Shown piece by piece: positions 1-46,386 of a stretch of DNA of 46,386 nucleotides (its first letter is position 1; each line of letters starts with the position of its first letter). A program made the translations under genes and the position numbers. The notes below the pieces were generated by a model. The model was not told where the DNA came from and did no database searches. It saw only the letters and a program-made list of their open reading frames with translations. Source of the DNA: a virus (Duplodnaviria; Heunggongvirae; Uroviricota; Caudoviricetes); IMG/VR virus record IMGVR_UViG_2913167280_000002; one strand, written 5' to 3'.

Positions 1-3
1 CGT

Positions 4-29
4 TTCCTGTAAACCGAGGTTTTTGCGAA
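4..29. promoter_or_regulatory. Gin/Cin/Hin-type crossover site (26 bp, full)
   Basis: TTCCTGTAAACCGAGGTTTTTGCGAA matches the gix site as I recall it (TTCCTGTAAACCGAGGTTTTGGATAA) at 22 of 26 positions; lies directly upstream of the serine invertase gene. Confidence 0.75.
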
Positions 30-93
30 TTGCCTCTGTGTCGTCTGAACGATATTTTTTCCCGCTTTTAGCAACAATCGCGGTTTAGAAAGT

Positions 94-648
94 ATGCAAT
101 ATGGTTATGCGAGGGTGTCAACTTTTGACCAGAATTTGGAATTACAACTGGAGGCGCTCAGGAGTTCAGGATGTGACCGGATTTTTGAAGATAAAATATC
201 CGGTGCTAAATCAAAACGACCAGGACTTGATAAGCTACTGAAGGTGTTACGACCGGGCGATACGGTTATTGTCTGGAAGCTGGACCGAATGGGGCGTTCT
301 CTGATTCATCTTGTTGATTTACTTAACCATTTTTTATCAAACAACATTGAGTTTATTTCGATTACGGAAGGGATAAAAATTAGCACTTCAATTGGCCGCT
401 TTGCCTACACGATGCTGAGTGCAGTCGCAGAGATGGAGCGGGAAAATATGATTGAAAGAACGCGTGCAGGATTGGCGGTGGCAAGGGCTAACGGCAGGAT
501 AGGAGGACGCCGCTCAAAGCTGGCACCAGAGCAATGGGAACAGATCGGAAGGCTTATTGCGAATGGTGTTTCACGTAAGCGGATAGCGATTATCTTCGAT
601 GTTACCTTATCCACGCTTTACCGCAGGTTTCCGGCTGGGAATCATTGA
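94..648 (+). CDS. serine recombinase, DNA invertase (Gin/Cin/Pin/Hin family)
   Basis: N-terminal YARVSTFDQ catalytic-serine motif, resolvase core, C-terminal HTH; 184 aa; adjacent to crossover site. Confidence 0.9.
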   Translation: MQYGYARVSTFDQNLELQLEALRSSGCDRIFEDKISGAKSKRPGLDKLLKVLRPGDTVIVWKLDRMGRSLIHLVDLLNHFLSNNIEFISITEGIKISTSIGRFAYTMLSAVAEMERENMIERTRAGLAVARANGRIGGRRSKLAPEQWEQIGRLIANGVSRKRIAIIFDVTLSTLYRRFPAGNH

Positions 649-777
649 CTGGAGTTAGGCCAGTAGTATGATGCTCGCAAAACGAGATCCAATTTAGATC
701 CTTTTACTGGTGGATTATCGTTCGATCAGTGAGAGACTTCGTGCATGACCGAAAGTGTTGTGGTAGAGTTCTCTTAA

Positions 778-794
778 AACCACGTAACGTGGTT
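778..794. promoter_or_regulatory. operator-like palindrome AACCACGTAACGTGGTT upstream of repA
   Basis: Perfect 7-bp inverted arms; same AACCAC-N5-GTGGTT half-site pattern as the sites around the CI-like repressor gene. Confidence 0.45.
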
Positions 795-835
795 ATGATT
801 GTGGGTGTCTGGTTGGAAACTGACCAGATATGGAA

Positions 836-917
836 ACAAAAAGCCCGCAGATAAATCTGCGGGCTTCTTGCGACATCCACGGAAAAACCAACAAAAATAT
901 CCATGGGCGCCTCGACA
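836..917 (-). ncRNA. candidate CopA-like countertranscript antisense to the repA leader
   Basis: Minus-strand intrinsic terminator (stem GCCCGCAG/CTGCGGGC at 842-863 followed by a T-run on the minus strand) and minus-strand promoter-like TTGCGT-N16-TATAAT (-35 at 951-946, -10 at 929-924). Boundaries approximate. Confidence 0.4.
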
Positions 918-961
918 ACTCCCATTATACGTTGGTTTTCCGTGGACGCAAGAGCGAACAT

Positions 962-1810
962 ATGGATAGACCAATGCCGTCTCTACGTTCAGCTTACGTT
1001 TGTAATTTGTCGCCGGAGTTCCAGCCTCCAAAGCACCATACGCACAAGCTGCCGCTGGTGTTATCTGATGCTTTACAGCGCATTAATGGGCGTGATCTTA
1101 CGTGTGAGGTTGCGTTCTACGTTAATCAACCGTCAGAGCGGAAGCGCCGGATAAACGAGCATCGTCGTCGGGCGATTAATGCTGTGATCGCTGCGATTTT
1201 GCACCATGTAAACATCATTTCTAAGCGGGTTCTGGCTAGTGCTGAGGCGTTGGCTGATTTTTGCGGCCTGTCTACCGTATCCGAAGCAGGGAACAAGTCT
1301 ATAACGCGCTGTACAAGGGCGTTGTCGCAACTGAAAGCGTTAGGTTTTATTGATTATGAACGTCGCTGGGATCGGGTGAATAAACAGTATTGGCCAGCGA
1401 AAATAGAGATTCGTGATCAACTGCTGGAAACCGTTGGTATTACTGAACAAGCATGGAGACGTGCGGTTAGCCAGAAACTTAATTACTTCAATGCGAAGAA
1501 TAGCGAACGGCTTAAAAAAGCGATAACGGAGGCTGATTATAAGCGTATTGTTATTCAGGAGCAGATGGAGAATGTATGGCGTCAGAGGAAGACGGCCAGA
1601 GAGATAAAGGCAAAACAGAAAGCAGCGGAGAGAGCTGCGCGTCTTGTTCGGGAAAAGGGAGAGGCCGAACTTCGTCATCAAATCACTAGAGAGGTTAGCC
1701 AGGAATTTGCTGATGGCATGTATCCTGGAGCTGACCTTGCATATTTACGATCCCTCGTTGAGCAGCGTTATAACAGGTTAAGAAAGACCTGGAAATCACT
1801 CCAACATTAA
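962..1810 (+). CDS. repA: plasmid replication initiator RepA (IncFII RepA1 family)
   Basis: Central KSITRCTRAL...LGFIDYE region resembles the R100 RepA1 SITRATRAL...LGLITYQ signature from memory. Start at 962 (MDRPMP) chosen because the 830 start would place the antisense RNA structures inside the coding region; 830 remains possible. Confidence 0.8.
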   Translation: MDRPMPSLRSAYVCNLSPEFQPPKHHTHKLPLVLSDALQRINGRDLTCEVAFYVNQPSERKRRINEHRRRAINAVIAAILHHVNIISKRVLASAEALADFCGLSTVSEAGNKSITRCTRALSQLKALGFIDYERRWDRVNKQYWPAKIEIRDQLLETVGITEQAWRRAVSQKLNYFNAKNSERLKKAITEADYKRIVIQEQMENVWRQRKTAREIKAKQKAAERAARLVREKGEAELRHQITREVSQEFADGMYPGADLAYLRSLVEQRYNRLRKTWKSLQH

Positions 1811-1899
1811 CCCACCTGAATGATGAATCCGGTTTTACCGGAGGATTATCTACGTCGCAATAAAATATCTGTTCAAAAAACAATCTAAATTAATTTTCT

Positions 1900-2080
1900 C
1901 TAAACCTGAACACAGCAAAAATATCGCCTTTACAGGCATCGGCTAATAAAGTTATCCACAGTTTTGATATGTATATGCAAATGGTTTTTTATAATAGATG
2001 CACTAAACAAATAAATGCAAAATCACTTTCTTTTATTAAAACTTTCTTTATTTAACTTACGCAGGCTTTGCCTGTGAATA
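1900..2080. other. candidate vegetative origin (oriV) downstream of repA
   Basis: Perfect DnaA box TTATCCACA at 1952-1960 followed by ~120 bp of AT-rich sequence, in the position oriR occupies in IncFII replicons. Confidence 0.45.
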
Positions 2081-2343
2081 TGTTCGCCCTTGCAGCGAGC
2101 CAAAGCTCGCGCCGGTTCGAGTCGCTACGCTCAAATATACCTCCTCCGGCACTTGCCGGAGGCATGGAGCAGCCTGATCATCCTTTTCGAAACGGCGCGT
2201 TTCGAACTATACAAAATCAATTTATATAAGGCCGAAATAAGGCCTACGGCCGGGCTTTGCAGGAAGAAGGGGCGAGCCTTATCAATAAACGTCGATAAAT
2301 ACGCACACTGTAGCCATCAGAACGCGATAAAACGTAAGAAACA

Positions 2344-2432
2344 TCATTTCCTATTAGACATAGAAAACTTGTCTTATACGCAATGTAGTAAATTTCTATT
2401 GCCACATAGGAAAAGATTTCCTACCATCGTAG
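2344..2432 (+). repeat. three iteron-like direct repeats (ATTTCCTA...CATAG-type)
   Basis: catttcctattagacatag, aatttctattgccacatagg and gatttcctaccatcgtag directly upstream of the 2454 gene. Confidence 0.35.
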
Positions 2433-2453
2433 ATATAATAAATGGAGATGGTT

Positions 2454-2741
2454 ATGGATAAAGATACTGTTTTAAAAATGTTGAATCCGGCTTGTTTAAA
2501 AAAAGCGGATGAATGGGAATCTCCTACATGTGGAGAAGTTCGGGCAGTCATTGGCCTGACCGGAATGAGCGGCTCGCAGTTGGCCAAAAAACTTGGCTTA
2601 AAAGATAGTCGCAATGTTCGCAACTGGCAGATGTTAAAGGAGTCCACATCCAGATCCAGCATTCCGTATGCAGCCTGGGCGCTGCTGTGCTACTTCGCTG
2701 GGTTAGGGTTAATCTTCATTGATAACAAAACAGATGTTTGA
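2454..2741 (+). CDS. hypothetical protein, possible helix-turn-helix DNA-binding protein
   Basis: RBS GGAG 6 nt upstream; HTH-like segment GMSGSQLAKKLGLKDSRNVRNWQ. Confidence 0.4.
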   Translation: MDKDTVLKMLNPACLKKADEWESPTCGEVRAVIGLTGMSGSQLAKKLGLKDSRNVRNWQMLKESTSRSSIPYAAWALLCYFAGLGLIFIDNKTDV

Positions 2742-2764
2742 AACATGCAAATATGAGGTTTGTT

Positions 2765-3028
2765 ATGGAACTTGTACGCAAAACACGCAAAGAGTTCTTG
2801 GACCTGTATCGCATGGGCGCTTTCACTTGTGTTGTGGCTACCCAGGACGAAGTGACAAAAAGCTGGCGGCTTTTTGCTCTCAATAAAAAAGGGATTGCCG
2901 TTTTCATTGAAAAAGCCCGTGGTGGTATCCGCGAATGGGCGGGATTGAATTATGTGGCTGATTTTTGCGCAGCTATGGGGATTCGGCGCTGGGAAGTCCA
3001 TATGCCAGGAGTAAAGTCACAAAAATAG
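2765..3028 (+). CDS. hypothetical protein
   Basis: ORF with GAGG RBS; start chosen at third in-frame Met. Confidence 0.3.
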   Translation: MELVRKTRKEFLDLYRMGAFTCVVATQDEVTKSWRLFALNKKGIAVFIEKARGGIREWAGLNYVADFCAAMGIRRWEVHMPGVKSQK

Positions 3029-3217
3029 GGCTTTCGCGTCGAAAATAAGGCGAAACTGAAAACGAGATTTCATTAACAAATAAGCAACATAAAAAACGGT
3101 GGAAAACGCCCAGGAAAACATGATCTTTTGAGCGGATTTTTTAGATCCGACAACGAACGGTGATCCGGTGGTGCCGATAACGTCCATTATGTTAAATAGC
3201 CCCGTTTTTCTTGAAAT

Positions 3218-3263
3218 TATAACCTACGGGTTATATAGTTAGTGATATAAACTACAGGTTATA
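3218..3263. promoter_or_regulatory. two tandem operator-like palindromes (TATAACC-N4-GGTTATA) upstream of the toxin-antitoxin operon
   Basis: tataacctacgggttata (3218-3235) and tataaactacaggttata (3246-3263) immediately upstream of the toxin start. Confidence 0.4.
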
Positions 3264-3272
3264 GGATTGAGC

Positions 3273-3620
3273 ATGTGGACGGTACTTTTTAGCCAGCGAT
3301 TTGACGACTGGCTAAATGAGCAAGAAGACGCTCTTCAGGAAAAGGTTTTGGCTGATTTGAAAAAGCTACAGGTTTACGGACCTGAGTTACCCAGGCCATA
3401 TGCCGATACCGTAAAAGGTTCTCGGTACAAAAATATGAAAGAGCTTCGCGTTCAGTTTTCTGGCCGTCCGATAAGAGCCTTTTATGCGTTCGATCCGATT
3501 CGCCGGGCCATCGTTCTTTGTGCAGGAGACAAAAGTAACGATAAGCGGTTTTATGAAAAACTGGTGCGTATAGCTGAGGATGAGTTTGCAGCACATCTGA
3601 ACACACTGGAGAGCAAGTAA
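3273..3620 (+). CDS. higB: type II toxin, RelE/ParE superfamily (HigB-like)
   Basis: RAFYAFDPIRRAIVLCAGDKSNDKRFYE motif typical of HigB/Gp49-type toxins; toxin-first gene order; stop overlaps next start. Confidence 0.6.
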   Translation: MWTVLFSQRFDDWLNEQEDALQEKVLADLKKLQVYGPELPRPYADTVKGSRYKNMKELRVQFSGRPIRAFYAFDPIRRAIVLCAGDKSNDKRFYEKLVRIAEDEFAAHLNTLESK

Positions 3621-3919
3621 TGAGAACATTAGATGAGGCGATTGCCAGCCGTTCACCTGAAAGCCAGGCGCGAATTAAAGAAATGGCAGATGAGATGATT
3701 CTTGAGGTCGGCTTGCAGATGATGCGTGAAGAACTCCAGTTATCACAAAAACAGGTTGCTGAGGCGATGGGTATAAGCCAGCCAGCAGTAACAAAGCTGG
3801 AGCAGCGCGGAAATGATTTAAAGCTGGCGACATTAAAGCGTTACGTTGAAGCTATGGGAGGCAAATTAAGCCTGGATGTTGAGCTTCCCACAGGAAAACG
3901 AATAGCGTTTAACATCTGA
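3620..3919 (+). CDS. higA: HTH (XRE-family) antitoxin, HigA-like
   Basis: HTH segment LSQKQVAEAMGISQPAVTKLE; ATGA overlap with the upstream toxin gene. Confidence 0.6.
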   Translation: MRTLDEAIASRSPESQARIKEMADEMILEVGLQMMREELQLSQKQVAEAMGISQPAVTKLEQRGNDLKLATLKRYVEAMGGKLSLDVELPTGKRIAFNI

Positions 3920-3934
3920 TCAGAACGAATGATA

Positions 3935-3961
3935 AGCCCCTGTTGCAAAGGGGCTTTTTTG
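3935..3961 (+). terminator. rho-independent terminator
   Basis: Stem GCCCCT/AGGGGC followed by TTTTTT. Confidence 0.6.
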
Positions 3962-3965
3962 TGCT

Positions 3966-4082
3966 TATAGAATTATATAATTATATATTTATATAAAAAG
4001 TGCTTTACAGGTGGGAAAAAATTTCCTATGGTTATACCCGAAACCGAGCGATACCCGCCCTGGTTAAACCGGAGATAACCCG
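3966..4082 (+). promoter_or_regulatory. conserved promoter/leader module, copy A
   Basis: AT-rich octamer array, TTTACA (4004-4009), 17-bp spacer containing the GGAAAAAATTTCC inverted repeat, TATGGT (4027-4032), then a ~45-nt leader ending in GGAG-N8-ATG. Near-identical to copies B and C. Confidence 0.6.
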
Positions 4083-4463
4083 ATGAGCATGATTAAAATC
4101 CGCAAAAACGCTTTCCTTAAAATTCAAACTATCCTGGCTGGTTCTGTTGGCGTGATTTGCCGTTCTTCTTCAAGCCGCATCGATGACGGCTACGATGATG
4201 AGTATCGTGTGTCCTCGTGCGATGAGGCTTTAACCTGGCTGAAGGAGAATCAGGAACGTGCCCAGGTATATCTGGAAACAGAGAACGGCAATCAGATGTT
4301 GCGTATTAGCGGCCGTTATGGATTTGAAACTACATTCATTGCCTATTTTAATCAGGCTTACTTTGACAAGGAGCTGGCCTGGTACACTGATCGCATGATC
4401 AAAAGCGAGCCAGCCCCGATTACACCGCCGAACAATAAACCATTTTTATTCCTCGTTAAGTAA
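4083..4463 (+). CDS. hypothetical protein
   Basis: First gene behind module A; GGAG RBS. Confidence 0.45.
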   Translation: MSMIKIRKNAFLKIQTILAGSVGVICRSSSSRIDDGYDDEYRVSSCDEALTWLKENQERAQVYLETENGNQMLRISGRYGFETTFIAYFNQAYFDKELAWYTDRMIKSEPAPITPPNNKPFLFLVK

Positions 4464-4526
4464 ACACAATACGCAAAGTGTCATTTTGACACTTTGCGAG
4501 TGTTAATATTGTGCGAGGAGAATGCT

Positions 4527-4799
4527 ATGACGGGTTATGAATTGAAATTATGGCGTCGTGGGATGAACTGGACGCAGGAGCGAGCCGCCGAAGAATTTGG
4601 GATATCGTTGGCTACATATAAGCGATATGAGAAGGGGGAGCCGCCGAGGGTCATTGAGATGGCCATTCGCGTTCTGTCGTTTGACGATATGGTGAAGGAT
4701 CTTTCACACCTTGATAAAGACGCGATTCTGTTAAGGCTGCAAACCCTTGTATGGGAAAAGGTTAAAGTGTCGTCAGAATTGGAACAAGGGATCAAATGA
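4527..4799 (+). CDS. small HTH (XRE-like) transcriptional regulator
   Basis: GAGGAG RBS 6 nt upstream; HTH segment MNWTQERAAEEFGISLATYKRYEKG. Confidence 0.5.
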   Translation: MTGYELKLWRRGMNWTQERAAEEFGISLATYKRYEKGEPPRVIEMAIRVLSFDDMVKDLSHLDKDAILLRLQTLVWEKVKVSSELEQGIK

Positions 4800-4845
4800 T
4801 CCTTTACGGATCGTTTTATGGTGGTGTAATGTAAGCGCCAGAAAG

Positions 4846-4873
4846 ACAAAAACCGCCTTGCCGGGCGGTTTTC
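4846..4873. terminator. bidirectional rho-independent terminator
   Basis: Stem ACCGCC/GGCGGT flanked by an A-run and a T-run. Confidence 0.55.
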
Positions 4874-5571
4874 AGTCTGAAATTTAAATCTTGCTTGGTA
4901 GGCTGGATTTAAAAAGACACCTCTTGATTGGGGCGGCTTTCTTGCGTCTAAAGATAATCAAATCTTTTTGCGCCTGCAACCCCTTTTTTACTGGTGCCCA
5001 TTTCAGACTCACGCTCGCGTCGTTGTCTTTGCCACTTCGTTGGGTTCGGTGTTTTTGGGCGAAGTGGCGCGCGGGTATGCGTACAAGGGGAAAGTGTGCT
5101 GACGCAAGCCAGGAACAGCGATCTAAACTAAGTCGAGTCTGAGAAAGGCAGGAGTGCGACAACTCGCCTGTGCTCTATGAGCAGAAGAAGGTATATCAGA
5201 CGACCAATGGCATGATTGTGGGCCACAGGGCGCACACGGCGGCGAAGCATTGGAAACGATGTGGAGCTATCTGGTGGCATGAGTTCCGGTACTCGATCTC
5301 GAGCTTTTTTTGATGCTTTTGAGAAGGGGCCGGAACTCCGGTAAAGGGCACCCTGTATGGGGGGAGGGGGGGTTGTGTCTGAAGGGTGGTTATCGGTTAT
5401 GGTGGAATTATGATGCGTAGAAAAGCGAGTTTGCTGCAAGCTATTGGGTCCATTATTTCTTTGTTTCCGGCAGTTGATCATTTTCGTCATATGGCGACAC
5501 GTTCGAGTATGGGCTTGGCGCGTGACGCTGACGCTATTCGAAAGGATTTTCAGAAAGTCTCTGGCGTTGAT

Positions 5572-5604
5572 AAGAGAGAAAAGAGTAAGGGGCCGTAGCC
5601 CCTT
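5572..5604 (-). terminator. rho-independent terminator after the antirepressor gene
   Basis: Stem AAGGGGC/GCCCCTT; T-rich tract follows on the minus strand. Confidence 0.5.
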
Positions 5605-5608
5605 GTAG

Positions 5609-6760
5609 TTATGGTCTGCTTTTCTGTGCCAGCTTATCAGCACATGTTTTTATCAGATCCTGTAGTGTCCTGGCTGGCAGGTTTGCATCCAGAACGCTGA
5701 GTATGCTGTTGTGATCAGCTTGGTCGACTACTTTGCCTGTCGGTGGTAGTAGCTTGAGCTGAGGATTCAGGTTTTCGTCAAAGCTGATAAGTGCTCTGGC
5801 GTTTCTGAGCAGATCAAGAAGTAAGGCTGATATCACATTTTCCTGAGTCATTGCTGGCAGATTTAGCGCCGCTTTGGTTTTCCCTGTTGCCTTGTCAAAC
5901 TCCTTGATTAGTTCCTTTCTGTAGTTCGGTTCCGTTAATAGCCGATTATGCTCTGTTGCCGCGCGGATAATCGTTTTTTCCTGGTACAGTCGTTTAGCCA
6001 GATCGCGCTCGTACTGTGTTTTTAACACGCTGCTGATAGCGTTAAAGGCTTCAATGTAGGCCAGCTTGATATCTTTCACGCCTGGACCGTCGATGCTCTC
6101 CATGAGCAAGGTAAATCCGTCTTTTGTCATGCGATAGATTGTTATTTCGCGGTCGCTTCCTTCCAGCGGTCGTTGCTCTTTAAAGAAGTGACGCGCCGCA
6201 GCCGTGCGAGGAATGCGTAGCGCATCGATGGCCATAACGATGGAATTGTTTGTGGTGCTGAATGCCTGGGCAACATCGGCTGAGGTTGTGAGTGGCTCGT
6301 TGTTGCACACTTTAATGTAAAACATCGGTTTGGCGTTGAGCGTATCGACAACCTCACGAGCATTGTTTGGCGAGACGGTTACGGTCGCGGCCGTTTGCGC
6401 GTTCTGGCTGAAATAGCAGTCTTCCAGCCGTTCGAATACATCCCACGCCTGATCGGTTTCGAGCATTTTAGCGTGACGTGCAGCCCCGCGTTCTGTCCAG
6501 AGGATGAGAGAGCGAGTTTTGGGGGAAATTTGCACCTCATTTTGTGACTCGTTTAAAACTAGTCGCAAATTTTTGAGTTCATCACCAACAGCTTTAAAGA
6601 AGTGCTTCCCCTCAATGAACCGAGTTTTATTTTCATGGTGATTTTGCTGTATACGGATTGCTTCTGTTCCATAAAGGCGGGCGAGTAGCTCAGTTGTGAT
6701 TACTGGAATCTGATTATGCAGGATAGGCTGTAGGGTGTTAACGATCGGAAGCGTTTTCAT
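5609..6760 (-). CDS. phage antirepressor-like protein (Ant/Rha-type)
   Basis: 383 aa; N-terminal region resembles antirepressor/Rha regulatory domains; preceded by an overlapping small ORF as in P1 icd-ant. Confidence 0.5.
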   Translation of the reverse strand: MKTLPIVNTLQPILHNQIPVITTELLARLYGTEAIRIQQNHHENKTRFIEGKHFFKAVGDELKNLRLVLNESQNEVQISPKTRSLILWTERGAARHAKMLETDQAWDVFERLEDCYFSQNAQTAATVTVSPNNAREVVDTLNAKPMFYIKVCNNEPLTTSADVAQAFSTTNNSIVMAIDALRIPRTAAARHFFKEQRPLEGSDREITIYRMTKDGFTLLMESIDGPGVKDIKLAYIEAFNAISSVLKTQYERDLAKRLYQEKTIIRAATEHNRLLTEPNYRKELIKEFDKATGKTKAALNLPAMTQENVISALLLDLLRNARALISFDENLNPQLKLLPPTGKVVDQADHNSILSVLDANLPARTLQDLIKTCADKLAQKSRP

Positions 6761-6948
6761 TTTGCACCTCCCATAACAACTTTGGTTACGAGGGAGATTT
6801 TTGCGTCAGAAACAGCGTTATCGTTGCTGGCGATGCGCATAGCTTCGCGCTCGATGATTTCAGCCAGGCGGAATTTATCGGCGTATGAGGCTTTCTTGAG
6901 AAGGATCTTTACGAGGTTGACGTAATAGTCATGGGGTAGGTTTGTCAT
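6757..6948 (-). CDS. small protein translationally coupled to the antirepressor (icd-like position)
   Basis: 63 aa; ATGA overlap with the antirepressor start. Confidence 0.4.
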   Translation of the reverse strand: MTNLPHDYYVNLVKILLKKASYADKFRLAEIIEREAMRIASNDNAVSDAKISLVTKVVMGGAK

Positions 6949-7113
6949 TGTGATGATTCCCTTAAAGGTTAAGGATACTCACCACCGTCAGGTTCCAATC
7001 ATTGGGTGGTGAGACGTGCAGGGTTGGAACTACCGGACACAATGACGAACCGGCGAGTCTTACGACTCCCCCGCACGCCCCACCATAATTTGGGTGTAGC
7101 AGTGCTTTACGCA

Positions 7114-7200
7114 TAAAAAAACCGCTAACGCGGTATGCGCCATTGTGTCTACGGGGTTCCAATCCCGGCCGTAGATTTTGCTACGGCTCGGAAAGTGTCC
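7114..7200 (-). ncRNA. candidate small regulatory RNA upstream of the antirepressor operon (c4-like position)
   Basis: Minus-strand terminator (stem ACCGC/GCGGT at 7121-7134 plus T-run); hairpin 7149-7174 whose loop carries GGTTCCAAT; no ORF. Boundaries approximate. Confidence 0.3.
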
Positions 7201-7245
7201 ACCAATGGCGCATTCATGTCAATACGGCGGGATTTTAACAGACTA

Positions 7246-7263
7246 AACCACATAGTGTGGGTT
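7246..7263. promoter_or_regulatory. operator-like palindrome (ACCAC-N5-GTGGG)
   Basis: aaccacatagtgtgggtt between the divergent antirepressor region and the 7398 HTH gene. Confidence 0.35.
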
Positions 7264-7397
7264 TGAATGCGGGGCTTTTAATTTTCTTGATATGCTAAAA
7301 ACGGGAATGTATAGTTCCTGTAAGGAATCAATTAGTCCTGAGTTATGATGTTTTGTTAAAGTCGGGAACAAGAAAAAATTCAGTATGGGGATAAAAA

Positions 7398-7937
7398 ATG
7401 ATTGAACTGTCAAAAAACTCATGTTTTTCAACCATTCACCTAATGATCATAAAAGAACTTAGGCTAGAAAGAGGTGTGCATCAAGGAGTACTGGCTCAAG
7501 CTGCTGGAAAAACACCAAACGCATGGACAAAGATAGAGAACGGGCAGTCTATATTAACAGTTGACGCCCTTTTTGGTGCTTTCACAGCCCTTAATATTAC
7601 TCCAGTGAATTTCATGTCATTGGTAGAAAATCTTATTCCCGAATTTAACCGTTATGGTTACTTCTTTTTCCCTGGAACAATCAGTCAGGACGAGGATAAC
7701 CTTTTACCTCTGATGCTGCGTTACTTTAATAGCAAGGGGTTTGAAGCATTGAGAAATAGGCCATTAGAAAGAGTTAGCATTAGCTCAATGGGATTCTCAT
7801 TTGGGGGCGGCATCCCTGTTACTCCAACTGCTGTAATGTATTGTTGCGATGAAGCATATAGAAATTGGGTCGATAACGGTGCTGATGTGGATAATCGAGA
7901 TTATCTGGAGTCATCAACAGGTCGTGGACTGTTTTAA
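7398..7937 (+). CDS. HTH (XRE-family) domain protein with C-terminal domain of unknown function
   Basis: N-terminal HTH segment GVLAQAAGKTPNAWTKIENG; 179 aa. Confidence 0.5.
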   Translation: MIELSKNSCFSTIHLMIIKELRLERGVHQGVLAQAAGKTPNAWTKIENGQSILTVDALFGAFTALNITPVNFMSLVENLIPEFNRYGYFFFPGTISQDEDNLLPLMLRYFNSKGFEALRNRPLERVSISSMGFSFGGGIPVTPTAVMYCCDEAYRNWVDNGADVDNRDYLESSTGRGLF

Positions 7938-7950
7938 TGAGTGAAGAAAC

Positions 7951-7982
7951 AAAAAAACCGTCCTTTTGAGGACGGTTCTTTC
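7951..7982. terminator. bidirectional rho-independent terminator
   Basis: Stem ACCGTCC/GGACGGT with an A-run upstream and a T-run downstream. Confidence 0.6.
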
Positions 7983-8374
7983 GTGCTGATCGGATTCGCG
8001 GTCCTTTCAGCATTACGTTGTTGTATAAACAACCACGCAAGCACAAGCAGCAAGTTGATTTTACCCAAAAGGTAATAATAGTCCACTATTATGCTTCAAA
8101 AAATTGTGGTTCTTGTTGTGTCTGCAAACTCACAGATTGTGGGTAGGTTACTGATTTTGTGAAAATAAACTGGTTTTTTCGTTTAATTTATTTCCTATTA
8201 CTAATCTTAAAATAATCGTAAAATACCTGTGGACCTTCCCGCCGATTCGCACCCGGGCACCGACTTTAGGGGAGGATTTCCTGTTGCCGTACATGCAAGC
8301 ACAAGCAGCCGTGCTTGCTCTCGCGTTGTTTTCGTCGGTGGGGATGCCGTGAAACGGCCTGTAAGGGCCATACA

Positions 8375-8497
8375 ATGAAAAAATACTGTATGTGTATTTT
8401 TATCGTTGTTACTGGGGCTTTGTTTACGCCACATGGGGAGGGTTGGAAGATTACTGATAACGCTCTGAATGTGACGATAAACATTAGCAGCAAGTAG
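8375..8497 (+). CDS. candidate small hydrophobic peptide (40 aa)
   Basis: MKKYCMCIFIVVTGALFTPHG...; AAGGG about 8 nt upstream; ends just before the terminator at 8503. Speculative. Confidence 0.25.
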   Translation: MKKYCMCIFIVVTGALFTPHGEGWKITDNALNVTINISSK

Positions 8498-8502
8498 CGA
8501 TT

Positions 8503-8526
8503 AGGCCCCTTCGGGGGCCTTTTTTA
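8503..8526 (+). terminator. rho-independent terminator
   Basis: Stem AGGCCCC/GGGGCCT, loop TTCG, then TTTTT. Confidence 0.65.
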
Positions 8527-8535
8527 TGGTTGAAT

Positions 8536-8718
8536 TTAAACGCTGGAGCGCATTAAGCCTTTCAGAACTGCTTCACGTACCCATTCTGGCCTGGTGGATA
8601 GCAGGGCAAATAAGCGACCAGCTTGCAGCCGTTTGAGGTCGGTTAGACGAGTTTTCAGTAACCGTGTATATTGTTTCTCGGACATAACAAATTCCCCTTG
8701 TTGTGTCGCGACGGCCAA
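8536..8718 (-). CDS. hypothetical small protein
   Basis: ORF downstream of the partition genes on the same strand. Confidence 0.3.
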   Translation of the reverse strand: MAVATQQGEFVMSEKQYTRLLKTRLTDLKRLQAGRLFALLSTRPEWVREAVLKGLMRSSV

Positions 8719-8747
8719 CAGTTGGCGCTGGAGGCCGTCACCTTCTC

Positions 8748-8996
8748 TTACTTCTGGTTGTATTGAGCCTTGAGTAACTCAAAAGACTTTGTCAGCACTT
8801 CTTTCAATGACATATCCATTGAGCTGGCGAACGTTTTGTACTCGCGTTTAAATTCAGGGTCGACGTTAAACGCCATTTGTGCCCCACCTGATTTGGTTCT
8901 GGTTGGCGTTTCAGTCGGGTCGAAAACCTGCGGTTGTTCGATCGATGGCGGTACGCCTTTGCTGTTCTTCTTTGGTGGTTTTGATGGTGCGGCCAT
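8748..8996 (-). CDS. ribbon-helix-helix centromere-binding protein (ParG-like)
   Basis: 82 aa, basic flexible N-terminus then RHH-like MAFNVDPEFKREYKTFAS...; AGAGGGGA RBS; directly downstream of parA. Confidence 0.55.
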   Translation of the reverse strand: MAAPSKPPKKNSKGVPPSIEQPQVFDPTETPTRTKSGGAQMAFNVDPEFKREYKTFASSMDMSLKEVLTKSFELLKAQYNQK

Positions 8997-9039
8997 GTGT
9001 ATCCCCTCTTATATAAATCTATAAAACTATAATTATATA

Positions 9040-9693
9040 TTACGCGGCAGTAGTCAGAGCCTCAAGCTGGTTGATAATCCCCTGAATAACGTCGTCTGCC
9101 TTTTTGCGTGGCGCAACGTATGAGCACTCAATGAGGCTTAAGCCCTTATCCTGAGCTTTGCTCAGAGCTGGCTTGTGGGGAATGTACTTATCGACAACAA
9201 AGTATGGCGTATTAGCCAGGTACTCTTGGGCTTCGATGTAGTCAGCTTCGTTTTCAGCCGCGCCGGAAAACACCATGCAAATTTTCTTGATTGGTACGCC
9301 CTTTTTAACGATGCCGTGAGCAGTGTTAACGGTGGTTTCAAGGTCATCGGTAGAGAATCGGGTTGGCAAAATAACCATATCCAGAAATTCAGATAGCTTC
9401 GGTACTGATTCAGATGCGTAGGCACCGCCATCAACGATAACCAGGTCGTATACTTCTGATTCGATGATTTTCTGGACTTGTGATGGCGTGCCGCACGGCT
9501 GCGCCGCGATTGCAGGTTCGATATTGTTGGCCATTCTGCGTTGTACCCAACGCGTTACCGTTCCGTTAAGCACATCCATATCGATCAGGCATACATTCCA
9601 GCCAGCCTTTGCATAAGCAACTGCTAAAGCACGGGCAATGGTTGATTTGGTTACGCCGCCTTTTCCGTTGAAAATACCTACAGATATAGTCAT
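9040..9693 (-). CDS. parA: partition ATPase ParA (small type Ib)
   Basis: Deviant Walker A GKGGVTKST; about 217 aa; GGAG RBS before the second in-frame Met. Confidence 0.8.
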   Translation of the reverse strand: MTISVGIFNGKGGVTKSTIARALAVAYAKAGWNVCLIDMDVLNGTVTRWVQRRMANNIEPAIAAQPCGTPSQVQKIIESEVYDLVIVDGGAYASESVPKLSEFLDMVILPTRFSTDDLETTVNTAHGIVKKGVPIKKICMVFSGAAENEADYIEAQEYLANTPYFVVDKYIPHKPALSKAQDKGLSLIECSYVAPRKKADDVIQGIINQLEALTTAA

Positions 9694-9714
9694 TTGTCGA
9701 GACTCCATGTGTTT

Positions 9715-9825
9715 GATTATATAATTCTATAAATCTATATTTATAGAATGAGGTAAGCATAACCAACTTTTGAGCGGATGAAAAGCACTTTATATAATTA
9801 TATAAATCTATAATATTTAAGCGGG
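9715..9825. repeat. AT-rich octamer arrays upstream of parA (candidate centromere and promoter)
   Basis: Two clusters of TTATATAA/TTATAGAT-type units. Confidence 0.4.
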
Positions 9826-9904
9826 CTGGCGCCCGCTTGCAGTCAGAGGTCAGCTATTGTTGATATCAGTTGATTTGCTAGCTGTCGCTGTTTACGTGAG
9901 AGGG

Positions 9905-10216
9905 TTAGAGCAGCTTCTGAGCGGTCGCTAAGAGGGGGTTTTCATCGAGAATCATGAGGCATACAGAAATAATAGCCCTGTTATATGCCATCAATGGCTG
10001 GCACAGCTTCGATACCGCTGGCACATCGTATTGTAAGGCCGTTTTGAGGCAGACTTTTTGTTCTGATGCCAGATGAAGGATAGATTCTATCCAGTCGATA
10101 TCTTTCTCATTATCAATGATTTGGCATAACATACACTCAATCGCTATGTTCAACGCTTGGATTTCGATTCCAGCAGTGATCAGAGTTTCGTTTTTATTGG
10201 CTGTATGTAATTCCAT
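9905..10216 (-). CDS. hypothetical protein
   Basis: AAGAGG RBS 6 nt upstream of ATG at 10216; operator palindrome about 35 bp upstream. Confidence 0.35.
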   Translation of the reverse strand: MELHTANKNETLITAGIEIQALNIAIECMLCQIIDNEKDIDWIESILHLASEQKVCLKTALQYDVPAVSKLCQPLMAYNRAIISVCLMILDENPLLATAQKLL

Positions 10217-10250
10217 GCGTAGCCTCTTGTATACTTTCACATGTTGTCAA

Positions 10251-10267
10251 AACCACAAAATGTGGTT
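10251..10267. promoter_or_regulatory. operator palindrome AACCACAAAATGTGGTT
   Basis: Perfect 17-bp palindrome between the repressor stop and the next minus-strand gene. Confidence 0.45.
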
Positions 10268-10308
10268 TTTTTGAGCGTAGAAATGCACGGCTTTCGCCGT
10301 GCTGTGTA

Positions 10309-10965
10309 TCATAACCAGTTGACAACACTAACTACGCGGCCCAGAACTTTATAACGCTTAAATTCCTCGTTATTCAGATGCTTAGTGTTCATTTCAGCAT
10401 CCCTTTCGGTTGACAGCATAACAGCATTGTCACCCGGTATGACTCTACAGTGCCTCAAAACAACCAGGCCATTTCTGTCTTCAAGGGCATAGATCCCCTC
10501 ATGAATCTCTGTATCGTCTGTATCAATCAGGACTTGGGAGCCAGGGGATATTGTTGGTGACATTAACTCATCGTTGCTCTGGAGAACTGACAGAGACGAT
10601 GGGTTGATGTTCTTGCTTCGTAGAATCTCCTGTTCTATCGCCAGCACTGGCTTTTCTCCGGCGTGCGATGCTATGTCATTTTTTATAGCTACAAGCCCAG
10701 GAATAACAGGAGCGTTAGTATTCTGGGGTGGGAACGGGTTATCTGTTAAGCACGCGATATAAGGCGCTGATGCTTTCAGGGCGTGAGCGATTTTCTTGAT
10801 GGCAGGTATAGATGGTTGTCTTAATCCGGCCTCATAGTTCTGCAAGGTGCTTAAGCCTATTCCAGTGACTTGCTGGAGATCTCCGGCAGTCATGCCGGAT
10901 TGTTTCCGTAGAGTCTGAATGCGCAGACCTATTTCTTTCTTGATGTTCTCGTCGTTGCTTTTCAT
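10309..10965 (-). CDS. CI-like prophage repressor (HTH plus LexA/S24-like C-terminal domain)
   Basis: N-terminal HTH (LQQVTGIGLSTLQNYEAG) and C-terminal S24-like region; divergent from the early operon. Confidence 0.75.
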   Translation of the reverse strand: MKSNDENIKKEIGLRIQTLRKQSGMTAGDLQQVTGIGLSTLQNYEAGLRQPSIPAIKKIAHALKASAPYIACLTDNPFPPQNTNAPVIPGLVAIKNDIASHAGEKPVLAIEQEILRSKNINPSSLSVLQSNDELMSPTISPGSQVLIDTDDTEIHEGIYALEDRNGLVVLRHCRVIPGDNAVMLSTERDAEMNTKHLNNEEFKRYKVLGRVVSVVNWL

Positions 10966-11002
10966 GTCTCATCAATCGTGAATGGTGGGTTATTTATACA
11001 TT

Positions 11003-11121
11003 ACCACATTTAGTGGTTTTCACGCGGTAAGACGAGATGTGGACCACAAATAGAAGGCTATTTTTTGTTTCGCCCATTGAAAAACTCACGATATGTGGTT
11101 TTAATACCACATATCGTGGTT
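11003..11121. promoter_or_regulatory. immunity-switch operator cluster
   Basis: ACCACATTTAGTGGT (11003-11017), CTCACGATATGTGGTT (11085-11100) and ACCACATATCGTGGTT (11106-11121) in the divergent intergenic region; rightward promoter-like TTGAAA-N17-TTAATA overlaps the last two. Confidence 0.5.
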
Positions 11122-11138
11122 TAACTGGAGTTCGTTAA

Positions 11139-11633
11139 ATGACCTTTCAGGAGTGGGTTGACGAAAATGGAGGCCAAATTGGTGTTGCCAGAAAGTTTGG
11201 CTTTACGTCATCACTGATTGGTGCCTGGTATCGCTTCGAGAGATTCCCTCGTGCGGATAACCTGACGCTGCTGGTGGCGTATTCGGAAGGCCGGATTAAC
11301 GTCCAGCAATGGGCGGCAGATTTTGCCGAACGTCAGCGCCAGCGTAGCGATGGCACATCGGTTCGGCAGAACAAGATCAAAGGGAATCTCCCTGTTAACT
11401 GCTTATCAAGGCTGAAAGCGGTTTTCTCTGAGCTGGGGATGCCTGCGGAGCGTTGCAATCTACGCGGTCCGCGATTCATTGCTCGCTGGAAACACTCACA
11501 CGTAACCGTTTCAGAGGTTCGTGATGCGATTGCCGTGCTGGAGTTTAAGAATAAAGATTCCAGCGATATCGAGCTGATTCATAAGGAGATTAGCAACGCC
11601 CGGCGTTCAGCACTTGGGAGGCTTGAGGAATGA
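11139..11633 (+). CDS. first early-operon protein, putative Cro-like or regulatory protein
   Basis: Divergent from the repressor; N-terminal HTH-like segment; GGAG RBS. Confidence 0.35.
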   Translation: MTFQEWVDENGGQIGVARKFGFTSSLIGAWYRFERFPRADNLTLLVAYSEGRINVQQWAADFAERQRQRSDGTSVRQNKIKGNLPVNCLSRLKAVFSELGMPAERCNLRGPRFIARWKHSHVTVSEVRDAIAVLEFKNKDSSDIELIHKEISNARRSALGRLEE

Positions 11634-12145
11634 TGATTCTGGCCTTCTTTGGTGATAATCACCAGATTCAATCGCAGGTGGTGCACTACCTTGATCAAAC
11701 GATTAAGGGATTTGTTATCGATCATATTGATAACGATAGTAAACGTCTATCTGTAGAGCAGAAAATTGGACGTGTGCAGCGACTGGTTGCCAGCCGTAAC
11801 AGACGTGACACCGTAACAGTCGTCACGGGGATAACGGAGGTCATGGAGTACCAGATGTTGCTGCATCGTGGAGCTGTTTTCTGCGTTCTTCCTGGCATTC
11901 TGCCAGCAATTCTTGCTCGTGGTTTTGTCCCTATTGATGAGTCGTTTTTATATGTAACCCCAAGCCGTTCTCTTCTGGATACGGAGGCGAAGCGTCGCAT
12001 TTATATGCTGCCGGACGAGGCATTTTCTGAATGTTACCGCCGTGAAATGAGGTTGGGTAAACGAGATGTGTCTGTTTCTCGTAATGGCAGGTTTTTAAGC
12101 AGCCGCACGGTGAAAAGCACCAGAAATGACGGGGGCCATCAATGA
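11630..12145 (+). CDS. hypothetical protein
   Basis: Translationally coupled (ATGA overlap). Confidence 0.4.
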   Translation: MMILAFFGDNHQIQSQVVHYLDQTIKGFVIDHIDNDSKRLSVEQKIGRVQRLVASRNRRDTVTVVTGITEVMEYQMLLHRGAVFCVLPGILPAILARGFVPIDESFLYVTPSRSLLDTEAKRRIYMLPDEAFSECYRREMRLGKRDVSVSRNGRFLSSRTVKSTRNDGGHQ

Positions 12146-12375
12146 GTGGTTATGTTCGCGGTGCTGCGATGCATTGCCAGAATCCCCAATTCTGGCGCTT
12201 TCTGACCAGTAAAACAGGGAAGAACATTTCAAACAGTTCTGAGGCCTCTGTGATTCTGCGTGAGTTTTGCGGGATCTCATCCCGTAAAGAGCTGGCAAAG
12301 AACTACGCGGCCAGAAGCATGTATGTCCAGTTAATCAACGAGTTCAACCTCTTTATCAATGGTAAGGGGCGCTGA
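12142..12375 (+). CDS. hypothetical protein
   Basis: Coupled ORF in the early operon. Confidence 0.35.
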   Translation: MSGYVRGAAMHCQNPQFWRFLTSKTGKNISNSSEASVILREFCGISSRKELAKNYAARSMYVQLINEFNLFINGKGR

Positions 12376-12779
12376 TGAACGGACGTACACCAACGAAGAA
12401 AGAGAAACTTTATATACAAGCGGTGCTCACTCACGTGGGTTGCATAGCTTGCATTATTGATGGCCGTGAAATTGAGAATCCAGAGCTGTGGACGGAGCTA
12501 CATCACGATCCTGATTACGGCAGCGTTGATGAGAATTGCCACTTCCATAGCTTTGGGTTGTGCGCACCACATCATCGCGGTGTTGTGCCTGGTGGTGGGC
12601 GCGTGCCTCCGCATATTGCCGTTCGTCACCCTCCCCTGAGTAATTGTGCTCGCTTTGTTGAGCGTTATGGCACCGATGAATTTTTGTGTGCGCAGACGTG
12701 GGAGCTGTTACCGCAGTCAGTTAAAGACGAAATTGGGTTTGATCTTAGTCTTGGTGAAGTACCAGGGGATACCAAATGA
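12375..12779 (+). CDS. Cys/His-rich protein, possible HNH-type nuclease
   Basis: CIACIIDG...NCHFHSFGLCAPHHRG metal-binding-like pattern. Confidence 0.35.
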   Translation: MNGRTPTKKEKLYIQAVLTHVGCIACIIDGREIENPELWTELHHDPDYGSVDENCHFHSFGLCAPHHRGVVPGGGRVPPHIAVRHPPLSNCARFVERYGTDEFLCAQTWELLPQSVKDEIGFDLSLGEVPGDTK

Positions 12780-13108
12780 GATATACCGGCTTTCGCAAAC
12801 CAGCGACCAGGAAAAGCAAATACGGCAATAAAAAAACTGTTGTCGATGATATCGCTTTTGATAGCAAAAAAGAGGCTGATTACTACTGCGAACTGAAGCT
12901 ACTGAGAAAAGCTGGCCGCGTTGTGACGTTTCTTATGCAGGTGCCTTTTCATCTGCCAGGTGGTGTCGTTTATAAACTTGATTTCATGGTGTTTTATGAC
13001 GATGGGACGATTGATTGTGTCGACACTAAAGGTGTGCGAACAGACGTCTACATCATGAAGAAAAAGCAGGTAGAGGCGCTTTATCCCGTCACGATACGGG
13101 AGATCTGA
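12776..13108 (+). CDS. hypothetical phage protein
   Basis: YGNKKTVVDDIAFDSKKEADYY motif; coupled ORF. Confidence 0.4.
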   Translation: MRYTGFRKPATRKSKYGNKKTVVDDIAFDSKKEADYYCELKLLRKAGRVVTFLMQVPFHLPGGVVYKLDFMVFYDDGTIDCVDTKGVRTDVYIMKKKQVEALYPVTIREI

Positions 13109-13111
13109 ACA

Positions 13112-13489
13112 GTGAGACGCGATCTGGATAGCTTGTTTGAGCTATGGGCGCTGTGGGTGCGCAATGGCTGCAACGCCCGTAGCGGTTTCGCGTCGATGTT
13201 AGAAATGATGATGGTTACGCGTTGCCAGTTTACCGGAGGGGGCGGCGCACCAAATGACTCACTGGAAACCAGTATCGAGGGAGCGGTGACGGCCCTCACG
13301 GTAGTTGATGAGACTGCGGCGCTGGTTGTCCGAATTGAATACGGGGCGTGGGAGATTCGGGGCCTCGACATAAATGCACCGCATATTGATAAAGCCCACG
13401 CCCTTTCTCTTAGTCTCAGACAGTATCGCCGGAAGCTGGCAAAAGCCAGGGCGTATGTTGTCGACTATTTGAAAAAGCGAAGAGAGTAA
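13112..13489 (+). CDS. hypothetical protein
   Basis: GTG start with GGGAG RBS; last gene before module B. Confidence 0.3.
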   Translation: MRRDLDSLFELWALWVRNGCNARSGFASMLEMMMVTRCQFTGGGGAPNDSLETSIEGAVTALTVVDETAALVVRIEYGAWEIRGLDINAPHIDKAHALSLSLRQYRRKLAKARAYVVDYLKKRRE

Positions 13490-13542
13490 AAGTGTCATTT
13501 TGAGCTGTTTTGATGGTGTGTAGACATCGGGAACATCGAAAA

Positions 13543-13658
13543 TCTATAAATATATAATTATATATTTATATAAAAAGTGCTTTACAGGTAGGAAAAAATT
13601 TCCTAAGGTTATACCCGAAACCGAGCGATACCCGCCCTGGTTAAACCGGAGAAATCTG
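13543..13658 (+). promoter_or_regulatory. conserved promoter/leader module, copy B
   Basis: Near-identical to copy A, with differences in the -10 (TAAGGT), the spacer and the last 7 nt. Coordinates approximate to within 1 nt. Confidence 0.6.
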
Positions 13659-14726
13659 ATGAATAAACAAGTAATTATTTCTGACTGGATCAACAACCCT
13701 AACAGCCTGTTAAGCACTGATACTGGCTACCTATTACGCCATGTTAATGGTCGTATGGTCAAAAGCGATGAGCACGAAACCTTTTTCTTTGTTGAAGACG
13801 ATGGGCGCATCTATGAGGATGGTTACTCTTATGAAGCCCAAACTGGTTGTATCCCTGCGGAGCTGGTGGACGTAACAGAAGATCTGCGCAAAGCATGGCT
13901 TGAACAGCAGCAGCGCGGAGATGATTACGTAAACACCTATCAGGAACGCCAGAACGCGCGTCTTGCCCGATATATTGCTCGTGCAGAAAAAGCCAGAAAA
14001 GAAGGTGCGGTAGCGCATAAGCGAGCGCATGACCTGTTGGATGTGATCCCGTTAGGCCAGCCGATTTTAGTTGACCATTATAGCGCGAAAGGCCATCGCC
14101 GCCGTTTGTCTAAAGCTGATGCGTTATTCAGAAAAGCGTTTGTTGAATGCGAAAGTAAAGCATCACACTACGAGAGCAAAGCCGCAGGTGTTGGTCGTAA
14201 TGGAATTTCGTCTGATGATCCTGATGCGCTATTTAAGTTGCTTCGTAAGCTGCAAGGCTGCATGAAGTCACACGTCAAAATGAAGGCCGCAAATAAGGCC
14301 ATTCGCAAATACAAAAAAGACCAATTACAGCAGCTTTCTGCATTAATCGATCTCAGGTTTACAGAAAGCGAAGCCAAAGAGTTACTGGCCGGAGATTTCT
14401 GTGGGCGCATCGGATTCCCTTCATACGCACTGAGCAACAATAACGCCGAAATCAAACGACTACAGAGCCGTATTAAGGAGCTTGAATCGGTCAAGTCTGT
14501 AACAGGAGCACAGCGCGAAGAATACGACGGCTTTTCTATGGAGATAGATCCAGAGGATAACCGCATCCTGTTTTATTTCCCTGGCAAACCAGAGGCAAAC
14601 ATTCGTTCGCTGCTTAAATCACGCGCCTTTAAGTGGAGTCCAACCCGTAATGCATGGGTTCGCAAGATTACTCCAAACGCCCTGGCTGATGCCCGATATC
14701 TGAAAGAATCGCTATTGAAAGCCTGA
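13659..14726 (+). CDS. hypothetical protein (355 aa)
   Basis: First gene behind module B; GGAG RBS. Confidence 0.5.
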   Translation: MNKQVIISDWINNPNSLLSTDTGYLLRHVNGRMVKSDEHETFFFVEDDGRIYEDGYSYEAQTGCIPAELVDVTEDLRKAWLEQQQRGDDYVNTYQERQNARLARYIARAEKARKEGAVAHKRAHDLLDVIPLGQPILVDHYSAKGHRRRLSKADALFRKAFVECESKASHYESKAAGVGRNGISSDDPDALFKLLRKLQGCMKSHVKMKAANKAIRKYKKDQLQQLSALIDLRFTESEAKELLAGDFCGRIGFPSYALSNNNAEIKRLQSRIKELESVKSVTGAQREEYDGFSMEIDPEDNRILFYFPGKPEANIRSLLKSRAFKWSPTRNAWVRKITPNALADARYLKESLLKA

Positions 14727-14803
14727 CAGTAAGCCTACGGCGGGATGTCTCCCGCCGTATATAGAATTATATATTTATATAAATGTATAAGGACGCCTCG
14801 ACA

Positions 14804-15085
14804 ATGAAACGCAAAATTATTAACCCCCAAGATGTGATTAATTTCCTGACCGATCACCCATGTTCAAAAGTGGACGTAATCGCGGAGCACATTGGTGTGT
14901 CGCAGAACTCTATGCGTTGCAGACTGAGAAGCATGGTTGCCGAAGGACAGATAACAACCAGGAAAATAAATGGTTGCCTGTACTACTCCGCTAAACCGGA
15001 ATTGCCATTTGGCATGAATCCTAACTCCATGTTGTTTAACACCTTATTAGCCAAAGTTAAGCCGTTGAGAGGGGCTGTGGCATGA
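14804..15085 (+). CDS. small putative winged-helix DNA-binding protein
   Basis: Preceded by an AT-rich octamer array; start at second in-frame Met. Confidence 0.35.
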   Translation: MKRKIINPQDVINFLTDHPCSKVDVIAEHIGVSQNSMRCRLRSMVAEGQITTRKINGCLYYSAKPELPFGMNPNSMLFNTLLAKVKPLRGAVA

Positions 15086-15447
15086 GCATCAAAACCCATA
15101 CCGGAATAATCATCACCATTGATGGTGAGAAAAAAGTGAAGTTACGCGAAACGCCGACAACCTGGTGTGTTGGTCCGAAAGAAACATATCGCAAGGAAGA
15201 TGGGCGCCGTTGTGGGTCGCCACTTTCCAGCCGTCGCCTCCTTTTGAGCACGATAAAACCTATCGGGCAGGTTGAGCAACCAACGACTCCGGTAACGAAG
15301 ATTTCAGACAAGAGTCTGGCAAACCTGATCGCTGATGCGGACAAGGTGCTGGAGCGAAATACCCCCGTTGCAGATGAGGAATGGTGGCAGGATTTCCGAG
15401 CCGCAATGCTAGAGCTTCAGGAACGTCGTCGGGAGGAGTTGAAGTGA
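15082..15447 (+). CDS. hypothetical protein
   Basis: ATGA-coupled ORF. Confidence 0.4.
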   Translation: MSIKTHTGIIITIDGEKKVKLRETPTTWCVGPKETYRKEDGRRCGSPLSSRRLLLSTIKPIGQVEQPTTPVTKISDKSLANLIADADKVLERNTPVADEEWWQDFRAAMLELQERRREELK

Positions 15448-15698
15448 GTGGATCAAATTGTCGAATTAATGGCAATCGAATAGAGCCGTGTGCTGCATTG
15501 GCAAAGTCTCTTGAGCGTGATGCTGAATGCTCAGTAAGAAAAGGCTTACTGCTATACAAAATCTGGAATGAGAGTTTAACCCGTGGACCTGATTTGGTGA
15601 TGTTGCGTTCCGGTGAGTTTTCTAAATCACCGATTCGAGTTTCATTTTGCCCGTTCTGTGGTGAAAGTCTGAAAACGTGGGAGGAAACCAATGAGTGA
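15444..15698 (+). CDS. hypothetical protein with C-terminal CxxC pair
   Basis: GTG start with GGGAGGAG RBS; FCPFCG motif. Confidence 0.35.
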   Translation: MSGSNCRINGNRIEPCAALAKSLERDAECSVRKGLLLYKIWNESLTRGPDLVMLRSGEFSKSPIRVSFCPFCGESLKTWEETNE

Positions 15699-16227
15699 CC
15701 AATGGCGACCAGAAATTTGTCCGATAACCGGACGTGCATTTTTCATGTGGATTGAGCATCCAACATTGGGAAATGTGCCGACATATGGTGGCCCATTAGA
15801 TAGTTACACCATTCCAACAAAGGACGGTGACGGTGAGTTTTCATGTGAGCGTTACGATCATGATTTTGGCGGTTGGGTAGAAAGCGAATGTCTTGGGTTA
15901 TATCTGATTGATGATAGAGAACAATGCAGGGTCTACGAACTGGAGGAACGCATTGCAGAACTGGAAGCACGGGAAATAAAACCAGCCAAAGGTGAAGTTC
16001 TTGTCGTTGTATCTGGTTTTACTGGTTGCGGAAAAAGCGCCATCGCCGGGGAAATAGAAATCGCGATGAAGGCTATTGGTGTACCGGTTCAGTGGACTAA
16101 TGGTGATGCAGAAAAGCGCATGACCGGCGCTGACTGGCTGACAGCAATTGAGATGTACAAACCAACTGTGCGCATTGTGGAAGTTAATGTGCCACGCGTC
16201 GCTGGCGTTCGCATCAAAGGAGAGTGA
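15691..16227 (+). CDS. hypothetical protein
   Basis: Coupled ORF, 178 aa. Confidence 0.4.
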   Translation: MSDQWRPEICPITGRAFFMWIEHPTLGNVPTYGGPLDSYTIPTKDGDGEFSCERYDHDFGGWVESECLGLYLIDDREQCRVYELEERIAELEAREIKPAKGEVLVVVSGFTGCGKSAIAGEIEIAMKAIGVPVQWTNGDAEKRMTGADWLTAIEMYKPTVRIVEVNVPRVAGVRIKGE

Positions 16228-16228
16228 C

Positions 16229-16588
16229 GTGGAAATAAAACCAGAAGATGAGTTAAGTAATATTGTTTTATTTCCGGTAAAAGAGGATGACCCACGTAAT
16301 CAGGTTAATTTTCTTTATGAGCCATCGGAAAGACCATACTGCCATCACGCTTCTGTCCGGGTTGACGAAAAAGAGCGTCAGGTCCGCTGCAAAATCTGTG
16401 GTGCAGTTGTGGAGCCGTTTGACTGGATGCTCTCTGTGGCTAAAAGAGAAACCAGACTGGCAGATGATGTAAGGCTATTGCGCCAGGAGGAACAGGAAAG
16501 GCGAAAAAATATAGAAAAGCTAATTCAGATTGAGCGTAACGCGAAAGCGCGGATACGCAGGGCAACAAAAGCCAGAACTGAATATTAA
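16229..16588 (+). CDS. hypothetical protein with CxxC-type zinc-ribbon motif
   Basis: GTG start after AAAGGAGAGTGAC; RCKICG motif. Confidence 0.35.
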   Translation: MEIKPEDELSNIVLFPVKEDDPRNQVNFLYEPSERPYCHHASVRVDEKERQVRCKICGAVVEPFDWMLSVAKRETRLADDVRLLRQEEQERRKNIEKLIQIERNAKARIRRATKARTEY

Positions 16589-16633
16589 ATCAGCACTGTA
16601 AATAAAATTTAATCCTTAACCGGAGGTATATCT

Positions 16634-16846
16634 ATGTTAAATACACAGAAAACCATTAACGCGGAAAAATATAACGAGTGGGTAAAAAAATTCTCTGAGC
16701 AGATTTTTAAGATTACTGGTGACGAGAATGTAGCAAAAAATGAATTAGAGCCGTGGACACCTGAAGGAACCGACCCAAATTATTGCTGGTGGGAGGTTGA
16801 TCCGGTTGATGCTGCAAATGAAGCCATGAGTTACCACAACGATTAA
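16634..16846 (+). CDS. hypothetical protein
   Basis: GGAGG RBS. Confidence 0.4.
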   Translation: MLNTQKTINAEKYNEWVKKFSEQIFKITGDENVAKNELEPWTPEGTDPNYCWWEVDPVDAANEAMSYHND

Positions 16847-16908
16847 TGTCGGGATGCCGCCCGAAAGGGCGGTAATAAAAATGGCTGAACTAATCGGAGA
16901 ACAAAACG

Positions 16909-17097
16909 ATGAAAAACCGTAAAGCAAAAATTCTTTTGACCTGTAGAAATGCTCGCGGCATCCAGCAATGGTTAAAACTCAGTAACCGCAGAATGGGGCT
17001 GTTCACAAATACGGCTGATATTGTGATGTGTTCACTTAACAAGCCCAGCGCGGCGCAAAACCGCTGGAAAAACCACTTGCGCACTAAAGGAGAGTGA
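16909..17097 (+). CDS. hypothetical protein
   Basis: GGAGA RBS. Confidence 0.35.
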   Translation: MKNRKAKILLTCRNARGIQQWLKLSNRRMGLFTNTADIVMCSLNKPSAAQNRWKNHLRTKGE

Positions 17098-17098
17098 T

Positions 17099-17317
17099 GT
17101 GCCAACATTATTCAGGAAAAATTATCCGCGAAGAAGCAGAACGATAGAATTTCTGTTTTTCATTGTGTTTATCGTGTTGCTGATACCGATATCCCCGTTA
17201 ATCCTGGTCTGGGTAATCGGAAAATTAGTTGAACCAGTTATTGAGTTATATACCGACGTGACATCGGAGCCATTCAACGCACTGCACAGTAAAATTAATC
17301 CATATAAGGAAAACTGA
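17099..17317 (+). CDS. small membrane protein
   Basis: GTG start after AAAGGAGAGTGAT; one hydrophobic helix FLFFIVFIVLLIPISPLILVWVIG. Confidence 0.35.
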   Translation: MPTLFRKNYPRRSRTIEFLFFIVFIVLLIPISPLILVWVIGKLVEPVIELYTDVTSEPFNALHSKINPYKEN

Positions 17318-17318
17318 A

Positions 17319-17693
17319 ATGGCTTTTACCGACAAAGAAATGATTAAAGAAATCAAAGAACGTATCAGCAGCCTGGACGTGCGAGACAATATTGAGCGCC
17401 GGGCTTATGAAATAGCGTTAGCCTCGCTGGAAGCAGAACCGGTGGCATGGACTGATGACGAGGAACTGCGAGATGTTGAGCAAATTGGTTTAGGTTATTT
17501 ATTACCTTGTCCTCCAGATAAATACGCAGACCCGCGTCGTGTAATTCCTCTGTATCGCGAGCTGCCAGCACCGGTAGTGCCGGATGAAATGTATTGGCAG
17601 GATGCGCCAGTTGAAGGCAGCAGCAAAGCGGCTGCATACGCTACAGGCTGGAACGCCTGCCGCGCAGCCATGCTTCAGGGGAAAGGGAAGTGA
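17319..17693 (+). CDS. hypothetical protein
   Basis: Coupled ORF; shares an EPVAW segment with the next protein. Confidence 0.4.
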   Translation: MAFTDKEMIKEIKERISSLDVRDNIERRAYEIALASLEAEPVAWTDDEELRDVEQIGLGYLLPCPPDKYADPRRVIPLYRELPAPVVPDEMYWQDAPVEGSSKAAAYATGWNACRAAMLQGKGK

Positions 17694-17703
17694 TATGGCT
17701 ACT

Positions 17704-17970
17704 TTTACCAAAGAGCAATTGATTGCCCATATTCGTGAACGTAAGGAAGCGCGCCAGAGAATGTTGGATACGGTAACTATTAACCCCGGATTTCGTGAAT
17801 ATCTTGAAAGAGAGCTTGCTACAGATGAAATTGCACTGGCATCCCTGGCATCTGCACCTGTTGCATGGCTAGTTGGAGGGCGTTTGTTCACAACTGAGAT
17901 AGCTGCGGGGATGTACGCTAGTGAGGTGAGGAAAGCAGTTAAGCCGCTATTCTTTTCTGCACTACTGTGA
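17704..17970 (+). CDS. hypothetical protein (paralog-like to the preceding ORF)
   Basis: LASLASAPVAWLVG versus LASLEAEPVAWTDD in the 17319 protein. Confidence 0.35.
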   Translation, partial: FTKEQLIAHIRERKEARQRMLDTVTINPGFREYLERELATDEIALASLASAPVAWLVGGRLFTTEIAAGMYASEVRKAVKPLFFSALL

Positions 17971-18115
17971 GTATTGTTTTTTTATTGATCGATTAACCAC
18001 ATTTTGAAGGTTTTTTTTATGGGAAAACCTTGTTTTAGGTGGTAACTGGGTGTAGTGTTTCATTTAACGTAGTAAAACTGCGTTAAGCGATTACCGCGTA
18101 ATTTGTTGCTTTATG

Positions 18116-18147
18116 AAGCCCTGCCTTTTCGGCGGGGCTTTTTTTTT
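18116..18147 (+). terminator. rho-independent terminator immediately upstream of the lysis cassette
   Basis: 9-bp stem AGCCCTGCC/GGCGGGGCT followed by nine T; ends 14 nt before the holin ATG. Confidence 0.65.
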
Positions 18148-18160
18148 AACGAGGATTTCA

Positions 18161-18556
18161 ATGTCAGCAGAACCAATTTCCGGTACGGCCGTTGCTGCTG
18201 GTGGCCTGATGGGTGCCAGCGTTTTTGGTATTGCAACTGGTATTGATTACGGCGTTGTATTCGGGGCATTTGCTGGCGCTGTTTTCTATGTTGCTACAGC
18301 GGTGAATATTAGCCGTCTCAAGCTGATTGGCTATTTCTTTACATCGTTCATTGTTGGAGTGATTGGAGCGCCGTTAGTTGGCTCATTTCTTGCCAAATGG
18401 ACCAGCTACAACGATCGACCTCTTGATGCGCTTGGTGCGGTTATTGTGGCTGCATTGACAATTAAAATCCTCACGTTCGTAAACAGCCAGGATCTCGGTA
18501 GCATCTTTGGAATGCTTTCCCGCTTACGTGGAGGGGGTTCAAATGGTAAGCAGTGA
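18161..18556 (+). CDS. putative holin
   Basis: 132 aa, about three transmembrane segments, first gene of the lysis cassette. Confidence 0.5.
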   Translation: MSAEPISGTAVAAGGLMGASVFGIATGIDYGVVFGAFAGAVFYVATAVNISRLKLIGYFFTSFIVGVIGAPLVGSFLAKWTSYNDRPLDALGAVIVAALTIKILTFVNSQDLGSIFGMLSRLRGGGSNGKQ

Positions 18557-18839
18557 CCCGTCAGCACTGATTAATGCGGTGCTTTGCACAGTAATAGTAA
18601 TGGCGCTGATGCTTTATCGACGGAAAGACTCCAGGCATCGTCCAGTTGTTTCCTTTCTGGCTTATATCTACGTCATTGTATACGCCAATGTTCCCTTCCG
18701 TTATGTGTTCGGTCTTTATCAAGAATCCCACTGGCTGGTGGTTATTGGAAATCTGATTATCTGCGTCGTTGTTCTGTATTTCAGGGGAAATCTGGCGCGG
18801 ATAGTTGACGCATTAGGGTTTAATCATGACCAAAGATGA
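18543..18839 (+). CDS. membrane protein (holin-associated, possible second holin or antiholin)
   Basis: Two to three hydrophobic helices; overlaps both neighbours. Confidence 0.4.
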   Translation: MVSSDPSALINAVLCTVIVMALMLYRRKDSRHRPVVSFLAYIYVIVYANVPFRYVFGLYQESHWLVVIGNLIICVVVLYFRGNLARIVDALGFNHDQR

Positions 18840-19368
18840 GATTTTTAACAGCATTCTTGGAAAAGAGGGCGGCTATGTGGATCACCCTGACGACAAGGGA
18901 GGCCCAACAAAGTGGGGCATTACTCAGAACACTGCCCGTGCTCATGGATACCGTGGCGATATGCGCGATTTAACTCGCGAACAGGCTCTGGAAATCCTTG
19001 AGGCTGATTACTGGTACGGCCCACGTTTTGACCAGATAGCAACTCTGTCGCCGGATATTGCCGCAGAACTGTGCGACACGGGCGTCAACATGGGGCCAAC
19101 AGTGGCGTCAAAAATGCTTCAACGCTGGCTGAATGTGTTCAATCTGCGTGGGAAGCTGTATCCCGATTTGGATGCAGATGGACGAATTGGTCCACGTACC
19201 ATTAATGCGCTGCGTGCTTATCTTGGGAATCGGGGAAAAGACGGCGAACGGGTGATGCTGACGTCGCTGAACTGTACGCAGGGCGAACGCTATCTGGAGT
19301 TGGCGGAGAAGCGCGAGGCTAATGAGTCGTTTGTCTACGGCTGGATGAAAGAGCGAGTGGTGGTATGA
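18826..19368 (+). CDS. endolysin (glycoside hydrolase family 108-like with peptidoglycan-binding domain)
   Basis: N-terminal ILGKEGGYVDHPDDKGGPTKWGIT signature. Confidence 0.7.
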   Translation: MTKDEIFNSILGKEGGYVDHPDDKGGPTKWGITQNTARAHGYRGDMRDLTREQALEILEADYWYGPRFDQIATLSPDIAAELCDTGVNMGPTVASKMLQRWLNVFNLRGKLYPDLDADGRIGPRTINALRAYLGNRGKDGERVMLTSLNCTQGERYLELAEKREANESFVYGWMKERVVV

Positions 19369-19643
19369 CTGGTTTGAAGGCCGTTTTGTCATTTATTGGC
19401 ACAATTATATTGGTTGCATTCGGCGCGTTTGGTTTTGGTCGTATGAAGGGGCGAGAAAAGGCCGAAGATGAAGCTGAAAAGCAGCGCATTAATGAGAATG
19501 TAGCCGCCGTAAAAGCCACTGCGGAGCGGCGTATAGAAGTGACAAAAGAGGTGGGGAATGTACAGCAGAGTGTTAACCATATGGCTGATGACGATGTTGA
19601 TCGCGAGCTGCGGGAGTCGTGGAAGCGTCCCGGTGGTGGTTGA
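19365..19643 (+). CDS. i-spanin (Rz-like)
   Basis: N-terminal transmembrane helix then charged, coiled-coil-like region; follows the endolysin. Confidence 0.5.
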   Translation: MTGLKAVLSFIGTIILVAFGAFGFGRMKGREKAEDEAEKQRINENVAAVKATAERRIEVTKEVGNVQQSVNHMADDDVDRELRESWKRPGGG

Positions 19644-19767
19644 TACCGCCTGTGATTGGGTAAAGCCCATCTACCTGACTGATCACGACATCGATGTTAT
19701 GGACCGCCAGACAAAGAAAGATATTCTGGCTCATAACAGGGCATGGGAAATCAACTGCCGAAAGTAA
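19558..19767 (+). CDS. o-spanin lipoprotein (Rz1-like), overlapping the i-spanin gene in another frame
   Basis: Signal peptide with lipobox LIASC; starts inside the i-spanin gene in a different frame. Confidence 0.45.
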   Translation: MYSRVLTIWLMTMLIASCGSRGSVPVVVDTACDWVKPIYLTDHDIDVMDRQTKKDILAHNRAWEINCRK

Positions 19768-19936
19768 TATATATTTCTATAATTATATAAATATATAGTT
19801 ACAACATTCTATGCGCTTTTCTCATGGGTGCACGCATCAACCATGTTTGTCTGATATGCCGCCGCGCCCAAAAATCCTGAATTTATTGGCTGGGATTTTC
19901 GTGCGCGGCGCCACACCAGACAAACAAATCAAATAT

Positions 19937-20012
19937 GGCCCCTTAGCTCAGTGGTTAGAGCAGGCGACTCATAATCGCACGGTCATCGGTTCAAGTCCGG
20001 TAGGGGCCACCA
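19937..20012 (+). tRNA. tRNA with CAU anticodon (Met or lysidine-modified Ile)
   Basis: 76 nt; 7-bp acceptor stem, D-arm GCTC/GAGC, anticodon loop CTCATAA, T-loop TTCAAGT, encoded CCA; one G-A mismatch at the top of the anticodon stem. Confidence 0.75.
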
Positions 20013-20315
20013 ATTCACTCTCACACATAAAGATAAGCGCGGTGGAGTTACTTCTTCGTGCTCATCTTTATGCGTGCCTGGTGCACATTTCGGGAAGCCG
20101 TTGGTTAGTGAGTACAGGCAGGGCCTGTTATCCGCAAAGGGGTAAAAGCTGGAGCGGCACGGAACTGTAGCCGTGTTACCAAAACAGCGTTGTCGGGCGA
20201 TATCCGGCACACAACAGGCAAGGGCATTAATCAGTCTGGCTAGTGCCCTTTTCGTTGTGTCTGCTGTAGAGCTGGCCAGCGTTATGACTGCCTGAGCGGC
20301 GGAGACATAACTAAC

Positions 20316-20903
20316 ATGGAGGCAATTGCATTGTTTAATCTGATTTATGCAGATCCCCCCTGGGAATACAAAGACAAGTGTAAGGATGGGAATCGTGGCG
20401 CTGGTTTTAAGTATCCAACGATGAAAGCTGAGGAGATTGCTCGTATTCCTGTCTGGCAGCTTGCTAATCCTGAATCGTGTTTGTTGGCCATGTGGTGGGT
20501 TCCGACTCAGCCAGAAGAAGCGTTGCTGGTGGTGAAAGCATGGGGATTCAGGCTTATGACCATGAAGGGCTTCACATGGAACAAATGTGGTAGCCGACAA
20601 CCAGATAAGCTGGTGATGGGAATGGGGCATATGACTCGTGCAAACAGTGAAGATTGCTTGTTTGCAGTGAAAGGCAAACTACCGACACGTCTTGATGCGG
20701 GGATCATTCAGTCGTTTACATCGCCTCGTCTGGAGCATTCTCGGAAGCCTGATGTGGTCCGTGACAAGCTGGTAAAGCTGTTAGGCGATGTTCCTCGTAT
20801 TGAGCTGTTTGCTCGCGGTGATTTACCTGATGGCTGGCATGGCTGGGGCAACCAGTGCAACGGAGGTATCCAGTTGCATGATGCTCTCTGGCAAGTGTCA
20901 TAG
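20316..20903 (+). CDS. MT-A70-family DNA N6-adenine methyltransferase
   Basis: DPPW catalytic motif in LIYADPPWEY near the N-terminus; 195 aa. Confidence 0.7.
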   Translation: MEAIALFNLIYADPPWEYKDKCKDGNRGAGFKYPTMKAEEIARIPVWQLANPESCLLAMWWVPTQPEEALLVVKAWGFRLMTMKGFTWNKCGSRQPDKLVMGMGHMTRANSEDCLFAVKGKLPTRLDAGIIQSFTSPRLEHSRKPDVVRDKLVKLLGDVPRIELFARGDLPDGWHGWGNQCNGGIQLHDALWQVS

Positions 20904-21015
20904 AATTATATAATTATAGATTTATATAAAAAGTGCTTTACAGGTGGGAAAAAATTTCCTATGGTTATACCCGAAACCGAGCGATACCCGCCCTGGTTAA
21001 ACCGGAGATAACCCG
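20899..21015 (+). promoter_or_regulatory. conserved promoter/leader module, copy C
   Basis: Identical to copy A from the -35 region to the ATG, one substitution in the AT-rich box; TTTACA at 20937-20942. Confidence 0.6.
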
Positions 21016-21285
21016 ATGAAAGTACAAGACCGTGAAGTAGTAAAAAACCTCCTGCAATACCTGACCTCAAAAAACCTGACGGGCAGCGTTGAGTTCCGTG
21101 AAGCGTTAAAACATTTCAACGTCACTACGGTTTATCGTTGGGAAAACAAACATTCTGAAAGACCGTATGTGGTGGATGTTTTTGCGCCTGATATTGAGTG
21201 CGGTTTTGAGCGTCATTCGTTCAAGGAGAAACATTCCGCTGATGTTTTTTGTGAGGTTGTATGTGCGGCAGGAGATGATGAGTGA
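21016..21285 (+). CDS. hypothetical protein
   Basis: First gene behind module C. Confidence 0.4.
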   Translation: MKVQDREVVKNLLQYLTSKNLTGSVEFREALKHFNVTTVYRWENKHSERPYVVDVFAPDIECGFERHSFKEKHSADVFCEVVCAAGDDE

Positions 21286-21482
21286 TGCGTATTTCCTTCA
21301 AACGTGCGACTGAGCAGCAACGCAAAGAGCTTCTGGCTGATGATGTAGCGGCCGTTTATGACCTCATGAAAGAGGTTGTGGAATCAGGGAACTACACGGC
21401 GGCAAAGATGCTTAAACTGCAATTCTTGCTGGGCGACCTGAAATACAAATCCGAAGTTGTCGCCGGACGACGCGAGCATTAA
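21282..21482 (+). CDS. hypothetical protein
   Basis: ATGA-coupled ORF. Confidence 0.35.
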   Translation: MMRISFKRATEQQRKELLADDVAAVYDLMKEVVESGNYTAAKMLKLQFLLGDLKYKSEVVAGRREH

Positions 21483-21504
21483 ACCGTAACGATAACGAAC
21501 AACG

Positions 21505-21531
21505 AGCCTCGGCAATTGCCGGGGCTTTTTT
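21505..21531 (+). terminator. rho-independent terminator
   Basis: GC-rich palindrome GCCTCGGCAATTGCCGGGGC followed by TTTTTT. Confidence 0.55.
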
Positions 21532-21556
21532 ACATCCAGACAAAGGAGAACATGGG

Positions 21557-22012
21557 ATGCCTTCGACAAGCACCAAAAAAGAAATGGCGGTTAGTGATGT
21601 GCTTTACGCGCTTTCGACTATATGTGACGGAGCAATGATGAGGATGAAAGTCCTCCATGAAGCATACGGAAAAAGTCACGATGAGGCAGCTAAAGAATGC
21701 CTGAATGAGATTGTGGACTTCATTGATAGCCATCGGTCGCTGATAGCTCTCGATAACCAGCCGCAAGCCGAAGAATGCCAGAAGCGCGAGTATAAAACGA
21801 TATATGGGAATAAGTTCTTCTGTCTAAGCGAGTTGGCTGCAAAGGTGGCCGACATTCTGGAGAACAACGGCGGTCGAATGCGTCAGGTTAGCTATCTGGC
21901 TGAATATGAATCTCTAATCATGTTAGTTGATCATTTAGTTGATACAGGAGCTTTACAGCTCAACTGCCTAAGGCTATCTGGTCACCCGATAAAAATGAAT
22001 GGAAGGATATAA
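21557..22012 (+). CDS. hypothetical protein
   Basis: AAGGAG RBS 8 nt upstream. Confidence 0.4.
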   Translation: MPSTSTKKEMAVSDVLYALSTICDGAMMRMKVLHEAYGKSHDEAAKECLNEIVDFIDSHRSLIALDNQPQAEECQKREYKTIYGNKFFCLSELAAKVADILENNGGRMRQVSYLAEYESLIMLVDHLVDTGALQLNCLRLSGHPIKMNGRI

Positions 22013-22014
22013 CC

Positions 22015-22221
22015 GTGGACTTGCCGAGTGATTTGTTCTGGTTTCCGCTTCCAATAAGAGATTTGTTGGTATTTCTGGCTGGCGCTTACGTCTGGAGAAA
22101 AGCGAAGGACACCTCGTTATCTTTGAGGTTTGTCTTAGCTATATCGGTAGGAACCGCGCTGGGAACGGCGTATCTCTTGATATTACTGGAGATATTCATT
22201 GAAGAATGGATAGTTTCATGA
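22015..22221 (+). CDS. small membrane protein
   Basis: GTG start; two hydrophobic segments. Confidence 0.3.
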   Translation: MDLPSDLFWFPLPIRDLLVFLAGAYVWRKAKDTSLSLRFVLAISVGTALGTAYLLILLEIFIEEWIVS

Positions 22222-22382
22222 ATGGTGTTGGCATTTTTCTGATGGTTGTGGCCGTGTGTTTTTGTATCTCGCTGGTGGTTATCGCTGGTGTCCTGTGGCG
22301 CATCTTAGTGGCGCAGAGAGCTTTTCGGCGTAAGCGGGAGCAATTGCGGTCAGGGTGCGTTTCATTCAAGTCAATGAGATAG
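22218..22382 (+). CDS. small membrane protein (54 aa, not in the ORF track)
   Basis: ATGA overlap with the preceding ORF; hydrophobic helix then a basic tail. Confidence 0.3.
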   Translation: MNGVGIFLMVVAVCFCISLVVIAGVLWRILVAQRAFRRKREQLRSGCVSFKSMR

Positions 22383-22398
22383 ATGTAGGGTTATTTAT

Positions 22399-23112
22399 AT
22401 GATGCATTTAAAAAATATCAGTGCGCCGCTTATTGATCCCCGCGGCAAACATCCAGATGTGCTACAGCTTTTTACTGAAGACGGAAGAAATTGGTATGAG
22501 GAGCAGAAGAAATTTCAGCCTCACACTTTAAAGATGATGTATGACAATAACGGCATTATCCGCAGTGTTTCGAAAGATGTATCGTTGCTTTGCCCGGATG
22601 GGATGAGTGTTATTGAGTTACCTGATACCGATGAGTATCGAAAAGTAGATAACACAGGTGATTGGCTCGTCAAAGATGTTCAAATTGTGAAGCGTGAAGG
22701 TCCAGAGCAGCGAGAAAACTCACCGATATCTATTGGTGCCGAGGCTGTTCCGTTTAAGTTTGAATTATCCCAACTGGTAACAATGCGTATCAGTGACGAA
22801 TGGGGAGAAGTTCAAGCCCGTGCTCAGTATGCAAATGGCGAAAACCAGTATCTGATTCACTATCAGGCGGCTGATGGCCGTGCTACTACAGAGTGGTTCG
22901 GTGAGTCGATGCTGATTGCGATGGAGGATAAACGTCATCCTGGCTGTCCTGTTTTTGCTTGTATTGATCTGCCAGAAGGCGCGGTACTTGAAGACGACAA
23001 AGAAGAATGGTCGCCTGATGGCGAACTTGTCATTACCGGAATCGTGGATGGTAAGCCGAGATACTCTCGCATTGAGGTAAATAACGGTCACATCTGTTTG
23101 ATACCAGAGTGA
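22399..23112 (+). CDS. protein with tail-fibre-assembly-chaperone-like N-terminal region
   Basis: MMHLKNI...DGRNWYEEQKKFQP resembles the start of Mu/P1-type tail fibre assembly proteins as I recall them; C-terminal half unrelated. Confidence 0.35.
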   Translation: MMHLKNISAPLIDPRGKHPDVLQLFTEDGRNWYEEQKKFQPHTLKMMYDNNGIIRSVSKDVSLLCPDGMSVIELPDTDEYRKVDNTGDWLVKDVQIVKREGPEQRENSPISIGAEAVPFKFELSQLVTMRISDEWGEVQARAQYANGENQYLIHYQAADGRATTEWFGESMLIAMEDKRHPGCPVFACIDLPEGAVLEDDKEEWSPDGELVITGIVDGKPRYSRIEVNNGHICLIPE

Positions 23113-23346
23113 CGCATTACAGCAGCTCTTGTGCTAATCAGGGGCTGCGATAATGCGCAAACCAAAGCTGCCTCATTAACTCCAGCTCGCTGTGGAGTTA
23201 ATGCTGGTGGCTTTTTTATTACTGGAAGGTGGGCGACCGCCGTCAGTTGCGACCTGACGACAGTCATTCATACCCACAGGGTGCCGTGGATACAAACCGA
23301 GGCCCACTTGCTTGCACAAGCGAGGGGATTTTAGCGGATAAACGGC

Positions 23347-23970
23347 ATGACAAAACAACTTAATGTGGTTTCTTTACCACTTTCTGTGTTGATTGGTTAT
23401 GAAAAGAACGCTCGCACACACTCCGTGGAGCAGGTAGATCAGATTGTTGCCAGCATACAGGAGTACGGATGGACTAATCCGATCCTGATAGACGAGAACA
23501 ACGTTGTAATTGCTGGTCATGGTCGAATTGCTGCGGCCACTCAGTTGGGGATGGATGATGTTCCCTGCATTGTTCTGGCTGGGCTAACGGAGAATCAGAA
23601 GAAGGCATATCGTCTGGCCGACAACCGTATTCCGCTGAATGCTGGTTGGGATGAAGAGCTGTTAAGCGCGGAGCTTGCAGATCTTGCGGCCGATGATTTT
23701 GCTCTGGACTCAATTGGTTTTACTCAGCGCGAACTGGATAACTTATTGAGTGCGGCGGTCTACGATGACACAGAGGGTATGGATATCCCATTTGAGAAGG
23801 ATGAGGCCAAATCAGGCGTAAAAGTTCAGTACCTGTCATTTGGAGGTCATAAAATCCCGGCAACGGATGAGGAAGCGGATCGTTTTGACTGCGCGGTGTC
23901 TCGTTATGTTGATGATAATGGCAGCTATATCGGATTTGTATCCGCATTGCTGGCTGGGGAGGTGTGCTGA
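23347..23970 (+). CDS. ParB-like nuclease-domain protein
   Basis: ParB N-terminal-domain pattern ...NPILIDENNVVIAGHGRIAAA...; paralogous to the 26636 protein. Confidence 0.6.
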   Translation: MTKQLNVVSLPLSVLIGYEKNARTHSVEQVDQIVASIQEYGWTNPILIDENNVVIAGHGRIAAATQLGMDDVPCIVLAGLTENQKKAYRLADNRIPLNAGWDEELLSAELADLAADDFALDSIGFTQRELDNLLSAAVYDDTEGMDIPFEKDEAKSGVKVQYLSFGGHKIPATDEEADRFDCAVSRYVDDNGSYIGFVSALLAGEVC

Positions 23971-25343
23971 TGCTTCACCTGAATTACGACATAACGCACC
24001 TACGCGGCGCGGAATATAACCCGCGTTTTATCGGTGAGGATGATCTTGCGAGGCTGGAGGAAAGCGTCAGGGAGCTGGGGCTTGTGAAGCCATTGATAGT
24101 GCGCGGCGATTTGCTGGTGGCGGGACACCAAAGGACGAAGGCGCTACGTAAGTTGGGAATAACGCGTGCTGCGGTGTATGTGTTGCCCTGTGAAACGACG
24201 GTATACGACGAAGTTCGGTTTAACCAACTGCATAACGGAACGGATTTTGATAGCGGAGATGAGCGTTGCAGGGTGTCCGGTCTGGAAGATAAGCATGGTT
24301 TTGTTCAGGTATCGGCAAGCCAGATCTCAGGCAATATGCGCGCGAAAATGGCATATGTTCGAAAGAACATAGCGGAACTGGTTATCAAGTATGGTCCGTG
24401 GGGTGGTTGTGTTGCTACTCAGTCTGGCGAGGTTATTCACTGTGCTCAGTATGCATTAGCAGCGAAGATGACGCGCACACCGCTAACGGTGTTTGTGATC
24501 CCTGATGTTGAGAAGGAAAAATACCAAAGTTATCTGAATAAAACTTATGGTGTATTTGAGTATTCTCATCTGGAGAAAACAACATACATCCAGACGTATG
24601 CGCAGCTTATGCGGTTGCGTAATGGTGGCAGCCTGAAATCAAACCTGTATGAGTCGTTGATCCTCCCGATCATTGCCAAGACGCCAAGAGGAATTGATTT
24701 TGGTTCGGGGCAGGGAGACTACGCGCGAATGCTCAGGGCAAAGGGGTATAACCTGCATGATCTTGAGCTTTTCCGCCGTAAGGGCGCAGGAAACACTCTG
24801 GATAGGGCTGCAACAAACCGAATGATTGATACGCTGGTGGACGACTTAAAAACGCGAGGGCGTTACGACTACGTGATTTGCGATAGCGTTTTGAACTCGG
24901 TCGATAGTGTCGAGGCTGAATGGTCCGTTCTGACGGTTCTGAAAGGCCTGTGTAAAGCTGGTGGGTCAATATTCTTTTCTGGCCGTAGCCGTGGAGAGCT
25001 GGAGAGTGTGCTTAAACGAACGCAAGCTGCTAGCTCTATAAGTCGGCTTTATTTTATTGACCATAACGGTTTTTCTGCTTTGTACCGGAAGGGACACTGG
25101 TTTTATCAGAAGTTTCATTCTGATGAGGAAGTGAAGCAATTGTGCCGTGAGCATAGCTTCAGAATAAAGCGGTCGGTATTTAACGGTAAGAGCTGGTATT
25201 TGCACGTTATTAACGATGATTCTCTTCGCTGGGAGAGTCTGGAGAAAGCTGTTCGTTTTGAGTTTGAGTTGCCGTTGCCTGGTGGTTCAACAATCGGACG
25301 ATCTGATGATGTGTTGGCGGCTTTCCGGCCGTTGATTAAGTAG
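23970..25343 (+). CDS. fusion protein: ParB-like N-terminal domain plus class I SAM-dependent methyltransferase domain
   Basis: N-terminal ParB-like block (LVAGHQRTKALRKLG); C-terminal GIDFGSGQGDY motif I and YDYVICDSVLNSV motif II; no DPPY-type amino-methyltransferase motif seen. Confidence 0.55.
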   Translation: MLHLNYDITHLRGAEYNPRFIGEDDLARLEESVRELGLVKPLIVRGDLLVAGHQRTKALRKLGITRAAVYVLPCETTVYDEVRFNQLHNGTDFDSGDERCRVSGLEDKHGFVQVSASQISGNMRAKMAYVRKNIAELVIKYGPWGGCVATQSGEVIHCAQYALAAKMTRTPLTVFVIPDVEKEKYQSYLNKTYGVFEYSHLEKTTYIQTYAQLMRLRNGGSLKSNLYESLILPIIAKTPRGIDFGSGQGDYARMLRAKGYNLHDLELFRRKGAGNTLDRAATNRMIDTLVDDLKTRGRYDYVICDSVLNSVDSVEAEWSVLTVLKGLCKAGGSIFFSGRSRGELESVLKRTQAASSISRLYFIDHNGFSALYRKGHWFYQKFHSDEEVKQLCREHSFRIKRSVFNGKSWYLHVINDDSLRWESLEKAVRFEFELPLPGGSTIGRSDDVLAAFRPLIK

Positions 25344-25359
25344 TGTGTAGGAGGCGCTG

Positions 25360-26079
25360 GTGGCTGACAGAATTGAGATAAAGATGGATTTTTCTTCTCA
25401 GGATATTCAACGACAACTCCAGCGCCTTGAAGAACGCGAATTGCCATTCGCAATGGCGCTTGCGGCAACCAGAACGGCAAAGGCTTCTCAGGCTGCGATT
25501 AAGAATGAAATTAATCGGGTATTTGACAGGCCCACGCCGTGGATTCAGAACTCTACTTACGTTTTGGCCGCAAAGAAGAGTGATCCTACAGCCATTGTGT
25601 ATGCTCGTGAATGGGGAGGAACGCCAGCCCCTGTAACGTTGACTCCGCAAATCGAAGGTGGCCAACGACAGTACAAACGCTCAGAAGGGGCGCTAAGGGC
25701 TGGTGGATATTTGCCTAACGGCTGGCAGCTTGCTCCTGGTCCCGGCGCAAAGCTGGACAAATACGGGAATATTTCGCGGGGGCAATTACAGCAGGTCTTA
25801 TCTGGCCTAAGAGTTCAGCGAGATGCGCATCAAAATCGCCGTCAGGGCAAGCCTACGGAGTTTTTTGTTGTTCGACCTGGTACAAGTAACCCGCTTCAAC
25901 CAGGCGTCTGGCAGCGCGTTGGGCGGCGTCCTACGTTGATCCTTACGTTTATCCAGCAACCTAACTATTCGCAGCGTCTTGATTGGCATGGCGTGGCGCT
26001 ACGTGCTGGTGAGGATGCGTTTGCTGATGAAGTCACAAAGGCTATTGATGACATTCTTTCTAAGACGTTCTCTCGTTAA
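25360..26079 (+). CDS. hypothetical protein
   Basis: GTG start with AGGAGG RBS. Confidence 0.4.
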   Translation: MADRIEIKMDFSSQDIQRQLQRLEERELPFAMALAATRTAKASQAAIKNEINRVFDRPTPWIQNSTYVLAAKKSDPTAIVYAREWGGTPAPVTLTPQIEGGQRQYKRSEGALRAGGYLPNGWQLAPGPGAKLDKYGNISRGQLQQVLSGLRVQRDAHQNRRQGKPTEFFVVRPGTSNPLQPGVWQRVGRRPTLILTFIQQPNYSQRLDWHGVALRAGEDAFADEVTKAIDDILSKTFSR

Positions 26080-26635
26080 TCATCGTGTGGTTGATGGTGT
26101 TGTTATGCAGGGTGTATTCACTGTGTTCTGTAGCGTCGCTCGCTGGCTGTCTGTGGGTGAGCACGAGCATCGTTTCATCGTCCGGCAGAATTGGGTCCTT
26201 CTGGCCAAAAGCGTTGGATGCGGGTCATTCGAACCCCGATGTTCGGCTAGCTAAACGTGAAAAAAGTTAGGTTAAAAGTTGCGGTAAAAGAAATTTACTC
26301 ATCTCATTGAAAAATATCGGGAAAACGTGATTTTTTGCTGTATTTGTGCTGGTAAAAAGAAAGTAGAAAATTTTCTTTTAGATCATCAAGATACGCGCAG
26401 ATCTTTAACCAATGTGATGTTGTTCTGATAAAAATCGTTATAAATCATGCAAATACATCCAATCTTTTAACCAAAACACCATCTCAAGATCCTTTTCACT
26501 TATAAAAACTTAATAAAATCAGATAATTATGCTGGTTTGTGTGATTTTTTATGAGTAAAAAGATCGTCATTTTCTCTTTTAGTATCAATAAGTTAAACAG
26601 TTTTCTTTAACCTGTTGTGTTATGGCGGTTAAAAA

Positions 26636-27226
26636 ATGGCTCTAAAAATCGAATATTTACCAGTCGGTAAGCTGCTCAGATACGCCAAAAATTCACGGAC
26701 TCATTCAGATGAGCAGGTTGAACAGTTGGTGAACAGTATCCGTGAGTTCGGTTTCACTAATCCTGTGCTGATCGATGAAAAGAATGAACTGATTGCGGGG
26801 CATGGTCGGCTTGCAGCAGCCGAAATTCTGGAAATGGATAAAGTTCCGGCGATTCGGTTGAGTAACCTTTCTGAAAAACAGAAGAAGGCTTACAGGATTG
26901 CAGATAACAAGCTGGCCTTAAATGCTGGCTGGGATATGCAGCTTCTGGCCGAAGAAGTCAAAGAGTTAATGGATGATGATTTTGATATTGATCTGCTTGG
27001 GTTTAATGATGCAGAACTTGACGAAATGTTAAGCGATGAACAGCCGCAGGAAGAAGACGATAATTCTTCCCCTGTTGTTCAAATTAAGTACCTGGCTATT
27101 GATAAAGAACGTATTCCCGCGACGGATATGGAAATTGCATTGTTGCTGGATGTTTATCGTCAGTACCACGACGCGCATGAAACGCATGAGGGATTTGTTC
27201 AGTATCTTGCTAATGGTTGCAAGTAA
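26636..27226 (+). CDS. ParB-like nuclease-domain protein (second paralog)
   Basis: Same domain pattern as the 23347 protein; its stop overlaps the terminase small subunit start. Confidence 0.6.
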   Translation: MALKIEYLPVGKLLRYAKNSRTHSDEQVEQLVNSIREFGFTNPVLIDEKNELIAGHGRLAAAEILEMDKVPAIRLSNLSEKQKKAYRIADNKLALNAGWDMQLLAEEVKELMDDDFDIDLLGFNDAELDEMLSDEQPQEEDDNSSPVVQIKYLAIDKERIPATDMEIALLLDVYRQYHDAHETHEGFVQYLANGCK

Positions 27227-27777
27227 TGGCCATCGTCAGTAAGTCAGAGTTTGCCCGCCGGAAAGGTATTTCTCCGGCAATGGTTACGAAGCTCTGTCGT
27301 TCCGGTCGCATTCCAGTGCTGAAAAGCGGCAAGCTGGATTTTGATAAAGCTAGTGCGGCTTATGAAGCGAGCCGACAGGTTGGTCGTGAGGTATCTGCTG
27401 AAAACGGAAAAAGAGGGCATGGGATATCTTCGGAACAACCAGAGTTACCCGCTGATGATGCCGGATTAGCTGGTGGTACTTCCGGTGTTGCGGTGCAATT
27501 CAACAAGGCTAAGACCGCAGAAAAAATTTATCAGGCAAAGCTGAAACGCCTTGAATTTGAAGAAAAGGAAGGCTCTCTCATCGCTAAAGATGCGGTCAGG
27601 GATGATGCATTTCTGGCAGCTAATGAATTGCGTAGCCGCTTATTTAGTATTGCTCCAAGAGCAGCTCCCCGTTGTGAAGGCAAAACAGCCAGGGAGATCG
27701 AACGCATTATTGAAGACGAGATTAATTTTGCGCTTCAGGCGCTCCAGGAATCCCGATTTATTAAGCAGGAAGAATAA
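27226..27777 (+). CDS. terminase small subunit (lambda Nu1-like)
   Basis: N-terminal HTH (SKSEFARRKGISPAMVTKLCRSGRIPV) resembling the Nu1 N-terminus; directly upstream of the large subunit. Confidence 0.55.
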   Translation: MAIVSKSEFARRKGISPAMVTKLCRSGRIPVLKSGKLDFDKASAAYEASRQVGREVSAENGKRGHGISSEQPELPADDAGLAGGTSGVAVQFNKAKTAEKIYQAKLKRLEFEEKEGSLIAKDAVRDDAFLAANELRSRLFSIAPRAAPRCEGKTAREIERIIEDEINFALQALQESRFIKQEE

Positions 27778-27782
27778 ACCTC

Positions 27783-29639
27783 ATGGGCGAAACAGTATGG
27801 AGCACCGCTTTTTTCCGTGCGCTTCGCCCTAAATCACGGCTAACTGTTTCCGAATGGGCTGATAAGTATCGTCATGTAGCGCCGGGAACGTCTCCAGAGC
27901 CAGGGCCGTGGCGTACAAGCCGAGTGCCATATTTGCGTGAACCAATGGATGTTATTGGTGACGCTGATACAGAAACAGTAGTGATGCAATGTAGCTCGCA
28001 AATTGGTAAATCCGAATTACAGCTAAATGTTATGGGTTACTTTGCAGATCAGGAGCCATCTCCTCAGTTGATGATTTATCCAACGGTAGAGGCGGCTGAG
28101 GCTTTTTCAAAAGAGCGTATTGATCCGACGTTCAAATATTCCCCTGGTTTGAAACACAAGCTGCATGAAGGGAAAGAGGGGCGCGGTGCAGCCAAAAAGT
28201 CCAGCACGACTATACGTATGAAGCATTACGCTGGTGGATATATAGCACTTGTTGGTGCTAATTCCCCAGCAGGTCTTGCATCCAGGCCAATTCGAATACT
28301 GTTAGCTGATGAGATTGATCGTTACGGTGTGACGCAGGAGGGCGACCCACTAAAACTAGGTATTCAGCGTACTACCAACTTTCATAATCGTAAGAAAGTT
28401 TTTGTTTCTACTCCTGTTTTGGAGGAAACGAGCAAAATCCACAAGTGGTTTAAGCTCTCCGATCAGCGTTACTACCATGTTCCTTGCCCATGTTGTGGCA
28501 CCATGCAGGTGATGAAATGGTCGCAAGTCAGATGGGATAAGAGCGATTCAGGTGAGGCGTTACCGGAAACGGCCAGATATGAGTGCTGTGAGTGCGGCGG
28601 GATTATGCGCGGATCTGGTAAACCAGACGTTGATTGGTTGGCGAAGGGGGTATGGATAGCTGAACATACTGGAGTTAAAGGTATTGTTGGTTTTCATATT
28701 AACAGTCTTTACTCCCCGTGGGTTGCATTGTCAGAGCTGGTTGAAGAATTTACGGAAGCAACCAGAAACCGCGATAAAAATGGATTAATGGAGTTTATTA
28801 ACCTTAAGCTGGGTGAGCCATGGAAAGAGGATGCTAAAGACGATATCGATCCTGAATACTTGTTGCAACGCAGAATAAGGTTTGAAGAGTTTTTACCAGA
28901 TGATGTTTTATTGTTAAGTGCAGGTGTTGACGTACAGGACACGTATTTAGTTTGTGAATTGGTCGGTTGGGGAAAAGGTAAGGAATCATGGGGGATTGAA
29001 TATAAAATATTTCCTGGCGATCCCGCACAAGATGTTGTCTGGAAACAACTTGATGAATACTTACTCCGTAGCTGGTCATTTCGTGACGGTCGAAAATTAC
29101 AGATTTCTTCCGTTTGTATTGACTCTGGTGGGCATTTTACGACAGAGGTATATCGCTTTACTAAGCCGCGAGAATCAAGGCGAATATACTCTATCAGAGG
29201 TCGTGGTGGGGTAGGTTTACCGTTTATAGGAAAGCCAAGCAATAATAACCGTGTAGGCGCTATGTTGTTTAATTTGGGGGTTGATGATGGTAAAGGAACC
29301 ATCATGGCACGAATTAAGCTACATGATCCTGGTCCTGGTTATATGCATTTCCCATTAGATTCTGACAGAGGATATGATACCGAATACTTTAAAGGGCTAT
29401 TATCAGAGAAAAAAATATTTGAATATAAAAATGGGCAGACAAAAGAAAAGTGGGTGAAAGTCTACGAGCGTAACGAGCCTCTTGATTGCCGTAACTATGC
29501 AACTGCTGCGATGGAAATTCTGAACCCTAATTTTAACTGGCTTGCCGAACAGGAAATGCGAGGTAATGTGTATGTGCAGAACTCGTCAGGTATACGTAGA
29601 AGACGCCGTAGAGTTATAAGTAAAGGCGTAACCATATAG
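27783..29639 (+). CDS. terminase large subunit (lambda gpA family)
   Basis: 618 aa in the packaging-gene position with gpA-like N-terminal region. Confidence 0.8.
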   Translation: MGETVWSTAFFRALRPKSRLTVSEWADKYRHVAPGTSPEPGPWRTSRVPYLREPMDVIGDADTETVVMQCSSQIGKSELQLNVMGYFADQEPSPQLMIYPTVEAAEAFSKERIDPTFKYSPGLKHKLHEGKEGRGAAKKSSTTIRMKHYAGGYIALVGANSPAGLASRPIRILLADEIDRYGVTQEGDPLKLGIQRTTNFHNRKKVFVSTPVLEETSKIHKWFKLSDQRYYHVPCPCCGTMQVMKWSQVRWDKSDSGEALPETARYECCECGGIMRGSGKPDVDWLAKGVWIAEHTGVKGIVGFHINSLYSPWVALSELVEEFTEATRNRDKNGLMEFINLKLGEPWKEDAKDDIDPEYLLQRRIRFEEFLPDDVLLLSAGVDVQDTYLVCELVGWGKGKESWGIEYKIFPGDPAQDVVWKQLDEYLLRSWSFRDGRKLQISSVCIDSGGHFTTEVYRFTKPRESRRIYSIRGRGGVGLPFIGKPSNNNRVGAMLFNLGVDDGKGTIMARIKLHDPGPGYMHFPLDSDRGYDTEYFKGLLSEKKIFEYKNGQTKEKWVKVYERNEPLDCRNYATAAMEILNPNFNWLAEQEMRGNVYVQNSSGIRRRRRRVISKGVTI

Positions 29640-29650
29640 AGGAAATATAA

Positions 29651-29890
29651 ATGAACAATGAAGCATTTTCTCTGACTGAGGCCAGAGAGATGTTATCTGT
29701 CTGGCGGGAAGCATATCGCGCTATTGCTATTGGCGGTCAGTCATATAAATTTGGCACGCGGCAGTTAACTCGTGCGGATTTATCAGAAGTCAGAAAAGAG
29801 ATGGATTACTGGCGTAATGAAGTAGAAAGATTATCAGCAGGTATACGCCGAGGCCCACGAATTAAACGAGTGGTGATAAGAGATTTATGA
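29651..29890 (+). CDS. head-tail joining protein (lambda gpW-like)
   Basis: 79 aa between terminase and portal, the gpW position in lambda. Confidence 0.5.
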   Translation: MNNEAFSLTEAREMLSVWREAYRAIAIGGQSYKFGTRQLTRADLSEVRKEMDYWRNEVERLSAGIRRGPRIKRVVIRDL

Positions 29891-31461
29891 ATATTCTTGA
29901 TCGAGTTATTGCACCGTTTTCACCTCAGAGGGCATTAAATCGAGCTTTGGCAAGAAAACGGTTAGAAGCACTTGAAAGTATTAATAACCTTGGATATTCA
30001 CGTCATGGTGCAAGCACTCATAAAAAATCATTAAGGGGTTGGTTTAGTAAAGCTGGTTCTCCTGATGATGATATTGTTAAAAATATAGATAAATTGCGTG
30101 AGCGTTCTCGTGATCTCTTCATGGGAAACCCGCTATCGGTTGGCGCAATAAAAACTATCAGGACAAACGTTGTTGGTTCCGGTTTAAAACTAAATGCGAA
30201 CATTGATGCCGATTTTTTGGGGATGACGCAGGAAGAAGCGCGGGCATGGGAAAAGCATGTTGAGCGTGAGTTTAGATTATGGGCTGATTCTCCAAATTGT
30301 GATGCATCAAGAATGTGTACTTTTGGACAATTGCAATCATTGGTCCAAATATCTGCGTTAACATCTGGCGATATATTTGCTGCGCTACCAGTTATTAAGC
30401 GTAAGGGTGTTATATATGATTTGTGCGTCTATTTGATTGAAGGTGATCGTGTTTGCAATCCAGAGGATCGTTTTATACCAAATCTTTACGGTGGCGTAGA
30501 GGTTGGTGAATTTAGCGAGCCTGTGGCGTACTGGGTTGCAAAACATCACCCAGCCGGGACTTCTGGTTTTGTAACCCGCAAGTGGGAACGTATTCCCGCA
30601 TATGGGAGTAAAACAGGAAGAAGAAATATTCTGCATGTTATGCAGGATTTTGAAAGGCCTGGGCAACGCCGTGGCGTTCCTGTCCTTGCTCCTGTAATTG
30701 AAGCATTGAAGCAGTTAGGACGATACACCGATGCTGAATTGGTTGCTGCGGTTGTGTCAGGGATGTTTACAGTTTTTATTAAAACAGACGCTCCTGATGG
30801 ACCAGTAGGTGAATCAGGTATCCCTCAGTACGAGCAGATCGATAACCATGATGATAACACCCAAGAAATGGGGAATGGCTCCATAGTAAGTTTGGGGGAA
30901 GGTGAGTCGATAGATACAGCAAATCCCGGGCGACCAAATACGGCATTTGATGGTTTTGTTGTCGCTATATGCCGTCAAATTGGGGCTGCTTTAGAACTCC
31001 CTTACGAACTCTTGGTAAAGCATTTTACAGCAAGTTATAGCGCAAGCAGGGCCGCATTACTTGAAGCCTGGAAAATGTTCCGTATGCGACGTGACTGGAT
31101 GGTTCAGTCATTTTGCCAACCGATCTATGAGGAATGGTTGGCTGAAGCTGTTGCTAAAGGTCGTGTTATTGCCCCTGGTTTTTTTTATGGGCCAGAATAT
31201 CGCGCTGCATGGAGTGGCGCTCAATGGTATGGCCCATCACAAGGTCAATTAGATCCCCTTAAAGAAGTCAAAGCTGCAAAACTGCGTGTTGAAGAAACAT
31301 TCTCTACCCGTGAAAAAGAAGCGGCTGAAATGTCAGGTCTTAACTGGGAAGAAACCGCACAAATTTGTGGCAGGGAGGAGAGTGCTCGCCGTGAATTGGG
31401 GCTGATTACGCCTCCTGTTTCTGAGGTAAATGAACAAAATATGGAGACAGATGATGCCTAA
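29887..31461 (+). CDS. portal protein (lambda gpB family)
   Basis: 524 aa following terminase and gpW-like genes. Confidence 0.75.
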   Translation: MNILDRVIAPFSPQRALNRALARKRLEALESINNLGYSRHGASTHKKSLRGWFSKAGSPDDDIVKNIDKLRERSRDLFMGNPLSVGAIKTIRTNVVGSGLKLNANIDADFLGMTQEEARAWEKHVEREFRLWADSPNCDASRMCTFGQLQSLVQISALTSGDIFAALPVIKRKGVIYDLCVYLIEGDRVCNPEDRFIPNLYGGVEVGEFSEPVAYWVAKHHPAGTSGFVTRKWERIPAYGSKTGRRNILHVMQDFERPGQRRGVPVLAPVIEALKQLGRYTDAELVAAVVSGMFTVFIKTDAPDGPVGESGIPQYEQIDNHDDNTQEMGNGSIVSLGEGESIDTANPGRPNTAFDGFVVAICRQIGAALELPYELLVKHFTASYSASRAALLEAWKMFRMRRDWMVQSFCQPIYEEWLAEAVAKGRVIAPGFFYGPEYRAAWSGAQWYGPSQGQLDPLKEVKAAKLRVEETFSTREKEAAEMSGLNWEETAQICGREESARRELGLITPPVSEVNEQNMETDDA

Positions 31462-32518
31462 TTGGTGGGAAATAAAAAATAGCACGGGTGAAGATGACTC
31501 ACCGGCTGAACTTTTAATCTACGGATATATTGGCGAATTTGATGAGGTTTCTTCTTCTGATATAGTGAATAAGTTAAAGGATATTTCATCAAATACTATC
31601 AACGTAAAAATTAATAGTTATGGCGGTTCTGTTTTTACTGCTCAAGCTATTCTTTCATCATTAAAACGCCATAAGGCGAATATTACTGTTTATATCGACG
31701 GCATTGCTGCATCGGCTGCAACTATTATTGCAATGGCGGGTGATAAAATTATTATTCCATCTAATGCTATGATGATGATCCATAATCCGTGGACATGGGC
31801 AATGGGGGATGCGGATGAATTGCGTGATATTGCTGAGATGATGGATAAGATACGAAATAGTATTTTATCTGCATATAAGGAGAAAACAGGGCTTTCTGAG
31901 GATAAATTAATTGAACTAATGGATCAGGAAACATGGCTAAATGCAGAAGAAGCTGTTGAGCTTGGCTTTGCTGACGAGGTTGAAAAACCAATACGGCTAT
32001 CTGCTTCCATAAAGGAAGGGATGCTTTCGCTCAATGGAATAACTTTTGAAGCATCAAGGTTTTCAAAATTACCTGATTCGCTCGCAAAGTTGCCACAAAA
32101 TAAAAATGAATTATCTACTGAATTAAATGAACAAAATGAGGACGATGTTGTGACTCTTGATGAATTAAAGAATAAACATCCAGAATTATACAATCAGGTT
32201 TTTAATGCTGGTAAAGACGAGGGCGTTAAATCAGAGCGCGAGCGCATTGAGACAATCGAGAATAGCGTGATTCCAGGTCATGACGACCTAGTTAAGAATG
32301 CAAAATTCAAAACGGGTGTTTCTGCTGCTGAACTTGCTTTGGAAATTATGAATGCAGAGCGAGCGCGTAACAAAAACTTTCTTAATCAACGTCAAGAAGA
32401 CGCAAATGAGGTGAATGATTCAGTTGATGTTAATCAACCAGAAAACAACGGCGATAAACAAGCTGAAGCAGTAAAAAATGTTATTGGATCAGTATTTAAA
32501 AACCGCGATAAAAATTAA
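31451..32518 (+). CDS. ClpP-like head maturation protease with C-terminal scaffold-like region
   Basis: ClpP-type GIAASAAT serine and MMMIHNP histidine motifs; acidic low-complexity C-terminus. Confidence 0.65.
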   Translation: MMPNWWEIKNSTGEDDSPAELLIYGYIGEFDEVSSSDIVNKLKDISSNTINVKINSYGGSVFTAQAILSSLKRHKANITVYIDGIAASAATIIAMAGDKIIIPSNAMMMIHNPWTWAMGDADELRDIAEMMDKIRNSILSAYKEKTGLSEDKLIELMDQETWLNAEEAVELGFADEVEKPIRLSASIKEGMLSLNGITFEASRFSKLPDSLAKLPQNKNELSTELNEQNEDDVVTLDELKNKHPELYNQVFNAGKDEGVKSERERIETIENSVIPGHDDLVKNAKFKTGVSAAELALEIMNAERARNKNFLNQRQEDANEVNDSVDVNQPENNGDKQAEAVKNVIGSVFKNRDKN

Positions 32519-32527
32519 GGTGAGTTT

Positions 32528-32911
32528 ATGCGAGAGTCTTTTTCATTTGAACCAGATAATCTGATTATTTCTGGTGGTATGCCAGCAATTTCAACAAGTA
32601 TTAAACTTGCCAGCGGTAAAGTAAAACGAGGTGAGTTACTTGCTTTTGTCAGTATTGATCAGACAACAAATGTTGTCACTGTGGCTCCGATAAATCTCTC
32701 TGGAGAGGGAGTGGCAAAAGAACCGTATTGTATTGCTCAACACAGTATTGATGCGACTGATTCAGCGCAAGTAGGAACAGCATGGTTGACCGGAATGTTC
32801 AATGCACGTGCGGTTATCCTTCCTGAATCAGCAAAGGTTGCCGATGTATATCTGGCTTGCCGGAAGGTTGGAATATTCCTTAATACCGCACAACAAAATC
32901 CATCTGCATAA
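32528..32911 (+). CDS. head decoration protein (lambda gpD-like)
   Basis: 127 aa immediately upstream of the major capsid gene. Confidence 0.6.
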   Translation: MRESFSFEPDNLIISGGMPAISTSIKLASGKVKRGELLAFVSIDQTTNVVTVAPINLSGEGVAKEPYCIAQHSIDATDSAQVGTAWLTGMFNARAVILPESAKVADVYLACRKVGIFLNTAQQNPSA

Positions 32912-32931
32912 TATAAAGAGGTCGTATTTTT

Positions 32932-33975
32932 ATGCCGAATATTGATATTTTTGAACGACGTACAATGCTTGAGCCTGTTATTCAGAATTTCAAGGCTCGT
33001 CGTTTTCTTCTTCGTACTTTTTTTCCTGGTGTTCAGACCTTTAATTCAAAGAAAGTTGATCTGGATTTTGTTCGCGGTGGCCGTACTATGGCTCCGTTTG
33101 TTGGTAAAGGTTTTGGCTCAAAAACCGTTGAGCGACGCGGCTTTGTAACGAGAACTCTGGAGCCACCACTTGTTGCACCTGATTTGGTAACAACAGCAGA
33201 GCTGCTTTTAAACAGGCTTCCGGGTGAGAATATTTACAACGCAAAATCGCCAGCAGAACGAGCCGCCGAGCAATTAGGTAAAGATTTGCTTGAGCTTGAT
33301 GAAATGGTTAACCGCCGTGAAGAATGGATGTGTGCACAAGTCTTGTTTACGGGGCAGGTTGATATTGTTGGTGAAGGAGTGGATAACACAGTTTATTTTT
33401 GGCCTGAAGAGGAAGGAGATAAACCATATCTTGAACTGACAGGTGATGATTTATGGAGTGCAGCAAAATCAGATCCGTTGGTCAATGTTCGCAACTGGAA
33501 ACGTCGTGTATCACTAACTTCAGGTTTTACTCCTCGTGTTGCCGTAATGGGGGCAAAAGTTGTTGATGCATTCGTTAAAAATGAAGCAGTAACTAAATAT
33601 CTTGATAATCGCCGAAAAGAGTTTGGGTATATTAAGCCAGAGGACTTAGAAGAAGGCGTAACTCATTATGGTAATGTTGAGGGACTCGATTTTTATGGTT
33701 ACGACGAGCTTATTCTCAGTGATAAAACAGGAAAGCCAGAACCATTAGTGCCGGAGGATAAGATTCTCCTTGGCTCTCCGGGGCGGGGAACGATGCTGTA
33801 TGGAGCTGTAGAACTTGTAGATGAGGTTGAAAAGTCTCTGACTATTGTTGAGTCACCACGAGTTCCAGACACCTGGGTATCTCGTAAGGCGGGAGGCCGT
33901 TATGTTGCCATGAAGTCATCTCCACTGCCTAATCCTGGTGTAGCTGACGCCTATCTGGTGGCTAAGGTGGTTTAA
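32932..33975 (+). CDS. major capsid protein (lambda gpE family)
   Basis: 347 aa in the capsid position of the head module. Confidence 0.7.
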   Translation: MPNIDIFERRTMLEPVIQNFKARRFLLRTFFPGVQTFNSKKVDLDFVRGGRTMAPFVGKGFGSKTVERRGFVTRTLEPPLVAPDLVTTAELLLNRLPGENIYNAKSPAERAAEQLGKDLLELDEMVNRREEWMCAQVLFTGQVDIVGEGVDNTVYFWPEEEGDKPYLELTGDDLWSAAKSDPLVNVRNWKRRVSLTSGFTPRVAVMGAKVVDAFVKNEAVTKYLDNRRKEFGYIKPEDLEEGVTHYGNVEGLDFYGYDELILSDKTGKPEPLVPEDKILLGSPGRGTMLYGAVELVDEVEKSLTIVESPRVPDTWVSRKAGGRYVAMKSSPLPNPGVADAYLVAKVV

Positions 33976-34368
33976 ATGGCCAGACTGGTTAAAAACATTG
34001 ATACGATAAGCCACGGCTCGCTAAAAGCGGGCCGTTTGCTTAATGGGCTAATGGATAACTCCAGGATTGCCGAACTGATTGCGTCAGGACATGCTATTGC
34101 CACCGAAGGGGATGGTGATTTGGCATCGGCTGGGAGCTATGATGCGGCTAAGTTAGCTTTTGAGCATGGATACGCATCTGCTGTTAATGATGCTGTGGCC
34201 GCGGGGTTGATTACGCGAACGGAGGCGTGTAGCTGTGTATTCGAGGTTGAGTTTGAGGATGATGGCGGCAATGAGGAAACAGTTGCTGATGATTCATCTG
34301 AATCTGTAGCTACTTCTGATACCAGTAATGCGAAAAAATCAACGCAAAAAAAAGGTAATAAGAAGTAA
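33976..34368 (+). CDS. hypothetical head-module protein
   Basis: Between capsid and tail genes. Confidence 0.4.
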   Translation: MARLVKNIDTISHGSLKAGRLLNGLMDNSRIAELIASGHAIATEGDGDLASAGSYDAAKLAFEHGYASAVNDAVAAGLITRTEACSCVFEVEFEDDGGNEETVADDSSESVATSDTSNAKKSTQKKGNKK

Positions 34369-34712
34369 TGAACTCCTTCAAAGAGGTTATAGCGCAAGAT
34401 ATTTCTGCAATATTCCTCAATGAAAAAGAGTTTGCCGATACATATAACATAGACGGCAAGGATATCCTTGCCGTAATTGATACAGACCTTATTCATGAGC
34501 GGAATAAACGCTCATATGCTGAGTTTGCAGAGGGAATAAATCAGGGGCAAATAATATTATTTGTTTCAAGAAAAGATTTTCCTGTTCTCCCTGTCAAAGA
34601 CCAGTCAATGAAAATCAACGGTAAAAATTATATTGTTGATGAAGTGTCAGATAATGTTGGTGTATTGGAAATAACTCTTACTGTTAATACTAACAGAGGA
34701 ATGCCGATTTGA
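34368..34712 (+). CDS. hypothetical head-tail connector or completion protein
   Basis: Position between capsid and tail genes. Confidence 0.4.
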   Translation: MNSFKEVIAQDISAIFLNEKEFADTYNIDGKDILAVIDTDLIHERNKRSYAEFAEGINQGQIILFVSRKDFPVLPVKDQSMKINGKNYIVDEVSDNVGVLEITLTVNTNRGMPI

Positions 34713-35194
34713 TTAATCTTTTGATAGATGCAATAAAAAATCGGTTGGAGCATGAGGTTTTCAATGATTTATTAGTACAGGGGCCTCCTTATGATGAAAC
34801 AGACAGTGATATTAAATTGTTTGTTCCAACAATATTTAAAGGGTACTTGCCTCCTAAATCACAACCATCTCCAGATAAACCGCCAGAATTTCCTCATGTA
34901 ATTATCAGGCCCACGGAAGGAGGAATGCAGCCTGAAACGGATGAAGTTAAGGTTAAGTTTCTTCTAGGTGGTTTTTGTGAGGACCATACTGGATATGAAT
35001 GGGTAATGGCTCTTCTTGAAAGGATGATGTTTCATTTTCAGGAGAAGCCTTTACTTGAAGAGAAATTTCTCTTTCAGGGTGATATCAGATGGCGAATGTT
35101 TGATGATCAACCATATCCATACTGGATAACGGAAGCAACTGGAACGTGGCTAGTATTAAAGCCTCAGAATATTCAGTCTCAGGAGTTTATCTAA
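34709..35194 (+). CDS. hypothetical head/tail completion protein
   Basis: TTG start with AGAGGA RBS. Confidence 0.4.
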   Translation: MINLLIDAIKNRLEHEVFNDLLVQGPPYDETDSDIKLFVPTIFKGYLPPKSQPSPDKPPEFPHVIIRPTEGGMQPETDEVKVKFLLGGFCEDHTGYEWVMALLERMMFHFQEKPLLEEKFLFQGDIRWRMFDDQPYPYWITEATGTWLVLKPQNIQSQEFI

Positions 35195-35485
35195 ATGGCT
35201 AATAAGAAAATTAGTAAAGAAGATATAGAAAAGAAGGAAGATGTTGATCAAACATTTGTGTATATAGGTCCAACAATCCCTCAAATCTCACTTTTGAAGC
35301 ATAAACTATTCAAGAATGGTTTATCTCCAGAGTGTGAAAAATTAATTTCATATATTCCTGGTGCAAAGTGTTTGTTTGTGGCAACCAGTGACTTTGCAGA
35401 TGCAGAAAAAAGACTTTCTGATAAAACCAGCGTTGAGTATGTAATGTACTCTCGTGTTTCTTCTTCTATCATGGAGATTAAATAA
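35195..35485 (+). CDS. hypothetical protein
   Basis: Coupled to the sheath gene (TAATG). Confidence 0.4.
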   Translation: MANKKISKEDIEKKEDVDQTFVYIGPTIPQISLLKHKLFKNGLSPECEKLISYIPGAKCLFVATSDFADAEKRLSDKTSVEYVMYSRVSSSIMEIK

Positions 35486-36948
35486 TGGGATATCGCCACG
35501 GTATTTATATATCTGAGCTGGCTACGTCTATAACTCCTCCTGTGCAAGTTAGTGCTGGGTTGATTGTTGCATTTGGCACGGCTCCTGTTAATCAGTTAGA
35601 AGATCCAGCATCAGCGGTAAATAAACCAATAATTGCTTATACCTACGCAGAGGCCGTATCTAAAATAGGATATAGCACAAACTTCGAGAAATATACTTTA
35701 AGCGAAGTAATTAAAGTCGCATTTGGCATATATGGTGTTGCGCCAGTTGTATTTATTAATGTGCTTGACCCAGCAAAGCATAAGAAAGACGTTACTGATG
35801 AGTTAGTAAAACTTTCTGGCGGGAAAGGTACGCTCTCTAACGATGGTGTCTTATATAAATCTGTTGTTGTGAAAAAAGCAGATGGTGATTCGCCTGGGTT
35901 AACGGTTGATACCGATTATGTGCTGGCGCTGGATGATAATGGCTATACGGTCATTACAGCTATTAGCGGAGGAAAAATTACCGAAAAAGACGCTACTCTT
36001 AAGGTTAGTTATACGCATCTTGATCCCGGTGCCGTAACTAAAAATGACGTTATCGGTGGTGTGGATTCCAACACTAAAGCCAATACAGGGCTTGAGTTAC
36101 TGTCAGATGTGTATCCCCGCTTCAAGTTAGTTCCTGGACAAGTGATTGCACCTGGATTTAGTTCTGATAGTGAAGTTGGTCAGCTAATGGCGGCTAAGGC
36201 CGCGCTGATTAGTGAATTGTTCAAAGCAGAAGCTATAACGGATGCGCCGACCGATAAATCTACTATCAGTGATTACTCGGCTGTTCCTGAATGGAAACAG
36301 AACAATAATCACATGGCCGCTAACCAGACAGTGTGCTGGCCGATGGTGAAACTTGGAGACAATATTTACCATCACTCAACCCATTTAGCGGCCGCAACAT
36401 GCTTGCTGGATAGTCAGTATGGTGATATTCCATCACGTTCTCCGTCAAATATAAAACTACAGATGGACGGTGCTGTACGTAAAGATGGCAGTGAAGTATG
36501 GCTTAACATTAGCCAGGCAAACTACTTAAATGGACAGGGGATTGTAACAAGCCTTAATTTTGATGGTTGGAAATCATGGGGAAACCGTAATGCTATTTAT
36601 CCAACATCTACAGACCCCAAAGACGCATTTCGTGTTTGCCGACGTATGTTTAACTGGGTGGGTAATACGTTAATTCTTTCGCATTGGTCAAAAATAGACA
36701 ATCCTGCAAACCGTCGATTAATTGAATCGATTGTTACAAGTGCGAATATTTGGCTTAACGGCCTCACAGGTAATCAGGATATTGCAGGTGGTGTTGTTAC
36801 CTTTGATCAGTCTGAAAACACGATTACGTCATTGATGGACGGGATTGTTAAATTCCATGTAAAAATGACACCATTCTCACCTGCCAGAGATATAGAGTTC
36901 GTCATGGAATATAATCCTGATTATCTGCTGAACTTGTTTTCTGAATAA
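35485..36948 (+). CDS. contractile tail sheath protein
   Basis: 487 aa, directly followed by the tube, chaperone and tape-measure genes. Confidence 0.75.
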   Translation: MGYRHGIYISELATSITPPVQVSAGLIVAFGTAPVNQLEDPASAVNKPIIAYTYAEAVSKIGYSTNFEKYTLSEVIKVAFGIYGVAPVVFINVLDPAKHKKDVTDELVKLSGGKGTLSNDGVLYKSVVVKKADGDSPGLTVDTDYVLALDDNGYTVITAISGGKITEKDATLKVSYTHLDPGAVTKNDVIGGVDSNTKANTGLELLSDVYPRFKLVPGQVIAPGFSSDSEVGQLMAAKAALISELFKAEAITDAPTDKSTISDYSAVPEWKQNNNHMAANQTVCWPMVKLGDNIYHHSTHLAAATCLLDSQYGDIPSRSPSNIKLQMDGAVRKDGSEVWLNISQANYLNGQGIVTSLNFDGWKSWGNRNAIYPTSTDPKDAFRVCRRMFNWVGNTLILSHWSKIDNPANRRLIESIVTSANIWLNGLTGNQDIAGGVVTFDQSENTITSLMDGIVKFHVKMTPFSPARDIEFVMEYNPDYLLNLFSE

Positions 36949-36964
36949 ATAATAGGAGGTTGCT

Positions 36965-37486
36965 TTGAGCAATCAAATTCCTGAGAGACTTATTAACTTT
37001 ACAGTATACGGTGAGGGAAACCGTATTATCGGTGTTGCTGACGCAAAGCTGCCATCAATTGAGATGATGACAGAGACAGTTAGTGGTGCAGGTATTGCTG
37101 GAGAGCTTGATAGCGGAACGCTGGGGCATTTCAAACCAATGACTGTCTCTCTTAAATGGCGAACCCTAACCTCTGCTGGTACAAAATTATTTCTATCCTC
37201 ATCGCATCAGGTAGATTTTCGCGGTAGCCAGCAGGTTTATGATGCCGGAACAGGAAAATATAAAACGGTTCCTATTCGAGCTTCAATGAAGCTAAACCCT
37301 AAAAAACTGGATTTGGGTTCGCTACAGGTAGCAAAGGCCACTGATTCAGAAAATGAATTCGAAGTTCTCTATATCAAATTATTTATTGATGGGAAAGAAG
37401 TTTTAGAAATTGATAAGTTGAACTTTATTTGTATCTTTGATGGCGAAGATATATTAAATACTGTTCGTGATGATTTAGGTTTATAA
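36965..37486 (+). CDS. tail tube protein
   Basis: 173 aa after the sheath gene; TTG start with AGGAGG RBS. Confidence 0.7.
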   Translation: MSNQIPERLINFTVYGEGNRIIGVADAKLPSIEMMTETVSGAGIAGELDSGTLGHFKPMTVSLKWRTLTSAGTKLFLSSSHQVDFRGSQQVYDAGTGKYKTVPIRASMKLNPKKLDLGSLQVAKATDSENEFEVLYIKLFIDGKEVLEIDKLNFICIFDGEDILNTVRDDLGL

Positions 37487-37495
37487 GGTGAAAAA

Positions 37496-37777
37496 ATGGA
37501 AACCGTTAAATTAAGTAAAGAATATCGTTTTGAAGACTTTGAGCCAGTGACTGAACTCAACCTTGATTTAGACAACCTAAAAGGCAGTGATATTTTAGAG
37601 GTATCGGACTTACTGCAATCTCAAGGGCATGTTTCAGTTCAAACATCACTTGATAATAAAGTCCATGTTGCCCTGGCAGCTCGCTGTATTGGCTGTCCAA
37701 TAGAGTATCTGAATGGATTGCCAGCGAAAGACTTTGTTAAAGTTTGTCAAAAGGTACAGAATTTTTTGCTCTCGTAG
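37496..37777 (+). CDS. tail assembly chaperone (P2 gpE-like position)
   Basis: Small acidic protein between tube and tape-measure genes; slippery heptamer near its 3' end. Confidence 0.5.
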   Translation: METVKLSKEYRFEDFEPVTELNLDLDNLKGSDILEVSDLLQSQGHVSVQTSLDNKVHVALAARCIGCPIEYLNGLPAKDFVKVCQKVQNFLLS

Positions 37778-37926
37778 GTTTTGATGAGCAAAAACCTATT
37801 GATAAGCAAATAATGAGGGCCGCGAGTTCTCTATCTCAATCATCTCAATCAACACCTATATCCTACTGGCTTTCGCTTCGGTTGAGGCGAATCGTCGCAT
37901 GGATTGATGTGTTTAATGAGGATTAA
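37744..37926 (+). CDS. frameshift extension of the tail assembly chaperone (P2 E+E'-like)
   Basis: Overlapping -1 frame ORF ending just before the tape-measure start. Confidence 0.4.
   Translation: MSKGTEFFALVGFDEQKPIDKQIMRAASSLSQSSQSTPISYWLSLRLRRIVAWIDVFNED
37762..37768 (+). other. programmed -1 ribosomal frameshift slippery site T_TTT_TTG
   Basis: Heptamer in the zero frame of the chaperone gene; the -1 frame continues as ORF 37744-37926. Confidence 0.5.
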
Positions 37927-37931
37927 TACTA

Positions 37932-40724
37932 ATGGCCAGCAATAAGAACTTTAAGCTGGCTTTTGAAATTGGCGGCAAAGTTGCCGCCTCTCTCCCCAAA
38001 AGTTTTACTACAGCTAATCAGGCTGTTGCTAAATTAAATGCCGAGCTTGCTGGATTAACGAAAGAACATGGGGAAATTCAAAAGCTACAATCTGTAAAAG
38101 TAAAGGTTGGACAGACTGCCCTCGAATATCATAAAGCTGCCGCTCGCGTTGAAGAGTTACAGAAGCAAATAAAAAACACGGCCAATCCAACCAGAGCGAT
38201 GCTTCGTGACTTTGAGAAGGCAAAAACACATTCATCGAATTTACGAGCATCACTACGTTCTCAGCGTGAAGAACTGGCCGCTTTAAAGTCTGCCTATCAG
38301 GGAGCTGATACATCTGCCAGAGCTTTGGCCTCAAGAGAGAAAGAGCTTAAAGCCAGCATTGATCGTAATCGTGAGGCTCAGGCCCGTAGCGTTGAGCAGG
38401 TTAACCGCTACAGAACGGCTTTGGCTTTAGCCAGAGCAAATGTTCAGCAAGTGAAAAAACAGCAGGAGGAACTTAACCGGGCATTAGAAAAACAACGTAT
38501 TGATAAAATTAACAGCTATAAAAATGCGTTGGCTGAAGCACGGAAAAATGTTCTTGCAGTAAAACGTGCTCAGGAGGAGTTAAACCGCGCGTTGGAAAGG
38601 CAGCGTGAATTGAAGCGAGAGCATCTTGGTGAGGCAAAGAGTCAACTTGTAAGGTCAGGATTACAAACTGGTGCTGTAGCTGCTGGTGCATTTGCTGCTG
38701 CTAACAATGCAGCAAATTTTAATCGTGAAAACAAAATGATTGGTCTTACGGCAGATATGAAGCCGGAAGAAGTTCAGGCGATGGGGCAGGCGATGCTTGT
38801 TACCGGAACGGCTACCAACCAGTTTGCATCTGATATTCAGGCCGCTCAGGGGTTTCTCGTCGCTGCTGGGCAGGATTATAAAGAGGCTCAGGCGAATCTA
38901 CTAACTATTGGACGAACAGCTACAGCTACTGGCTCTGATATCCTCGATGTCTCGAAAGCATCATTTACATTAAGTGACTCATTGAAGATTGATCCATCTC
39001 AAATGAAGTCTGCAATGGGGATTCTGGTTCAGGCAGGGAAAGAGGGAAACTTTGAATTTAAAGATATGGCCAAAAATCTTCCTGTGCTTGGTGCTCAGTT
39101 CCAGGCATTAAAAATGGGAGGTAAAGAAGCCGCCGCGACGATGGGGGCAGCTTTGCAGATAGCTCGCAAAGGTGCTGCAACTTCGGATGAGGCTGCTAAT
39201 AATATGAACAACTTTTTGGCGAAAATACTTTCCCCTGAAACACTAAAAAAAGCAAAGAAAAATTTCGGTGTAGATTTATATAAAATTGTCACAACAGCGC
39301 AGAAAAAAGGGAAGAATCCATTCGAAGCTGCAATGCATTCTGTCATGAAAATGACTAAGAACGGAGATCAGAAGTTACTTGGTGAGCTATTTGGCGATAT
39401 GCAGGTTCAGAACTTTGTTCGTCCGATGATTCAAAACTGGAAGGAATACCAGAGAATCAAAGCAACATCTCTTGGGGCTGGAAGTGCTGTTATTGACCGC
39501 GATTTTGCCAACATAACGAAAGACAATGCGGAGCGATTGAAACAATTACGTATTCAGGCTAGCAATGCATCATTAAGTTTTGGTCAGGCCTTGCAACCTG
39601 CTTTGAATGCCGCGCTTAGTGTTTTGGTTCCGCTGATTACAAAAATTAGTGAATTTGTAGCTAACAACCCCAATTTTGTGTCTCAGATTGTGATGGCGGC
39701 AGGTGCGTTTCTAACCATGAAAAGTGTGGTTATAGCGTGTAGGGTAGCTATGCTGGCTTTATCTGTAGCGACAAAGCTAACACCCTTCGGGTGGATTCAG
39801 ATGGCTATATCTGCGCTGGTTGCCGCAGGAATATTGCTCTATCAGAATTGGGATAAGATCAGAGATTATGCTGTCAGAGTTTGGCCTTCTGTTAAGGAAT
39901 ATACAGTTAAATCATTTGAGGCTATAAAAAACTTTATCTTAAACTTTGATCTCAATGGATGGATTATATCTATGTTTGGTAAAACATGGGATTATCTTTC
40001 CAACATAAACTGGAGTTCGGCAGGAGTAAGAATTTACAGTACATTAATTAGTGTTTTTAAATGGATGTCTCCGCTTCCGTTCTTAATTAAAGCATTTAAA
40101 CTTACAACAAATTACCTTTCTGGTATTAACTGGAGCGAAACAGGAAAGAAGATCATAGATACACTGGTATCTGTTTTTATGCGTTTTTCACCAGTTGGAC
40201 TCTTTATAAGAGCATTCCAATCTGTAACGGCTTATTTATCTGGAATAAACTGGAGTGAGTCAGGTGCAAAAATAATTGAGACGTTAATCACTGGGATAAA
40301 ATCAAAAGCAAATGCTTTAATTAATGAAGTGAAAGGCGTTTTTTCTTCTGTACGTGAGTATTTACCGTTCTCTGACGCGAAAAAAGGTCCATTCTCACAG
40401 CTAACAAAGTCAGGTGGTGCAATAATGACTACTCTGGCATCAGGCGTTAGCAGGAATAACAGCTTACAGAATGCAATAGCAACCAAGTTCGGGCAATCAA
40501 ATTTATCACCTCACGGGATATCTGCCGCCGGGACTTCTGGACCTCGCCAGAACGTTAACGCTGTGACTGGTGGAATAACCTATTCACCTGTAATCAATCT
40601 TCCGGCTGGTTCACCAAAGGAAACTGAGGCGGCAGCTAAAAGAGCATTAGATGCGGGATATTCTGATTTTGAGAAGAAATTGAGTGCTCATATGTTCCAA
40701 CAACGGAGATTAAGTTTTGGATGA
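37932..40724 (+). CDS. tail tape measure protein
   Basis: 930 aa, coiled-coil-rich N-terminal third, hydrophobic segments mid-protein. Confidence 0.8.
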   Translation: MASNKNFKLAFEIGGKVAASLPKSFTTANQAVAKLNAELAGLTKEHGEIQKLQSVKVKVGQTALEYHKAAARVEELQKQIKNTANPTRAMLRDFEKAKTHSSNLRASLRSQREELAALKSAYQGADTSARALASREKELKASIDRNREAQARSVEQVNRYRTALALARANVQQVKKQQEELNRALEKQRIDKINSYKNALAEARKNVLAVKRAQEELNRALERQRELKREHLGEAKSQLVRSGLQTGAVAAGAFAAANNAANFNRENKMIGLTADMKPEEVQAMGQAMLVTGTATNQFASDIQAAQGFLVAAGQDYKEAQANLLTIGRTATATGSDILDVSKASFTLSDSLKIDPSQMKSAMGILVQAGKEGNFEFKDMAKNLPVLGAQFQALKMGGKEAAATMGAALQIARKGAATSDEAANNMNNFLAKILSPETLKKAKKNFGVDLYKIVTTAQKKGKNPFEAAMHSVMKMTKNGDQKLLGELFGDMQVQNFVRPMIQNWKEYQRIKATSLGAGSAVIDRDFANITKDNAERLKQLRIQASNASLSFGQALQPALNAALSVLVPLITKISEFVANNPNFVSQIVMAAGAFLTMKSVVIACRVAMLALSVATKLTPFGWIQMAISALVAAGILLYQNWDKIRDYAVRVWPSVKEYTVKSFEAIKNFILNFDLNGWIISMFGKTWDYLSNINWSSAGVRIYSTLISVFKWMSPLPFLIKAFKLTTNYLSGINWSETGKKIIDTLVSVFMRFSPVGLFIRAFQSVTAYLSGINWSESGAKIIETLITGIKSKANALINEVKGVFSSVREYLPFSDAKKGPFSQLTKSGGAIMTTLASGVSRNNSLQNAIATKFGQSNLSPHGISAAGTSGPRQNVNAVTGGITYSPVINLPAGSPKETEAAAKRALDAGYSDFEKKLSAHMFQQRRLSFG

Positions 40725-40935
40725 TTATAGAACGGTTCAAGGGGACTCATGGGATAGTATCGCGTTAAAGTTGTATGGTAATGAGTACCTGTCTTATCTT
40801 CTTATTGATGCTAATACTGAGCACCGCTTTACGGTGCTTTTTTCTGCGGGAATTATTCTTAAAGTTCCTGATGCTCCGGTTATGCCAATATCAGTAAACA
40901 ATTTGCCTCCGTGGAGACGCAATAGTGTTACGTAA
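40717..40935 (+). CDS. small tail protein (P2 gpX-like)
   Basis: 72 aa with TVQGDSWDSIALKLYG pattern; TTG start. Confidence 0.45.
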   Translation: MDDYRTVQGDSWDSIALKLYGNEYLSYLLIDANTEHRFTVLFSAGIILKVPDAPVMPISVNNLPPWRRNSVT

Positions 40936-41926
40936 AACGCTTTTTGATGTTATATATCAGAATGTAAATATTACCGCTCATATGTCACCTGATGTTTTGT
41001 CAATGTCTTATACAGATAATGAAGATGGTCAGGTCGATGATGTTTCTATTATATTAAAAAATGATGATGGGAAATGGTCTGGAGACTGGACACCTAAAAA
41101 GGGTGATTTTATTGATTTGAGCTTTAAGCCTATAAATCAAATCGTCCTTGAGTGCGGGAAATTCCAGGTAGATGGCATAACTTGCTCTGGACCACCTTCT
41201 GTTGTTGAGGTGACTGCTGTTTCTGTTCCTGTTTCATCAGGCATTAGACGTGATTTAAAAAGTAATGCATGGGAAAAAACAACTCTTAAAGATATAGCAA
41301 CTTCTATAGCTAAATTAGCTAACCTTGAACTGTTGTTTCTTATTGATGGTGATAGTAATCCATATTATGCGCGTGAAGATCAAATGGAGGAAAGCGATTT
41401 AAAATTTCTCCATCGACTTTGCCAGGATGAAGGGTTGTCGTTAAAGGTCACTGATAGCCAATTAATAATATTTGCTCAAGAGATGTTTGAGCAAAAAGAT
41501 CCTATCGCTACGCTTACGTTAGGTATTGATGAGATAATCAGATATAGCTTTAGCACACAATCTACAGATTTGTATAAAAGTTGCACGTGCAAATATCGCG
41601 TACCTAAAAAAAGAAAGTCGCTTTCGTATACTTGGGTAGATCCATCCGTAGAAGAAGGGGCGAATCTTAAGATAAGAAAACTGGTAGCTAATTTAGATGA
41701 AGCAAAACGTAAGGCAAAGGCTGCTTTGCGGCTTAAAAATAGATATCAAAATACCGGATCTTTAGTATTGGTTGGAGACACCAGATTGGTAGCTGGTGTA
41801 ACTATAAATCTGGGCGGATTCGGTTCATTTTCTGGAAAATATCTTATATCGAAAGCTGTGCATTCAATTGGGGCTAGTGGTTATACCACCTCGATTGATG
41901 TCCGAAGAGTAATTAATGGGTATTAA
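40925..41926 (+). CDS. tail/baseplate hub protein (P2 gpD-like)
   Basis: 333 aa after the tape-measure gene; GTG start. Confidence 0.55.
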   Translation: MLRKTLFDVIYQNVNITAHMSPDVLSMSYTDNEDGQVDDVSIILKNDDGKWSGDWTPKKGDFIDLSFKPINQIVLECGKFQVDGITCSGPPSVVEVTAVSVPVSSGIRRDLKSNAWEKTTLKDIATSIAKLANLELLFLIDGDSNPYYAREDQMEESDLKFLHRLCQDEGLSLKVTDSQLIIFAQEMFEQKDPIATLTLGIDEIIRYSFSTQSTDLYKSCTCKYRVPKKRKSLSYTWVDPSVEEGANLKIRKLVANLDEAKRKAKAALRLKNRYQNTGSLVLVGDTRLVAGVTINLGGFGSFSGKYLISKAVHSIGASGYTTSIDVRRVINGY

Positions 41927-41928
41927 TT

Positions 41929-42549
41929 ATGAATGATTTAGAAACATTATTACGTCAGACTATAAGAGTTGGCGTTGTTTCTGATATTGATGATGGTGAT
42001 GTTACAGCAAGAGTTACTTTCGATGATCAGGATAACGTCACTTCGGCAAAGTTATCAGTTATTGTGAAAAATACAGATAAGAATGCTGATTACTGGATGC
42101 CAGATATTGGTGAGCAAGTTTTGTGTATCTTTCATCCCGCAGGGCCGCAACAAGGTTTTATTCTTGGTAGTTTTTATGATGAAACACAGAAGCCGCCATC
42201 TAATACTGTTAATAAACGCGTCATTAGATTTAATAACGGAACTCGTATTGAGATAGACAGAGAATCTAATTTACTCCTTGTTGATGCTGTCGGAGATGTA
42301 ACCGTTAAGGCTACAGGAACCGTAACTATTGATGCTCCAGAAACCATCATTACCGGAAATGCTACAGTTGAAGGATTACTAACCTTCAAAGGTGGAATGA
42401 AAGGATCTTCTGCTGGAGGTGTTGCAGCTACAATTTCTGGGAATGTTAAGGTTGTTGGTGGTGATATAGATGTTGATGGGATTAAATCTAAAGGCCACCA
42501 TCACACAGCTCAGGGGGAATACGCTCAGACAACGGAGGCTCAGGCATGA
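41929..42549 (+). CDS. baseplate spike/assembly protein (P2 gpV-like)
   Basis: 206 aa with C-terminal repetitive Gly/Val-rich region. Confidence 0.55.
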   Translation: MNDLETLLRQTIRVGVVSDIDDGDVTARVTFDDQDNVTSAKLSVIVKNTDKNADYWMPDIGEQVLCIFHPAGPQQGFILGSFYDETQKPPSNTVNKRVIRFNNGTRIEIDRESNLLLVDAVGDVTVKATGTVTIDAPETIITGNATVEGLLTFKGGMKGSSAGGVAATISGNVKVVGGDIDVDGIKSKGHHHTAQGEYAQTTEAQA

Positions 42550-43013
42550 TTGTGGGTATGCTTGGTACAATGCCTTTTGTTGCCTCATCAATAGTGGTGA
42601 ATACGTTCAACAATTTTAAAAGGACGTCAAAGCGTCGTGTAGCGCGCCATGATGTTATTGGGCTTAAACCTGTTCTGGAGGATATAGGTCCAGATCTGGA
42701 TGAAGTTAGTTTTAATATGCGGTTGGATACAACACTTGGCATTGTTCCATTGGCTGCGCTTTCATTACTTAGGACAATGCAATCAATTCAGGAAGTAAAT
42801 CCTGTTGTAATTGGTATTCAGTATTTTGGTAATTTTATAATTACAGATATAGAGGAATCATGGACTTATTTCGGTCCAACTGGGAATCCACGAGTGATTA
42901 TCGTCGGCATTAAATTACAGGAAGTCGGACAGACCTCTCTGAAAGAAGCATTAGTTGATATTGCTGGCAATATAGAGTCAAAAACTAGAAGTGCGTTAGG
43001 TAAATTATTATGA
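42546..43013 (+). CDS. baseplate/tail protein
   Basis: Coupled ORF within the baseplate cluster. Confidence 0.4.
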   Translation: MIVGMLGTMPFVASSIVVNTFNNFKRTSKRRVARHDVIGLKPVLEDIGPDLDEVSFNMRLDTTLGIVPLAALSLLRTMQSIQEVNPVVIGIQYFGNFIITDIEESWTYFGPTGNPRVIIVGIKLQEVGQTSLKEALVDIAGNIESKTRSALGKLL

Positions 43014-43330
43014 ATAATACGTTTACCATATCATCACCTTCTTACTCGATTGATTGGTCGCCCAAAACAGTTGTAGAAGAAGTTTTGCAAAATGTCTCTA
43101 CTATTATTAATACTCAGATTGGCACTGTACCATATGCCAGAAAATTAGGAGTTAATTCAAGTCTTGTTGATAGCCCCAGTCCAATTTTTATTGCTACAGC
43201 AACACGAGAAATAATTCAAAAAATTAGTGAGTTTGAGCCTAGAGCGATTATCCATTCTGTTAGTTTTGAAAGAACAGACGTTTCTGATGGTTTTATTAGG
43301 CCAAAAGTTGTGATAGGAGTTAGAGAATGA
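43010..43330 (+). CDS. baseplate protein (gpW/gp25 family)
   Basis: 106 aa directly upstream of the J-like gene. Confidence 0.55.
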   Translation: MNNTFTISSPSYSIDWSPKTVVEEVLQNVSTIINTQIGTVPYARKLGVNSSLVDSPSPIFIATATREIIQKISEFEPRAIIHSVSFERTDVSDGFIRPKVVIGVRE

Positions 43331-44451
43331 CGTTGCCGCGTGGTGGTTTGCCAGATATTACTTTCGCAGATTCTAACCCGACTGATATAACAACTCGTTC
43401 AATCAGGGCTTTTGAGAGTATAACAGGTGAAACATTAGCACCTGCTGATCCACGTAGATTATTCATCTTATCATTGTGTGAGATTATTATACAGCAAAGA
43501 AAAGCTATCGATTTTTCTGCAAAACAAAACCTTCTTACATATGGTGAAGGTGAATATCTCGACCATATAGGCTATCTGACGGATACGCCTAGGTTGGAAG
43601 CTCAATCTGCCTTGACTACATTTGAGTTTAATCTGTCAACAAAATTATCGGGGATATATACAATACCTTCTGGCACTCAAGTTTCAACTGGAAATGGTGT
43701 TATTTTCCAAACAGATGTTTTGTTGGAAATACCTGCTGGGAAAACAGTTGGTACAGTCTCAGGATATGCTGTTATACCTGGTTTATCGGGGAATGGCTTT
43801 TTACCAGGGCAAATAAATGAGTTGGTGACTCCGTTGCCGTATGTTTCCAGCGTAAGGAATCTAACAACATCTAATTCTGGTGCTGATACAGAGTCAGATG
43901 ATAATTATGCTGAAAGAATAAAACTGTCGCCGGAAAAACTGTCTACAGCAGGGCCGGAGGATTCTTATAAATATTGGACAAGAACAGCCAATCAGAATAT
44001 AAAAGATGTGAATGTATATACACCATCGCCCGGAACTGTAGAAATCCGTTCTTTGTTAGAGAACGGAGATATACCTTCTGATGAACTATTGGAGCAGATA
44101 AATAGCGTTCTCTCTGCAACTAATATTCGACCATTCACAGATAAAGTTCTTGTTAAGAAACCAGAGAGCATTGAATACGATATAATAATTAAATACTGGA
44201 TTAACTCATCGGACAAAAACAGAACAACATTAATTCAAAGTGAGGTTGAGAAAGCTATTGATGAGTATAAACAATGGCAACGTTCGGTTATGGGAAGAGA
44301 TATAAATCCAGATGAAATTATTCAACGTTTAAAAAATGCCGGGGCTAAAAGATTAGAAATATCAAGTCCTGTATTTACTGTGGTTGGAGAGACGCAGGTC
44401 GCCAGAGAGAGAAATATAAATTGCCAGTATGCGGGGTTAGAGGATGGCTGA
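43327..44451 (+). CDS. baseplate J-like protein
   Basis: 374 aa in the baseplate cluster. Confidence 0.6.
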   Translation: MTLPRGGLPDITFADSNPTDITTRSIRAFESITGETLAPADPRRLFILSLCEIIIQQRKAIDFSAKQNLLTYGEGEYLDHIGYLTDTPRLEAQSALTTFEFNLSTKLSGIYTIPSGTQVSTGNGVIFQTDVLLEIPAGKTVGTVSGYAVIPGLSGNGFLPGQINELVTPLPYVSSVRNLTTSNSGADTESDDNYAERIKLSPEKLSTAGPEDSYKYWTRTANQNIKDVNVYTPSPGTVEIRSLLENGDIPSDELLEQINSVLSATNIRPFTDKVLVKKPESIEYDIIIKYWINSSDKNRTTLIQSEVEKAIDEYKQWQRSVMGRDINPDEIIQRLKNAGAKRLEISSPVFTVVGETQVARERNINCQYAGLEDG

Positions 44452-45025
44452 TATCTTTAATGTTAGCTTGTTGGATGTTTTACCTCCTAACTTAGCTAGA
44501 GATCCCAACGTGATAGCTATGTCGAAAGCTATCGATGATGAACTACAAGCAATTAATAATTTAATATATAAGACAGAAATATATAGCGTTGTTGATAACC
44601 TGGACTCAGTTGTTCTCGATCATTTAGCCTGGCAATGGAATGCTGATACATGGAGGGATAGTTGGCCTGTATCGTTAAAGCGTTCTGTTTTTAAATCAAT
44701 AATACGAACAAAGCGAATAAAGGGTACAAGGGCAGCGGTTGAAGATGTAGTAAATAGCTTGGGTGGAGAGGTAAACATAACAGAATGGTTTGAAACATCA
44801 CCACCTGGCGAACCATATACAGCCTCAATTGTTGCTTCGATTAACTCTTTTGATGGTGCCGTTCCTTCGAAAGAGATGTTGGAAGATACGTTAAGAAGTA
44901 TCAAGAGCGCAAAGTCGGCAAGAACATTATTTACATTTTCGCAAGCTGCCAATGTTTCTGGTGGTGTTGGTATTGTTGGTGCTTGTCAGCCTGTGTCCTA
45001 TGTACGATTAATTGGCGAGTGCTAA
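44444..45025 (+). CDS. tail protein (P2 gpI-like)
   Basis: 193 aa immediately upstream of the tail fibre gene. Confidence 0.5.
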   Translation: MADIFNVSLLDVLPPNLARDPNVIAMSKAIDDELQAINNLIYKTEIYSVVDNLDSVVLDHLAWQWNADTWRDSWPVSLKRSVFKSIIRTKRIKGTRAAVEDVVNSLGGEVNITEWFETSPPGEPYTASIVASINSFDGAVPSKEMLEDTLRSIKSAKSARTLFTFSQAANVSGGVGIVGACQPVSYVRLIGEC

Positions 45026-45055
45026 TTCGCAATTTGTTAATTCAAGGAATTAAGC

Positions 45056-46386
45056 GTGAGTAAATTATTATTTACGATGACTGACGCCGGGCGTCAGGAG
45101 TTGGTTAATGCCAACAAAACAGGAACAAATAAAGTTGAGATTGTTTCTGTTGGTTTAGGTAGTAGATATTATGTCACGTCAACCTCACAAACAAATATAA
45201 CAGACGAAATAAAACGACTTACCACAATAGGTGGCAAAGTTGTTTCCCCTGATACAATTCATGTAACGGCGAAGGATGATAGTAAAGATGAGTATGTTGT
45301 CCATACAATAGGATTGTATACAAATAAGGGAACGTTGTTTGCTGTATACTCGCAAGAACAAGCAATAATAAATAAAGCATCATCTACTATTGCTTTAATA
45401 TCAAGTGACATAGCAATCAAGACTCTTGATACTAAAAATATTACATTTGGTGATATTGAGTTTATTAATCCTCCCGCAACCGAAACTGTTGTTGGGGTAG
45501 CAAGATTTGCCAATGAACAAGAAATTGATGCAGGTACAGATGATTCCCTTGCTGTTTCAGCAAAGCGGCTTAAGCAAGCCATTGTGAAACATGAGCAATC
45601 ACGTAATCATCCCGATGCTACTTTAACCTCAAAAGGCTTTGTTCAACTTAGCAGCGCCACCAATAGCTCGTCTGAAACGCTTGCTGCGACGCCTAAGGCT
45701 GTTAAGGCAGCATATGACCTTGCTAACGCTAAATACACCGCACAGGACGCTACCACGGCGCGAAAAGGGATTGTTCAGCTCAGTAGCGCAACTAACAGCG
45801 ATTCTGAAACGCTTGCTGCGACGCCTAAGGCTGTTAAGGCAGCATATGACCTTGCTAACGCTAAATACACCGCACAGGACGCTACCACAGCGAAAAAAGG
45901 GATTGTTCAGCTCAGTAGCGCCACCAACAGCACGTCTGAAACGCTGGCTGCGACACCAAAAGCTGTTAAGGCGGTAATGGATGAAACGAACAAGAAAGCG
46001 CCCTTAAACAGTCCTGCGCTGACCGGAACACCAACAACACCAACTGCGCCAAAAGGTACTAACAATACTCAGATCGCAAGCACGGCTTATGTTATGGCTG
46101 CGATCGCTGCCCTCGTGGATTCGTCGCCTGATGCACTGAATACGCTGAACGAGCTGGCGGCTGCGTTGGGCAACGACCCGAATTTTGCGACCACCATGAC
46201 TAACGCGCTTGCGGGTAAGCAACCTAAGGATGCCACCCTGACGGCGCTGGCTGGGCTTGCTACTGCGGCAGACAGGTTTCCGTATTTTACGGGGAATGAT
46301 GTCGCCAGCCTGGCAACTCTGACAAAAGTCGGGCGGGATATTCTTGCGAAATCGACCGTTGCCGCCGTTATCGAATACCTCGGTTT
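45056..46386 (+). CDS. tail fibre protein, constant N-terminal part (P2 gpH / Mu S-like), 3' end truncated by the window
   Basis: GTG start after AAGGA; N-terminus P2 H-like; ...ASLATLTKVGRDILAKSTVAAVIEYLG conserved junction reaches the window end with no stop. Not in the ORF track (no stop; GTG start). Confidence 0.8.
   Translation, partial: MSKLLFTMTDAGRQELVNANKTGTNKVEIVSVGLGSRYYVTSTSQTNITDEIKRLTTIGGKVVSPDTIHVTAKDDSKDEYVVHTIGLYTNKGTLFAVYSQEQAIINKASSTIALISSDIAIKTLDTKNITFGDIEFINPPATETVVGVARFANEQEIDAGTDDSLAVSAKRLKQAIVKHEQSRNHPDATLTSKGFVQLSSATNSSSETLAATPKAVKAAYDLANAKYTAQDATTARKGIVQLSSATNSDSETLAATPKAVKAAYDLANAKYTAQDATTAKKGIVQLSSATNSTSETLAATPKAVKAVMDETNKKAPLNSPALTGTPTTPTAPKGTNNTQIASTAYVMAAIAALVDSSPDALNTLNELAAALGNDPNFATTMTNALAGKQPKDATLTALAGLATAADRFPYFTGNDVASLATLTKVGRDILAKSTVAAVIEYLG
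45636..45980 (+). repeat. tandem ~120-bp (40-aa) coding repeats in the tail fibre gene
   Basis: About 2.7 copies of KGIVQLSSATNS.SETLAATPKAVKAAYDLANAKYTAQDATTA; in frame and protein-coding. Confidence 0.8.
46368..46386. promoter_or_regulatory. Gin/Cin-type crossover site, truncated at the window end
   Basis: TTATCGAATACCTCGGTTT is the inverted counterpart of the left-end site core AAACCGAGG; 19 of about 26 bp present. Confidence 0.7.

Follow-up and report, generated by a model that had tools for sequence, protein, structure and literature searches.

A tail-fibre gene that runs off the sequence at a gix-like crossover site, and the invertible segment that very probably follows it, in a ~49-kb phage-plasmid

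The 3' end of virus record IMGVR_UViG_2913167280_000002, a stretch of 46,386 nt that was analysed at its full length and is here called the window, is occupied by a tail-fibre reading frame that does not end. From a GTG at 45056 on the plus strand it runs through 443 codons without a stop and is still open at base 46384 of 46,386, as the initial annotation of this DNA had read it. This raises the question of whether the gene is biologically truncated, or is, as that annotation proposed, the front of a fibre whose variable, receptor-binding C-terminus lies in a missing invertible segment. A fixed fibre front joined to a flippable, host-recognising back is a long-known host-range switch, familiar from phages Mu and P1.

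The element and the constant part of its fibre gene

The window encodes an IncFII-type RepA (830-1810) and a ParA-type ATPase (9040-9708) together with virion genes, among them a lambda-type terminase, a portal and baseplate genes. No integrase was found in the window; a 382-aa ORF considered for that role (5609-6760) was rejected as an ORF6N/Rha protein. This combination of replication and partition functions with virion genes but no integrase, and the fact that its relatives are circular 48-50-kb plasmids and isolated phages, identify the element as a ~49-kb myovirus-type phage-plasmid. Its closest relatives are the Yersinia phages vB_YpM_39, vB_YpM_41 and vB_YpM_44, which are 49 kb long, circular and 97-99% identical to the window at both of its ends, and many circular plasmids of ~48-50 kb are also close; their hosts are Escherichia coli, E. 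albertii, E. fergusonii and Klebsiella aerogenes, and the plasmid of E. coli ATCC 25922 (48,488 bp) is one of them. DNA identity to the relatives is 96-98% across the tail, fibre, invertase and replication regions, and the crossover sites described below are the same. Membership of the pSLy3 phage-plasmid group was considered and rejected, as pSLy3 falls within the SSU5 supergroup, which comprises different elements. Our literature search returned no paper on this ~48-kb family or on vB_YpM_39, 41 and 44.

Upstream of the fibre gene lie homologues of the P2 baseplate and tail genes GPD, V, GpU, W/gp25, Baseplate_J and Tail_P2_I, the last of these (the gpI homologue, 44444-45025) directly preceding it. 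The fibre start is supported by a Shine-Dalgarno-like AAGGAA (45044..45049, plus strand) 6 nt 5' of the GTG; an alternative start, ATG 45077, lies 21 nt downstream and is chosen in some PGAP annotations of relatives, but has no such motif. Full-length fibres in relatives, counted from the same start as the window ORF, are 741-840 aa long. Translation, three Phage_fiber_2 matches and PHROG tail-fibre families together mark 45056..46386 (plus strand) as the constant, Sc-like part of a tail-fibre gene.

Within this constant part, the N-terminal ~175 residues (45056..45580, plus strand) form a domain specific to the element family, as judged by PHROG, Pfam and BLASTP comparisons. The initial annotation had called this N-terminus P2 H-like, which stands only in the sense of remote domain homology: BLASTP of residues 1-185 against the P2 H N-terminus gives short, marginal matches only (best E 0.004 over 18 residues) and Pfam PF12571 scores 20.7 bits, under its 23-bit threshold, but PHROGs 381, 988, 4618, 295 and 3737 are matched by both proteins at corresponding N-terminal profile positions. 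The Mu S N-terminus, by comparison, has PHROG matches disjoint from those of both the window fibre and P2 H. On these profile matches the domain is distantly homologous to the N-terminus of P2 gpH. It is encoded directly after a gpI homologue, and from that place we infer that it attaches the fibre to the baseplate.

The remainder of the constant part (45581..46367, plus strand) is a shaft region resembling P2 H, Mu S and P1 S, and from 45763 onwards its DNA, up to the end of the window, is 87.7% identical to that of P2 H. Its GC content is 52.5%, as against 37% in the N-terminal ~175 residues and 44% in the whole window, and the fibre gene is a mosaic in which a low-GC N-terminal domain joins the shaft region near 45580. 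Residues 176-443 align with P2 gpH with 208 identities in 268 columns, the sole gap being one extra 44-aa unit, which reflects the two repeat units of P2 H, one fewer than here.

In the window the units make up a tandem array of three 132-nt (44-aa) Phage_fiber_2 repeats (45632..46027, plus strand; PF03406, three matches, E 1.6e-62), a shaft of the P2 gpH type that is seen alike by repeat finding, Pfam and protein alignment. Tandem Repeats Finder reports one strong array (45631-45972; period 132, 2.6 copies, 89% matches, score 551), and a separate repeat finder gives three in-register 132-nt units with identities of 100, 89 and 67%, units 1 and 2 being 89% identical at the DNA level. The units start at residues 193, 237 and 281 and share the consensus KG[FI]VQLSSATNSxSETLAATPKAVKAAYDLANAKYTAQDATTA[RK], of which unit 3 retains only the first ~27 residues (~81 nt) before diverging. 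The initial annotation had described 2.7 tandem 120-bp repeats at 45636-45980; location and copy number hold, and the period is corrected to 132 nt (44 aa) from 120 nt (40 aa). An inverted repeat near the fibre gene (I1, 44956-44981 and 46029-46054, 81%) and an alternative-frame ORF (45639-45977) were put aside as by-products of the repeat or of composition.

Repeat number had been expected to vary between relatives, and it does. Among loci that have the same fibre N-terminal domain, we counted one unit in a single locus (L010), two in the fixed, 934-948-aa Stf-like fibres (L002, L011, L013, L014) and in incomplete or truncated genes (L009, L012), three in the window, pHN68-3 and JE86-ST02_p3, three with a last spacing of 56 aa in vB_YpM_39 and others, and four in the ATCC 25922 plasmid and CABEEY01. 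Both vB_YpM_39 and ATCC 25922 thus differ from the window in repeat architecture. Units 2 and 3 of the four-unit allele are 99% identical, which indicates a recent duplication. The array may grow and shrink by in-frame unequal recombination between 132-nt repeats, which would give shafts of different lengths among relatives.

Two crossover sites and an adjoining invertase

The last 19 nt of the window are the greater part of a 26-bp crossover site (46368..46386, plus strand), consisting of the outer half TTATCGAATACC, the central dinucleotide TC at 46380-46381 and 5 nt of the inner half (GGTTT). They match the Mu gixL site TTATCCAAAACC-TC-GGTTTACAGGAA, as had been anticipated from the overlap of the last codons (...IEYLG) with a truncated site, and the sequence breaks off 5 nt after the central dinucleotide. 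The initial annotation saw this left site only. A partner is present at the other end of the window, where a complete 26-bp site, TTCCTGTAAACC-GA-GGTTTTTGCGAA (4..29, plus strand; central GA at 16-17), stands in inverted orientation to the left one. The right site is the sole match in the window at no more than 3 mismatches, with 0 expected in shuffles, and its position is identical in vB_YpM_39; together with the cut left site it accounts for all such sequences in the window. The window thus has the two inverted 26-bp sites, each of 12-bp half-sites around a 2-bp core, that a segment of this kind calls for, the left one being cut by the window end. In relatives both sites are complete and match Mu gix, and the invertible segment ends with what are bases 1-15 of the window.

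A short distance past the right site lies an intact gene for a 184-aa serine DNA invertase of the Gin/Cin/Pin/Hin type (94..648, plus strand), whose transcription leads away from the segment, like that of gin in Mu. The protein has an N-terminal resolvase domain (Pfam Resolvase PF00239, 2.6e-44) and a C-terminal HTH_7 (PF02796, 2.9e-13), matches PHROG 125 ('DNA invertase'), and aligns with the Gin structure 3uj3 at E 8.8e-62 (3uj3/4m6f, E 1e-60 to 1e-62 over residues 2-181). It is 54% identical to Gin and 55% to Cin, and the alignment conserves the RVST motif, the place of the catalytic serine in the serine invertase family. At no more than 54-55% identity, a site preference of the Gin/Cin type is an assumption. 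The stretch equivalent to the annotated P1 Cin recombinational enhancer (nt 19-90 of cin) lies at 112..183 on the plus strand, where ungapped identity is 61% to P1 and 65% to Mu, figures confounded by the overlap with conserved coding sequence; by its position it may act as an enhancer here too.

The layout closely recalls the Mu G segment, in which Gin switches between S/U and S'/U'. In both, the constant fibre part ends in an in-frame 26-bp site, with identical inner half-sites (GGTTTACAGGAA in gix) and a shared TC/GA core, and the right site is closely followed by an invertase gene that points away from it; the ~3-kb segment found in the relatives of the window corresponds too, with its two fibre C-termini and two chaperones. 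The differences are that the window invertase is only 54% identical to Gin, that the outer half-sites differ at 2-4 positions, that the fibre N-terminus is of the P2 H rather than the Mu S type with no PHROG matches in common, that the constant part spans 443 aa as against ~170 in Mu, and that the window element is a plasmid-replicating phage whereas Mu transposes. The C segment of P1, inverted by Cin, offers a second parallel, as P1 is itself a phage-plasmid with an invertible fibre segment, the constant part of its gene S is annotated with a 132-bp 'repeated element a1' of the same period as the window array, and segment content is 93-95% identical in parts. Here too there are differences: cin lies on the other side of the segment and is transcribed towards it, the cix core is of the AA/TT type (CCAAGG / CCTTGG) with a different inner half, the invertases are 55% identical, and P1, at 94.8 kb, has another replicon and other tail genes. 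P2 shares the V-W-J-I-H-like gene order, the N-terminal domain family and, allowing for the extra repeat, the shaft up to and including IEYLG|LQETV; unlike the window it has two repeat units rather than three and a fixed H gene followed by a single assembly gene, G.

The segment and its inversion in relatives

What the window lacks is present in its relatives: vB_YpM_39, 41 and 44 and the ~48-50-kb E. coli plasmids belong to the same element family, but their records include the invertible segment. In vB_YpM_39 the fibre continues as IEYLG|LQETVNQ... to 784 aa and is followed by a Caudo_TAP chaperone on the plus strand, a second chaperone on the minus strand, an alternative C-terminus with gp37_C (minus strand), the inverted site and the same invertase. 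The E. coli plasmids share this layout, with RepA adjoining the invertase. Every close relative that keeps the crossover site has a fibre ORF that enters a 2.7-3.1-kb segment as ...IEYLG|LQETVN..., and in all those that keep the sites this segment, absent from the window, carries Sv and tfa on one strand and tfa' and Sv' on the other, with two Caudo_TAP genes on opposite strands, gp37_C in Sv' and the serine invertase next to it. The adjacent segment foreseen by the initial annotation can in this way be recovered from related genomes, where it consists of a pair of alternative fibre C-termini and a pair of assembly chaperones, oppositely oriented. The C-terminal cassettes themselves are highly diverse among relatives, and there are relatives that share the N-terminal domain but lack the site altogether, their fibre being a fixed 948-aa protein of the Stf-like kind, which indicates that the module is exchangeable and not universal in the family. 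The vB_YpM relatives, 97-98% identical to the window, are 49,027 bp long as against its 46,386; the window plus a ~3-kb segment has the size of the relatives, and on this reckoning the window is the whole element minus its invertible segment.

In relatives the segment inverts. Plasmids p25POL-A (NZ_CP081011.1) and that of ATCC 25922 (NZ_CP009073.1) are 100% identical over 2-kb flanks on both sides, whereas the 3,068-bp segment between them is 29% identical when compared directly and 100% identical as the reverse complement. The inner half-sites differ by one A/G substitution that moves together with the segment, and this puts the point of strand exchange at the core or outside it. Junction-specific searches divided the ATCC 25922 (Seattle 1946) assemblies between both orientations, and the 94-kb record NZ_CP032086.1 carries both. 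A 77-kb contig, CABEEY010000004.1, contains two copies of the element whose 3,045-bp segments are exactly inverted between them. All these observations of both orientations come from relatives of the window.

Taken together, the window very probably holds the constant fibre part, both crossover sites and the invertase of an element with a ~3-kb, two-cassette invertible segment that is absent from the sequence at hand. The relatives, the two sites and the invertase suggest that the source of the window itself would carry and invert such a segment. Switches of this kind are classic and well understood, and the element family is already plentiful in public databases: 43 IMG/VR contigs carry the exact terminal 35-mer of the window and the exact invertase protein is listed in 2,331 blocks of the collection searched, although an exact-match scan of species-representative genomes gave 0 hits. 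The constant part in the window comprises a putatively baseplate-attaching N-terminal domain, a shaft of 44-aa repeats, a stretch like that of P2 H, Mu S and P1 S, and the in-frame gix-like 26-bp site; beyond the site, the ~3-kb segment would hold two receptor-binding C-termini on opposite strands, each with its own tail-fibre assembly chaperone. As inferred from the Mu G and P1 C family (the Mu G mechanism is summarised in PMC4406740), strand exchange by the invertase would take place at the 2-bp core (TC/GA) in the middle of each inverted site and so flip the segment, fusing the constant part in frame to either C-terminus and yielding a mixed population with, presumably, two host ranges. By analogy with the family, inversion would be expected to depend on Fis and on the enhancer.

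Both window ends fall inside the two crossover sites, and the most likely cause is an assembly break at the inverted repeat, with the interior present in both orientations in the sample. Three IMG/VR contigs break off 5 nt past CCTCGG, a further one starts within the right repeat, and a chromosome-level scaffold of a related element shows an N-gap at the crossover site, so that breaks at this inverted repeat recur; their recurrence fits a population of mixed orientation that the assembler could not resolve. The two ends of the window are asymmetric, lying 5 nt and 15 nt inside the core, an outcome that a simple de Bruijn-graph break does not obviously predict and that we could not derive from a simple assembly model. 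The cut points fall on the first positions where the two inner repeats diverge in certain relatives, namely +6 (A/G) for the ATCC 25922 plasmid and +16 (G/A) for CABEEY01.

Other readings of the locus, and what it means

The site at the window end would by itself be no proof of inversion, because P2 H has nearly the same sequence within a fixed, non-invertible gene (TTATCGAATATCTCGGTTTACAGGAA, in frame, encoding IEYLGLQETV). On that model the site could be a relic, the fibre C-terminus fixed and inversion absent; the annotated P2 stretch compared has H followed by G without an invertase gene (to our knowledge P2 has no invertase anywhere in its genome), and some relatives of the window have fixed fibres. 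Set against these points, the window has an inverted partner site and an intact invertase 65 nt beyond it, and close relatives with the same two sites occur in both orientations, which makes a relic extremely improbable. Scarcely more credible is that the window represents a complete circular molecule from which the segment was lost, leaving a truncated fibre and a defective phage. Both window ends do lie at segment borders, joining them gives an ORF of 443 + 29 residues and then a stop, and in one relative, JE86-ST02_p3, the variable part has decayed and the fibre is 463 aa long. However, between inverted sites invertases do not delete DNA but turn it round, the joint ...CCTCGGTTT|CGTTTCCTG... 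(GGTTT|CGTTTCC) is no recombination product of the two sites, and the joined fibre would end in 29 junk residues. Related contigs that also stop within a few bases of the sites, and a scaffold with an N-gap there, point to assembly instead, and we regard a true deletion of the segment as unlikely.

The missing piece might also be larger than a single two-cassette segment. The Min system of plasmid p15B is a multi-site segment with more than two fibre cassettes, and a comparable arrangement would suit both the great diversity of fibre C-terminal cassettes among relatives and one record (L072) with three site-like sequences. The third site in that record abuts a run of N, the sign of a scaffolding gap, however, and in all the close relatives examined the number of sites is two and the distance between them 2.7-3.1 kb, a spacing with which the window plus ~3 kb fits the 48-50 kb of the relatives; an arrangement of the p15B kind is accordingly very improbable here. 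A more speculative idea, to which we give a low though not negligible probability, is that the sites act as exchange points between co-resident phage-plasmids or prophages with their own invertases and that, separately, repeat number tunes fibre length. The first part is suggested by the near identity of the sites to gix and by the 93-95% identity of parts of the segment to the P1 C segment, and, if true, intermolecular recombination or homologous exchange at the sites could swap fibre cassettes or fuse replicons. A 137-kb contig (GCA_018023475.1) does join a P1-like cin/cixL side to the right site and invertase of this element, but it is more likely an assembly chimera across the shared repeat.

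We therefore return to a constant fibre part cut from a two-cassette invertible segment as the preferred reading. The proposal that the variable C-terminus lies in a missing invertible segment draws its support from the segment of the relatives, the partner site at 4-29 and the invertase at 94-648; the initial annotation was essentially right in observation and interpretation, and the last two features strengthen it. No new mechanism is implied, and the value of the finding is mostly practical. On the preferred reading the fibre gene of the window is not biologically truncated; its receptor-binding half would lie on an invertible piece of DNA that tends to be lost or misjoined in assembly. For this phage-plasmid family, common in E. 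coli, annotation has to reckon with contigs that break, with fibre genes labelled 'partial' and with assemblies of one strain that differ in orientation. The ATCC 25922 assemblies, found in both orientations and in one record in both at once, are a clean natural example of active switching, and material of this strain would suit measurements of inversion rate, and of host-range bet-hedging, in a prophage that persists as a plasmid.

Replication genes, and the abundance of the element

The window is a phage-plasmid. It encodes an IncFII-type RepA (830-1810), whose gene adjoins that of the invertase, and a ParA ATPase (9040-9708). The ORFs that were scanned include no integrase; the 382-aa ORF at 5609-6760 is of a suitable size for one, but its identity is that of an ORF6N/Rha regulator.

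In public data, the exact 184-aa invertase protein is present in 2,331 blocks of the collection. When these are sorted by the longest contig that carries the invertase, 856 blocks fall at 20-50 kb and 994 at only 2-5 kb, which suggests that the element is very common and is often fragmented in short-read assemblies.

Mosaic composition of the fibre gene

Base composition shifts sharply within the fibre gene at about 45580, with a GC content of 37% in the N-terminal domain versus 52.5% in the shaft. This position marks the graft point at which a P2/Mu/P1-type shaft, together with the switch module, was joined to a family-specific anchor. In the P1 record (NC_005856.1, locus 10087-10254), the constant part of gene S is annotated with a 132-bp “repeated element a1”, the same period as the fibre repeat of the window, and with a 36-bp “a0”. 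A length of 36 nt is also the surplus of the allele of the Yersinia phage vB_YpM_39 over that of the window. Two further features, a 112-aa alternative-frame ORF inside the repeat array (45639-45977, + strand) and an 81% inverted repeat (44956-44981/46029-46054) of GGTGGTGTTGG-like low-complexity sequence, look like by-products of repetition and composition.

Joins, gaps and paired copies at the crossover sites

One 137-kb contig (ABABOT010000011.1 of GCA_018023475.1, locus 1690-6555) links a P1-like cin and cixL, via a common fibre-cassette segment, to the right site and invertase of a window-type element. This join is either an assembly chimera across a repeat common to two co-resident phage-plasmids, or a genuine recombinant or cointegrate. 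In the chromosome-level scaffold OU349839.1 (locus 5314-5340), a run of Ns begins exactly at the crossover site, a further copy of which lies 600 bp beyond; this gap is one more assembly failure at the crossover-site repeat. Two single records, NZ_CP032086.1 (94,204 bp) and CABEEY010000004.1 (77 kb), each carry the element twice, the invertible segment of one copy being oriented oppositely to that of the other; they look like dimers or concatemers caught by long reads.

Relatives with broken or fixed fibres

In the plasmid JE86-ST02_p3 (NZ_AP022814.1, locus 7050-9720), the annotation gives the variable part as frameshifted or partial, with a fibre that ends at 463 aa, shortly past the crossover site; this reflects either decay of the switch module or sequencing errors. 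Four other loci of relatives (L002, L011, L013 and L014) combine the window-type fibre N-terminal domain and two repeat units with a fixed, lambda Stf-like fibre of 934-948 aa, and the crossover site is absent from all four. At L002, the sole annotated locus among them, the fibre gene is followed by one chaperone gene and then by a serine acetyltransferase gene. Given these fixed, site-less fibres, the whole switch module is therefore exchangeable within the element family.
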